Shown in pieces: positions 1 to 64,000 of a DNA stretch of 64,000 nucleotides. Each line of letters begins with the position of its first letter. The first letter of the stretch is position 1. A model generated the notes under the pieces. That model was not told the origin of the DNA. It ran no database searches and saw nothing but the letters and a program-made list of their open reading frames with translations. A program made the position numbers and the translations under genes. This stretch comes from an uncultured Planctomycetota bacterium (GTDB lineage: Bacteria > Planctomycetota > Planctomycetia > Isosphaerales > Isosphaeraceae): the NCBI GenBank assembly GCA_963823665.1, contig CAWGMQ010000004.1, positions 1,792,001-1,856,000 of the forward strand, written 5' to 3'.

Positions 1-114
1 AACGGCGTACCTTGGTATCAGGCTTCGATGGTCACCATTGTACGATGATACGCGAATGCGTTGGCGGAAGCACGGGGCACGGGGTGCATTTCTTCTGGAA
101 TCCAGCCGTGCGGC

Positions 115-1011
115 TCACGCCCCGCGAGATCGTGTTGATTTTGTTCCCAAGAGCTTCACGCAAGCCTCGGCGATTTCTTCGGCACGGGCTTGGTCGGTGC
201 GGTACAGCCGCTCGAACGATCGCAAGCAGTTCGTAAATGGGGCGTGGGGAGACGTGAGCGCTTCGATCGCCTTCCCGTGTTTCTCGCGTCGATGAACCGT
301 CTTCGCTGTGGCGTGTCCCTCGAGCTCGAGGAACAACAACCGCACCAGTGCTGCACGCTCCTTGAACAGCGGCTTCCGACCCGAACTGTCGTCGAGGCGG
401 AACAGTTCAATGGTGACCAGCGCACGGCGATGCTTGAAACCGCTCGCCGATCTCGGCACGGGGGACAACGCTTCGAACTCGATGAGCTCCTCAGGGTCCA
501 CGTCAGTCACCCCGATCGGGTAGATCAGCAGCGATTTCTCGCCGTCCATCTGGGCCGGATCCGTCGCCGCCGTATCGCGCGTACCCTCGATGGGGAAGTA
601 GTTCTTCTTCAAGGTCGAGTTGCAGGTCTTGCAGGACATCGCGTAGTTGAACGGCGAATAGGCCAACTGTGAATAGCCTGGCTCGGATGAGCCGTCGGCC
701 GGCTGTTGAACCGTGACTCCTTCGGCCAAAAGCTGTGACGGAACGGTCCAGGGCTTCACTTCGGCTTTCGGGCGGAAGTGCTCGACGTCTTGCTCGATCT
801 TTCCCTCGAGCGGCTTCTCGCAGAAGCAGCACTTCGAGTTCTGCATCTCGATATAAATGCCCTTGATCTTGCTCCAGAGCGGTTTGAAATCCGAGCTCTC
901 CGGCGGGCTCGGAAGTCTGGCGATCACAGCAGCCGTGTTGGTAAACCATTTCTTATCCACCTCAGTGATTGCAGAGCGTAGCTCCGCTTCAGAAACAGCG
1001 TACCGAATCAC
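115..1011 (-). CDS. HNH endonuclease (PtuB/Septu-like partner of the upstream ATPase)
   Basis: CCFCE...DVEHFRPK...SCKTCN HNH/zinc motif; start overlaps the ATPase stop (1008-1011). Confidence 0.75.
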   Translation of the reverse strand: MIRYAVSEAELRSAITEVDKKWFTNTAAVIARLPSPPESSDFKPLWSKIKGIYIEMQNSKCCFCEKPLEGKIEQDVEHFRPKAEVKPWTVPSQLLAEGVTVQQPADGSSEPGYSQLAYSPFNYAMSCKTCNSTLKKNYFPIEGTRDTAATDPAQMDGEKSLLIYPIGVTDVDPEELIEFEALSPVPRSASGFKHRRALVTIELFRLDDSSGRKPLFKERAALVRLLFLELEGHATAKTVHRREKHGKAIEALTSPHAPFTNCLRSFERLYRTDQARAEEIAEACVKLLGTKSTRSRGA

Positions 1012-2315
1012 TCCTCGACCTCCGTACCGCTACTCATCTCGCGGATCAACTGCAGAGGCGCGTTCTTGTCGCCCGATCGAATCCGCCCGGTGATGCTGTG
1101 GAGTTGGCGACGCTTCGCCTCGGCCATGGTGCTCTTCAAGCCGAAGAAGTCACTGAGCAGGATCTGATCGGCGTCCAGGCCGTGGATGCTCTGCTTCAGC
1201 CGTTTCACGACCGTCCGATTGGTTTTTGTCCCCACCTTCAGCGTGATGATGTTCATCCACTCGAGGCTCCCAGCCACGAGAGGACTATGGGAGGTGAAAA
1301 TAAACTGCATCCGCGGGAGCGCCTTCGCGACGGTTTTGATGACCTTCATTTGCCACTTTGGGTGAAGCAACAAATCGATCTCGTCAACCATGACCACGCC
1401 CGGCACGTCGACGAGAAATTGACCGGAATGACACGCAGTCGAGAGATGATACAGCAGGTCACCGACCCAACCGATGAATCCGCGGTAACCATCGGAAAGC
1501 GAGGGAAATGGCACCCTGGTTTCGCCCCGCCTGAACTCGTACTCACGACCCGTGATGTTTTCTGTAAGCTGGAAATGCCCTGGTCCGATCATGCGCTCCA
1601 TGAGTCCCAGAACTTCCCGATAGCGACCGGGGTTGCTCTTCTTTAGCCGGGGAAGCCAGTTAGTTAACCGATAGACCAAGAATCCATCTTGAAAGGCGCT
1701 GAGAACGCGTTGGGCACGCCCGAATGGATTCCTTTCGTGGAACGCCATCGCGGGAGAATCAACCGACTCGACTCGACGGTTCGAACCATAGGCCACGCAA
1801 AAGAACGCCGAATTGTGCGACTCGTAAACCGGCGCCCAGATCCGATCGTTATCGATCCCGGCGAACTCCATGGTGTCGATCTCGCCGAGCCGCTTGAATT
1901 CCTGCATCGATGCAAATGACTCTCCATCGTCGGCCGATAACCGTGCCTCTTTCCCAGCACGCTCCGACTCGTGCCGGAACAACGTGGCGAGAATGTAAGC
2001 GATGTTTCCGCCGACGTTCTTCATTGCGTGCTCGCCGTTCGACGAAAATCGCACCAGCCGTCGCAGCGGAAGCTGAGCGCCACCCGCGGCCGGCCCCAAC
2101 GCAGCGAGCGCAATCGCCTGCAGAACAGTGGTCTTTCCTGTGGCATTCTCGCCCAAGAGCAGATTGACGTTCGGCAGCCTGGGCTTCGGCAACAGCTTCC
2201 TGGCCTTGGGATCGCTTGCGCCTTGGGTGCGAAAAACCATATCAGGATGAACGAACTGCATCTCGGTGCGAGCGAAAGTCCGAATGTTCTCCATAACCAG
2301 TTTCTCGACGTACAT
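1008..2315 (-). CDS. ABC/AAA_21-type ATPase (PtuA-like)
   Basis: Walker A GENATGKT, signature LSDGY, Walker B VVMVDEIDLLLHP, H-loop FIFTSHSP. Confidence 0.85.
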   Translation of the reverse strand: MYVEKLVMENIRTFARTEMQFVHPDMVFRTQGASDPKARKLLPKPRLPNVNLLLGENATGKTTVLQAIALAALGPAAGGAQLPLRRLVRFSSNGEHAMKNVGGNIAYILATLFRHESERAGKEARLSADDGESFASMQEFKRLGEIDTMEFAGIDNDRIWAPVYESHNSAFFCVAYGSNRRVESVDSPAMAFHERNPFGRAQRVLSAFQDGFLVYRLTNWLPRLKKSNPGRYREVLGLMERMIGPGHFQLTENITGREYEFRRGETRVPFPSLSDGYRGFIGWVGDLLYHLSTACHSGQFLVDVPGVVMVDEIDLLLHPKWQMKVIKTVAKALPRMQFIFTSHSPLVAGSLEWMNIITLKVGTKTNRTVVKRLKQSIHGLDADQILLSDFFGLKSTMAEAKRRQLHSITGRIRSGDKNAPLQLIREMSSGTEVEE

Positions 2316-2607
2316 TCTTCAGTCTCCATTCCCCCGCTGCTTCTTCCTCGGCACGCTCCGCGAAACACACGCTTAGCCTTTGCCATCCACTCCTTCCATG
2401 GCGTCATCCCGGCCGCCCTTGCATTCGAAGATATCCGCTATTCTCACCTGGAATTGGACAGTTCGGAAGTCACATCCGCAACATTGCCCAGGCGCGCGTC
2501 CACCGCTTGGGCTCGCAGCTCGTACGCCGCCAGCCGAAAAGATCTCGTCCGCGGCGCCAGCACCTCACGGCGTCGAGCGTCTCTCGCCCTCGGACCCTTC
2601 CTGAGCA

Positions 2608-3321
2608 TCACGACGCCGGATTTGGAAAATCGAGTCCATTTAACTCTTCCAGCGCACGGTCGATGTCGGCGAACTTCGGGTCTGCCTCGAGAGCGAAAAG
2701 TTCCGCGCGGAGCAATGCAGCGCGGCGGCCGACCAACTGCTGGAACCACGAAACACCCAGCGTGCGCATCTTGTCGATGACGACAGAATCTCGGCCGCGT
2801 CGAGCCAGCACCAGCCCCAGAACAGCGTTGAGAGCGACAGCCCCATGCTGCGCGCGCGCCAGAAAGCGAGGCCGCGTGTAGTCGTCAATCAGCTCCTCCA
2901 GGCGGATCGCCAGCTCGCAGTACCGTTCACGTTGGGCGGGGAGGTTCGCGGTCAGCTTCCGCACCACCATCTTGGTGGTTTCGACCTCGAGTTCGATTGG
3001 TAGCGCGTGCCTCCCATCCACCCTCAAGAGGCTCGCGGCGCCTTCGAGGGCCTCGTCGGTGGGCGCAACAGCGACGTAATTCCGGATCGCAGATCCCACG
3101 GCGACGAGGCCGGCCGGGACATTCGACCCGCGGAACTCCTCGATGAACCGCCTGAGCAATGGAAGGAGCGCGGTGGCTTGCTCGACGTCAAAGGGCAGCG
3201 CCTCTGCTTCGATGATCAGCTTCCGTCGCTCCTCATGCCCCAGACCGAGGCGCTGAAGACACTCGAGGATTGACGTACTCGCTGATTCAGGGAACTCGAT
3301 CACGTCGTCGATGGGTGCCAT
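2608..3321 (-). CDS. hypothetical helical protein in defence island
   Basis: 237-aa ORF with GGAAGG RBS-like motif, co-oriented with neighbours; no motif recognised. Confidence 0.6.
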   Translation of the reverse strand: MAPIDDVIEFPESASTSILECLQRLGLGHEERRKLIIEAEALPFDVEQATALLPLLRRFIEEFRGSNVPAGLVAVGSAIRNYVAVAPTDEALEGAASLLRVDGRHALPIELEVETTKMVVRKLTANLPAQRERYCELAIRLEELIDDYTRPRFLARAQHGAVALNAVLGLVLARRGRDSVVIDKMRTLGVSWFQQLVGRRAALLRAELFALEADPKFADIDRALEELNGLDFPNPAS

Positions 3322-3467
3322 GGGCGTTCCTTCCAGACCTTCCGCTGTCTCTCAACGCCGCGACAGTTTCTGAACACGTTAGACGCGTAACTGCTCGACC
3401 GGTTTTTCTCAGGCTACATTCGCAATGACTCGCAAATTGTCCGCTGGCACACCGTCAGGAAGCATGT

Positions 3468-4241
3468 TCAAGGTAAGTCTAATAGACCCATCAGGAATTC
3501 CTGCACCGCGCGAACGCGCGGCAGCGCCAGCGCCGTGCCGCGTAGCCACCGGTTGTCCTGAATGGAATTCTGCACGGCCCTCCCCGGCCGAAGTATGCTC
3601 GCCATCGAGACGACAATTGCCTTGTTCCGCCCGGCGGACTTCGCGAGCTCTTGAAGATCCTCAGGCAAGAGGCTCGGATCCCCGCTCACAGAATCGACGT
3701 GCGTCGTGGCGCTTGCGAGCAAACCCGCGTAAACATGCTGGGCGCAGTCGAGGAGAACGTCCTCGAGAGTTCCCGCGCTCGTGTTATCAGGCAGTACAAA
3801 TGCCCCAAGTCGCGGTGGACCGGCGCTCACATCGCCGGCACGATCGGGAAAGCCGTATCCTTTTGCTCGAAGGCCGTCACGTATCGGCGCATATCGGTCG
3901 CCTGGCGCCACAGACGAGTCTGAATCGAGAACGACGCCGATTGCCGTTAACTTCGCCGTGTCCACCAGCACCGCGTTCTCCTCGATGGTCAGAATCAGCC
4001 GCGTGTCACCGATCGCGCTGTGGACGGCCACCGAATGGGTCGCACTCTGCAAGAAAAGTGAGACCGGAACGCGCTTCTGAAGGTCGTCGTCCGGGGGAAA
4101 GGACCGAGGGACAAGTCGTCCGAAGTATGGGTCCAGGTCGGCCAAAAACCGTACCCGCTTCAGACCGTGCGGCCTCAGAAGCCCGTACACGAGCTCGACG
4201 TCCTGTGGCCCTTCAACAACCTGGTATCCGTATTTCGGCAT
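3468..4241 (-). CDS. DUF3226-like (TOPRIM-like) protein
   Basis: VVEGPQD, GVVLDSD and LPDNTSAGTLEDVLL motifs; starts 3 bp downstream of the AAA ATPase. Confidence 0.7.
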   Translation of the reverse strand: MPKYGYQVVEGPQDVELVYGLLRPHGLKRVRFLADLDPYFGRLVPRSFPPDDDLQKRVPVSLFLQSATHSVAVHSAIGDTRLILTIEENAVLVDTAKLTAIGVVLDSDSSVAPGDRYAPIRDGLRAKGYGFPDRAGDVSAGPPRLGAFVLPDNTSAGTLEDVLLDCAQHVYAGLLASATTHVDSVSGDPSLLPEDLQELAKSAGRNKAIVVSMASILRPGRAVQNSIQDNRWLRGTALALPRVRAVQEFLMGLLDLP

Positions 4242-4244
4242 GGC

Positions 4245-5420
4245 TCACCGAACATCCAGCGCGCGCTCGCGGCGCAGCCGCGACAGTAAATCCGCGTCGA
4301 TCCGCTTCACCGTGGTTCGTTCATCGGTTTGATCCAGATGAAACGTGACTAGATCCGGAGCCGTGTCCTGAGTCGCCAGCGCGATGGCATCGACAGCTTC
4401 CAGGCTATGCGTCGTGGCGACAACCTGCACGTGCAGATCACGGGCGACTTTCGCGAGCCAACCCAGAACTCGGCTTAGCTTCGAAGCGTGAATGCCCGTC
4501 TCGATCTCGTCGATCAGGAGCACTCCCCCGTCCTGGAGCGCCGGAATCGTGCCGGCGAGCAAGACCGCCCTGCGCAGCGCGTCTCCAAAGATGGAGAGTG
4601 GTGCCTGGCCCAGGCGCTGGTGATCAAGGTAGATTGCGGGCCTCCCTCCCTGGAACGAAGCGAGGTTAATGTCGATGATTTGCGGATCGAACTCTCGGAC
4701 AAGATCGAGGACCCTGTTCTTTTTAGGGCCGAGCAGGTGGTGCGAGAACGACCGTGCTTGGATGCGGTTGATCTGGTACGAGTAGGGGGGTGAGGGTCTC
4801 GGTCGGCGCAGGCTGCGCTGTCGAGCAACGCGTCCCACCGGTTCGACATCGTCCTCCCAAACGCGAATCGAGACGGGTTGTGGTACCGACATGCCCGATC
4901 GCAGAAGGGAGCCGTCTGATTCCACGAAGTGCTTGATTAGGGCACCACGTCTGGGTCCGAGATCGAGATCAGGCCCATCGATGAGGGGACCGAGGCCCTG
5001 CTGCTCGACGAGGGAGTGCTCCTTTTCGAGCCGATCAAACGGACTCAGCTCGCGTGACCCTTCGATTTCCTCGCAGGTCACTCTGAGTTTCCTCAGAGGA
5101 AATCGTCCGTCGCACGTCATGCTGCACTCCCCCCCGAACATCGAGTCGGCATCGGGGGCCGGCACGCTCTGGCGGAAGCACCACCGTACAGATTGGACGC
5201 GAGTCTCATCCAGCCCGCCGAAGTCCCGCCGGCACACCATCCAGATCCACTCGCTGGGGTCGGCTGCGTTGCACAGTATGGACAGAGCTTCGAGAACGCT
5301 CGTCTTGCCGCAATTGTTTGGTCCGACGAGGATATTAATAAGACCGAGACGGTCAAGACGAAGATTCCTCAGTCCGCGGAAGCCGTCGACGGTCACGCTT
5401 TCCAGAGAATAACCAGGCAT
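4245..5420 (-). CDS. AAA_15/AAA_21 ATPase
   Basis: GFRGL, Walker A GPNNCGKTS, Walker B LLIDEIETGIH, VATTHSLE. Confidence 0.85.
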   Translation of the reverse strand: MPGYSLESVTVDGFRGLRNLRLDRLGLINILVGPNNCGKTSVLEALSILCNAADPSEWIWMVCRRDFGGLDETRVQSVRWCFRQSVPAPDADSMFGGECSMTCDGRFPLRKLRVTCEEIEGSRELSPFDRLEKEHSLVEQQGLGPLIDGPDLDLGPRRGALIKHFVESDGSLLRSGMSVPQPVSIRVWEDDVEPVGRVARQRSLRRPRPSPPYSYQINRIQARSFSHHLLGPKKNRVLDLVREFDPQIIDINLASFQGGRPAIYLDHQRLGQAPLSIFGDALRRAVLLAGTIPALQDGGVLLIDEIETGIHASKLSRVLGWLAKVARDLHVQVVATTHSLEAVDAIALATQDTAPDLVTFHLDQTDERTTVKRIDADLLSRLRRERALDVR

Positions 5421-5457
5421 GTATCAGACCCCCAAGGCGGTGTAATCAGACAAGAGA

Positions 5458-9226
<3,769 letters not shown>

Positions 9227-9360
9227 TTTAGTTTGGCTGTCAGTTGTTTGAAGCGGAATTGGCCACAAATTGCGATGCACTAACACTCTACAGCCAATTC
9301 CAGAAGCCGGAAATGGACACAAATGGGACAAGAATCGGACAATAATTAGCCAATCGTCTC

Positions 9361-10766
9361 ATTCGTGGGATTCGTAAGATTCGTGGTTCCTCTTCTCTTC
9401 GCCGCGCCACACAAGCAGATTCGACCACGAATCGCACGAATTACACGAATCAGAAATTACTGGAAGGATGATCGCATTGCGCGCTCCAAGCGCCGATGAT
9501 CGCTTACACCTCGTCCTTGAGTGGGCTCTACACCGTTGCTCGCTTCTTCCTCCCCTTATTCGTGAGATTCGTCCGATTCGTGGTTCCTCTTCTCTTCGCC
9601 GCGCCACACAAGCAGATTCGACCACGAATCGCACGAATTACACGAATCAGAAATTACTGGAAGGATGATCGCATTGCGCGCTCCAAGCGCCGATGATCGC
9701 TTACACCTCGTCCTTGAGTGGGCTCTACACCGTTGCTCGCTTCTTCCTCCCCTTATTCGTGAGATTCGTCCGATTCGTGGTTCCTCTTCTCTTCGCCGCG
9801 CCACACAAGCAGATTCGACCACGAATCGCACGAATTACACGAATCAGAAATTACTGGAAGGATGATCGCATTGCGCGCTCCAAGCGCCGATGATCGCTTA
9901 CACCTCGTCCTTGAGTGGGCTCTACACCGTTGCTCGCTTCTTCCTCCCCTTATTCGTGAGATTCGTCCGATTCGTGGTTCCTCTTCTCTTCGCCGTGGCG
10001 CGGACCAGCGCCGACCACGAATTAACCGATTCGGACGTCGCCAGAACGATCATCGTACGATGCGATCGTATACAAGCTCACCATGTGCGCCGAAGTTCAC
10101 CAGCAGACCGAGACGATATCCGGTTGCTTTCAGGTAGTTATGAACCTGCGACCGGTGCTCGTCGGTCAACTCTGAGACAGCCTTGATCTCCACGATGACC
10201 TTATCGAAACACATAACGTCGGGTTCATATTTCTTCTTCAGCGTGCGGTCCTTGTACCTCAGCTTGAGCTCCGCCTGGGAGACGAACGGTATGCCCCGCA
10301 ATTCAAGCTCGATCTCGAGACATTCCTGATAGACGGGCTCGAGAAACCCACATCCCATGTGGTTGTACACCTCAAAGCACGCCCCGACGATCGCGTACGC
10401 CTCTTCTTTGAGCAGGATCTCCATCGTTGCAGCCCTTTCTCTTCGCTCATTCGTGGTTCCGCTTACCCGCGCCGTGCCACACGAGCGCCAGCGCCCCGAT
10501 CGCAAACTCGGTCGTGTGAATATACCGGAGACTCGACCACGAATCTCACGAATCTCACGAATCTCACGAATCAGAGATTATTGCAAAGATCATCGCATAT
10601 CGCGTTCGACGCGCCGATGCTCGCTTACGCCTCGTCGTTGGGCAGGATCTACAGCGTTGTTCTCGTCTTCGTTCCTTTATTCGTGAGATTCGTCAGATTC
10701 GTGGTCCAACTCCCCCTGGCCTTTCGCCGAACAGGCTCGACCACGAACTTCACGGATCTTACGAAT
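9361..10766. repeat. cluster of 9-bp-periodic inverted repeats (CACGAAT-NN)n / (ATTCGTG-NN)n, including a 197-bp tandem repeat of about 3.2 copies
   Basis: ATTCGTG arms start at 9361, 9558, 9755, 9952 (period 197), 10449 and 10679. CACGAAT arms start at 9424, 9621, 9818, 10014, 10536 and 10740. Confidence 0.95.
10050..10424 (-). CDS. GxxExxY protein (PD-(D/E)XK-like nuclease fold)
   Basis: MEILLKEEAYAIVGACFEVYNHMGCGFLEPVYQECL...PDVMCFDKVIVEIKAV...QVHNYLKATGYRLGLLVNFG; literal GFLEPVY motif. Confidence 0.92.
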   Translation of the reverse strand: MEILLKEEAYAIVGACFEVYNHMGCGFLEPVYQECLEIELELRGIPFVSQAELKLRYKDRTLKKKYEPDVMCFDKVIVEIKAVSELTDEHRSQVHNYLKATGYRLGLLVNFGAHGELVYDRIVR

Positions 10767-10869
10767 CAGCCGTTGCGGGCGCGATCGTCGAATAGGCCGC
10801 TCCCCGCGCCGAGATTCCCGGCAGGCCTTTCCTCTGCACCAGAGCCTCTCGTCCTTTCTTGGGGCGGGC

Positions 10870-10896
10870 AATTGTGCCGCAGGCTGCGGCACAATT
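10870..10896. terminator. perfect 13-bp hairpin downstream of pglW (terminator or REP-like)
   Basis: aattgtgccgcag-g-ctgcggcacaatt, about 35 bp past the pglW stop. Confidence 0.4.
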
Positions 10897-10931
10897 CTCC
10901 CTGGGGTAGGTAGCTGGCTCGTGGTGGTTGT

Positions 10932-13900
10932 TCACTCATCCCCGCTCCTTTCAGAGGAGCCACCCCCATTCGCCCGATGCTTGTTCCGCAGCCAGCTCTC
11001 AGGTATCCGCACGCGCTGCCCCGGGCTAAGCGTCGGCACCACTTTCCCATCCAGCAGTGCCTGATGATCGCCCGCAACAAGCACCCACAGCCCAGCAATC
11101 CCATCGCGCCGCCCAATCTTGTCCCGCAAACTCTCGAGCAGCCCCATCTGCCCATAACGCGCCAAGAGCCCCGCATAAATCATGAGCATCGGCTTCTTCA
11201 CCGCATGAAGTCGCGCCTCAACAATCGGCATCGCGCGCTTCACCAGCACCATCAACCGATCCCACTTCCCATCCCCAGGATTCGCATCCGCGCTCACGAC
11301 CGCATCCCACTTCGCCCCAGCCTTGTCAACAACTTGGCGCAGCGCATCGAGAAACAAAGCTTCAAAGTCAACCAATTCGACCGGAAACCGCCGCGCAAGC
11401 TCCTGATAAGCACACTGGTAGCACTTCGGATTCACCAGCAGGACGGTGAACGACCCCTCCTTGATCCCGTGCTTCAGCCGGTCCTCAAACTGCCGCGCAT
11501 CCGCAATCTCCGGAGTGACCTCGATCTGGGTATCCTCGCCAGTCGCCATTCCCGTCGACTCGCGCACCGCCGATGCACTCGCACTCGAATACGTAAACGA
11601 CTCGGTCAACCGGCTCTTGTAACCGCCAACACCCCGCAAGGCAGGGTCCCACTCAAAATCAAACCCAGCATCGCGCAGCAACACATCCAGCTCAGGCGGC
11701 CCCGGCAGCTCGGCCGCTTCCGGGTACCGACTCTTCACGCGCTCACGAATCTCCTGCACCGTGAGCGAAGCCACCCCATAAATCGCCCCCTGCGAGAGCT
11801 TGAGCGCCCGCGCCGCCTCCATTCCCCTGGGATAAAACTCATGCCTGCTCGAAAGCGCCGAATGACACGACGCCAGCGCCGCCAGCCGCACCAGCCGTGA
11901 GTCGGCAATCAGCGGCGAGCCGTCCGGCGCAGAAAGGTCGCGCAGTCGCTCAAGCGCGCGCTGCGGCGGCACCAGCGGGTCTTCCCCCGCCAGCTTGTCG
12001 CCAATTTCCCCCAGTCGCAGCGCAAAAGCCGCCAGCTCCGGACTGAGCGCCACCAGCACCCGGGCACCCTCTCGCCGCACGTGAAACCGCGGCTCGCGCA
12101 TCGACCGCTCAACTTCGACCGCCGCCCGAACAACAGCCCGGGCAAGCGCCGTTCGCCGCGGCTCATCCTCGACCGACCCCCGCGCAACCACCAGCGCCTC
12201 GGCCAGCTCCGGCACGAGCATCACGCCACCAGCCGACCCCATAATCCCGGAGACATCCGTGCGCAGCCGCGTGATCGCGGGCTCCTTGGCCCAGCGAGCT
12301 TGATAAGTGCCCACAACCTGGCTCAGACGTCCTCGACTGAACTTGCACAACTGCGCCACTTCAGCCTGGCTCGGCCACGGCTTTCCGGTCTCACCGCCCA
12401 GACACAGAAGCACGCTCATCACGCCGGCCGCTGGATCAGGCCCGTCCGTCCGTGCCTTGGGCAGCAAGCGCCCGGCCAGCAAGTCAATACTCAGGCTCGC
12501 CGTATCAGCCTCTTCTCCTGGCGCAGGTGCTTCATCCACCACCGGCGGTCCGCTCGACGCGGAACCAGCAGGCGAGCCAAGCCGTTCGCGCAGAATCCGG
12601 ACCGCGGTCACAATCTCGCGCCGCGTCTTGTTCCCCACGCCGCGCAGCCGCGCGAGCCGGCGAATCGGCACCGTGAGCAAATCTTCGACCGTCAGCAGGT
12701 TCGCACGATCGAGTGCGTTCGTCGCCCGCGTGCCCAGGCCCAGCTCGTGCACCTGGGTATCAAACGTCGCCCCCGCAAGCAGCGACCGCAACGTCTCCTC
12801 GTCGACGTGGTCCGAGAGCGTGCCGGGTTGTTCGATGTTCTCAAAACAGTGCCGCCACTCGGTGAGCATCTCCTCGGCGTTATCGAACCGCTGCGCGACA
12901 TTGCGCCGAAACGCCTTGCGAAAAAACCCGGTCAGCCGCTCGCGAAGACTCGCGTCAAACAGCTCGGCGTCAATGGTGATCTCACAAGTCATGTGGCTTG
13001 GGTCCGTAGTGCCATCGCCCCATCGCGGCAGGGTCCCTGTAGCGAGCTCGTGCAGCGTCGCGGCCGCGGCATAGCGCTCCGCATGAAGGTCCCAGCGCGG
13101 AGGCTTGCGCAAAGGGAGCAGGGGGTCGAGGTAGCCCGTGGTCCCCGCTCGAATGTTCTCGTTGGGCATCCGCGCCAGCGAGAAATCAAAGAGCATGAGA
13201 TGAAGCGTATCGCTCCGTCCGACCATTCCTACGGCAATGTTATCCGGCTTGATGTCGCGATGAGCGATACCCTGCTCCTGGAGGTAATTCAGAACATCGA
13301 GCAGGTCCACCCCGAACCGCTGGAGGTGGTCGATATGCAACCGTCCCTCCTTGCGCAGCCGCTGCCCCAGAGTCTCGACCCGTTTCTCATTCTTGTCGAC
13401 AAGGACCGGCCGCATCAGAAAGCCCGCGTGCTCGCCGATCGGAGCCTTGTCGCAGAATTCGACAATATGCTGATGCCGCAGTTTCTGGAGCACCTCGGCT
13501 TCATTCTGAATGCGATCGTTCTGCTCGGGGTCGTTCGCCGCCTTGAGCACATAATCCTGCCCACCGCGTTCGACGAGCAGCGCAATGGAGCAGGCACCAT
13601 GCCCCAACCGCCTGATCACCGTCAACCCGCCCGGGAGCAGATCGCCTTTCTGAGCTTGTTCAGGATCGACGACGTACTGATGTTCGGGTGCGGTCAGCTC
13701 GTCCTCGACGCCCTCGAGCAGCTCCAGAAAATCCGCGACCGAATCAATCCGGCTCGTGATCTCCGGATGCGTCGCAAACCGGACCAGGTCCTGAAGATTC
13801 TGACCGGCGCCGTTCATGACCGAGCTGATTTGCAATCCCTTGGTTTCACGAAGCTTGTTGGAAAGCTCAAGCCCGCTCGCCGCGGGCGGCTCGGCCGAGA

Positions 13901-15191
13901 ACACGTGATAGGCGATCGCACCCAGCGAGAAAACGTCGAGGTGCTCGCCCACGCTATTCTCGTCGGCGATGGCCTCCGGCGCCATGTACGCGGTCGTGGC
14001 ATCCTCGACCAGCCTGTCTACGTGCGATGTCGCCGCAATCGCGCCAGAGACCTTCGATGTCGACGTGCCTTCCCGATATCCCACCTGCCAGTTCAGGATC
14101 TTGATTTTTGGATGAGACGTCGACGGATCACGTACCAGAATGCTCTGGGGGCAGAGCCCTCGATGAACGACTTTTTTATCGTGTGCGAAACGGACGACTT
14201 CCGCGATCTGCCTCATCAGGTCGAGGCGTGCGCCGACGTTCAAGGAATCTCGCTGCTGAGATAAGAAGTGGTCAAGCCGAAGTGCCTGCGGATCATGCTC
14301 GAAGATGAGCGCAGGTCCCAGCTCGTGTTCGGAGAAACCATAAATTCGCAGGATCGCCGGATGCTGAAGTGATTCCAGCAACTGGAATTCTCGCAATGCC
14401 GCACGTTCGAGCTTGCCCCGGTCCTCCTTGCTTGACTCGGTTCGCACGTGGTACACCCGCACGCGGCGTTTGATGTCCTCCAGTCGCACGTGGGTCGCGA
14501 GCCAGTCCTGGTAGCCCGGTCCCTCGCCGAGAATTCGTTCGAGAAGATAGTCGCTGACTTTTCGATGGCGCTGGCATGGGCGGATCCCCGCTTGATCCAT
14601 CGCCTGGCTGACCATCTTGGCCGTCGGCTGGTTGTGCGTCCCTTTCAGATACCGCTCGAGCCCCGGGCATTCCCGGTTCTTGATCGCTGCGAGGATGCCG
14701 GGGCGACGCTCAACATCGCCGGCCCGTTCCCGATCGCGCAGGCAAACCCGGTAAGCCGCCGTGCCCTTGAGGTCGAGCTGCAACCCAGGCGCCGAGCAAA
14801 AGACCAGATGCTCGATGAACGGAACGGTTCCCTTGTTCTTGCAAGCTCGCTGGCGCTGAAGCAGCGCACGCAGCTTCTTCGCCTTCGCGTTGGCGGCGAG
14901 CACGGGATTGTCCGAGGTGATCAACCGGCCCTCGGTCTCCCACGACCAGGTCCCCGCGTCGCCAAAGAGCCGCCCCGGCCTGCTCTTGATCTCAACGAGA
15001 AAGAACCCTTCCGGCGTGAATGCCAGAAAGTCAACCTCATTGACACTTCCGTCATCGGCGATGAACTCGAAGTTGCTCCAAGCCTGGTAGGGTTCATGAG
15101 CCGGGAAGCCCGCCCGGACAAACTCGAGCGCTTCTCGTTCCCACGGAAACCCAGACTCCGCGACCTTGATCCAGTTCTGCCCGGCTGCCAT
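10932..15191 (-). CDS. pglW: BREX type 2 Ser/Thr kinase PglW (NERD + two kinase-like domains + RNAP alpha-CTD-like)
   Basis: WSNFEFIADDGSVNEVD..VEIKS (NERD), VVHRGLCPQSIL, AHRDIKPDNI..LFDFSL, TRATNALDRANLLTVEDLL; upstream of pglX. Confidence 0.93.
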   Translation of the reverse strand: MAAGQNWIKVAESGFPWEREALEFVRAGFPAHEPYQAWSNFEFIADDGSVNEVDFLAFTPEGFFLVEIKSRPGRLFGDAGTWSWETEGRLITSDNPVLAANAKAKKLRALLQRQRACKNKGTVPFIEHLVFCSAPGLQLDLKGTAAYRVCLRDRERAGDVERRPGILAAIKNRECPGLERYLKGTHNQPTAKMVSQAMDQAGIRPCQRHRKVSDYLLERILGEGPGYQDWLATHVRLEDIKRRVRVYHVRTESSKEDRGKLERAALREFQLLESLQHPAILRIYGFSEHELGPALIFEHDPQALRLDHFLSQQRDSLNVGARLDLMRQIAEVVRFAHDKKVVHRGLCPQSILVRDPSTSHPKIKILNWQVGYREGTSTSKVSGAIAATSHVDRLVEDATTAYMAPEAIADENSVGEHLDVFSLGAIAYHVFSAEPPAASGLELSNKLRETKGLQISSVMNGAGQNLQDLVRFATHPEITSRIDSVADFLELLEGVEDELTAPEHQYVVDPEQAQKGDLLPGGLTVIRRLGHGACSIALLVERGGQDYVLKAANDPEQNDRIQNEAEVLQKLRHQHIVEFCDKAPIGEHAGFLMRPVLVDKNEKRVETLGQRLRKEGRLHIDHLQRFGVDLLDVLNYLQEQGIAHRDIKPDNIAVGMVGRSDTLHLMLFDFSLARMPNENIRAGTTGYLDPLLPLRKPPRWDLHAERYAAAATLHELATGTLPRWGDGTTDPSHMTCEITIDAELFDASLRERLTGFFRKAFRRNVAQRFDNAEEMLTEWRHCFENIEQPGTLSDHVDEETLRSLLAGATFDTQVHELGLGTRATNALDRANLLTVEDLLTVPIRRLARLRGVGNKTRREIVTAVRILRERLGSPAGSASSGPPVVDEAPAPGEEADTASLSIDLLAGRLLPKARTDGPDPAAGVMSVLLCLGGETGKPWPSQAEVAQLCKFSRGRLSQVVGTYQARWAKEPAITRLRTDVSGIMGSAGGVMLVPELAEALVVARGSVEDEPRRTALARAVVRAAVEVERSMREPRFHVRREGARVLVALSPELAAFALRLGEIGDKLAGEDPLVPPQRALERLRDLSAPDGSPLIADSRLVRLAALASCHSALSSRHEFYPRGMEAARALKLSQGAIYGVASLTVQEIRERVKSRYPEAAELPGPPELDVLLRDAGFDFEWDPALRGVGGYKSRLTESFTYSSASASAVRESTGMATGEDTQIEVTPEIADARQFEDRLKHGIKEGSFTVLLVNPKCYQCAYQELARRFPVELVDFEALFLDALRQVVDKAGAKWDAVVSADANPGDGKWDRLMVLVKRAMPIVEARLHAVKKPMLMIYAGLLARYGQMGLLESLRDKIGRRDGIAGLWVLVAGDHQALLDGKVVPTLSPGQRVRIPESWLRNKHRANGGGSSERSGDE

Positions 15192-15304
15192 ATCTTGACT
15201 ACATCACAGATGCGACGAGCATTCAAAGTTGTGATCAACCTTACCAAAGCCATCCTGGTATGCTAGCAGGTGGTGTTTACATCCGTCACCAAAAGAACTA
15301 CGCC

Positions 15305-16071
15305 ATGACCCCCCGAATCCGCCCACTATCGCGCCAGGAACTCCGCCAGCTAGACTCCCAGGCCGCCGGGCAGCTCGGCCTACCCACAGGGTTCCTGATG
15401 GAGAACGCCGGGCGAGGCGCCGCCGCCTGGCTCGCCGAGCTCTGCGGCGCAATCCCACCAACCGCCGGCGGCCGCCCTCTTTCACCAGATCCATCAAGGC
15501 ACACACCCGACATCCCCCGCGGCCCGGCCCATCTGCCCAGAGTGCTGGTCCTCTCCGGCCCCGGCAACAACGGCGGTGACGGCGCCGTGCTCGCCAGGCA
15601 TCTCGATGGCTGGCGATTCCCCGTCCAGGTCCTGTGGCTCACCCAGAGCAAACTCCTCTCCGGAGATCCAGCCCTGCACTGGGCAGTCCTTCAGAAATCC
15701 GGGATCAACCAGTCAGCATGGCTCGATGATCAGCCAGACGACGCTGCTCTGCCCCCGATCCTCTCGAGGGCAGACTGGATCGTCGACGGCCTCCTGGGCA
15801 CAGGATTATCGCGCCCCGTCGAGGGCCTCCTGCGCACGGCGATCGATGCCATCAATGCCGCCGGCAAGCCGATCCTGGCTCTCGATCTTCCGTCAGGACT
15901 CGACGCCGATACGGGCGCCCCGCTGGCGCAGCCGTTCGAGCCAGCGCCACCGCGACCTTTGCCGCCCCCAAGCTCGGCTTCAGCGCCAAAGGCGCCGCGG
16001 CCTACACCGGCGAAATCGCCGTGATCGACATCGGCCTACCCCGATGCTTGCTCGAGCCGTACTACGTCTGA
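15305..16071 (+). CDS. nnrE: NAD(P)H-hydrate epimerase (YjeF N-terminal), frameshift near 15925
   Basis: [42 protein letters not shown]-terminus [11 protein letters not shown]...VIDIGLP in a shifted frame. Confidence 0.85.
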
Positions 16072-17195
16072 CTGACCCTCCGCCGGCGTCGCCAGAATTC
16101 GCGATCCGCCCATCGCCGCTCCATCGAATAATACTCACCCTGCTCCCGCAGATAATCCGCAAACGCAATCTCCAAAACCTCGGCATACCGGCGAATACCA
16201 TCTGCGTCCCCGCCCAGGCAAGTATCCACCGCCTCGCCGCAGCGCGTTCCGGTCCACAGCGCCGTCAAGATGCCGCGTGATGACAGAGGATCCAGCGCCA
16301 TCGCCGCATCCCCGGCCGCCGCCCAGCCGTCACCGGCCGCCAGATCAAGCCGCGCCGTCCGCGCTGAGCCCGCCTTCGGAGGATGCTGAAGCCTGTAGCC
16401 AAACGCCTGGAAATACGGCCCGATGCACGCGGTCTGATCGAGCAGCGAGCGAAACACGCTCGCCCCGCGCGTGATCCCCTGCGGCGCCAGGTCCGCGTCC
16501 GTCAGATAAATGAAAACCCGGCGCCCGCCAGGCACGAGCGAGGTATACCACCATCCGTCGGGCGCGGCTTCCACCAGCGTGTGCTGCTCGATATCCGGTC
16601 GCTCGCTGGGTCCAACCACCGCCGTGAACGCGGCCAGTCGGTCGCTGGCGCGCAGCTTGGCCCCCAGCCGCCGCGCAATCGCGGCCGGCCGGCCGCTGGC
16701 GTCGATCACCCAACGACAGCCGATCTCCCGCTCGCCAGACCGCGGGTCATCAATCCCGACACACCACCGCCCTGATTCCTCTCGGGAAACGCGCCTCAAA
16801 TAACCGCTCCGCACATCGGCTCCTGCGGCTCGTCCCGCCTCAACGAGCGCGGCGTCAAACGCAGCTCGGTCGAGAATCCAGCCCTGACCGTTGGGGTCGA
16901 AGAGAAAGTCGACGCACTGAACGTCGGGGCTGCCCCACACCGAGAGATTCCCGAGGCACGCGAGGTGCCCGTCCTTGCTAACCTGATCCAGCGCACCGAT
17001 CGCGCGCAAAAGCGGCCGAGCAGCCGGCGGCAGCGACTCACCAGCAGGACCGGTCACGCGATCGGCATTCCCAACCAGCAGCACCCGACGCCCCGCCCGC
17101 GCCAGAACCACAGCAGCAGCAGCCCCCGCCGGCCCCGCACCCACGACAACGACATCAGAATTGCAATTCGCAGACATGCTCTCAGACCGAGCCAT
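16062..17195 (-). CDS. LodB/GoxB-like FAD-dependent oxidoreductase
   Basis: [46 protein letters not shown]; directly downstream of the lodA-like gene. Confidence 0.85.
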
Positions 17196-17205
17196 CCCCT
17201 CGAGG

Positions 17206-19100
17206 TCAGTTTCCTTGCTTGAAGCGGTGCACTTTTCCGATCAGCGGCAGCGCCGCCTCGCCCCCCTCAGGCAAAGAGACTCCCATCGCTCGCGCCGCTT
17301 CCGGCAGCTCGGGCCGTGATTCCACCATGATCACCGGCGGAAACGCCTCATCGCCATCGCCTTTGACCCCGGGCCGGGCCTCGACCACGCCCAGTTTTCC
17401 GAAATCCGCAACCATGTTGTTGATCGCCTGGTAGTACTGCGCAAGCGTATCGACCGGCCCCAGGCCACGCAGCCAGAGCGCACGCCGCTGAAACGCCGCC
17501 TCGCGCTCAGCGGCAGACTTCGACGGGTCGATCACGATCAAGTAATCGTGCAGCGTGAGCACATCATTCGGCAGCGCGCAGGCCAGAACGTGGGCAAGTG
17601 CATGTCGTATCGCTTGTCATAACCAGCCCGGCAGCTCGCCGTGTCGGTCTGCCACGGCACCGCCATCCACCGCGAGAGCCCGCCAGGTGCCTGAGCATAA
17701 AGGGGTCCGCCCACGGTCACGACGTTTTCCGGAGTGAGCTTTGGCCCAAGCGGTGGCTCCGGATCGCTCGCCCGTCGATGGCGAATGCGGAAGGGCGCGG
17801 AATACATGGTGGGATGGCGAACCGGCCAGGTCATTTCACAACCGGGGTGAAACGCGTCGGCCAGGCAGAACTCGAGCGCGGACCGGTCGAGCATTGCGGG
17901 TTGTGCCGCGACCGGCACTTCTTCAAGGGTTCGCGGCGGCTGCGCGGCCGGATCGAAGTCCTCGTCAAAGGTCCCATCGGCCCACTTCGCCAGCAGCCGC
18001 ATCTGCGTCGCGGTCAGCTCGATCTGTTGCCGCACTGACACCGCGGGGATATTCATCGCGTCGCCGTAGATCCACGGCCAGGGGACCGGAGACATGCCGT
18101 CGCGGTTGATATTGCGGAACGCGTTAAAGATTTCACGACGGAGCTCGGCATACTGGGAACCGGTACTCGCCAGCCGTGTGAGGTATTCCGGCGTCAGAAA
18201 GTCATTCGGCGCGCCCCAGCCGAACTGCGCGGCAAACCCGTGGTTCACCCACTGGAGACGAGTGAGCCGCCGCAGAATTGGATAAACGTCCCGCGTGAAC
18301 GACGCCCGCGCCGGGGGCTCGAGCGACCCCGCCTGGATATACACGTCGGTGAGCAGATCATACATCGTTCGCAGGCCGTGCAGGTCCGGCGCGTAGTTCG
18401 GCGGCCCAACCAGCACCCACGCGGGCTCGACCGGAATCGGTTGTCCGCCAATCTGAACCACGGCCGTGACCGGACCGTCCGAAACGTCATCATGCCAGCC
18501 ATCGTTGTTGGCGAAGTCCTTGGCGGGTGTGCCTGCGGCTGAAGCCGAAACCCCACGGCCGCCGAGGAACAACAACCGGCCCTTCTCGTCCGTGCGAATC
18601 TCTCCCAAGTAGACAGGAGTGTCCAGAAACTTCCCGTCGTCAAACCAGTACTTTCGCCCCGACTTCTTCGCCCCTGTGATCGACCGCGCCTTGGGCGTGA
18701 TGGCCAGCTTCGATCGGTCGGCTTCTTGAGCGTTGCGCAGATTCGACGGATCCGCAGAAGACGCCTCCGGAATATCGAGCGCGAGCTGGAACTGATACCA
18801 CGCGGCCTTGTTGTTGGCGACTTGCACCGTCCACTCAATGTCGGCGTTGTCCGCGGTCAGCTCCACGACGGCCTCGCCCGCGGCGTTGTAGCCGTACGCG
18901 CGAAAACGAGCTGCCTGGCGCTTGAGTGCTCCGGTTGCATCCTTGGCGAACCCGGGCTTGACCGGCTCCGGGTCGGTCACCTCCGGTCCGATGAAGAACC
19001 CCGTCTCGCTGTTGCCCACCCGGGCAATGCCGAGCGCCGGGTGGATCGCCGCGCGCACGACCTTGCTACGTGTGTCACGCGCCGTCTTGACTCGTCCCAT
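17206..19100 (-). CDS. LodA/GoxA family CTQ-dependent oxidase, 1-bp frameshift near 17575
   Basis: AIHPALGIARVGNS, NNDGWHDDVSDGPV, DAFHPGCE, MAVPWQTDTASC, PTFWPAR|(V)PNDVL. Confidence 0.88.
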
Positions 19101-19294
19101 CGCGAGCACCTCCCGCCAGGCCCAGGCACCGGTCACCCCACGCCAAGTTGTAACGACCGAAAAGCGCACCAACAAGCCATCACCCACCATGGCCTGAGCG
19201 CCCAGGCCGCCCCTTGCAGCCCCCAAAGCGGCAAGCCCAAAATCAAGGCGAGTCAAGTGCTCCTTCGTAACTGAAGTGATGCGAGGACATCATC

Positions 19295-20887
19295 GTGAAA
19301 TCATATTTGGCGAAAGCCTTGCTCGCGGCAACCGCGTTCTGTTCGAGCGCACCCGCTCCCATCAAAGCCCAGCAAGATTCCCCCACCAACCAGGCGATCC
19401 GTGCGGTCAATCAGGGCAACGTCGAAGGCGCGATTGACCTCTTGAACAAGCACCTGGAGAAAGACGCCAAGGACGTCCAGGCCCGCGTGGTGCTGGGTCA
19501 GATCCTCGATTTCGACGGCCGTCCCGATGAAGCCGTCAAGCTGTGGGAACGCGCTCTCACGGGCGCGGAGACAGATTTTACTCTGCTCATGTCCATCGGC
19601 GAGATTCGTCAACGCCAGGGCCGCGATGGGCCGACGATCAGCAATCGCCGCGGCATGCTGCAAGTCAAGCCCAGTACGAACAAGGTGGAGGAAGCTGCCT
19701 TCAAGAAGGCAAAGCTCGCTCTGGCAGAAGCGGCCTATGCAACGGCCCGCGCGCTCCAGCCCGCCGAGGAAGACGCCGCGGCGGCTCTGGCAGCGGTCTA
19801 TTCGCTCGAGGAGAAACACGACGCGGCGGCTCAGGTCTGGAAATCCCTGATCGAGCGGGAGCCCAAGAATGCCGGCTACCAGTTGCAGCTCGCCCTGGCA
19901 ACCCGGCAAGCCGGCCGTTCGGACGAAGCCGCGCGCTACCTGGAACGCGCCATCGCGATTAATCCCCGCCTCGCCGAGGCCCACAAGGCCCTCGCCGAAT
20001 ACCAGAAAGCGAAAGGCCGCACCGCCGAAGCGGCGCAAAGCCAGAGCCGCGCCGATTTCTACGACCGACTGCCTGCCTTCTGCACGCTCGAGTATTCGAC
20101 AGACAACCAGAAGACGCTGGATCATCTGGAAGATCCGGAGACCGTCCGCAAGCTGGTTGCTGATCCCTCGAAGACCGCCGCGGAATTCCTGGCCGTGCTG
20201 TGCTGGACCCATCCGCACAACGATCTCGAGACAACCGCATTCGACGCCCTGGAATCGCGCGGCGCCGCAACCACGGCGATTTTGCAGGAGCTCTTCAAAG
20301 AAGCCCGAAGCACATGCACCGTGAGGAGCACGGCGCACATCCTCGCCCGGAGAAAAACCGACGGGCTCCTTGACGAGTTGTTGAAGAGGCTGCCGGGCGA
20401 TCTTCGCGGTTTCGGCATGGAAATGGACATCGCCGGCTCGCTCGACGACCTTGGCGACGCACGTGCCGTTGCGCCTTTGATCGAGATTCTCAACCCGGAA
20501 AAGGCCGATCGATCGCAGGACGGCCTTCTGACCGACCGAACGACTGCGCGCGGCCGGGCCGCGCTGGCTCTGGGAGCATTCGACACCCCCGAATCTCGCC
20601 GCGCCCTCGAACAAGGCACGCACAGTCCGCAGGTAAAGGCTCATTGTCTGGCCGCGCTCTATCGCCTGACTCGCGATCAAAAACACCTCGACGCACTGGA
20701 AGCGGCCATTTCCCAGAACGAGGGTTTCGCGACCTACGCCATAGGTAACTATTTGCGCAAGAAGGTCCCCACTGAAGCCGCCAACGCTCTGGCCCAGAGG
20801 TGGCAGCGCGAGCGCGAAGCCGGGCAAGCCGCCACCAAGGCTCAATCCGAAAAACCCGCGCCACCCAAACCCAACAAAAAGCAGTAA
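19295..20887 (+). CDS. exported TPR and HEAT-repeat protein
   Basis: Signal-like N-terminus, TPR-like helices (AARYLERAIAINPRLAEAH), HEAT-like GDARAVAPLIEIL. Confidence 0.7.
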   Translation: MKSYLAKALLAATAFCSSAPAPIKAQQDSPTNQAIRAVNQGNVEGAIDLLNKHLEKDAKDVQARVVLGQILDFDGRPDEAVKLWERALTGAETDFTLLMSIGEIRQRQGRDGPTISNRRGMLQVKPSTNKVEEAAFKKAKLALAEAAYATARALQPAEEDAAAALAAVYSLEEKHDAAAQVWKSLIEREPKNAGYQLQLALATRQAGRSDEAARYLERAIAINPRLAEAHKALAEYQKAKGRTAEAAQSQSRADFYDRLPAFCTLEYSTDNQKTLDHLEDPETVRKLVADPSKTAAEFLAVLCWTHPHNDLETTAFDALESRGAATTAILQELFKEARSTCTVRSTAHILARRKTDGLLDELLKRLPGDLRGFGMEMDIAGSLDDLGDARAVAPLIEILNPEKADRSQDGLLTDRTTARGRAALALGAFDTPESRRALEQGTHSPQVKAHCLAALYRLTRDQKHLDALEAAISQNEGFATYAIGNYLRKKVPTEAANALAQRWQREREAGQAATKAQSEKPAPPKPNKKQ

Positions 20888-21058
20888 ACACCTCGTTCCA
20901 ACGCTCAGCGCGGGAACACCCTCCCCGACGCTTCGCGTCTCATCCACCAGCACCTGGGTGCCCCCCCCGGGCCGAACCTCCTGCCGCCTCATAACGTATG
21001 ACCTGATAGATCAAGCCGGCTCATGGCTGAGCCAGCTCAGTACAAGAAAGGGACAAGG

Positions 21059-21430
21059 ATGTACCTCACTTCAAGACGCAAACGGATGACGGCCGTCCTG
21101 GTCGTCTTGTTTTTAATCTCCTCAAGCGCCGCCCAGGCGTATGCCCACGGCGGCGGGCACGGCGGCAGCGGGGGCGGTCACGGCGGAGGCGGTGGGCACG
21201 CGGGCGGCTGGGGCGGTGGTGGTCACCCCGCCAGCGGATCCTTCGGCGGTGGCTCCCATTCGCTCTGGTCATCGGATTCCAGCCTCTGGCCTTCCGGCAG
21301 CGGTACCAGTCCGAACCCTTTCGTCGACTACTCGCCCAGTTACCCCGACGACCTCCCCTCGGCACGCATCCATCGCTTCCTGGAAGACCACCTACCACAC
21401 CCTCACTGGGTGCATTGGTTCCACGGTTGA
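21059..21430 (+). CDS. small exported Gly/His-rich protein
   Basis: Signal peptide (AVLVVLFLISSSAAQAYA) then GGGHGG repeats; RBS aagga. Confidence 0.5.
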   Translation: MYLTSRRKRMTAVLVVLFLISSSAAQAYAHGGGHGGSGGGHGGGGGHAGGWGGGGHPASGSFGGGSHSLWSSDSSLWPSGSGTSPNPFVDYSPSYPDDLPSARIHRFLEDHLPHPHWVHWFHG

Positions 21431-21624
21431 GCGGGGGGACGCCTCTCACCATAACGCCCGTGCCTTTCCGGCGGCAACTTCGGATAATCCATGTCGATGT
21501 CCGAAAACGGCCAGACTCGCGACTGGGCCGCGTATAAACTTCTCCAAGCTCAGTGACCGTACTCAAGGCGCACCGAGCTCCACTGACAACCGACAACCAA
21601 CAATTGACATCTGACGACCCAAAA

Positions 21625-23091
21625 ATGCCCCCCGACGACGAGATTCGCTACCGAGCTCTGGCTGCACGTGACGCGCGGTTTGATGGCATCTTCTTCGTCG
21701 GCGTCACGTCGACCCGGATCTATTGCCGGCCGATCTGCACGGCTCGATGTCCCGGCCGCAACCGCTGCCGGTTCTACGCAAACCGGGCGCTGGCCGAGCG
21801 CGACGGCTTTCGTCCGTGCCTGCGCTGCCGGCCCGAGCTGGCACCCGGGCATGCGCCGGTCGACGTGGTGCGCCGTACCGCCCAGGCCGCGGCGGGCCGG
21901 ATCGAGGCGGGTGCCTTGAATGACGGTGGCAGCCTGGACGAGCTGGCCGCCGACCTCGGCCTGAGCGCCCGCCAGCTCAGGCGCGCCGTCAAGCAGGAGT
22001 TCGGCGTTTCCCCGATCGAGCTGGCCCAGACGCAGCGTCTGCTCCTGGCCAAGCAGTTGCTCTCCGAATCGAGCCTGCCGATTATTCAGGTTGCCTTCGC
22101 CAGCGGCTTCGAGAGCGTCCGCCGTTTCAATGCCTTGTTTCGCGCGCATTACCGGCTCACACCGAGCGACCTCCGCCGCCTGGCCAGGCCCTGCACCGGC
22201 GACCTCGTGCGGCTCACGCTCGCCTATCGCCCGCCGCTCAACTGGAGTTCGCTGCTGCGATTCTTGAACGGCCGGGCGACCGCAGGCGTCGAGCAAGTCG
22301 TCGGTCAGGCCTATATCCGTACCGCGGCGGTAGGAAAATACCAGGGCTGGTTAAAAGTCGAGCCGGTCGCCCGCCGCGATGCGCTCTCCGTCGAGATCGC
22401 CACATCGCTGATGCCGGCTTTGCCCGAGATCATGTCACGGCTGAAGAACCTGTTTGACTTGAGCGCCAGACCGGACGTGATTGCCTCGCATCTCTCGGCC
22501 GACGAGCGGTTCGCGGCCCTGGTGCCGTGCTGCGCGGGCTTGCGGGTTCCTGGAGCATTCGACAGTTTCGAGCTGACGGTGCGGGCCATCCTCGGTCAGC
22601 GCGTTTCGGTGCGGGCCGCCACCACGCTGGCGGGCCGTCTCGCAGCCCACTATGGCGTGCTCATCGAAACGCCTTTCCGAGGGCTGGACCGCCTCAGTCC
22701 CGCAGCTTCGCGGCTTGCCGAGGCCCCCGCGGCCGAGATTGCCTCACTCGGCATCGCGGCCCCGCGTGCGGCAACCATTCGCTCGATCGCCCAGGCCGTC
22801 GTCAGCCAACAGCTCGATCTCCAGCCTGGTGCCGACCCCGTCGCAACGACCCTCGCGTTGCAGGCGTTCCCGGGAATCGGCGACTGGACTGCTCAATACA
22901 TCGCGATGCGAGCGCCTCGCTGGCCCGACGCCTTCCCTGCCGGCGATCTGGTTTTGCTCAGGGCCGCATCCACGAAATCACCGCAGCAACTTCGCGACCG
23001 CGCCGAAGCCTGGCGCCCCTGGCGGGCTTACGCAGCCATGTATCTTTGGGAATCCCAGCACCTTCAAGAACAGGAGAGCCTCGATGTCTGA
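21625..23091 (+). CDS. alkA: Ada-AlkA fusion (Ada Zn/AraC regulator + 3-methyladenine glycosylase)
   Basis: [34 protein letters not shown], Ara[28 protein letters not shown]. Confidence 0.9.
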
Positions 23092-23656
23092 ATCGAACAC
23101 CCAGGTTTATTACAGCATTTATCTGAGCCCGGTGGGCGAGCTGTTGCTCACCTCCGAGCGCGGCATGTTGAGCGGGCTGAACATGGCCTTGCAGCAAGGA
23201 AAGCCCGCCCCGAGCCCGAAGCCGCAGTGGCGCCGCGACGACAAGGCACTGCATGACGTACGCCGGGAGCTTGACGCCTACTTCGAGGGCGACCTGCAAA
23301 CCTTCGATCTGCCTCTCCATATGGCCGGCACGCCATTTCAAAAGCAGGTCTGGCAGGGATTGCTGAAGATTTCGTACGGAACGACCATCAGCTACGCCGA
23401 GCTGGCCCGGCGCATCGGCCGCTCCGGCGCCTCGCGCGCCGTGGGCGCCGCCAACGGCCGAAACCCGATTGGAATCATCGTCCCTTGCCATCGCGTCATC
23501 GGCGCCAACGGCACCTTGACCGGCTACGGCGGCGGGCTGGACCGCAAGGAATGGCTGATCTCCCACGAGGCCGCCGCCGTCGCAGGGTGCGATCAGGGAA
23601 AATTGCAGCAGGGAAATTTGCATCCGCGCAAACGCATGCCTACACTAGCAAGGTAG
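23084..23656 (+). CDS. ogt: methylated-DNA-protein cysteine methyltransferase
   Basis: [33 protein letters not shown]. Confidence 0.92.
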
Positions 23657-23701
23657 ATCCACACCCCAAGAAGCGGCAAAACTCCAAGGTCGGACGGTCC
23701 C

Positions 23702-24880
23702 ATGATCAATCGTCGAGACGCGCTGAAATCGCTCGTCGGCGCCGGAGTTCTCTCGTACGCCGGCACGGCCTCCGCACAGACTCCCTCCAAGCGCTCAACG
23801 AAAAAGAAAAAGAGCGCGTCCCCCGCCACAAGCGAGAAATCGCTAAAAAGCGACTCCAGGGTGGAAGACTTGCTCGGCCCGATTCGCGACGAGCATCATC
23901 TCCCGGGTTTGGTCGGCGGCATCGCGTTCGGCGGGAAATTGGCGGCCTTGGGTGCCCTCGGCATCCGCAAGATCGGTTCGTCCCAGCCGATCCAGGTGAC
24001 CGATCAGATGCACCTGGGCTCGTGCACCAAGGCGATGACGGCAACGATGATCGGCTCGCTGGTCGAAACCGGCAAGCTCTCGTGGCGATCGACCTTCAAG
24101 GACATCTTTCCCGAGAGTGCGGACCAGTTTCATCCCCAGTTTCAGACGGCGACGCTTTCGCATTTGCTCACGCACCGCGCCGGCCTGCCGCACGACGGAC
24201 CATGGTGGAGCCTGCCCGGCCAGACCACAACCCAGGCGCGGCACGCTCTCATGACCAGCATGCTGCAGGAAGCACCTCTCTCCAAGCCAGGGTCGAGTTA
24301 CGCTTACTCGAACGTCGGCTACGCGCTGGCTGCCCTCATGGCCGAACAGGTGAGCGGCGAATCCTGGGAGAGCTTGATGCAAACGCGGCTTTTTGAGCCG
24401 CTGGGAATGTCATCGGCAGGGTTCGGCACGCCCGGGCGAGCGGGCGCCGTGACCGAGCCCTGGGGCCACCGCCTCGACGGCCGTGACGTGAAGCCCACCC
24501 AGCAAGACAACGCCCCGAGTCTGGGCCCGGCGGGCACCGTCCACTGCTCGCTTCCCGATTGGGCCAAGTTTGCCGCGCTCCATCTGGCAGGCGAGCATGA
24601 TAGCTCCAAGCTCTTGAAACCGGCGACGCTCAAAACGTTGCACACCCCCCCGCCATCTTGCGAATACGCCGGAGGCTGGATTGTGCTCGAGCGGTCCTGG
24701 GCCGGCGGTACGGCGCTCAACCACGCCGGCAGCAATACAAGCTGGTACGCGGTCATCTGGCTGGCGCCGGCCCGGAATTTCGCAGTCCTGGTCGCAACCA
24801 ACCAGGGCGATAAACCAGCGGAACAGGCTACCGACCAGGCCGCCAGCACGTTGATCCGCGCCCTGCGTTCGTTCCAGTGA
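23702..24880 (+). CDS. Tat-exported serine hydrolase (beta-lactamase class C-like)
   Basis: NRRDALK Tat motif, SCTK (SxxK), YSN, HAGS. Confidence 0.85.
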   Translation: MINRRDALKSLVGAGVLSYAGTASAQTPSKRSTKKKKSASPATSEKSLKSDSRVEDLLGPIRDEHHLPGLVGGIAFGGKLAALGALGIRKIGSSQPIQVTDQMHLGSCTKAMTATMIGSLVETGKLSWRSTFKDIFPESADQFHPQFQTATLSHLLTHRAGLPHDGPWWSLPGQTTTQARHALMTSMLQEAPLSKPGSSYAYSNVGYALAALMAEQVSGESWESLMQTRLFEPLGMSSAGFGTPGRAGAVTEPWGHRLDGRDVKPTQQDNAPSLGPAGTVHCSLPDWAKFAALHLAGEHDSSKLLKPATLKTLHTPPPSCEYAGGWIVLERSWAGGTALNHAGSNTSWYAVIWLAPARNFAVLVATNQGDKPAEQATDQAASTLIRALRSFQ

Positions 24881-26053
24881 GGTCCTTCACAAGACCTCAA
24901 CCCGGTGGCTTCTTCCCCACGATCCGCCGAAACTTGGCGCGGTCGCGAACGGCGACAGCAATCCGACGGCGCTTCTCGCAAAGCGCGGTGCCACCATCAC
25001 ATCCGTAATTTCCACCGCGGCCGATGCTCGGCCCGCGCTGGAACCGGCAGCGGTTGATGCTGTCCTCGAGCGGAATCATCGTCTCCTCTAGAGAACATGT
25101 TCTACGTTTGCGAGACGGTCACTTCCCGCCGCCGAATGACGTGGCGCCGAAATACTGTACGTATGAATCTAAGGAGTTCTACCAGGGGTTTAATTAGGTA
25201 CTAGACCTTGTTCGTAAAAGCCAACATGCGTCCTATCATGTCTAGAGAAGTGCGTGCTAGGTTGCGTAATATCCCCGCATTTACTGTACGCACGCTACAA
25301 GAGTGCGGAGGGTTGTTGTGCGGCACTAGACGCCAGATCTCGCGATTCGCTCAGAGCGGAAAGAACATGGTCCATTCCTATTTCGGCGGAGTGTGTGCTT
25401 GCACGCAATGCTCGCGCAGCATCGACGGCGTGCTGCCGACTCGGTCTCTATGCAGCCTGCGTGCGGATCGGGGAGCCTGTAATCCAAGGGAGTCTGGACG
25501 GGCCACGACCCTGAGCAAGCCGGCCCTCGTCGACGACGGCCACAACATGCATGCATGTAATCATACAAAGAATTTTATTTCCGATATGAGTCACCAACTG
25601 ATGGATGCCAAGTATCTAATTATGGCAAACACGCAAGCACCCGTCGAGATCTGGAACTGTGACGGGCGAGCGGCAGTGTTCGCACTCAATTAATCAACGA
25701 GGATGATGGGGAATCCATCCGGACGCAACGAAATCAATGATTGATTTTCTCATGATCAAGGATCTGGCGCGTCGCAGGCCCGCCGCCTGAACCAAACAGG
25801 CTGTCGTACACTCAATAAAAGGGTTTACTCAGCCTGCGCGATCTTCTGACCGTTGCCGTTCGGAATGCGCACCGCTAGAGCCGCGCCCTGGCTTTGCCCC
25901 GGGCACGGTCCTCCAGAAAACTCTTGCCGAACGTTCTCGCACGAGCGTTTCCCACCGCGATTGTCCATCCCTGCTCCCTTGTGACCGCGAAGAGGCTTCG
26001 CTCTCCGCGTCTGCCGCGGTCCGCGCTCACGGATTACTACGGAGTACGATGCC

Positions 26054-26218
26054 ATGATCGTCGTCACCTTATCTGCCGAGCTGCTGGGCCACCTGCGCGG
26101 CCTCGCCACGTCGCTCGAAGTCCCCTTCGAGTGGCTGGTCGCCGGAATCGTCTGCGACACGATCGAAACGACACCCCAGAAGAGCCCGGCGTCGCCGCGT
26201 CGCCTGCGGGCGAGGTAG
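26054..26218 (+). CDS. 54-aa small protein, ribbon-helix-helix-like (absent from the ORF track)
   Basis: [38 protein letters not shown]...; GGAG upstream; strand-helix-helix pattern. Confidence 0.5.
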
Positions 26219-26291
26219 AAGCGCATTCTGCTCTCATCGTACGTCGAACACAGGATCGAACAGGTTCACATGCATTTTCTTGGAGGTCATC

Positions 26292-26624
26292 ATGCAAGCT
26301 GCACAACGCATCGCTGCCGGTACCGCCCTTCCCCAGTTGCCGCCATCAGCCACGAACGATCGCGAAGCCGATCGTCCCTGGACCAGCCCCGCGCGAGTCG
26401 CCCAGTCGATCCGGGCGACCACCGCGCGGAACCAGAGCGGTCGTCGACGGCTCATCGACCCGACCACTTGCGATCGCGATTATTCCGCTGCGGAGATGGA
26501 ATTCATGCAGGCGATTCAGACTTACAAGCAGAACAGCGGCCGGATGTTTCCCACGTGGAGCGAGGTCCTGGAAGTTCTGCGCGGGCTCGGCTACCAGAAA
26601 GATGTCACCACCGAGGTCGCGTGA
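26292..26624 (+). CDS. conserved hypothetical protein (Planctomycete-type)
   Basis: [55 protein letters not shown]. Confidence 0.7.
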
Positions 26625-26724
26625 AGTTGACATTACTCGCGCGGCCTCCGACAATACCCAAAAGACGTGAGGCTCTCTGCCGGGAAGCGACCTTCACTCG
26701 AAGAAGAACGGGAGTCGTTGCGGA

Positions 26725-26983
26725 ATGCCGCTCTACGAATATCATTGCCAACCGTGCGAGCTGACCTTCGAGAACCCTGATCCGCACACCCAGCGACCAA
26801 CCATCTTGCCCGCGCTGCAGCTCGAGCGATGTGACCAAGCAGCTCAGCGTGCCCGCCATGGCCCACACGAGTTCGGGCCGCGCCGGTGCGTTGCCCATAA
26901 GTTCGGGACCAAGCGGTGGCTCGCCGTCGTTTGGATGCGGCCGGCCCCAGTGCGGCGGGGGCGTTTGTGCCGGACTGGATTAG
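26725..26983 (+). CDS. FmdB-family zinc-ribbon protein, frameshift near 26773
   Basis: MPLYEYHCQPCELTFE then CPRCSSSDVTKQLS in a shifted frame. Confidence 0.75.
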
Positions 26984-27041
26984 CGGGCACGGCTCTCAGG
27001 AACGGGCCGGGAATAACTTCACGCAAGGCCGCCTTTCCCGA

Positions 27042-27100
27042 GTAGTAGGCACACTCCGTGTGCCGTAACTGGTGAACGGCACACGGAGTGTGCCTACTAC
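27042..27100. repeat. GTAG-type REP/REPIN hairpin, perfect 25-bp inverted repeat
   Basis: gtagtaggcacactccgtgtgccgt-aactggtga-acggcacacggagtgtgcctactac, between convergent genes. Confidence 0.85.
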
Positions 27101-27149
27101 GGAGACTCGACCGCGATGTCAAACCGGGAAGGTATTCCCGGCCTGTTCT

Positions 27150-27803
27150 TTACTCATCCGCCTCGATCAAGTGGTTGCGGATGGCGTAGCGCACAAGGTG
27201 CGCGACATCGTGGATGTCGAGCCGTTCCATCAATTGAGAGCGGTGCACATCCACTGTCTTGGCGCTGATCGACAGCCGCTTGGCAATGGCCTTCGTCGGC
27301 AATCCCTCGGCGATGAGCTGCAGCACCTCTCGCTGGCGCGGTGTCAGCGACACGACCGACTGTTCCTCCGCCTGCGCCAGCCGGGTGTACTCCGCAACCA
27401 GATGGGCGGAAACGGCCGGACTCAAATAGCTCTCGCCGCGGAAAACCGCGCGCACGGCCGCCTCGCATTCCCCCGCGCCGGCGTCCTTGAGCAGATACCC
27501 CTTGGCGCCGGAGGCCAGCGCTTTCGTCGCGTACTCTTTCTGTTTGTGAATCGACAGGATGAGCACCTTTGTGTCGGGAAACTCGAGCACGACGCGCCTG
27601 GTGAGCTCGAAGCCGGTGATCCCCGGCATCTCGATGTCGGTCACCAGCACATCGGGCCGGTGCGCCGCGACCAGCTCAATTGCTCTCTCCCCGTCAGCCG
27701 CCTCGGCGACGACCTCGATGTCGCCGGCTTCCTCGAGCCACGCTCGCACGCCCCGGCGCACGAGCGCATGGTCGTCAGCGAGGACCACCCGGATTGTGCT
27801 CAC
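27150..27803 (-). CDS. NarL/LuxR response regulator
   Basis: VVLADDH, DIEMPG, GYLLKD, LTPRQREVLQLIAEG..KTVDVHR. Confidence 0.92.
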   Translation of the reverse strand: MSTIRVVLADDHALVRRGVRAWLEEAGDIEVVAEAADGERAIELVAAHRPDVLVTDIEMPGITGFELTRRVVLEFPDTKVLILSIHKQKEYATKALASGAKGYLLKDAGAGECEAAVRAVFRGESYLSPAVSAHLVAEYTRLAQAEEQSVVSLTPRQREVLQLIAEGLPTKAIAKRLSISAKTVDVHRSQLMERLDIHDVAHLVRYAIRNHLIEADE

Positions 27804-27941
27804 CAAGAGCCCTCCAAACCGAAGATAGGGCCCGATTCGAGGCCCTACGGCGAAATGCCGCGCCTTGCGGACGACCGTCAGGACGGACGGCCAGTCGCGG
27901 AACTGGCTCCGTTCCGTCTGGATAGGCACGCTCTCCGTCCG

Positions 27942-28436
27942 TCATGCTGCTGGCACCGAGTATAAACCACGCTCCGTCTGGTTTCTACTTCCCCGGCCGA
28001 ATGCGGACGCTGCCGTCCTTTTGCCGCTCCGCCTCCAAAGCTGGGTTGGGACGAATGGCACGCATCGAAACCAATTGCTCGCCGCGGAAAAAGAAGTCCC
28101 AGCCGAATCATTCCGCACGCGTTCCGTGAGCTCGTTCCATTCGACTTCAATGTGCGGGCCCCTCGCCGAGGAGCAAAAAACCGCGATTTCGTCGATGGGA
28201 ACGACGCGACTGGCTTCGGCTCTCCGCCGCCTGAAACGGTCGAGTGCCCGTCGAACCGCGAGCCAACGAAGGAACGCGGGCCAGCTCAAGATTGTCTCAG
28301 GCGGCGGACGCGCGATGACCTCGGCAAAGACATCCTGCAGACAGTCGAGCGCCTCGGCGTGGTCCCGGAGGATCCGGTACACCGTTCGCCAGACGAGCGG
28401 ACCGTGCTGTTCACGAATCTCTGGCCAATCGTGCAT
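27942..28436 (-). pseudogene. truncated ECF sigma factor (region 2 only)
   Basis: HGPLVWRTVYRILRDHAEALDCLQDVF...FLRWLAVRRALDRFR; no region-4 HTH follows. Confidence 0.55.
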
Positions 28437-28717
28437 CCCGGCGTTCCCGATTGGAATCGGAGCAAAGTCATCTAATCTACTGACGAAACACCTGCCGTGA
28501 ACATTACGCGCAAAATCTGCGACCTGAGCATTCTGGTCGATTCTCCAGGCGGCTCTCAGCCGCCGCGGTTGGACGGCACATCATGCGGTTCGAGCCGCAG
28601 CGAACCAGCAGACCTGCCCGATCTTTCGCGTCAGCGATTGCCGAGTGTGCGACAGTTGTCATAATGGTCTGAAACGACCCTGCCACCTGTCTGTCTCTAC
28701 GAAAGTCGCGTCCCCAT

Positions 28718-29248
28718 ATGCCGCTTCCATCCGAATCGACCGGGCCCAGGCGGCACTCACTCGCCTGGGCAATGGTTGTGATCGCGGTCATCGCCGCCGA
28801 TCTTGCTGCCGTGCGCCCCGTGCTCCCAATTGGCATATCCCCGCTCATGGTGAACGCGCTGCGTGCGAGCCTGCCGCTTGATTTTCCCAACATCGGCCTC
28901 GGCGTGATGATCCTCCTGCTGGAGGTAGGGCTCTTCAGGCTGGTCTCGAATCGGGGAGCAGGAAGGGCGTTCTGGCTGGGCTTTGAGATCGCGGGTTTGG
29001 CTTATGTGATCGTGTGCATGGTCTTCGCCGGGGCCGCTTGGGGCCTCGCCCGCACATTGTTCGAGAAATACGTGCTCGGGGGTCAGATCAGTTTCCGTTC
29101 CGGGTTGGGCCGATTCGTCCTCTTCGCGTGCGGTTTCCATCTGGCGATCGCACTGACCGTCGCCCTCCTCGCCGGTATTCTTGGATGCTGGGCGTGGCGT
29201 CTCTGGGGTCCAGCGAATCAACGGCGTCCAGTCGCAGGTGTGGCCTGA
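28718..29248 (+). CDS. membrane protein
   Basis: About four hydrophobic segments. Confidence 0.6.
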   Translation: MPLPSESTGPRRHSLAWAMVVIAVIAADLAAVRPVLPIGISPLMVNALRASLPLDFPNIGLGVMILLLEVGLFRLVSNRGAGRAFWLGFEIAGLAYVIVCMVFAGAAWGLARTLFEKYVLGGQISFRSGLGRFVLFACGFHLAIALTVALLAGILGCWAWRLWGPANQRRPVAGVA

Positions 29249-29292
29249 AATTTATCTTGCGCGAGCTGGAACGACTCGCCTTGAGGCATGAA

Positions 29293-30126
29293 ATGCGAAC
29301 TCGGCAAGCCACACTCCGGACCTGGATGGCGATTATCTTCGCCTCTGGTCTGCTTTTCGCCTGGATCCGCTCGCAAGGTTCGTTGCACTATGCACTCATC
29401 GTCGCCGCGAATTCGTACTTTGCGTGGGCTCTGTGTTTCCTCGTCACACGCACTTGCGCCCGACGGTTTGGCCCGATTGTTCGCCACTCATCGGTAAGAG
29501 CGATGCTTTCGATGCTCAGCGCACTGATTATAGCGGCTGCTGTGTACGTGGCGTGGTCCTATTGGCGTGCGACCTACGTAGTAATGGGACTCAACGAACG
29601 CTTGCCCTATCCCGATCCCGCACTCGTCGCGCTCGATCTCTGGTTCGAAGCCCGACACCCTCTGTCTCCGGGGTCGACATCGATTAAACTGTGTGGCGAG
29701 TGGGATCGCGTCAGGTTCGTCTTGGGGCTAGCGTGCATGGCCTTGGCCGCTCTGAGCGGTCTGCTACTCGGTGTCCTTTCGAATCGACTGAAGGCGCAAG
29801 ACATGTCCGTCGCACGCTTGTTCAGTCTCGTCTTGGCGGTTAGCGGGTTAGTTTTGTTGGCGCCGCTGATGCTCATCATCGCGATGGGAATTCGCTTGAG
29901 CTCGCTGGGGCACCCCCTCGTTCGTGCGACCGGACGGCGCGACGATGGTACGCATTTCTCGTTCGTGGAATTTCGAACGAACGCCCCAAATTCCGATCGG
30001 CCGACAGAGTTCTGGCGCTTCGTCCGAAAACATTCTCTCCATCGACTGCCCGCGCTCGTGTCCCTTCTGTTGGGAGAAATCTCGTTGAAGGATTTCTGGC
30101 AAGTCAGTCACGACCCGACCGCTTGA
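29293..30126 (+). CDS. membrane protein with degenerate bacterial sugar-transferase-like C-terminus
   Basis: Several TM segments, then LAPLMLIIAMGIRLSS.G.P...F.FVEFRT...RFVRKHSLHRLPALVSLLLGEISL. Confidence 0.55.
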   Translation: MRTRQATLRTWMAIIFASGLLFAWIRSQGSLHYALIVAANSYFAWALCFLVTRTCARRFGPIVRHSSVRAMLSMLSALIIAAAVYVAWSYWRATYVVMGLNERLPYPDPALVALDLWFEARHPLSPGSTSIKLCGEWDRVRFVLGLACMALAALSGLLLGVLSNRLKAQDMSVARLFSLVLAVSGLVLLAPLMLIIAMGIRLSSLGHPLVRATGRRDDGTHFSFVEFRTNAPNSDRPTEFWRFVRKHSLHRLPALVSLLLGEISLKDFWQVSHDPTA

Positions 30127-32551
30127 TCAACCAAACCTCCGAAACCTGACACCCCCGTCCGTTTCCGCCGCGGCCTTTCTCGCAATGCCACGTCAAATCG
30201 AGTGATCCGGAGCCGGTCGCCGCGTGCGGCAAGTCAAACTCCAGCGGCTTCATGTCACGCGGTTTGAGCAGCACGGGATGAACCTCGAGCGACTCACCGG
30301 CGACAAGCCGCACCTTGGCCTGAAACATATCGCCCGTGTACACAATCCGCACCTTATACGAAGCCTCGGGGTCGAGACCCGCGTAGTGCATGCGAAGCGT
30401 CTCGTCGACGAGAGCGCCGGCGTGCCGGCACCACGATCGCCGCCACGCCGGTTCCCAGTCGAAGCCTGTCTGTGGCGCGTGCAGGAACGCGGGATCCTTG
30501 GCATACTCTGATCCCATCACCAGATGCGGACGTCGCAGCGGATTTCCCAGATCGTCGTAGAATCCGCCCGGGCCCGGGTTGGTCCAGTTCACGATCGCGT
30601 CGATTTCTCCTTGCCGCGCCGCTTCGTTTTCGAGCTTGCGGATCGCCACGAATCGCCCGATCAGCCACTCGCGGTTGTTGAGTGCGACATCGAGCGTGTC
30701 CAGCGTCGCGCCGCGGCCCACCGAGATCGCCTTATAGCGGCTCACGCTGAGCTGCATTCGCACGCTTTGAAAAAGCGCCTCGGCCAACGCAAAGATCCTC
30801 GCCCGCAAGTCCGCGGCAACAGGATGCGTCAGCGATCGTTCAAGAATCGCCTCCGCCTCATCCATTGCCGTCAGAGAGCCAATCTCCCGAGCGACTCGCA
30901 AGCGGGCCAATGCCTGTTGCTCGAGATCGGTCTCGTACCCCAGGCGGCTGCGCACGTACGCATCGTAGTAGGCCCGGTAGAGCGCCTGCTGGAATCGCCA
31001 GTTGAGCAAAACGTCGGGCGCGGCGCGGCGTTCCAGATCGCGAAACTGCGCAAGCGTCGTATCGACTGACTCATTGACGAGCAGGGGCCCCCGCCAGTTC
31101 TGTTCGAGAGCGAGCAGCCCCTCGGCGAACCCGTCGACGTCGCCGGTTCCTTCACCCAGGAAGCACCGGCTAAATTGCCGCAAGGTGTCACGGACGTCTG
31201 CGCCCGGATCCCAGCCCAGCGAGCTCCAGACGAACTTGTTCACGTCGTCGTTGCAGCCTTCGGAATAGGTGATGAAGCCAATCGTTTGATCGGCAAACGC
31301 GTGAAAGATCGTCGTCTCGTCGCGCGGGCGAGGGTTGATCACCTCCCGGCCTTCGGTCAGAGAATAGGCGACGTCCCAGTCGGGAACGGCGTATTGACAG
31401 CGCATGCTGTGGGTGATGTCCGGGTAGTCGCGGATCGGGTAGCGCGAAGGAACCGCCTTTCGCAGCTCGGACAGGCTCACGCGAACTTGCGGGCCATAGA
31501 CCACGCCGCTGAGCCACGCGGGCTCTGAGCGCAAGATTACCAGGAACTCATCGAGCCATGCCTGCGAGAAGCTCTGGGGCGAGACCCACAGCTTGGCATT
31601 TGGATGGAATCGTTTGAGGTTGGCTGTCTGCTTCTCCAGGAGGGCCATGAGTGGACCGGGGCGGGTGTGCCCCGGGTCGCCTCCGGGCACGAACACCGCG
31701 TCGATTCGCGGCAGCTTCTGGAAAACCTCTGCCCATTCGGCCAGGGCATGCTCGACGGTCCGGGGATTGCTGTAATCGGCATCCATGGCCGGGTACCAGA
31801 TCCAGACGTCGAGCCCGTAATCGGCGGCGATTTGAGACATCTTCGTCATCATTTCCAGGGGAGGCAGCGGGAAGTGCGGGCTGTCGGCATCGTCGTCGGA
31901 GCGAGGCGGGATCAGCTCGATCGCGTTCGTGCCGAAGATGGCCAGGTCGCGGATGTATCGCTCCCACTGAGCGGCGTCCCACGCGTCGTAGGAATTGGTC
32001 TTCGGCCGGTATCCGAGCTGGTGTCCGCGCAAGGGGTATTTGGGGGCGGATGCCAGGTTGAGGCCGCCGGGCAGACCGGCGCGGCGGCGGCCGAGCCGAA
32101 GCTCCCGGAGGAGCCGGCCCACGCCGAAGAGAACCCCGCGCTCGTCATTGCCGATCACCGCCAAGACCGGCGGTCCCTTGGCGGCGGCTGATGTTTGAAT
32201 GCGGTATCCTTCCTTCTCGTTCCCGGTGGTCAAGCCCGGAAGCTGTTCCTTCAATTCGCGCGGGAATGTGTCGAAGAGCCGGGCCGGGCCGATGGCGATC
32301 ACCGGCACGTCAGCTTTGGGCCAACGGAGTGAAACATTCCACTCGAGCCCCGAGCGATTGCGCACCTCCTCGACCAGGAGCCGCGTCGCCTTGTTCTCGG
32401 GGCCGGAGAGTCCGTCGGGCACCACGATGACGGCTTTGCTCAAGTCGATCGGCTCGCCAGGCGCTTCACGGCCACGAACGAGCGAGGAGGCGAGGACCAA
32501 GGGCAAAAAAATAATCCAGCCTCTGGAGAATGATCGAGGTCTGATCATCAA
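30104..32551 (-). CDS. exported glycoside-hydrolase-like protein
   Basis: Signal peptide; EGYRI...VIGNDERGVLFGVGRLLR resembles the GH20/GH67 N-terminal domain, followed by a large catalytic-like region. Confidence 0.55.
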   Translation of the reverse strand: MMIRPRSFSRGWIIFLPLVLASSLVRGREAPGEPIDLSKAVIVVPDGLSGPENKATRLLVEEVRNRSGLEWNVSLRWPKADVPVIAIGPARLFDTFPRELKEQLPGLTTGNEKEGYRIQTSAAAKGPPVLAVIGNDERGVLFGVGRLLRELRLGRRRAGLPGGLNLASAPKYPLRGHQLGYRPKTNSYDAWDAAQWERYIRDLAIFGTNAIELIPPRSDDDADSPHFPLPPLEMMTKMSQIAADYGLDVWIWYPAMDADYSNPRTVEHALAEWAEVFQKLPRIDAVFVPGGDPGHTRPGPLMALLEKQTANLKRFHPNAKLWVSPQSFSQAWLDEFLVILRSEPAWLSGVVYGPQVRVSLSELRKAVPSRYPIRDYPDITHSMRCQYAVPDWDVAYSLTEGREVINPRPRDETTIFHAFADQTIGFITYSEGCNDDVNKFVWSSLGWDPGADVRDTLRQFSRCFLGEGTGDVDGFAEGLLALEQNWRGPLLVNESVDTTLAQFRDLERRAAPDVLLNWRFQQALYRAYYDAYVRSRLGYETDLEQQALARLRVAREIGSLTAMDEAEAILERSLTHPVAADLRARIFALAEALFQSVRMQLSVSRYKAISVGRGATLDTLDVALNNREWLIGRFVAIRKLENEAARQGEIDAIVNWTNPGPGGFYDDLGNPLRRPHLVMGSEYAKDPAFLHAPQTGFDWEPAWRRSWCRHAGALVDETLRMHYAGLDPEASYKVRIVYTGDMFQAKVRLVAGESLEVHPVLLKPRDMKPLEFDLPHAATGSGSLDLTWHCEKGRGGNGRGCQVSEVWLIKRSGRD

Positions 32552-32675
32552 CCGGTCCTTATACGCGGGCGGTCAGTCGGTCAGCCGAATTCACGACCAA
32601 CCAAGAATGTCACCCGCCGGGCCGGTCAAATCAAGCGCGATGCGGGCGCGTGCTCACGCGCCCGTGGGTTCCTCG

Positions 32676-32823
32676 CTACTTTCGCGGAGCGAAAGGCGAC
32701 ATTGGGTATCGCCAGCGGGGCGGCGAACGGGAAATCCCTTCGCGGAGCGAAGGGCGACAATGGGGTGAGTAATGACGCTCACGGAGGTCCGGGGCTACTT
32801 TCGCGGAGCGAAAGGCCACAATC
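32676..32823. repeat. three copies of palindromic CTTTCGCGGAGCGAAAGGCGAC-type REP
   Basis: Copies near 32679, 32737 and 32798; related copies near 43452 and (reverse orientation) 51995. Confidence 0.7.
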
Positions 32824-33108
32824 GGGCAAGCGCCCGGCCTCACGTGGGTCCGGCACTCGTGCCGGACTTGCCGGCGTCACGGCGCCTTCGGTGCCTCGAC
32901 TTCGGGTGCGGGCGTGACCGTGAATGACCCGCGGATCTCGATCGGTCTGGACCCGGTTCCGATTGTGAACTGGAAGGAAACTGTTTTGCCGCCCGCGCTG
33001 GCGTTCGGCTTTTTTGCCTCCTGGGGTGTTGCTGCCGTGGGGGTAGGCGGCAAAGGAGGTAGGTCAATGGCCGGGCCGAGGGCCACCGGCGGGGGGACGA
33101 GCTGCGGT

Positions 33109-35103
33109 TCAACCGACGTGCGCCTCACACCGCCGTCCTGCGTCTTCCTGGTGCGCGCGGCTCATGTCGAGCTGGGTTAGAGCCCGCAGATCGGAAACGT
33201 CTGGGCTTGTGAGCACCCTTGGCCCCTCCGCAACTTCAATGTGCTCATAGTCGAGGAGCGTTCCCTTGGCTTCCTCGAGCGCCACGATCGAAATGTTATA
33301 AGTCGACTTGTACTGGGCTTCGTAAGAAACCACGGTGGCCCATTGGCTGACGGCATCGAGGAATCGGTCGATGGTGATCCGGCCTTCCTCGTAATAAGCC
33401 CGCTGTGCGTCGAGTCGTTGTGCAGCGGCCGCCCGATTGCGGTGGGCTGTCTGGAACTGCTTAAAGTTGGAGTCAATCTCCAGGAAGAATCGAGCGAGTG
33501 AGTGGGTGGTCTGGTGGGTGAGCTGCTTCAGATATGCGTTCTGCCGTTCGACTCGGGCCGGATCCGGTCCCGACCCATCGGACTCCGCCCGCTTCATCGA
33601 CGATCTTTGCCGGACGATATCCGGCTGCTTCTCCAGCATGACCGCCAGAGATGTGTTCCAGTCGGGTTCCAGCCGAGCCTCGATGGGAGTTGTCACCGGA
33701 ATGATCTGCCGGTTGTCCGCCGGCGGCAGGCCCAGTATGTTGCGAAGCTGCCGTTCCGTCGTGATCACGTCCGACGTCTTCGTCACCAGGTCGAGATTGA
33801 ATTGTTCGAGCCTCTGCTCAGCCTCGGAAATGTTCGCCGCGTTTGATCTGCCGGCATTCATTTCTGCCCGCTCGCGCGTGAGAATCGCTTTCCCTAGCTC
33901 GACGGCCCGATCCGCTGCCCAGAGTTGCACATGAGCCTGAGAGAGGTTCCAGTAACACTGTTCGACCGAGCGAAGATGGGCCATGAGCTCGGACTTGAAC
34001 CGCTCGGGATCAGTGCCGCCCTGGAGCGGCGCGATCTTGTTCGTTTTTTCGGTTCGGGCGATGACGCGAACGATCTCGGAGTTATCCAGGCCGATGTTGA
34101 GCGCTTCGTGCAGAGTGAGTGACCATCGTTCTTGTGCGTCGTTTAACCCGTGGGGGGTCGTCCGGTGTTGCTCGACGAGGGCGCTTCGAGGCCCCTCGCT
34201 CGACGCCTGGTCGCCTGTCTTCTTCGAATCATCCGCCACACTCCAGGCCACCGCCCCGGCACCCGCCGTGAGAAACACCACCGCGAAGAACGCGGCCGCA
34301 GTCATCCTTAACTTGCCGATGATCATGGTCCTGAGCACTCCTTTGATCAGAATCCGCACCGACGCCGAGACCTCCCCGGCCGTCATCCATTCAGACAGAG
34401 CCCGTGTCGCGTCGCGAACAATTCCCTCGGGCACCGCGGCGTGAGCGCCACCAGAAGCGATCGTCGCCGCCAGCGCGGCCGATGGCGCCAGGCCGAGCCG
34501 GATCAGCCGTTCTCGCAGCCGCTGGCGGCCGCGAAACCGCCAGCTCTTCACCGTTCCCACCGGGCAGCCCATCCGCCGCGCAGCTTCTTCGCAAGAGCAG
34601 GCTTCGAGGTCGCAGAGCACGATCGGAATGCGATAGCAGTTGGGTAGCCGGTTGATCTCCTCGTGGAGCACACGCTCCAGCTCGGAGCCGGCTCGGTCTT
34701 CGTGCATCACCATGTTCGCCGCGTTTTGCGCCGCGCGATCTTCGTGCCTCCGTCGGCGGGCGGCATTCGCCCGTGCGCAGGCCGCGGTGCGGAATGCCAC
34801 CTGATGCAGCCACGGGCCCAGTGAATCCCGGACCCACAGGCCGCGGGCCTTCTTGACCAGGATCAGGAACGTGGCTTGAAACGCATCCTGCGTGTCGTGC
34901 GGGTTTGCGAGCTGGGCACTGCACACGCGCAGCACCATTGCCCCGTGCCGCTCGACCAGCGCCTCGAAAGCCAGCTCGGCGGCCTCGCCCTCATCGGTCG
35001 AGAATCGCTCGAGCAATTGCCCATCCGTCAGCTCCCGGATCGCTCCGACGTTGAAGAGCGTGCTCAATTGACGTCGGACGGCTCCATGCCTGTTGGTCTT
35101 CAC
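33109..35103 (-). CDS. ECF sigma-70 factor with TM segment and TolC-like C-terminal extension
   Basis: TDGQLLERF, AFEALVERHGAMV, DAFQATFL, EEAARRMGCPVGTVKSW; TM AAAFFAVVFLTAGAGAVAW; LRSVEQCYWNL..ERQLRNILGL. The C-terminus may continue by frameshift to about 32877. Confidence 0.8.
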   Translation of the reverse strand: MKTNRHGAVRRQLSTLFNVGAIRELTDGQLLERFSTDEGEAAELAFEALVERHGAMVLRVCSAQLANPHDTQDAFQATFLILVKKARGLWVRDSLGPWLHQVAFRTAACARANAARRRRHEDRAAQNAANMVMHEDRAGSELERVLHEEINRLPNCYRIPIVLCDLEACSCEEAARRMGCPVGTVKSWRFRGRQRLRERLIRLGLAPSAALAATIASGGAHAAVPEGIVRDATRALSEWMTAGEVSASVRILIKGVLRTMIIGKLRMTAAAFFAVVFLTAGAGAVAWSVADDSKKTGDQASSEGPRSALVEQHRTTPHGLNDAQERWSLTLHEALNIGLDNSEIVRVIARTEKTNKIAPLQGGTDPERFKSELMAHLRSVEQCYWNLSQAHVQLWAADRAVELGKAILTRERAEMNAGRSNAANISEAEQRLEQFNLDLVTKTSDVITTERQLRNILGLPPADNRQIIPVTTPIEARLEPDWNTSLAVMLEKQPDIVRQRSSMKRAESDGSGPDPARVERQNAYLKQLTHQTTHSLARFFLEIDSNFKQFQTAHRNRAAAAQRLDAQRAYYEEGRITIDRFLDAVSQWATVVSYEAQYKSTYNISIVALEEAKGTLLDYEHIEVAEGPRVLTSPDVSDLRALTQLDMSRAHQEDAGRRCEAHVG

Positions 35104-35565
35104 CGCTTCAGATCCTCCGCGGCTCGTGATCCTTCGACTTCCTGTGAGTAATGTGACGAAGAGCCGCGCTGGTTGCAACGATCTGGAAAAAGATTGGGAG
35201 GTTCTCATCGTGCGAGCGGGCTTATCGCCGGCCGCCTGAGAGATTAAGATACGGGCTCTGGAATAAAGGACGGACTTGGGGTATCGCGAGTCGTGCGCAC
35301 GAGACACCACCTCGGCGCCCCACCAGAAGTCCAGAATCGCCCGGGGTCATTCCCATGAGCATTCTCGAAGTCGACCGGCCGGAAGCGAAGGTGCTCGTTC
35401 TCGGCCCTGGACTGGCCGGCACGCTCATGACTCCCGCAGTACGTACACAACGCCGCATCTTCCCGGTTTTGAGTTGTCGGTTGGCCGCTTGTTCGAAGTC
35501 GCCGACCGCTGGCGCCAGAGTAAGGAACAACCGTGACAGCTTGTGACGGTGGCCGCCGGAATGCA

Positions 35566-35598
35566 CCCCCCCTAACCCCCCCTTCTAAAGGGGGGGAA
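35566..35598. repeat. CCCCCCTAACCCCCCC..AAGGGGGG intergenic palindromic repeat (reverse copy at about 63777-63806)
   Basis: Two related C/G-run hairpins in intergenic regions. Confidence 0.5.
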
Positions 35599-35803
35599 GC
35601 TTCGCGCAGAGTACGCGGCGGGGCATTACCGCTTCATGGCGCGCGAGTTTTCAATAGCCGAGAGCCCCCTCCAACAGAAGGACTGCGACATGCCCCTTTG
35701 CGTAGGAACCGGCTCCGTCCGGCGATCCGAGATGCGGCAGCACCAACGATCCGGGGACGGAGCCCCCTCCAACAGGAACAACTTCGGCGTGCCCATATGT
35801 CTC

Positions 35804-36625
35804 ATGCCGGCCCTGCTTTTTTGGACGTTCGCAATTTGCTTCGCGTTTATCGAGTCACCAGCCGCGCGGCGCAAGAATCAAAACTGAAGAAGCGAGTCGA
35901 CCTGCTCGTGATGGATGCCGACATCGCCACAAAGGCAGCAGTCTGCCGCTGGACGACCGAGCCGCCCGTGCTCGACGGGAAACTCGACGATCCTTGCTGG
36001 CAGCATGCCGCGGTGATTGACAAATTCGCCAGCTTCTGGATGGAGCCGCCCAAATCCAGGCCCGGCACGAAGGCCTATCTCATCTGGGACGACGATGCTC
36101 TTTACTACGCCGGATCGATGACCGACGCCGAATTGCGGTCCTTCGGCACCAAGCGAAATGACCACCTCTGGAATGGCGACGTCTTCGAGCTGTTCTTGAA
36201 GCCGAGGCTCGGAGCGGCCCGAGTATTACGAATTCCAGGCCAACCCTCGCGGCGTGATTTTTGAGGCACCCTTTCCCAAACGCGGGCATGACTTCGGGGG
36301 CTCCTTCGCGAATGCGCCGGTCCTGGGCAGCAAGGCCGCGGTTTCGCTGGTCGGAACGCTCGACCAGCCCGGCGATCGGGATGAGCGCTGGAGCGTCGAG
36401 GGGCGCATTCCCTGGACGGCGTTTGCACCCACCGGAGGCAAGCCCAAACCGGGCGATGAGCGGCGCTTCGCGATCTGCCGGTATGACTACGGCAAGGAGG
36501 GGACCGCGCCCATCACCATGAGCTCGGCCCCGCTTACCAAGTCGAGCTTCCACCGCTATGAAGATTACGGCAAGCTGCGATTTGAGGGTCCAGGATCCGC
36601 GGGGCGGCCCAAGCGAGAGCGGTGA
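35804..36625 (+). CDS. carbohydrate-binding family 9-like protein, frameshifted
   Basis: PVLDGKLDDPCWQHA, WDDDALY, LWNGDVFELF, WSVEGRIPW; frame change near 36210, start uncertain. Confidence 0.7.
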
Positions 36626-36903
36626 CACCTTTTATCAATCGGCGTCGAACACCGCGGCGACCGGGATCGAAAAGCCGGGCAGCACCACCGACGCCGCCAA
36701 TTCCCCGCGGCGATAGATGCCTGCTTCTTCGTAGGCATCGCCGCGCAAACGCAGAACGCTGATCGTTTCCCTGCGTCGCTGGCGGCAGGAATGGTCCGAG
36801 CGGCGGCAACGAAATCCGGTCCACGGTCTTTCAATACCGTCAGGCGCGATGGTTCCGGCCGGCTACGTTGTGATGCAGCACGCCGTGCGCCTTGACCGGC
36901 CAG

Positions 36904-37262
36904 TCAAGGCCTATGATCGCTGGATGGCCCGCATTCCGGCCGTCTACAGAGCCAACGACCCTGGGCGTCGGCGCCAGCTATGGCGGCGTCAATCCGGCCG
37001 GCGAGCCGTTCGGCATCCGGGACGTAAGTGCAGACGACGATCCCCACGTGGGGCATTCCCGCGTTGTGAAGGCGGATAAAGTCACGGCGGTCCTGAGTAA
37101 GAAGGATGCGGTCCGCCGCTGTCGCATCAGCCAGCACAACGTCGTCAGCGATACCTTGGCCTGCGCCCCGGCATCTTGGGCTGTCAGGACGTCGTGGCCC
37201 AACCGGCGCAGGACCGCGGTGACCGGGTATCGGAAGTTTTCGTCGGCGTAGAAACGGGCCAA
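36904..37262 (-). CDS. DUF5615 PIN-like toxin (VapC45-like), frameshifted
   Basis: RFYADEN..LRRLGHDVLT|..GIADDVVL..RILLTQDRRDF..H..HVGIVV. Confidence 0.7.
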
Positions 37263-37265
37263 GGT

Positions 37266-37745
37266 TCAGGCGACCTCGTTCTCGTGAATCTCCGCCAAGA
37301 TCTCGTCCGCGGTGGGACTTGGCGTAGGACCAAGCATTGACAAGGTCCTGAGCTCGCAGGGAGGGGTAGTCGAGCAGGAGTTGAGCTTCAGTCACACCGA
37401 GGTCACGTGCCTCGACGAGCTGCCAGACTGGATCCGGGTGCCGGCGATCTTAGCCGACCCGCCGCAGACACCCGTGACCTTTTCGATCCCGGATCCCTCG
37501 CACGCTGTGCCGGTCGATCTCGCAGACGATCGCTGGACGGCGGCGAGGCCGCGGGCCGCGTACTGTGCCTCAAGCGATTTAACGTCAGCTTTCGGAATTC
37601 CGACAATCTGGGAAACGAATGACGGCGAGTGGCCCGCGGCCAAGAGCAGCAGGGCTTGGGCGCGCTGGCGGCGAGTCGTTCGGGGCTTCCGAGTCACGAA
37701 GCGTTCGAGAAACTGGCGGTCGGCCTGGCTCAATTCAATCGGCAT
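37266..37745 (-). CDS. HTH + DUF433 antitoxin-like protein, frameshifted
   Basis: RAQALLLLAAG HTH; GVCGGSAKIAGTRI|PVWQLV..LLLDYPSLRAQDLVNAWSYA. Confidence 0.7.
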
Positions 37746-38179
37746 CGTATCAGGACCCCTAACAGGAATTATCGGGCCTCGCGCGTGAACCGGTCAATCC
37801 CGTCCGGCATGCGGGGGCGGCACGATGTCCCCCCGATCGCTATCGTGAATGCCTTGGGCGGCGAGTTGGAAGTCTCAGGAAGGTTCCCTGCCGGGACCGT
37901 GAAGATCGAGCCGTTCAATGAAGCGGGCGGCGGCAAAGCGGTCTCGCCGTGGATTCGGCGTGGGTTCGGAAATGATCAGGTAGGGGCGCGTACGATTCCG
38001 GCTGTTGGCCCGGCGTTGCTTTGGCGGACGGGATTGGTTGCTCGCAGGGCTTCAATGCAAGGTTTGGCGTTCGAGATGATGCTCCTTTGCGGAGCTTTTT
38101 GGCGCGAGGACACCGTCCCGATTGTAGTCGTGAACTACGTATGGTTTCGCCGGAGCCCCCACCAATGGATCACCTGTTT

Positions 38180-38233
38180 TACCAATACCGGACCTGACCC
38201 CGTTTCTACCAATACCGGACCTGACCCCGTTTC
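38180..38233. repeat. exact 27-bp tandem duplication
   Basis: taccaataccggacctgaccccgtttc x2, adjacent to the end of the pglZ fragment. Confidence 0.9.
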
Positions 38234-38235
38234 TC

Positions 38236-39021
38236 TCAGATGGCGATGGTGGTCTTTTGGGGCAAGAAATTGTGTAGTGACGGTCCAGCCTCGCTCGCCT
38301 TCTTGTGAACCAGCTCGCTGGCCATCATCGCACGAACGAGGACGGACGGCTTGATGGCATCGCCTTCGGGAAGGCGCCCGAAACCGAGCTGGGTCCGGAT
38401 CACTTGGACGAACGTCTTCATCAGCCCTTGGTGCTGGAGGACGTCGGTCAGGCGGGCGGGGTCGGTCGTAGCACGGCCGACCTGGGTGAGAGGGCGCCTG
38501 CCTCGTCGAACGCCAGTGCCAGGAGGGCCGAGCCGAGCGCGTCCAGGTCGAGCAACCACGTGCCGCTTGGGAACACGCGGTCCCACTGTTCAACAAGGCG
38601 GTGGGCGGTCGGGCCGGTGAGCAAAGCGGCGACTTGCGGCCTTGGAAGGTTGTGTTTGTCGGCGAGGATGTCGACGAGCGACTTTTGTACCTTGCGCCCG
38701 ATGAGCTCGAGGTCTTCATACCAGGATGGCTCACGGCGCTCGCCGGACTGATATACGATCCACTTCCTGTCGTTGGACCAGAGGAGCCCGTCGGCCTCGA
38801 GCTGGTACTTGATCTCGACCCGAACGGCCAGGGCGTTTGTCGCCCCGGGATGCGGGGTAAGCGTCCAGCCATGCGCGCTCGCTGCGGGCTCTCAGCGGGT
38901 GCTCGAGTGCGCCGTCCTTGTCGTACCAGATGACCAGACCCTTGTCGTCCAGCAGCGGCCGGAGCAGGTCGACCAGGTACGTCACGAGATCGTTCGAGCA
39001 ATCGACGGTTGGCTGGGTCAT
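38236..39021 (-). pseudogene. pglZ: N-terminal fragment of a PglZ-like BREX protein
   Basis: LVIWYDKDG N-terminal motif, continued across frameshifts (KWIVYQSG..WYEDLELIG..); no phosphatase domain; located downstream of the pglX remnant. Confidence 0.5.
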
Positions 39022-39233
39022 CGTAAACCGATGTTACACGGGAAGCCGAAAGTTCGCACCAGGGTTGGACTTATCGAGTTGCCTTAAAGCCGGCCATATC
39101 GGCAACGCGGGATTCGGGAGTATCGAGCCGCGGGCCGACCTCCTTGCTTTTCAGGAACCAGGAGATACATTTTAAATGGCGTTATTGGCGAAAACTTGCA
39201 AAAAGTCGCCTCATTTTGTTCTGAGCCATAAAC

Positions 39234-40559
39234 ATGCTCGTCGAATTCCGCCTCCGCAACTTCTGCTCGTACGCCGCTGAGAAGAAATTCAGCATGGTGG
39301 CGGCGAGCGGGAAGGAGCTTCCGGGCAACACGATGACGGTCGAAGGGTTTGAGCGCCATCCGTTACTGCGGAGCGCCGCGATTTACGGTGCCAATGCGTC
39401 CGGAAAAAGCAACTTGGTCCAGGCCTTCAGTTTCTTTCAAGACTTTGTGCTTCATTCCCCGGAGAGCGGCTTTGACGGTGAAGAAATCCCGGCTCAGCCC
39501 TTCTTGCTTGACCTCAAGCTTCGTGAGAAGCCCAGCGAATTCGAGATCACCTTCATACTTGACGGGGTGCGTCATCAATATGGCTTCATCGTATCTCGGC
39601 AGCGGGTCTTCGAGGAGTGGCTAACGGTCTACCCCAAGGGTAAGGCGCAGGAGTGGTTTCACCGAGAGGTTGGCGCATCGACGAAGTCAAGGTGGTCGTT
39701 CAGTCGTACGCACATGCGGGGTGACAAGATGCAACTGGCGGATCGGACGAGGGAGGACGCCCTCTTTCTCTCCGTCGCCGCGCAATGGAACCACCCTCAG
39801 ATCAAGGGCATTTACGCTTGGTTCCAGAATGGGATTCGTGTATTGCCCAGGCAGATTAGCGCGATGCCCGATACCCGAATGCAACTGCTCAAGGATGCCC
39901 GGTTTTGCGATTGGACTGCCGGGATCCTCCGTGCTGCCGACATTGGCATCAGCGGCGTCACCGCGAAAAAAAGGGAGATGAGGAAGGAGGATCTGCGGTT
40001 TCCGCGCGACATGCCGGCCGAGCGGCGGGAGCTCCTCACGCGGGATTACCTCAAGAACCTCTATGTTGACGTTCGCATTCGCCGGCAGATTCCTGGCTCC
40101 GACGCTGGGGTCGAATGGGATCTCGCGCAAGAATCGGATGGGACGCAGCGAATGCTCGAGCTCCTCGGGCCAATTCGGGACGTTCTCGAAAAGGGAGCCG
40201 TTCTGATCATGGACGAATTGGACACGAGCCTTCACGCGTTCATCACGCGGGCGCTGGTTCACCTCTTCAACGACCCGGTCACAAATCCCAGGGGAGCACA
40301 GCTTGTATTCACCACCCACGATACGAGCCTTCTCGACCTGACGATCTTCCGGCGGGATCAGATCTGGTTCACGGAGAAAGACCAGTCCGGAGCCACTGAT
40401 CTGTACTCTCTTCAGGACTACAGCCCCCGGAAGGGCGAGGCGATCCAAAAGGGTTACTTGCTCGGTCGATATGGTGCCATTCCGTTCGTCGAGCCGTTCG
40501 AGTTTCACCCACCGCCATTGACACGGGGTGGGTTGGAGACAGCGCCGTCCGAGGGCTAG
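39234..40559 (+). CDS. RloA/AbiLi-like AAA_21 ATPase
   Basis: MLVEFRLRNFCS, IYGANASGKSN, ESDGT, MDELDTSLH, QLVFTTHD, RRDQIWFTEK, YLLGRYGAIP. Confidence 0.88.
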   Translation: MLVEFRLRNFCSYAAEKKFSMVAASGKELPGNTMTVEGFERHPLLRSAAIYGANASGKSNLVQAFSFFQDFVLHSPESGFDGEEIPAQPFLLDLKLREKPSEFEITFILDGVRHQYGFIVSRQRVFEEWLTVYPKGKAQEWFHREVGASTKSRWSFSRTHMRGDKMQLADRTREDALFLSVAAQWNHPQIKGIYAWFQNGIRVLPRQISAMPDTRMQLLKDARFCDWTAGILRAADIGISGVTAKKREMRKEDLRFPRDMPAERRELLTRDYLKNLYVDVRIRRQIPGSDAGVEWDLAQESDGTQRMLELLGPIRDVLEKGAVLIMDELDTSLHAFITRALVHLFNDPVTNPRGAQLVFTTHDTSLLDLTIFRRDQIWFTEKDQSGATDLYSLQDYSPRKGEAIQKGYLLGRYGAIPFVEPFEFHPPPLTRGGLETAPSEG

Positions 40560-40618
40560 CCCGCAAGAGCCCCATTGTTCTGGACTCGTTCGACAGGTCG
40601 ATATTCGAAAGCTGGCGT

Positions 40619-41350
40619 ATGGGTGGGCGAAGCCGCAAAAGAACCGAGGCTGCACTTGCGCGCGGAAAATCCAGCCGGCGGCCTCGTGAATGCATCCTGA
40701 TTGTTTGCGAGGGGGCGGAAACTGAGCCGAATTATTTCAACTCGCTCTGGCGTCACATTCGTTTGAGAACCGTTGACGTGAGAGTCGTGGGGCAAGGTGC
40801 AGAAATCCGCGGGGTAGTTGACGCCGCGATTCGGTTGAGGGAGGAACGTGACCACGAGGCAAGAGAGAGCGTTCAAACGGCACCATTCGACGAGGTCTGG
40901 TGTGTGGTGGATACGGAATGTCGGAACGACAATCCGAGTTGGGAGCCCGGAGTCGATCAAGCAAGGTCAAACGATCTGAGACTCGCCTGGTCGAATCCTT
41001 GCTTCGAGTACTGGATTTTGCTCCATTTCGATCGGGTGGGGCGGAGCTTTAATGGGTATGAGGCCATCAAGTCGCATGTAAGGAAGCACATCCCGAATTA
41101 CGACAAGACGTCGGACTACTTCGCGATACTGGCCCCGCGAATTCCCCAGGCAATCGAAAACTCAAAGAGCATCCATCGAACTCAATGGCAGCACACGCCA
41201 AGGTCGATCGACTGCAATCCCGCGACGACGGTTCACGAGCTCGTCGAACGACTGATCGAGGTCGCCGGAATGACGGTTGAGAAGTACCGAGAACGGAATC
41301 CCGTGCCCGAGCAGACGGAAGCAAGAGGCAAACGTACCAAGCGGTCGTAG
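40619..41350 (+). CDS. rloB: RloB-family protein
   Basis: LIVCEGAETEPNYF, DEVWCVVD, SNPCFEYWILLHF, NPATTVHELV. Confidence 0.88.
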   Translation: MGGRSRKRTEAALARGKSSRRPRECILIVCEGAETEPNYFNSLWRHIRLRTVDVRVVGQGAEIRGVVDAAIRLREERDHEARESVQTAPFDEVWCVVDTECRNDNPSWEPGVDQARSNDLRLAWSNPCFEYWILLHFDRVGRSFNGYEAIKSHVRKHIPNYDKTSDYFAILAPRIPQAIENSKSIHRTQWQHTPRSIDCNPATTVHELVERLIEVAGMTVEKYRERNPVPEQTEARGKRTKRS

Positions 41351-41386
41351 GACGATCTCGGCCCGGTCGGTTTATTAGAAGCGACG

Positions 41387-42445
41387 TCACTCAATCCGAT
41401 CGGCCGCGCGAGGCAAGACGCCGGCGACCTTCAGGGGCTCGATGTTGACGCGGACGCCGTAATCGAGCATGGGGAGCCAGCCACGACCGTAGGCCGGACC
41501 GCCGGTCACCTCGGCGACCTACTGCTTGAGCCAGGGGGCGTCCGGGCCAGGGGCTGGCGTGACCGGACGCGCGCCGGTGTCGAGATCCTGGATTCGACGG
41601 CGGAATTCGATTAGCTCTCGGTACTGTAAGTCGGCGGATTGGAACGAACGTTGTGCATCAGTAATCTCGCGGCGCCTGGCGCCGCGCTGCTGAAGCCCTT
41701 CGAGGACCGTCTTCGTCGCGTTGAACTGAGCGTTTGCGGTTTCGATGACGTCGACGAGATAATGTGCGACGATGTCCTGAAGCGTATTCGCTCGGAGTCT
41801 ATGGTAATGCAGGACGCAGGAGAATGCGCCGGGGAGCGTCCCTCGTGGTCGGCAGCCGGCGCTGGTTATTTGCCAGAAAATTGGGCGTCGGCGATACGTG
41901 TTGACGTGAAACTCAAAGAAGTCCTGGGCGAGCCATTATTCGGTGGGCTTCCCGAGGAACTCGGCCGCCTCGGCCCATGTGGCTTCTACCGTCTCGGGAC
42001 CGAACCAATCAGATATTTGGCCCTCAACGAGTCGGGCCAGACTCGATCTCCGCCCTAGAGTCTGGATCGGGACGATCCCGTCGGGGTCGCGCTCTACGAC
42101 CACCTTGATCGCATAGGATAGGAGACGAGCGACTTCCTCCTTAATGAACGCAGTAGTCCCGACTTGCGCTTGAGGCGCATCGGAACAGCCAATCCTAGCT
42201 TCGGTCGCGTGTTCTTCGGCCGAAGTTTCTTCCGATACGGCCTCGCGTGGTCTGTCGTCCTGCGAACCGGATTCAGCTTCGTCCCCTGTATCGCACTCCT
42301 CATCTGCGTCGTCGTCAAGCGCGGGGAGGCACTGCCGGAAAGAGATCTCCTCAGCGAAGTGTCTGCGATCATGGGGTGCGATACCCATAAGATCATAGAC
42401 TTGCTCGTCGATACCGGCTGCGACCGATGCAATCTCTTTCTCGGT
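41387..42445 (-). pseudogene. pglX: C-terminal remnant of a BREX type 1-like PglX with two in-frame stops
   Basis: One frame: IDEQVYDLMGI...*WLAQDFFEFHVNTYRRRPIFWQITS...HYHRL...*...DYGVRVNIEPL; TAA at 41936-41938 and TAG at 41519-41521. Confidence 0.75.
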
Positions 42446-42764
42446 TGAGCGCCAGAATTAGCAGGAGTTGGGCTTTTGCGCTCGTCGGCACCCTTTTTTC
42501 AGCGGCGAGGAAGCGTGTGACGGCAGCAGGACAATGGAGCGGGGGCGGCGCGTCGAATACTCGCCGCTCGACGGCTCGCAAGAGCTTCGAGATCCGGGAC
42601 TGGCTTCCTTTGCCGAGCAGGTTTTCCTTCAGCGCCTTCGATTTCACCTGATTCCAGTCTCTGGTCGAGCAGTACTCGGCGCAGAGAGCGATCGAGTCGT
42701 CGACGGCCAAACCGGATTCGGTCAATCGTGCTTGGTATTTCGCCGGGCTTGAGGCATCGTTCAT
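42446..42764 (-). pseudogene. brxA: N-terminal part of BrxA (DUF1819-like)
   Basis: KYQARLTESGLAVDDS...DWNQVKSKALKENLLGKGSQSRISKLLRAVERR; abuts the pglX remnant. Confidence 0.65.
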
Positions 42765-43039
42765 CGGGACCAACCGCGTAGGACTATCGATGGCGCGAGC
42801 GCCGCGCTTGGCTCGCTCGTGCAAGTTTTGTCGCAAGTGTACCAGCTTCAGCCGGATGAGGAACGAACCGATTGCTGAGGATTTCCAAACCAGGTGTGGC
42901 TGGGCGCGGGAACGCGGAGGCGTCGACATTTCGGTGGATCGTGTTATGCGCGGAGCAGCGGCGTCTGTCCTCGGTCAGTGCTAGGAGTGAGGCTCATCAG
43001 TTTTTCGTGGACGGTGGGAAGCGATGGGTAGCCCAGAGG

Positions 43040-43072
43040 CCCTCACCCCGACACTCTCCCAGAGGGAGAGGG
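43040..43072. repeat. CCCTCACCCC..CTCTCCC..AGGGAGAGGG REP-like palindrome
   Basis: ccctcaccccgacactctcccagagggagaggg upstream of brxA'. Confidence 0.6.
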
Positions 43073-44285
43073 AGAGGGCGCGGTTGGTCGTCGCCGGATT
43101 CCTCAACAAGGCCTGGATTTTTCGGTACGTTGGATGCGCAGACACGCTCTCAGGAATTTCGCCGGTCTCGCCTCATTTGATTCGCCATCGCGTACTCCTC
43201 CGCAAGATCGAATCCAATGTCGGCGGTTGGATCGATGATCTTGAACGCCGCGTACATGAGGCAGACCACAGTTCGCTTGACGGCGGTCTGTAGGTCCATA
43301 TTGGCATTATCCGCGGGGCACGGGGTTTTTCCCAGGCGGGGCTATCAACGGAGCAGGCTTACGCCGCTTTCACTGGGATCGTGCAATGTCGTCTCGGCGG
43401 GTCATGCTCGCAGCCATCGTCGGCCGCGATTAATCAGCGAACGGGAATGCCCCTTCGCGGAGAGCGAAGGGCGACAATGTTCTCGGCCGGCGCGTTGAGC
43501 AGAGGTGTCACTGGATGGCCTCACTCGTGGCGGCGCGGCAGGGCCCGTTGGCACCCGTCTGCGCCTTGAGTGCATGGCGCCGACGGAGCCGGGGGCGCGT
43601 GGACCGAACGGACCAACTGGATGCGGGAATCGTGCCGGGCGTCTTTGCCGACTCTTTAGCCGCATTGCGCAAACCGGGGTTGCGATCGAGTTCGTCGTTG
43701 CATCCGTTGCAAGCCGGATAAAAATCCCAGGTTTTCTGGTCGACGAAATGGCCGAATCGCGAAAGTGAGCCCATAATTTACATAGCTCAGTCTCGATCGC
43801 TGACACTGGAGTCGGCGCGGGGCATCACACCACCCATGTCTCTGGAACCGGGAATGACTGCTTCGTTTGCTCGAGCGCGTGCTCGAGGATCTCAGCTCTG
43901 CCTGACCACGCCTGTGCCGTGGGCAAAATGGGGCCGGACTGCCCTTGGGAACTGGGCTCGGTGCACGACGAAATCGCCCCGAGTTTTGAGCTGTGCCGAG
44001 CGTGGGACGGGTGTGGGCCACGGAGAGGGTGAGTCTTCACCGGGTGGGCCGAGGGATCACGAAGCGCGGCTGGTGGCGTTATCCTCTTTGGCTCTCAGCA
44101 TTTCCGTGCTGCTTCAGGGTGTTCGGGCCAGCGATCGGACGGGGTTCACGTCAGCGAGCAAAATGGGACTTTTTTGGGGTCAATCGTCTCATTTCGTCTC
44201 ATTTTGTCTCATCCACTTCTACTTAATTGGAGCGTGCGAGACATGTCTGGAGAGCGTAGCCACGGAATGCAGCAAGGGCAGTTAG

Positions 44286-45785
44286 CTCACGCAAAGGCGC
44301 AACGGCGCAAAGAAGAGGGGCTGCCCGAAAGAAAACAAGCGACAACCGGACACTCCCGGGCACGCTGAGGGCGATGACCGGCGTTCCCTTAATGCTTACG
44401 GGCTAAAGAGCATCGTCAAGTCTACAAAACGAACTCTGCGGCGAAGCAGGGGAGGCGGGCTAGTGAAATCGAACATGAAGATGGGCTCACGCAAAGGCGC
44501 AAAGGCGCAAAGAAGAGGGCCGCCGTAAAAGAAATGAAACGGCCAAGGCGGGATTCTGATATCGAAGACGAAGATGAGTTCACGCAAAGGCGCAAAGGCG
44601 CAAAGAAGAGAGGCTGCGCGAAAGAAAACAGCGACACGCGGACACTCCCAGGCACGCTGACGGCGATGACCGGCGTTCCCTTAATGCTTACAGGCAAAAG
44701 AGCATCGTCAAATCTACAAAACGAACTCTGCGGCGAAGCAGGGGAGGCGGGGTAGTGAGATCGAGTATGAAGATGAGCTCACGCGAAGGCGCAACGGCGC
44801 AAAGGAAATGGGGGGCGTCCATGAACAGAACCGGCACGTGGACACTCCCAGGCACGCTGACGGCGATGGCCGGCGTTCCCTTACTGCTTGCAGGCAAAAG
44901 AGCACCGTCAAATCTACAAAACGAACTTTGCAGAGAAGCAGCGGAGGCGGGCTAGTGAGATGGAACATGAAGATGAGGTCACGCAAAGGCGCAAGGGCGC
45001 AAAGAAGAGGGGCGCCGTAAAAGAAATGAAACGGCCAAGGCGGAATTCTGAGAATCGTAGACGAAGATGAGTTCACGCAAAGGCGCAAAGGAAATCACAT
45101 GCATCAATGAAAAGAACTGGCACGCGGAGACGCCCAGGCACGCCGACGGCGATGGCCGGCGTTCCCTTACTGCTTGCAGGCAAAAGAGCACCGTCAAATC
45201 TACAAAACGAACTTTGCAGAGAAGCAGCGGAGGCGGGCTAGTGAGATGGAACATGAAGATGAGGTCACGCAAAGGCGCAAGGGCGCAAAGAAGAGGGGCG
45301 CCGCTCAGGGAATCACTCGGCCGAGCCGGACTTCTGAGATGGAAGACGAAGACGAGTTCGCGCAAAGGCGCGAAGGAAATCGGGTGCGTCCATGAACAGA
45401 ACCGGCACGTGGACGCTCCCAGGCACGCTGACAGCAATGACCCGCGTTCCCTTACTGCTTACAGGCAAAAGAGTATCGTCAAATCTACAAAACGAACTCT
45501 GCGGCGAAGCAGCGGAGGCGGACTAGTGAGATCGAGCATGAAGATGAGCTCACGCAAAGGCGCAAAGAAGAGGGGCACCGCTAAAGGAATCACTCGGCCG
45601 AGCCGGACTTCTGAGATGGAAGACGAAGACGAGTTCACGCAAAGGCGCAAAGCGCAAAGAAGATCAGGTGCCTCAATGAAAAGAATCGGCACGCGGACAC
45701 GCCCGGGCACGCTGATGGCGATGACTGGCGTTCCCTTACTGCTTACAGGCAAAAGCGCATCGTCAAATCTACAAAACGAAATCTG
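44286..45785 (+). repeat. array of ten TCACGCAAAGGCGCAAAGGCGCAAAG-type direct repeats with recurring long and short spacers
   Basis: Repeat starts at about 44286, 44486, 44579, 44778, 44978, 45072, 45264, 45357, 45549 and 45634. Confidence 0.92.
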
Positions 45786-46211
45786 GGGATAAGCAGGGGA
45801 CGCGGGCTTCCTCGAGGACCAGGCGCGCGGCCTTGGCCTGGGCTGAGGTTCGCGTATGCAGCCGTCATTGCTGAGTCCGTGGCCGGCAGCGAGCGGAAGT
45901 CGATCAGTCGTGTGCGTTCAGTTGTTCCGGACGAAACATGCACGATTCAACACTGAGTAACTACTTTTTGCTCATTAATTGATTTTGGGATGATCAAGTG
46001 GTACAAGTAGCGATTCTTCCTGCGCCACACGTATCGAGAAGGCCAGCATCGAGTTGCGTCTAAGTCGTGCGCGCCCGATTATTCCTGCGCCACACCTAAA
46101 CCCAAGCGCCGTAAGGCTGTGGCGCATGTGGCGCAGAAAATGGGGGGCCGCAAAAGTTTTTCGAACGCCCGCTGCCGCGGGCGATTGGGCGGAGGACGGA
46201 AGGCCGGACTA

Positions 46212-46272
46212 AGAGTACGAGTACGAGCACGAGTACGAGCAGGAGTAAGAGCAAGAGCGAGAGTACGCGAGT
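46212..46272. repeat. degenerate hexamer repeat (GAGYAC)n
   Basis: agagtacgagtacgagcacgagtacgagcaggagtaagagcaagagcgagagtacg. Confidence 0.75.
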
Positions 46273-46343
46273 GCGTTCCCGTAGTCCTTGTGGTGTAAGG
46301 ACGCGCGACGAATGTACAAAACGAACTCGGGCGCGACGCGACC

Positions 46344-47525
46344 TTACCGAGATGGGGCGTTTGTGCGCACGGATTCAGGTGCCTTCGCGGGCTCGCCGGA
46401 TTCAAGGTCGAGCGGCGTCCACGCGGGATCACCGCTGACCGGATTCGAACGCGCGATCTGGCCGCCGGGGAATTGCACTGAGTAGTCGGAGAAACGCAGG
46501 TCGGGTACGGCGTAATCGGTACTGATGAACTGCGCTCCGCTCGAGAACGCCTTCTCCCGTTGACTGACGTCATTCTTGCGCGATTGAACCGTATCAGCGT
46601 CGGCTCGCGTTCGGACCATAAAGCCCTCTTTCACCAGCTTCTTGATGCGATCGTGATCCTTGATCGGGTCGTTGATCTTGAACCAGGCAGCGGCGGCATT
46701 CTCCGGCGCAACCGTGGCAAACATCACCCGATCGCGGAGCGCGGGATGACCGTCGAGGTAGCCGTTTCGTACCGAGCCTTCGTTGTCCAGTGCGAACATG
46801 ACGAGCCCGCGCACGTCCTCGAGCTTGGGCCAGCCCTTGGACTTGATGGCCTCGGGCAAGCTGGCGAATGTTCCGCGGACCCTGTCGGGCGTCAAGATCT
46901 CGGCCATCTGGAAGACAGTCAGGATTTCGGCGTCCACCGAATCGATTTCTTCTTTCCCAAACGGAACGGGGCGCGCGGGCAAGCCGGGGAGAGCATCGCC
47001 CTTGAGCTCAACCAGGATCAAGATCGGCACGTGCCGACGATTGGCCTGCGACCATGCGCGAATCTGTTTCAGTGCGTTCACAAAGGTCGGGGCGGTCGTG
47101 CGGAAGTCGATGTCGGGCACGTGCAGGATCTTCAGGCCAGGCTGCCGGAGCGCACCGCGGGCGTCAGGGTCTTCACCCGGATCTTTTCCGAGTGTACGCA
47201 CCATCGCCCGGGCCACCGGCGAGGCGAAAAGACCCCCCTTGGGGTCGGCGTAGACGTCGAGCTCAACCTGCCTGATTCCCTGTTTCGAGAATTGCTCGCC
47301 CAGTGGCGGATGGGAGTAGTCCAGAGCCTGCGCTCGTTGAGGATTGCGTGCAACGAGCATATCCGTGATCGCAGGAGAGGGCGCGACGTGGTACGAGTTG
47401 TGCGAGCCAATCACTTGAATCTGGTTGAGTCTCGGCTCTTCGGCCCAGGCAAGAGCGCCGGCATGAAGCGAAGCAATCAGGCAACCCAACCCGCCGGACC
47501 ATTGATTCATTCCACGGAATCTCAT
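46344..47525 (-). CDS. Ca2+-dependent PI-PLC-like phosphodiesterase
   Basis: [35 protein letters not shown]; signal peptide. Confidence 0.8.
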
Positions 47526-47781
47526 GCGAAGTGCTCCCCGAGTTCAAACGCTCATGGGCCAGCTATGCTCGATGACGCTGCCTGCGGAAAACCGGCTCGG
47601 CTGGAGCGTGCGTGGCGAGGCTGGCGCCGGTTGCCGACTTCCGCAAGGTTCGAGTGTCACCCCAAGCTTGACAGCCATGCGACCGCCGGTCCATATTGCG
47701 CTCGTAACGTGTCCAACGAGAGACATCGAGCGAACCTCGATTCATTCCATGCTGCGCGGCGACCAAGAGCCAGGACAACCC

Positions 47782-48174
47782 ATGACCGCCGTGCCCTCGG
47801 GATCGAAACCGGTCGACGACCCGAGGGTCTATCTGGCTGCCGAGCGCACGTTTCTCGCGTGGATTCGCACGTCGATCTCGCTCATGGGATTCGGGTTTCT
47901 GATCGCGAGGTTCGCCCTTTTTCTCCGTGCATATGGCCTTTCGAGCGGCGGGCCTGCCGCAACCAATCCAGGTCTCTCGAACACAGTCGGAGTCGGAATG
48001 GTCGGCGTGGGGGTTGCGGTCTGCGTACTCGCGGCTGTGCGTCACCGGGCATACATCGAGGCCCTCAAGAGGGGCGTCGGAAACCCTCCCCTGGATGTCG
48101 GAAAGTCGCTCGTGATCGCGGCTGTTCTAGCATTTGTTGGACTGGCCATCGCCATACACCTTGTCATGCTTTGA
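47782..48174 (+). CDS. YidH/DUF202 membrane protein
   Basis: [19 protein letters not shown]. Confidence 0.85.
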
Positions 48175-48187
48175 ATACGAGGCACCA

Positions 48188-49202
48188 ATGCAGCTCGGAA
48201 TGATCGGTCTGGGGCGGATGGGGTCGAACATGGTTCGGCGGCTCGAGCGAGCCGGGCAGGAATGCGTCGTTTACGACGTGCATACCGCGGCGACTAAACC
48301 GCTTGAAGGGGAGGGGGCCATACCCGCGACGACTCTGGACGAGCTGGTGAAGAAGCTCACCCCTCCGCGCGCCATCTGGCTGATGGTACCCGCAGCGAGT
48401 CGTCGATCAGACGATCGAGCAGCTCGTGGGCAAGCTCGAGAAGGGAGACATCCTGATCGACGGCGGCAATTCCTACTATCACGATGACATCCGCCGCGCG
48501 GCCGCACTCAAGCCAAAGGGAATTCACTACGTCGATGTGGGCACCAGCGGGGGCGTGTGGGGCCTCGAGCGTGGGTATTGCCTGATGATCGGCGGCGAGA
48601 CCGAGGTCGTGCAGCGGCTCGATCCTGTCTTCGCCGCACTGGCTCCCGGGCGTGGGAATCTGCCGCGCACGCCGGGCAGAGAAAAGGTCGGAGGCACTGC
48701 CGAGAACGGCTACCTTCACTGCGGGCCGAGCGGGGCAGGGCACTTCGTCAAGATGGTTCACAATGGGATCGAGTATGGCCTGATGGCCGCGTATGCGGAG
48801 GGGTTCAACATATTGCATCACGCCTCGGTCGGCAAGAAGTCTCAGGAAGTGGACGCTGAGACGACTCCGCTGCGAAACCCCGAGCTTTATCAATATGACT
48901 TGAATCTCGCCGACGTTGCCGAAGTCTGGCGACGCGGCAGCGTGATCGCGTCGTGGCTGCTCGATCTGGGCGCGCAGGCCTTGCTCAAGAGCCCGCAGCT
49001 TGGCGAGTTCTCGGGCCGCGTTTCCGATTCGGGAGAGGGCCGCTGGACAATCGATGCGGCCATCGACGAGGGCGTGCCTGCTCCCGTCTTGAGCGCGGCC
49101 CTGTTCGCGCGGTTCAGCTCGCGCGGCAACGATGACTTCGCCGATAAGGTCCTCTCAGCGATGCGTTTCGCCTTCGGCGGCCACATCGAGAAAAAGTCAT
49201 AA
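48188..49202 (+). CDS. gnd: short-type decarboxylating 6-phosphogluconate dehydrogenase, frameshift near 48398
   Basis: [55 protein letters not shown]. Confidence 0.92.
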
Positions 49203-49219
49203 AATCCGGAGTGATCTCC

Positions 49220-50596
49220 ATGTCCAGGACCGCGATCCCGTCAGACGCCCTGGTCTTCTTCGGCGCTACCGGAGACCTGGCCTACAAGAAAATCTTCCCC
49301 GCCATTCAAAACCTCATCCAGCATGGCCACCTGGACGTGCCGATCGTCGGTGTTGCCAAGTCAGGTTGGGGGCTGGAAGACCTGGTCACCCGGGCGCGCG
49401 ACAGCCTGGAGAATCATGGCGGGATCGACGAGGCCGCATTCGCCACGCTTGTGGAGCGGCTTCGATACGTCGACGGCGATTACAACGACCCCGCGACCTT
49501 CGAGCAACTCAAAGAGGCGCTGGGCAGCGCCAGGCGGCCGCTGCACTACATGGCGATTCCGCCCAGTCTCTTCGGCCCGGTTGCGGAACATCTTGCCCAA
49601 TCCGGTTGCGTTGAGGACGCGCGGGTTGTGATCGAGAAGCCGTTCGGCCGCGACCTGACTTCGGCCCGCAAGCTGAACGACATCCTTCACGAAACCTTTG
49701 AAGAATCACGGATCTTTCGCATTGACCACTATGTCGGCAAGGAGCCGGTGCTGAACATCCTGAGCTTCCGGTTCGCCAACCTGTTCCTCGAGCCCATCTG
49801 GAATCGTAATTGCATCGACTGCATCCAGATCACGATGGCCGAGAACTTTGACGTGCAGGGCCGCGGCTCCTTCTACGAAGAGGCCGGGGCCATTCGTGAC
49901 GTCGTCCAGAACCACATGCTTCAGGTGGTCTCGATCCTGATGATGGAGCCGCCCGGAAGCAATGCACCTGATGGCATCCGCGACGAAAAAGTCAAGGTGC
50001 TCAGGGCCATTCGTCCGCTCGGGCCGGGCAGCCTGGTCCGCGGACAGTACCGCGGCTATCGCCAGGAAAAGGGAGTGGCCGATGAAAGCCAGGTCGAGAC
50101 ATTCGCGGCGGTGCGGCTCGAAGTGGATTCCTGGCGCTGGTCCAAGGTGCCGGTGCTCATCCGCGCCGGCAAGTCCCTCGCCAAAACCGCCACCGAGGTG
50201 ATGGTGAGCTTCCACTCTCCACCCCAGGAGACCGTGGCCCGGATGTCGATGGACCATTCTCACAATTATATTCGGATTCGATTCAACCCCGAAGAAATCA
50301 TTGCAATCGGCGCGGCAGTACGGAAAGAGGGTGAGACCGAGGAATTGATGCCGGTGGAAATGACGGCGAGCCGCAAGGCGGCCGACGAGGTGCCCCCCTA
50401 CGCCAGGCTGCTCCAATCGGCGATGTCCGGCGATTCGAGCCTCTTCGCTCGGGCAGACCTGATCGAAGCGCAGTGGGAAATCGTCGAGCCGGTGCTCGGG
50501 AATGTCACACCGCTCTTCTTCTACGAGCCGGGAAGCTGGGGTCCTCGCGAAGCCGACCGGCTGCTGCCTAGCGGCGAAGAGTGGCATAACCCTTGA
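49220..50596 (+). CDS. zwf: glucose-6-phosphate dehydrogenase
   Basis: FFGATGDLA, EKPFG, RIDHYVGKE, RDVVQNH. Confidence 0.93.
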   Translation: MSRTAIPSDALVFFGATGDLAYKKIFPAIQNLIQHGHLDVPIVGVAKSGWGLEDLVTRARDSLENHGGIDEAAFATLVERLRYVDGDYNDPATFEQLKEALGSARRPLHYMAIPPSLFGPVAEHLAQSGCVEDARVVIEKPFGRDLTSARKLNDILHETFEESRIFRIDHYVGKEPVLNILSFRFANLFLEPIWNRNCIDCIQITMAENFDVQGRGSFYEEAGAIRDVVQNHMLQVVSILMMEPPGSNAPDGIRDEKVKVLRAIRPLGPGSLVRGQYRGYRQEKGVADESQVETFAAVRLEVDSWRWSKVPVLIRAGKSLAKTATEVMVSFHSPPQETVARMSMDHSHNYIRIRFNPEEIIAIGAAVRKEGETEELMPVEMTASRKAADEVPPYARLLQSAMSGDSSLFARADLIEAQWEIVEPVLGNVTPLFFYEPGSWGPREADRLLPSGEEWHNP

Positions 50597-50619
50597 ACCC
50601 CTCCAGCAAGAATGCCGGC

Positions 50620-51942
50620 ATGGGCGATACAAAACGATCACCGCACGTGGTGATCGTCGGTTCGGGGTTCGGCGGCATGGCAGCGGCGCATGGGCTGCGG
50701 CGAGCATCCGTGCGGGTGACGATCGTTGATCGTTCGAATCATCACCTCTTTCAACCGCTTCTGTACCAGGTGGCGACCGCTGCGCTCAGCCCGGCCGACA
50801 TTGCGGCGCCCATCCGCCGCGTTTTTCGCCATCAGTCGAACGTGAGCGTGCTGCTCGCCGATGCGACCGCTGTGGACCTCGGGCAAGAAAGGCTGATCCT
50901 GGCCGACGGCGTGCTGGATTACGATATTCTCATCCTGGCGACAGGCGTCACGCACGGTTACTTTGGCCATGACGAATGGGCGAAGTTTGCTCCGGGCTTG
51001 AAGACCCTCAAAGATGCGCTCACGATCCGGCAGCGGGTGCTGATGGCGTTTGAAATTGCCGAGCGCGAGCCCGACGACGAACGGCGCCGGGCGTGGCTGA
51101 CATTTGTGATCGTGGGTGCCGGCCCGACCGGGGTCGAGCTGGCAGGCACGCTCGCGGAGGTGTCGCGGCAGACGCTCGCGCGGGATTTTCGGCAGATCAA
51201 CACGGCCTCGGCGCGCGTGATCCTGGTCGAAGCCGCCCCACGGGTTCTCGGCGGCTACACGGAAGAGCTTTCGGAATCGGCCCGGTTGCAGCTTGAGAAG
51301 CTGGGGGTTGCAGTCTGGACTGGGATGAATGTCACGGGCATCGACGAGGAAGGCGTCACCATTGCTCGGGATCGGATTCATGCGAAGACAGTCCTGTGGG
51401 CTGCCGGAGTGGCAGCCTCGCCGCTGGCCGGCACGCTTGGTGTGCCACTCGACCGGGCGGGCCGCGTTCTCGTGCAGCCCGATCTGACGATCCCGGGGCA
51501 TGACAACGTCTATGCGATCGGTGACCTGGCTCACATCGAGCTTGACGGAGTGGTGGTGCCGGGCGTCGCGCCAGCGGCCATGCAGACCGGCTGGCACGCC
51601 GCCGAGAATGTCGCTCGCACGTTGCGCGGGCAATCGCGATTGCCCTTTCGCTATCGTGACAAGGGAATGCTGGCGACCATCGGGCGGGGATCTGCTGTCG
51701 CCAGGGTCGGCTCGATCAAGGCGACTGGGTTCCTTGCCTGGCTGCTCTGGCTGTTCGTGCACATCTTCTTCCTAATCGGTTTTCGCAACCGGCTGATCGT
51801 CATGATTCACTGGGCGTGGTCGTACTTCACGTTTGACCGAGGCGCGCGGCTGATCACCGAGCCCCTGCGGGAGCCGCTGCTGCGATCAACCTCGCACAGC
51901 ACGGAGAGTCACAGAGAGTCGAAATCGGGCGCTGCGAAATGA
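50620..51942 (+). CDS. ndh: type II NADH dehydrogenase
   Basis: GSGFGG, HLFQPLLYQVAT, GAGPTGVELAG, DKGMLATIGR. Confidence 0.9.
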   Translation: MGDTKRSPHVVIVGSGFGGMAAAHGLRRASVRVTIVDRSNHHLFQPLLYQVATAALSPADIAAPIRRVFRHQSNVSVLLADATAVDLGQERLILADGVLDYDILILATGVTHGYFGHDEWAKFAPGLKTLKDALTIRQRVLMAFEIAEREPDDERRRAWLTFVIVGAGPTGVELAGTLAEVSRQTLARDFRQINTASARVILVEAAPRVLGGYTEELSESARLQLEKLGVAVWTGMNVTGIDEEGVTIARDRIHAKTVLWAAGVAASPLAGTLGVPLDRAGRVLVQPDLTIPGHDNVYAIGDLAHIELDGVVVPGVAPAAMQTGWHAAENVARTLRGQSRLPFRYRDKGMLATIGRGSAVARVGSIKATGFLAWLLWLFVHIFFLIGFRNRLIVMIHWAWSYFTFDRGARLITEPLREPLLRSTSHSTESHRESKSGAAK

Positions 51943-52154
51943 GTACACTCGAGCATCCGCTGGTCTGTCGCCTTGGTGTTCGCGGACGCCCAGTGTCGGC
52001 CTTCGCTCCGCGACGGGACCTCCCAATCTCTGTCGCCTTGGTGTTCGTCGCGCCGGGGTGTAGACTGAAACCCGAGACCGAATGTCCTTTGGCCTTTTCG
52101 TGACCGCGAGCTCACCGCGGCTTGATCTTGCATCGTGCCGGAAGCGAGGGAGGA

Positions 52155-52586
52155 ATGGAAATCTTGGGAATCGGCACCGATATCATCGAATGCCCGCGCA
52201 TCGGCAAAATGATCGAGCATCACGGTGAGCTATTCTTGCGCCGGGTTTATACCGAACGCGAGATCCGTTATTGCCAGGCGAGGAAGCACGCCATCGAGCA
52301 CTTCGCCGGACGCTGGGCCGCCAAGGAGGCCATCCTGAAAGCGATGGGTACGGGCCGAAGCCATGGCATCTCGTGGACGAACGTCGAAATCCGCAACGGG
52401 CAGGATGGCCGTCCCCAGGTGCTGGTCTGCGGCGCCGCGCGGGAGACTGCCATCGCGCGCGGCATCGGCGATATCCTCATTTCGATTTCGCATTGCCGCA
52501 CCTATGCCACTGCATACGCCCTGGCACTGGGCCGGCCCGCGTGCCCGCCGAAGCCCTCGAGCGCAACGCTGCCGACGACGTCGTGA
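52155..52586 (+). CDS. acpS: holo-ACP synthase
   Basis: GIGTDI, AGRWAAKEA, SISH. Confidence 0.92.
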   Translation: MEILGIGTDIIECPRIGKMIEHHGELFLRRVYTEREIRYCQARKHAIEHFAGRWAAKEAILKAMGTGRSHGISWTNVEIRNGQDGRPQVLVCGAARETAIARGIGDILISISHCRTYATAYALALGRPACPPKPSSATLPTTS

Positions 52587-52618
52587 AAACGACGCAGAGC
52601 TGTTCTCAAACGTGTGGT

Positions 52619-55244
52619 TCACACCTTGATCAACTCATTAATCTTCGCGAGCGTCGCCTCGCCCGGCTGCTTGGTTCCCTTGCACTGTGGATATTGGGCA
52701 CACCCGAGGAAAAACCCGCGGCGGCTCCGTCGAACCAGCATGGGGCCTCCGCAGTCTTCGCACGTTTCCTCCACGGGTACCGATTTCAAGTCGTTGGCAG
52801 GTGATGCTTTGGCCGGGCTTGGCTGTGCGGCTATCTGGTCCTTCAGGTCGTCGGGCACCGGTGAAGTCCCGCGGCATTTGGGATACTTGAGACAACCGAG
52901 GAATGGACCACGGCGACCGGTCCGCACGGCCATTGTCCCACCGCACTTGGGACAGGCCACTTCGACCTTCACGGGTGGAACCGGACGCCCCTGGTCGTCG
53001 ACCGGCAGCACATTCCGGCACTTGGGGTAGCCTGTGCACCCGATGAAGGCACCGCGGCGCCCTTGCCGCATGACCATGGGCTTGCCGCATTTCTCGCAGA
53101 CGTGTTCTGTCTCGACCACAGCGCGGCACGGGCTTGCCGTCGGGATCGATGTTGAACGACTCCTTGCACTCCGGAAATCCCGAGCACGAATAGAACTTTT
53201 CACCGCGCTTGTTCTCGCGGATCATCAAGGGCTTGGAGCACTTGGGGCAGGTGTGCTCGCTGGCAATCGCTTCCGCGCGGGGCTGGCCCCCCAGCGGCCG
53301 GGTTGCCTTGCACTCGGGATACTTGGAGCAGCCCAGGAACTGGCCGGTCTTGCCGAACTTGAGCACCATGGGAGCACTGCAAACATGACATGTCTCGCTC
53401 GTGGGAATCTGCACACGCTCCATGTGCGATTCCGCCGCCCGCAATTCCTCCTGGAATGGATAGTAGAATTCGTCAAGCACCTTCACCATGTCGGCCTTGG
53501 CCGTGGCAATCTCGTCGAGTTTGCCCTCCATGTGGGCGGTGAACTTCAAGTCGAGGATCTTCGGAAATTGTTCGACAAGCAGGTCGTTGACGGTCATTCC
53601 CAGAAGCGTGGCGTGAAACCGCCGCTCTTTTTGCTCAACGTAGCCGCGATCCTGAATCGTCTGGATGATCGGCGCGTAGGTGCTCGGGCGCCCGATTGCC
53701 TCCTTTTCCAGCGCCTTGATCAGGGTCGCCTCGCTGTACCGCGGGGGAGGCTGGGTGAAGTGCTGTGTGGCGTCAAGCTGGTGAAGGTCCAGTGTCTGCC
53801 CGACGGCGAGCGCCGGCAGCAGCTCGTCATCGTGTTTTCCATGTTGTGGCCAGATCCGGCGATGGCCGTCGAATTTCTGCACTTTCCCCTGCGCCTTGAA
53901 CAAGCCGGCCCCGGCTTTGATTCCGACGTCGGTGACCATGTAGACGGCAGGCGCCATCTGGCTTGCCACGAAACGGTTGTAGATGAGCTGATAGAGTCGA
54001 AACTGATCGTGCGTCAAATGCTGCTTGATCTTCTCCGGCGTGTGGTGCAGCTCGGTGGGGCGGATCGCTTCGTGCGCTTCCTGCGCCAGCTTACCGGCAG
54101 CGTAGCGAATCGGTTTCGCAGGCAGGTACTTTTCGCCGAAGTCGGCCTTGATCTGATCGCGGACGGCACTCACGGCCTCCTCCGAGACGCGAAGGCTGTC
54201 GGTACGCATATAGGTGATCAAGCCGACCGGCCCCGATCCGTCCACGTCGATGCCTTCGTACAGCTCCTGGGCGACCCGCATCGTTTTCTTGCCGGGGAAG
54301 CGCAGCCTGATCACGCCCTGCTGCTGGAGGCTGCTGGTCTTGAACGGAGGCTCGGCCCGATCAAGCTTCTCGGTCGCGTCGACCTTCGAGACACGATAGG
54401 ACGCCGCCTGCAAGGCGTCGCGAATTGCATGAGCATCGGCTTCGGTTTTCGCGTCGAACTTGGCGCCGTTAAATTCGGCGAGGGCCGCTTTGAAACGCTC
54501 GCCGGCCTCGCTCGATCCCTGCGGGCTCACAATGGCGGCGATTTTCCAGTATTCCTCTGTGACGAAATTGTTGATGTCACGCTCACGGTCGGCAATGAGC
54601 CGCACCGCGACCGATTGCACACGCCCGGCACTCAAGTTCCTCGCCCCGATTTTTTTCCAGAGCAGCGGGCTCAACTGGTAGCCCACCACGCGGTCGAGAA
54701 ACCGCCGCGCCTGCTGGGCGTTGACCATGTCCATGTTGATCGGGCCGGACTTGGAAAATGCTTCCTTGACAGCCCGGTCGGTGATTTCGTGGAAGGAAAC
54801 CCGCCGGATGCGGTCTTCATCCAGGCCGAGGGCTTGCTGCAAATGCCAGGCGATTGCTTCGCCTTCCCGGTCGGGGTCGGTCGCCAGATACACCAGCCCG
54901 GAGCGGGCCGCGGTGCGCTTCAGATCGCCGATCGTCTCCTTCTTCGCCGGCACGACCTCGTAAGAAGGCTTGTACCCTTGAGCGACCTCAATGCCCAGCT
55001 TCCGCTTCGGCAGATCGCGCACATGCCCCATGCTCGCCTTGACGACGAACGACGCGCCGAGGAACTTGCCGATCGATCTCGCCTTCTTGGGGCTCTCGAC
55101 AATCACGAGGCCGGGCAGATCACCGTTCCCCTCCGCGCCGGTCATCTGGTCCGATTTCTTGCGAGAGGGGGTGCGCCGGCTCGAGCCTCTCGCCGGTGGA
55201 GGAGGCCCGCTTGCGGACCGATTCCTTGGGCGCCGCACTGCCAT
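52619..55244 (-). CDS. topA: DNA topoisomerase I with five C-terminal C4 zinc ribbons, frameshift near 53125
   Basis: LVIVESP, ATDPDREGE, SAGRVQS, ITYMRTDS, AQEAHEAIRPT, IGRPSTY; five CxxC..GCxxYPxC-type repeats. Confidence 0.95.
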
Positions 55245-55549
55245 CCGTACTGGGCTTTTGAGGGGTCTTTCGAGCCACGGTGTTTCCTGCCTATCCTGAT
55301 TCCAGATCGCTGCTTCGGTCGAAAAGCCACCGCACGGAGCAGTGGGGTTGACCGATTGATTGAGATTGTTCCGGCGTCAATTCCTGCTACGATAGTACAT
55401 ACGCTGTGAAGGCTCCGGCTCCGAAACCACTCCCCTAAGCGACATAAGCTAGGGTATTGGTGCCTGTCAAGGGCGCCTCTCTGAAACCGTGTACGAAAGG
55501 CCATACATTTCCAGTCAGACCGAGATTAATTTGAAACCCGAGGAAGTCG

Positions 55550-57448
55550 ATGTCTCTTGAGGTCTTTCGCCGTCATCAGAAGAAGCTCCTGGCCGTCTTC
55601 GCCATCCTCGCGATGTTCGGCTTCGTCGTCTCGGACAGCTTGCCCAAGCTGCTTAGCTCGAATTCGGCAATGCGCGATCAGCCCGTTGTCACTCTTTACG
55701 GCAAGACAATCTATCGCAGCGCACTCAATGAGATGCACGATAGACGGAATAATGCGAACATTTTTATGGCCGAGATCAATCCGTTTTCACCTGACGGCCG
55801 GAACCAGTTCGGGGGGGTGAAGGATCGTGATCTCGTTGACGCATTGATCCTCGAGCACGAAGCAGACAGTCTCGGGCTTCCGACCGGGCCCGATGTCGGT
55901 CGTGACTTTCTGAAGAAGATCACCCGGAACCAGATGACCAGCGAAATCTTCGACTCATATGTCGAGCGGATGAACAACCGGGTGAACGGCGAGCAGATCT
56001 TGACGCTCATCGGCGACCAGGTTCGCTTGCTGAAGGTTCGATTTTTGCCGGGCACGGCGCTCGTCACACCGTACGATATCTTCCGCACCTACCGCGATCA
56101 GAACGAGCGGGTCTCGGCCAAGGCCGTCGAGATCCCCGTCGAGAAATTCCTGGCCAAGGTGCCAGAGCCGTCTCCGGCCGAAATCGAGGCGCTGTACGAA
56201 AAATACAAGGACGTCCTGCCTGACGCGACCCGTGAGACTCCGGGTTTCAAGGTCCCCCGGCAAATCCAGGTCGAGATTCTGTCCATCGACGGAAACTCAC
56301 TGGCGCGAGGGATCATGGATACGCTCTCGGAGCAAGACTTGCGGACAGCCTACGAAAACCGCAAGAAGGAATTCCCGGCACGGTCCGAGCTGCCCGTCGA
56401 TCTCTTCGCCGGCCAGCCCGACCTGACTCCGCCGATCCTCAGAACATTTGACGACGTCCGCCCCGAACTCGCTGTGAAGCTGGCCGAGGACCGGGCGGCC
56501 GCGCAGATTTCGGATTCCTTCGCGAAGATCAAGACCGAAGTCCTCGAACCGTTCTACGACCAGTACGGCACGGCGCTCGACGACCTCGAGGAAGCCAGAA
56601 AGAAAGACCCGAAGGCAACCAGAGTCTTGCCAGAAGCGACTGACCTCAAAGAGGTCGCCGAGCGTGAACATCTCAACTACGAGGTCACCAGGTTGCTCTC
56701 ACTAGAGGAAGCCGACCAGTACGGCACGATTTCCAGCGCCCAGGTTGGAACGGTTCCGCTCTCCGGCGGCCACAAGTTCGCCGCCGAGTTCTTCGACACG
56801 AGGAAAGCACTCTACGAACCCGAAGAGCTTGTTGACCTGGGGCGAACCCGATACCTCGCCCGAAAAATCAAGGATGTCGCGCCACACGTTCCGCCTCTCG
56901 ACGAAGTGCGCTCCGATGTGGTTCTCGCGTACAAGACGATGCAAGCACGTGTCATGGCCGAGAAAGCCGCCGCCGAGCTCGCTGCAAAACTCGAGAAGCA
57001 GGGAGGTTCTATCAAGGAATCCATTGTTGATGGATATCGTGTTCTTTCCCTTCCTCCCATTTCGCGAAAACAACCCCAGAGCCGAATTGCCAATCCCTTC
57101 GAGGAGCCCCCGCCCCCGGAAGATACCGTCATCCCGGACGTTGCCCATGCCGGCGACGCGTTTCGAGACGCGTACTTCGCGTTGCGGCCCGGCTCCATCG
57201 CCACGACCGCTAACCAGCCCCGCACCGTCTTCTATGTGCTGGCGCTCGACAAGCGTGAGCCGGCGACCTTCGCAGCGCTTTATGCCCCATACAGTGACTC
57301 CGGAAGCTATGAAAGAACGGCCAGAAAACGTGCCATCGAGGAGCTCGGCGACGATTGGATGAAATGGCTGCGACAAAAGGCAGGGCTATCGAGCGACTGG
57401 ATCCCGCCGGACGAGGTCAAAGGCCGCTCCGGGTCCGACGAAGCGTAG
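55550..57448 (+). CDS. membrane-anchored PpiD/SurA-like periplasmic chaperone-like protein
   Basis: N-terminal FRRHQKKLL + TM anchor; PSPAEIEALYEKYK, PPLDEVRSDV motifs. Confidence 0.55.
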   Translation: MSLEVFRRHQKKLLAVFAILAMFGFVVSDSLPKLLSSNSAMRDQPVVTLYGKTIYRSALNEMHDRRNNANIFMAEINPFSPDGRNQFGGVKDRDLVDALILEHEADSLGLPTGPDVGRDFLKKITRNQMTSEIFDSYVERMNNRVNGEQILTLIGDQVRLLKVRFLPGTALVTPYDIFRTYRDQNERVSAKAVEIPVEKFLAKVPEPSPAEIEALYEKYKDVLPDATRETPGFKVPRQIQVEILSIDGNSLARGIMDTLSEQDLRTAYENRKKEFPARSELPVDLFAGQPDLTPPILRTFDDVRPELAVKLAEDRAAAQISDSFAKIKTEVLEPFYDQYGTALDDLEEARKKDPKATRVLPEATDLKEVAEREHLNYEVTRLLSLEEADQYGTISSAQVGTVPLSGGHKFAAEFFDTRKALYEPEELVDLGRTRYLARKIKDVAPHVPPLDEVRSDVVLAYKTMQARVMAEKAAAELAAKLEKQGGSIKESIVDGYRVLSLPPISRKQPQSRIANPFEEPPPPEDTVIPDVAHAGDAFRDAYFALRPGSIATTANQPRTVFYVLALDKREPATFAALYAPYSDSGSYERTARKRAIEELGDDWMKWLRQKAGLSSDWIPPDEVKGRSGSDEA

Positions 57449-57488
57449 CTTCTCCGCTGCGCTTTAGCGACCCTCTGTCGTCCCGTTG

Positions 57489-58100
57489 CTAATGCATCGA
57501 CTTTCCCAGGAAAATCAGGCAGATCCACGCGAGTGGCCAGGTCAGAAGTAGCGCGATTGCAGCGCTGTGCGTCCAGCCGCGCACGATCCCTGCGCCCCGC
57601 GGGGTCGCCGGCCCGAGCATTCGCAAGCCGATCGCCACCACAAGGGGCGCCAGTCCGAATCGCACCACATCACCGAGCTTGAACTCGTGCAGCCGCTGCG
57701 GAATGACAAAAATGCCGAGCACGATCCAGTACGCTCCGATCAACAGCCACGCACGCTCGGCCCAGGTGGTTCGCGCGTCTCTCGCTGACACATCTCGCCC
57801 GCCGCTCCCGCCGCTTGGCGACAGCAGCCGCCGCGACGAATCCAGGGTGCTTTCCGAATCCAGATCCAAAGGCGCCGGCGCCCGCCGGGAGAGCCGGCGC
57901 CGCAGCATGATGATCGGCCCACTCATCGCCAGGCCCAGCCAGAGATAAAGCACGGCGCTGGGAAACCCCAGCGCCGACCAAGGCGGGCTGGCGGGCCAGA
58001 ACGCACGGAAAAGCACCGCGGCCATTCCGTACCCAACAACGAGCGCCAAGATGTCTTGAAGCTCGACCTGAACCCGGGCCCCTTCAGACGGTGCAAGCAT
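57489..58100 (-). CDS. membrane protein
   Basis: About five TM segments. Confidence 0.65.
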   Translation of the reverse strand: MLAPSEGARVQVELQDILALVVGYGMAAVLFRAFWPASPPWSALGFPSAVLYLWLGLAMSGPIIMLRRRLSRRAPAPLDLDSESTLDSSRRLLSPSGGSGGRDVSARDARTTWAERAWLLIGAYWIVLGIFVIPQRLHEFKLGDVVRFGLAPLVVAIGLRMLGPATPRGAGIVRGWTHSAAIALLLTWPLAWICLIFLGKSMH

Positions 58101-58108
58101 TGGCTCAC

Positions 58109-58699
58109 TCAGCTCAAGACTACCATTCCGAGTCCCCACTGAATCGGCCACGCAATCGACAAAATCAGGCCAACGCGGTTGGTCCACGGAGCCGCGTCAA
58201 CGGCCGCGGCTTTGTCAGGAGGAACCATCACCCAGGTGCCCCAAACAACAATGAGTGCAATGAGACATACTACCCCCAGACCCACAACCAACGTAGTTGA
58301 GAACAGAGGATTGTGCCGTGGTTCTGTGCCCGGTGTAGCCGACTGGAGAACTGCGGTCACACACCACGGAAGGCCGAGCAAGCCCCAGAGCCGGTCACCG
58401 ATCTTCGGATAATTCGGCAGGCGTCTGACGAATCTACGGCCCAGGTAAAAGAATGGACCAGCAGCAGTCGTCGCGACACAGCAGAACGTGAGAGCAATCA
58501 TGATCCATCCAGGCCCAGACAGATCGACACGCCGAATCCCGAGCACGTGGACGGATGCGATCGCTGCCCCCACAACTAGCGCAGCCCCGTCCAGAACACT
58601 GAATCCGCCGCCGTGGTCAATTCGCTCCATCTCGCCCAAGCCTCTTGGTTTCCTTCTACGAAGGATTTCACGACCCGGAGCTGTTGTATCGATTGCCAT
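58109..58699 (-). CDS. membrane protein (similar architecture to its neighbour)
   Basis: About five TM segments; GP...RR and WT...WP motifs shared with 57489-58100. Confidence 0.65.
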   Translation of the reverse strand: MAIDTTAPGREILRRRKPRGLGEMERIDHGGGFSVLDGAALVVGAAIASVHVLGIRRVDLSGPGWIMIALTFCCVATTAAGPFFYLGRRFVRRLPNYPKIGDRLWGLLGLPWCVTAVLQSATPGTEPRHNPLFSTTLVVGLGVVCLIALIVVWGTWVMVPPDKAAAVDAAPWTNRVGLILSIAWPIQWGLGMVVLS

Positions 58700-58801
58700 C
58701 GAGCTGTTTGCGCGGTCGACATTCGCGCATATTTGCCGCACACGCGGCAGACGGCGTATAATTAACTTTCATCCTACCTTATTTCCCTCTCGGTGATCGA
58801 C

Positions 58802-60328
58802 ATGGCACTTCCCAAGGTCGTGATCGTGGGCCGGCCCAACGTCGGCAAGTCGTCGGTCTTCAACTGGCTCGCGGGGCGAAGGATCGCGATCGTTGACGCA
58901 ATGGCCGGTGTCACCAGGGATCGTGTCGGCTCGTTGGTGCAAATCGGCGACGACGTGAACCCGAGGTTCATCGAGCTTTTCGATACCGGTGGCGTCGGAA
59001 TCGTTGACCGCGATGATCTGGGTGAAGACGTGGAGCGCCAGATCGACACGGCCATGAACGAAGCCGACTTGATTCTCTTCGTCGTCGACATTCGCGACGA
59101 GCTCATGCCGCTGGATCTCGAGGTGGCCCACCGCCTCCGCTATTTGAAGACGCCGGTGATCCTCGTGATGAACAAGTCCGACGTTCCCCAGCTCGACCAT
59201 CGAGGCGCCGAGTTTTACAAGCTGGGGCGCGGCAAGCCGATCGCGGTGTCGGTCCATCAGGACCGCAATCGAAACCAGTTGCTCAACTTGATTGAAGAGA
59301 TGCTTCCCCCCTCCGACGCCGAGAAGCCGGCTGACACGGAGATGAAGATCGCCGTCGTGGGCAGGCCGAATACAGGTAAGTCCACGTTGATCAACACCCT
59401 GGCAAGAGCGGAGCGCATGATCGTTTCCGAGCGGCCGGGGACGACCCGAGACTCCGTTGACGTCCATTTCGAGCTCGACAACCTGCCGTTTCTGGCGATC
59501 GATACCGCGGGCATCAAGCGCAGCTCCAAGATCCGCGACAACCTCGACTTTTACTCCTTCCATCGCGCCCAGCGCTCGATTCGCCGGGCCGACGTCGTCC
59601 TCCTCTTCATTGATCCGACCCAGGGGATCACCCGGCTGGACAAGCAGCTCGCCGACTATATCAGCCAGGAACACAAGCCCTGCATTTTCACGATCAATAA
59701 GTGGGACCTGATGCAGAAAGACGCGGCCGACCCGTCGATGGGGAACATGGCGCGCTATGCCAACCTCGTCCAGTATTCGTTCCGCTCGATGAGCTACATG
59801 CCGATGGCGTTCATCACCGCACAGACCGGAAAGAACGTGAAAGCGCTCGTCAACCTCGCGCAGTCCCTCTTCAAACAGTCTCGACTTCGAGTGAGCACCG
59901 GCACTCTGAACCGTGTATTGCGCGAGGCCGTCGACGCCCATCCGCCGGCGTCGCGCGAGAATCGAGCTGCGCGCATCTATTACGCCACCCAGGTCGGAGT
60001 GACTCCCCCCACCGTGGTCCTGTTCGTCAACAGTACGCAGCTCTTCGACGCGACTTATCAGCGCTACCTCTTGAACGTCTTCCGCGAACGATTGCCGTTT
60101 CGCGACATCCCCATCAAGCTCTACATGCGATCGCGCCGCCAGGCGACGGAAACCTCCCACGCTACGACCGAGAAATGGGAAGAGAACTCCGACGAGATCA
60201 CCCCGGAAAGCCCCAAGAAGCACCAGGAGCACGCCCTCCCCGTCGCCCATCGCCAGGCCCATTTCGATATCGCCAGCCGCTTCTTGAACCGCGAGGTGAA
60301 CGAGTTGCTCTCCGATCTGGACGGCTAA
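58802..60328 (+). CDS. der: ribosome biogenesis GTPase Der/EngA
   Basis: Two G domains: GRPNVGKS/DTGG/NKSD and GRPNTGKS/DTAG/NKWD. Confidence 0.95.
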   Translation: MALPKVVIVGRPNVGKSSVFNWLAGRRIAIVDAMAGVTRDRVGSLVQIGDDVNPRFIELFDTGGVGIVDRDDLGEDVERQIDTAMNEADLILFVVDIRDELMPLDLEVAHRLRYLKTPVILVMNKSDVPQLDHRGAEFYKLGRGKPIAVSVHQDRNRNQLLNLIEEMLPPSDAEKPADTEMKIAVVGRPNTGKSTLINTLARAERMIVSERPGTTRDSVDVHFELDNLPFLAIDTAGIKRSSKIRDNLDFYSFHRAQRSIRRADVVLLFIDPTQGITRLDKQLADYISQEHKPCIFTINKWDLMQKDAADPSMGNMARYANLVQYSFRSMSYMPMAFITAQTGKNVKALVNLAQSLFKQSRLRVSTGTLNRVLREAVDAHPPASRENRAARIYYATQVGVTPPTVVLFVNSTQLFDATYQRYLLNVFRERLPFRDIPIKLYMRSRRQATETSHATTEKWEENSDEITPESPKKHQEHALPVAHRQAHFDIASRFLNREVNELLSDLDG

Positions 60329-60526
60329 AAACCGACTCGATATGGGCTGCCTCGAGACTGGCCCGGTGAACTCTGAAGCGGTCATCGCGCGTCGTTGCCG
60401 GCCCGGTGCCGAGCGCGCCGCCTTGATTATCGCCAATGAGTCTGGTCGAATGGCTCTGGCCAGGTACGGGAGCTTGAAGCGGGCTGAAGCCGCTGGCACC
60501 GTTGACGGTCGCGGAGACGAGCGCGG

Positions 60527-61669
60527 ATGAAGGTTGGCGTACCCAAAGAGATCAAGTCGGACGAGTACCGGGTGGCGATGCTCCCCGTCGGCGCACTCGA
60601 GTTGTCGCAGGCCGGGCACACCGTCTTGATCGAGACAGGCGCCGGCCAGGGAAGCGGAATCGCCGACCTCGCCTATCGAGACTCCGGTGCCACGATCGTG
60701 AGCGATTCTGCGGAAATCTGGGCCGAGGCCGAGCTCATCGTCAAGGTGAAGGAGCCTCTGCCACCGGAGTGGCCTCGCCTCCGCGCTGGCCAGGTGGTTT
60801 TTACCTACTTCCACTTTGCCGCAGACGAAGCCCTCACCCGAGCGATCATCGACAGCGGCATCACGGCAATCGCCTACGAGACCCTGCGCGACTCCCGTGG
60901 AAGCCTGCCTCTCTTGACGCCGATGAGCGAGGTTGCAGGGCGCATGAGCATTCAGGAGGGAGCCAAGTTCCTGGAGCGCCCCCAGGAAGGCCGGGGAATC
61001 CTCCTCTCCGGCGTGCCCGGCGTCGCCCCCGCCGAGATCGCAATCCTGGGAGGAGGTGTCGTCGGGTCCAACGCCGCCAAGGTCGCCGCCGGCTTCGGCG
61101 CCAACGTTCGGATCCTCGATATCAACCTCGATCGCCTCCGTTACCTGGACGACATCATGCCGCCCAACGTCACCACACTCTATTCCGACCGCCATACGAT
61201 CATGGAATCGATCGAACGGGCAGACCTGGTGATCGGCGCGATCTTGATAACCGGCGCACGCGCGCCGCGCCTTCTCAAACGCGAAGACCTGAGCCGGATG
61301 AAGAACGGCGCGGTGATCGTCGATGTGGCCATCGATCAAGGCGGATGCGTTGCCACCAGCCGCCCCACGACTCATCGCCAGCCGACCTACCTGGTCGATG
61401 GAGTGGTCCATTACTGCGTGACCAACATGCCCGGGGCCGTCGGCCGCACCAGCACGTATGCCTTGTGCAACGTCACTCTCCCCTACGTGCTCCAGCTCGC
61501 CAACCACGGCTGGCATGAGGTCGCTGCGGCCGACCTGGGTGTTGCGACGGGAATTAACATCGACCGCGGCCGCGTCACCAACCAGGCAGTAGCTTCCACG
61601 TTCGGGCTCCCTTGCTCCGCGCTCGACGCCCGCCAGGAATCCGTAAATGTGCCAATCGGAGCAACATGA
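60527..61669 (+). CDS. ald: alanine dehydrogenase
   Basis: GVPKEIK, VKVKEP, PMSEVAGR, DVAIDQGG, HYCVTNMPGAV. Confidence 0.95.
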   Translation: MKVGVPKEIKSDEYRVAMLPVGALELSQAGHTVLIETGAGQGSGIADLAYRDSGATIVSDSAEIWAEAELIVKVKEPLPPEWPRLRAGQVVFTYFHFAADEALTRAIIDSGITAIAYETLRDSRGSLPLLTPMSEVAGRMSIQEGAKFLERPQEGRGILLSGVPGVAPAEIAILGGGVVGSNAAKVAAGFGANVRILDINLDRLRYLDDIMPPNVTTLYSDRHTIMESIERADLVIGAILITGARAPRLLKREDLSRMKNGAVIVDVAIDQGGCVATSRPTTHRQPTYLVDGVVHYCVTNMPGAVGRTSTYALCNVTLPYVLQLANHGWHEVAAADLGVATGINIDRGRVTNQAVASTFGLPCSALDARQESVNVPIGAT

Positions 61670-61810
61670 TCTAATCATGACACGTTCACACCCTTTCTCG
61701 CCGTGGCAACAAAAAGCCGCACCCGCGTGCAATCCGCTGCGTCAACCAGAGCAGAGGCCTCTCCTTCGGCCCGCGGCTTACATTCCTCTCTTCTTCCAGG
61801 AGCCCAACCG

Positions 61811-62155
61811 ATGAGCGAAGACGATTATGGCAGCAAGAACGGCGGCACAGGCCCCGACGATGAAACCGATCTCGAAGAAAGCGAGGAAGCACTCGAAGAT
61901 GCACTCGAGCTCGATACCCAGAGCCAGATCTTTCTTGAGATGCGCCAGCAAAACCTCGACCTCCTGCGCATCGCAATCGAAGTAGCCGGCTACACCGGCC
62001 AGCACCCTGCGCTTAAAGGCGACGACGTGAAAAAGGCCCTGCACAACATCTGGGAAGTATTCTCGGAATTCTATTCGTGGATCGACCCGGAGGAGCTCGA
62101 GGGCGATGATGATGAAGAAGATGACGATGATCTGGACGAAGACGACGATGATTGA
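61811..62155 (+). CDS. acidic hypothetical protein
   Basis: Clean ORF with D/E-rich termini. Confidence 0.65.
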   Translation: MSEDDYGSKNGGTGPDDETDLEESEEALEDALELDTQSQIFLEMRQQNLDLLRIAIEVAGYTGQHPALKGDDVKKALHNIWEVFSEFYSWIDPEELEGDDDEEDDDDLDEDDDD

Positions 62156-62245
62156 TCACCGCTTGCACTCAGGCAATATCGCTTGAAGCTCCCCAAGCTT
62201 CTCCGAAATCGTGAGCGCAGGCGCAGTTTGAATTCCCCTCTAGAG

Positions 62246-63322
62246 ATGTCGATGAGCGGCCAAATTGATGCGTTATCCACCCTCCGCTGGGTTGGCGATC
62301 CGGCGACCGGGTGCTTGAAGCTGGTTGACCAGACCCTGCTGCCGATCGAGCATATCGAGATCGATTGCCGCGACGTGCCCACGGTCTGGGAGGCGATTAA
62401 ATCCTTGCGAGTGCGCGGCGCGCCCGCGATCGGAGTCGCAGCAGCCTACGGGGCCGTGTTAGGCGCACGCTCCCGGGGAATAGAAGATGCGGCAACCGTG
62501 CGCCGCGCCCTTGCGGAGGCGACCAGGAGTCTTCGAACCAGCCGGCCCACGGCCGTCAACCTGTTCTGGGCACTTGACCGCATGGACCGCTGCCTGCCGC
62601 CTGATGGAGCAGAGAATGGCGCTGAGCTACTGGAATTGCTTCTCGCCGAGGCGCGCTCGATCGACGGTGAAGATCGCGCCATGTGCCGCGCCATCGGTCG
62701 CTTCGGAGCTCCTCTGGTCGGGCCCGGTGATGGAGTGCTCACGCACTGCAACGCCGGCGGCCTGGCAACCTCCGACTATGGAACCGCCCTCGCCGTGATC
62801 TTCGCCGCTCACGAGCACGGCACGCCCGTGCATGTCTTTGCCGACGAGACGCGCCCGCTCTTGCAAGGCGCTCGCTTGACGGCCTGGGAGCTCAAGGGAC
62901 GGGGCATTCCGGTCACGCTCATCTGCGACAACATGGCCGCGCAGGTCATGCGGGAAGGTAAGATCCAACTGGTGGTCGTGGGAGCCGATCGCATCGCCGC
63001 AAACGGCGACACCGCCAACAAGATCGGAACCTACGGCGTGGCCGTGCTCGCCCAGGCTCACGGGATCCCGTTCTACGTCGCCGCCCCATCGAACACCTTT
63101 GACCTGTCGATCTCCGACGGAGCCGCCATCCCCATCGAGCAGCGCGACCCGCGCGAAATTACCCACGGCTTCGGCCGCCAGACGGCGCCCGACGGCATCG
63201 ACGTGTACAACCCGGCCTTCGACGTCACTCCAGCCAAGCTCATCGCCGGTATCATCACCGAGAAAGGCGTGATCCGGCCAGTGAATCGAGAGACGATCCA
63301 TACTGTCCTGGCCCTCTCCTGA
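62246..63322 (+). CDS. mtnA: methylthioribose-1-phosphate isomerase
   Basis: VRGAPAIG, RPTAVNLFWA, LTHCNAG, DETRPLLQGARLT, GADRIAANGDTANKIGTY. Confidence 0.95.
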   Translation: MSMSGQIDALSTLRWVGDPATGCLKLVDQTLLPIEHIEIDCRDVPTVWEAIKSLRVRGAPAIGVAAAYGAVLGARSRGIEDAATVRRALAEATRSLRTSRPTAVNLFWALDRMDRCLPPDGAENGAELLELLLAEARSIDGEDRAMCRAIGRFGAPLVGPGDGVLTHCNAGGLATSDYGTALAVIFAAHEHGTPVHVFADETRPLLQGARLTAWELKGRGIPVTLICDNMAAQVMREGKIQLVVVGADRIAANGDTANKIGTYGVAVLAQAHGIPFYVAAPSNTFDLSISDGAAIPIEQRDPREITHGFGRQTAPDGIDVYNPAFDVTPAKLIAGIITEKGVIRPVNRETIHTVLALS

Positions 63323-63349
63323 GTCGTCAAGAACCCACAACTCCGCCCA

Positions 63350-63688
63350 GTGAGCCGCCCCATGCTTTGCCACAATGTTTTCTTCTCGCTTCATGATCGC
63401 TCCGAGGCCGCGGTCGCAAAGATGCTGACCGCTTGCCGCAAATACCTGACCGGCCACCCTGGCACCCATTTCTTCGCCTGCGGAACCCCGAATCAGGAAC
63501 TGACTCGCCCGGTCAACGATCACGACTTCGACATCGCACTCCACATCGTCTTCGATTCCAAGGAAGCCCACGACGCATATCAGGAAGCACCAGCTCACGA
63601 GCAGTTCATCAAAGAAAACAAAGCTTCCTGGCGTCTCGTGCGCGTCTTTGACTCCGACGTCGAGCCAGCCCGCAACACAGCCCCGTGA
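63350..63688 (+). CDS. Dabb stress-responsive alpha/beta barrel protein
   Basis: HNVFFSL...FDSKEAHDAYQEAPAHEQF. Confidence 0.8.
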   Translation: MSRPMLCHNVFFSLHDRSEAAVAKMLTACRKYLTGHPGTHFFACGTPNQELTRPVNDHDFDIALHIVFDSKEAHDAYQEAPAHEQFIKENKASWRLVRVFDSDVEPARNTAP

Positions 63689-63831
63689 TGTCACCTTAAC
63701 TCCCCTCGTTGCGAAGCAGGGCATGGTGGGCGAATGGCCCAACTCGCCAGTGATCCGATCAAACTACCCACATATTTTCCCCCCTTAAGAAGGGGGTAGG
63801 GGGGGTCGATCGCGAATGGCTCCCGTCCTCT

Positions 63832-64000
63832 TCAAACTGCAATGTGCCCGTGCGGCAGGATGTAACCCAACTCCAGAAGCTTGTCGATGATGTGGTTGAC
63901 ACACTCCTGCACCGAGAGCGTGCCGGTATCGAGAGTGACTTCGGGATTGCTCGGCGGCTCGTACGGATCGTCCACGCCGGTGAATCCCATCGGTCTGCCG
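63832..64000 (-). CDS. cysC: adenylyl-sulfate kinase, C-terminal part (runs off window)
   Basis: Manual translation GFTGVDDPYEPPSNPEVTLDT...HIAV*. Confidence 0.8.
   Translation of the reverse strand, partial: GRPMGFTGVDDPYEPPSNPEVTLDTGTLSVQECVNHIIDKLLELGYILPHGHIAV

Follow-up and report, generated by a model that had tools for sequence, protein, structure and literature searches.

What occupies the space between two genes of a defense operon that lie almost end to end in some related genomes, how did it get there, and what moves it? In the window studied here, a 64,000-nt stretch of DNA (G000:C4:1792001-1856000) from a genome of 16.46 Mb (G000), both pglW and pglX of a BREX type 2 system are present as neighbors, and repeat modules built around a small gene of the GxxExxY (PF13366) family lie between them. 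This widespread protein family has no assigned function. An earlier note on this DNA proposed that the gene forms a cassette with its inverted arms and that neighboring gene-less units are internally deleted, non-coding copies which the cassette may spread. Our analysis indicates that the locus is likely to be one of a family of insertable DNA cassettes not described so far. The best-supported reading is a cassette family with deletion derivatives resembling miniature inverted-repeat elements (MITEs), amplified locally by tandem duplication.

Organization of the pglW-pglX gap

Matches to the PglX profile NF033451 fall on three separate ORFs. By tblastn, pglX is read in two frames, -1 and -3, which change somewhere from 8807 to 8732, so that the gene is frameshifted. 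With the pglX start at 9229, the intergenic gap extends from 9230 to 10931 and comprises 1702 nt (Table 1). Repeat modules fill it from the first base past the pglW stop. One intact GxxExxY gene is accompanied by four complete gene-less units, another that is degenerate and a truncated end piece; all of these are co-oriented with pglW and pglX and contain CACGAAT words with a 9-bp period. In the orientation of the gene, the order is degenerate module, unit B, 78-nt linker, GxxExxY cassette, 35-nt linker, units A3 to A1, solo arm and end piece. The cassette proper (10457-10014) consists of the gene bracketed by ACCACGAAT (10014) and ATTCGTGGT (10449-10457). The positions that the earlier note had assigned to the gene, its arms and the four units all hold.

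Table 1. Features of the pglW-pglX gap and its flanks (window coordinates)
Feature	Position	Strand	Remarks
pglX start	8732..9229	-	ATG at 9229, MLNRSALLNDLQ...; start set by comparison with relatives
Last linker, solo three-word arm and 52-nt end piece	9309..9423	-	Linker 9388-9423; solo arm 9361-9387; end piece 9309-9360
Tandem gene-less units A1-A3	9424-9584, 9621-9781, 9818-9978 (region 9424..10013)	-	35-36-nt linkers; GTG-TAG for ATG-GAG
3' arm of the gene	10014..10049	-	Degenerate in G000, one good word; copies in G001 keep three
GxxExxY / PDDEXK_3 gene	10050..10424	-	124 aa; motif G26-E29-Y32; predicted catalytic D69, E79, K81
5' arm and leader of the gene	10425..10457	-	One word, 10449-10457, and 24-nt purine-rich leader
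Long linker, 78 nt	10458..10535	.	Between unit B and gene cassette
Gene-less unit B	10536..10705	-	4 + 3 CACGAAT words, 107-nt interior, CTG-TAG for ATG-GAG
Degenerate gene-less module	10740..10931	-	Directly after pglW stop; degenerate left arm, right arm GATTCGTAAGATCCGTGAAGTTCGTGGT
pglW (BREX type 2 Ser/Thr kinase)	10932..15191	-	NF033442 BREX_PglW, 1615 bits; upstream neighbor

The linkers between units (36 or 78 nt) are conserved, and therefore the repeating module is a unit plus its linker. Tandem Repeats Finder reports for the A units a period of 197 bp, with 3.2 copies and 99% matches; copies 1 and 2 are identical at 197/197 positions and copies 2 and 3 at 182/197. These three units probably arose later by local tandem duplication, for which unequal crossing-over alone would suffice. 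The 78-nt linker is 83-86% conserved in two copies in G001, a genome of the same genus, and is also found beside a dispersed unit on contig C3 of G000, and the 52-nt end piece also terminates the array on contig C4 of G001. Within the degenerate module, a 13-bp hairpin lies at about 10866-10896. A tblastn search of a second array in the window found no GxxExxY remnant, and an Rfam search found no rRNA at the locus; Rfam matches to MIR5284 in the window, at E 0.35, are meaningless.

Relationship of the gene-less units to the gene cassette

The earlier note had aligned the unit interiors with the two ends of the gene by hand. Its counts (39/50, 40/50 and 15/23) are reproduced exactly, and the change of ATG-GAG to GTG-TAG or CTG-TAG is correct. 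When the 50-mer is slid along the cassette, 39 matches are obtained at the claimed place and 20 at the next best one (mean 12.9, sd 3.5). We further assessed homology by local alignment against 500 dinucleotide shuffles, separately for the 5' 75 nt and the 3' 32 nt of the interiors, and the claim that the units resemble the gene beyond chance is upheld for the 5' half but not for the 3' end taken alone. The 5' parts, which correspond to cassette positions about 12-80, that is, to the gene leader and the first 15 codons, reach z values of 14.9 (unit A), 18.8 (unit B) and 26.7 (the C3 copy), with 0/500 shuffles attaining the score. For the 3' parts, z is 0.8-1.3 and 86-145 of 500 shuffles attain the score; the best local match falls on the stop-codon region for two of the three units (A and B), and the match, when read in register from the arm and counted by eye, is better against a gene copy of G001 that has a full 3' arm.

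What the units lack is an internal stretch of the cassette, as had been proposed, and only its limits shift, from about 310 bp at 10071-10380 in the earlier note to about 10056-10377 here (cassette positions about 81-402). Units A, B and the C3 copy, which are 71-85% identical, all have interiors of exactly 107 nt and all lose homology at cassette position 79-80, in agreement with the proposed common junction in diverged copies. A TAC>TAA change at codon 10 is common to 5 of 7 related units. G001 additionally contains a 247-nt unit with a different junction that retains about 44 codons, among them those for the GxxExxY motif, and thus represents a second, independent deletion event. These alignments support a derivation of the gene-less units from a GxxExxY cassette by internal deletion.

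The GxxExxY protein

The 124-aa product matches PF13366 (E 6.8e-42, 143 bits against a cut-off of 22) and TIGR04256 (E 2.3e-41, 140.8 bits against a cut-off of 35); PF13366 is the sole Pfam domain in the gene, and the cassette contains no transposase domain. Among 32 homologs from G000 and related genomes, G26, E29, E39, D69, E79, K81 and N110 are invariant, and Y32 is conserved in at least 90%. The AlphaFold model (pLDDT 93.5) has a restriction-endonuclease-like core, and the solved folds nearest to it are those of Cas4 SSO0001 (4ic1), lambda exonuclease, alkaline exonucleases and Hjc, with Cas4 SSO0001 as the best Foldseek match (E 4.5e-5, TM 0.61 over ~100 residues). The D...E-x-K catalytic residues of Cas4 and other RecB-family PD-(D/E)XK nucleases are present in the GxxExxY protein as well, although it is half their size and lacks a match to them at the sequence level, no PDB chain being matched at E up to 1. 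PADLOC and PHROGs yielded weak matches only (E 0.005-0.013).

Compared with two copies in G001, whose proteins are 95-96% identical to that of the window, the gene shows 94% nucleotide identity, dS of about 0.2 and dN/dS of 0.10-0.16; thus, the protein is kept by purifying selection. Literature on GxxExxY, PDDEXK_3, TIGR04256 and PF13366 yielded incidental mentions only: in the accessible text of the respective sources, the function of the family is listed as unknown (PMC3424549), or the family is mentioned in passing (PMC8934634).

Dispersal of gene-bearing and gene-less modules

The earlier note had predicted dispersed deleted copies, and these exist, both on contig C3 of G000, where one unit with the same junction is located, and in G001. 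In the latter genome, the unit-gene-unit composite recurs at two other loci, with 86% and 82% identity, alongside arrays and units elsewhere; units with the same junction occupy at least 5 loci of G001. G001 has no BREX match, and its composites do not lie beside BREX genes. The same composite is found in three unrelated contexts, the window and the two G001 loci. Across the three composites, identity is 94% in the coding sequence, 89-100% in the arms, 72-85% in the unit interiors and 66-86% in the linkers, and the 24-nt leader is identical at 24/24 positions in both G001 copies. By these figures, the interiors evolve at about the neutral level, and the arms are conserved above it.

We compared three orthologous sites in G000 and G001 and found no clean empty site at any of them. 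Two of the sites differ by kilobases: in G000, the flanks of the C4 array of G001 are separated by 9.5 kb that contain other genes, and in G001, other genes take the place of the C3 unit. At the third, the C8 hairpin site, both genomes have arrays, of different sizes. The flanks of the C5 array of G001 are scattered in G000. The arrays sit at breaks of synteny between the two genomes. Among public sequencing runs, six of soil-metagenome DNA and none of RNA are listed as containing the sequence. Four runs yielded only contigs of 150-290 nt identical to the window, none with a joint that skips a cassette; they carry no information on excision or expression.

Word-built arms across genomes

The G000 genome has 37 matches to three CACGAAT words with a 9-bp period and 0 to the reversed control pattern; about 20 of the matches fall elsewhere than in the window locus, as units, hairpins with 36-nt loops or solo arms. 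Such arms are present in 7 of 41 related genomes (G000, G001, G012, G022, G040, G024 and G034; control 0 in all), a patchy distribution that crosses two families of the class. In G000, G001 and G012, the gene is accompanied by CACGAAT arms. Arms devoid of a cognate gene occur in G022 (17 arms), G040 (14) and G024 (3): none of the PF13366 matches in these genomes (9, 3 and 1, respectively) has CACGAAT arms within 1.5 kb, and of all 23 matches in these genomes and G012, only the 72% homolog in G012 has such arms nearby.

Other members of the family are associated with other words. Paralogs in G000 have arms built of CGCAGAT, GAAAC-AAGG, GCGAAGG and CACGAAA, and homologs of 60-72% identity from other genera have CACGAAT (G012), CACGAAA (G014, G015, G017 and G021) or CRCGGAA (G008). 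The change from one word to another, among CACGAAT, CACGAAA and CRCGGAA, runs through all copies of both arms together. That GxxExxY genes in general are bracketed by inverted arms of periodic words, a point raised by the earlier note, is supported: all 12 further genes in G022, G040, G024 and G012 have inverted repeats of 22-42 nt, and a crude inverted-repeat scan detected arms with periods of 8, 9 or 10 at about 22 of 32 genes. It missed those of about 10 genes, and for some of these the arms lie at a greater distance. When the 10 word types are mapped on the tree of 27 labeled proteins, 9 changes are needed, the minimum possible, compared with 16-22 (mean 19.4) for shuffled labels, of which 0/500 sets reach 9. 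Because relatives share labels by descent, this match demonstrates co-inheritance and is not proof of recognition; co-inheritance alone would be enough to account for the pairing of words with protein clades.

The architecture extends beyond this gene family. Genes for four-helix-bundle proteins of PF05635 are armed with words in the same way in 8 of 9 cases examined, none of them with CACGAAT, and therefore the nuclease is not needed for the architecture. The layout varies as well. In G012, G024 and the metagenome-assembled genome (MAG) L204, the gene has a hairpin on either side instead of being enclosed by one; solo arms exist, as do tandem arrays whose arms all point the same way; and hybrid modules in L061 and L042 join arms of two word families.

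Filled and empty pglW-pglX junctions

We examined 11 BREX type 2 pglW-pglX junctions, located via PglW homology only. Five are filled with word-armed cassettes, three are empty, one contains another ORF (L205) and two are uninformative (L207 and G015, the latter with other repeats and a contig end). Empty junctions in relatives, which the earlier note had suggested looking for, were thus found: pglW and pglX are separated by 14 nt in G019 and by about 40 nt in G037, and overlap by ATGA in G014. The pglX gene of G014 contains an in-frame TAG. Each of the five filled junctions has its own word family, and two cargo families are represented among them. PF13366 is the cargo in the window (CACGAAT), in G024 (CACAGAG) and, in frameshifted form, in L204, a Planctomycetota MAG with a 74% identical PglW (CGCAAAG), whereas the cargo is PF05635 in G026 and in the Hydrogenedentales MAG L206. 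Because a junction that stands empty in some genomes contains five different cassettes in others, repeated insertion or replacement has to be invoked, and entry of the cassette array into the pglW-pglX gap by insertion is supported. Target-site duplications were not seen at single cassettes. Furthermore, conservation extends past the arms into the linkers, even beside the dispersed unit, so that the arms do not appear to be the clean ends of an element.

Discussion

The results presented here combine three elements that are new: the link between a gene-bearing cassette and its deletion derivatives, the selection figures for the encoded protein, and the series of BREX type 2 junctions with two cargo families. 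We found no published description of such cassettes, including in the literature on intervening-sequence (IVS) proteins and four-helix-bundle proteins. So far, no other locus connects gene-bearing cassettes as clearly with gene-less hairpin repeats; the latter retain the leader of the gene and its first 15 codons, share a single deletion junction and have spread in two species. The BREX type 2 survey amounts to a natural series of filled and empty sites at one operon junction, so that the insertability of the cassettes, and the identity of what moves them, become directly testable.

The mechanism that we prefer starts from the filling of the gap by an inserted array comprising one intact nuclease cassette and gene-less modules derived from such a cassette by deletion. 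The GxxExxY nuclease is predicted to bind the clade-specific 7-nt words of its own inverted arms and would cut there; cleavage would start copying, and host repair could then copy the cassette and its gene-less derivatives into new intergenic sites. We hold this scenario, an inserted array whose Cas4-like nuclease reads its words and initiates copying, only tentatively, at somewhat short of an even chance. A broader formulation, which we put forward as possible but doubtful, would recognize a new class of bacterial mobile DNA, in which a ~120-aa Cas4-like PD-(D/E)XK nuclease takes the place of a transposase or recombinase: it would read the clade-specific 7-nt words arrayed in inverted arms, propagate its own cassette together with MITE-like derivatives, and prefer tight junctions in defense operons, such as that between pglW and pglX of BREX type 2. 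Several observations argue against the nuclease as the mobilizer. The linkers are conserved, and neither a target duplication nor a sharp element end was seen; CACGAAT hairpins are orphaned from any cognate gene in three genomes; PF05635 cassettes share the architecture and, in two genomes, the junction; the window gene's own arms are degenerate, with a single word on the 5' side; genes may lie between hairpins, and arrays may have one orientation; and none of the three loci compared between G000 and G001 offers a clean empty site. In addition, the folds nearest to the model, Cas4 and lambda exonuclease, belong to end-processing rather than sequence-specific enzymes.

Among known systems, the preferred mechanism most obviously invites comparison with REP/REPIN elements and the RAYT transposase, as characterized in the accessible text of PMC3116915 and PMC3337134. 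In both cases, a gene present in one or a few copies is flanked by inverted palindromic repeats, gene-less intergenic hairpin doublets are more numerous, each gene clade has its own type of repeat, and a patchy distribution is combined with long persistence. In the present case, the inverted repeats around the gene are those that also form the dispersed gene-less doublets (window and C3). However, RAYT is an HUH-Y1 protein akin to those of IS200/IS605, whereas the gene described here has a PD-(D/E)XK fold and PF13366 only; the arms are arrays of 7-nt words with a period of 8-10 bp instead of a single REP hairpin; the units, unlike REPINs, keep a remnant of the gene; and several word families coexist in a genome.

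Insertion sequences often comprise an autonomous element and internally deleted, non-coding MITEs with common terminal inverted repeats. The non-autonomous copies described here are likewise internal deletions, and these recur, as the 161-nt and 247-nt classes attest. The differences are that only PF13366, and no transposase domain, is encoded here, that no target-site duplication was found, that sequence outside the arms is conserved, and that tandem arrays are common.

An alternative, which we consider unlikely, is that the cassettes are comparable to the IVS elements of 23S rRNA. The inverted arms would then pair into a long stem within the operon transcript, to be cut by RNase III; this would release the cassette mRNA and render insertion into operon junctions tolerable, and the nuclease would be selfish or defensive in some other way. 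A unit is indeed predicted to fold as one long RNA hairpin (-68.1 kcal/mol, z -5.8, 0/200 shuffles), and the co-orientation of all gap modules with pglW and pglX is as expected under this scenario. Elements in which a small S23p ORF is enclosed by inverted repeats in 23S rRNA are known and are described as selfish in the accessible text of PMC4990558; in the genomes analyzed here, it is genes of PF05635, the '23S rRNA intervening sequence protein' family, that have arms of the same kind and, in G026 and L206, stand at the pglW-pglX junction in place of the GxxExxY cassette. Yet the present element lies between protein-coding genes, has a nuclease-fold cargo (PF13366) and forms arrays with deletion derivatives. 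Moreover, at variable spacer positions of the arms, 38/64 are Watson-Crick pairs compared with 29.6 expected with shuffled partners, a count reached by 40/2000 shuffles; this pattern weakly suggests that the words are conserved rather than the pairing. Solo arms and one-orientation tandem arrays do not fit a transcript stem either, and both the clade-specific words and the route of dispersal are left unexplained.

Similarly unlikely, in our estimate, is mobilization in trans by a structure-specific recombinase or some other host or mobile enzyme, with hairpins of the arm-linker-arm type acting like attC sites and the GxxExxY and PF05635 genes being interchangeable cargo. Integron cassettes are arrays of small ORFs separated by imperfect attC palindromes of about 60-140 nt and variable sequence, and here, too, small ORFs are arrayed with imperfect palindromes between them. 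This scenario would accommodate two unrelated cargo families with the same architecture at the same junction, the hairpin-gene-hairpin layout, the orphan hairpins, the hybrid modules that combine two word families, and the conservation of the linkers, which form the hairpin loops. Nevertheless, the palindromes in the present case consist of periodic words that follow the cargo clade, and lone cassettes reside in ordinary intergenic regions. The perfect tracking of protein clade by words argues against mobilization in trans, and so does the retention of gene-derived sequence in the gene-less units, which is a property of MITEs.

The survey of BREX type 2 junctions raises the possibility that the cassettes interfere with defense operons or are tolerated in them. 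Conceivably, the small nuclease or four-helix-bundle gene might instead be a BREX type 2 accessory, selected for modulating defense, for instance through expression of the pglX methyltransferase, with the repeats playing a regulatory role. Occupancy of 5 of the 11 junctions, which were located through PglW alone, and the interrupted pglX genes (frameshift in the window, in-frame TAG in G014) would be in line with such a function. We deem it very unlikely, however, given that pglW and pglX are tightly coupled at three empty junctions, that the G001 copies with their nearly identical protein are not beside BREX genes, that other family members occur in unrelated contexts, and that cargo and words differ from junction to junction. 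Finally, a history devoid of mobility, in which an old gene was duplicated locally, its copies decayed by deletion, unequal crossing-over built the array and the distant copies are old segmental duplications, could account for the identical tandem copies A1 and A2, for linkers that are part of the repeat and for an array that differs in size at one orthologous site of G000 and G001, but is hardly credible in view of five cassette families at a junction that is empty in three genomes, arms scattered over 7 of 41 related genomes from two families of the class with no match to the reversed control, and the same composite in three unrelated contexts.

Repeat arrays and hybrid modules

The window carries a second repeat array, built of CGCAAAGG words, which belong to the same word family as the cassettes of the related genome G040 and of L204, a Planctomycetota MAG locus. 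All arms of this array share one orientation, with tandem periods of 93, 200 and 286 bp, and tblastn of the array detected neither a GxxExxY gene nor a remnant of one. At several loci, a repeated element of ~250 nt containing GGCGTTATCCTCTTTGG is followed by a left arm and a purine-rich leader; the word family that comes after it varies, being CGCAAAG in the window and CACGAAT at other loci; an Rfam search with the element yielded no match.

Features described in this section (window, the 64,000-nt stretch; L, extracted locus)
Feature	Location	Strand
Second repeat array, CGCAAAGG words, 8-bp period	window 44184-45750	
Repeated ~250-nt element (…GGCGTTATCCTCTTTGG…TCTCAG…)	window 44000-44250; also L045, L058, L069, L041, L056, L059	
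216-bp tandem modules	L061 (G000:C8:1406402-1409425); L042 (G000:C3:544096-547119)	
Array L099	G001:C4:408436-411871; inverted duplicate, C4:4374602-4378037	
Recurrent motif AAAAGGTGTCAGGAACC	L117 (G000:C10:2489700-2500300), near 560, 10000, 10060	
Solo three-word CACGAAT arm	L086 (G040:C10:46355-49378), about 1500-1530	
Group II intron (RF02005)	L057 (G000:C5:7268-10291), E 9e-35; L066 (G000:C11:550706-553729), E 4.5e-40	
GxxExxY gene, pglW-pglX junction	L204 3653-4091	
pglX (BREX-2), split into three ORFs	window 5458-9229	(-)

The tandem modules of L061 and L042, in which a CGCAGAT-word arm is joined to a CACGAAT-word arm, are hybrids of two word families. In the same-genus genome G001, array L099 has four 152-bp modules that bear just the left arm and, after these, two 200-bp modules of unit plus linker; the orthologous site in the source genome G000 (L063) holds a single hairpin only. 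At another G000 locus, L117, a 9.5-kb segment with AAAAGGTGTCAGGAACC at both edges stands where the orthologous G001 site has an array.

Solo arms

Solo CACGAAT arms directly adjoin the group II introns of L057 and L066, where introns may have homed beside hairpin structures. In L086, an ordinary secreted-protein gene starts right at the solo arm, whose last word provides the ATG of the gene (ACGA-ATG).

Integrity of the nuclease and pgl genes

The L204 GxxExxY gene is split by a frameshift, its two frames matching PF13366 positions 2-44 and 46-117. The window pglX is also split: one frameshift falls within 8807-8732, and frames overlap a second time near 6729-6960. It is a pseudogene unless the assembly is in error. 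In the related genome G014, pglX contains an in-frame TAG and the open frame of pglW spans just 323 aa.
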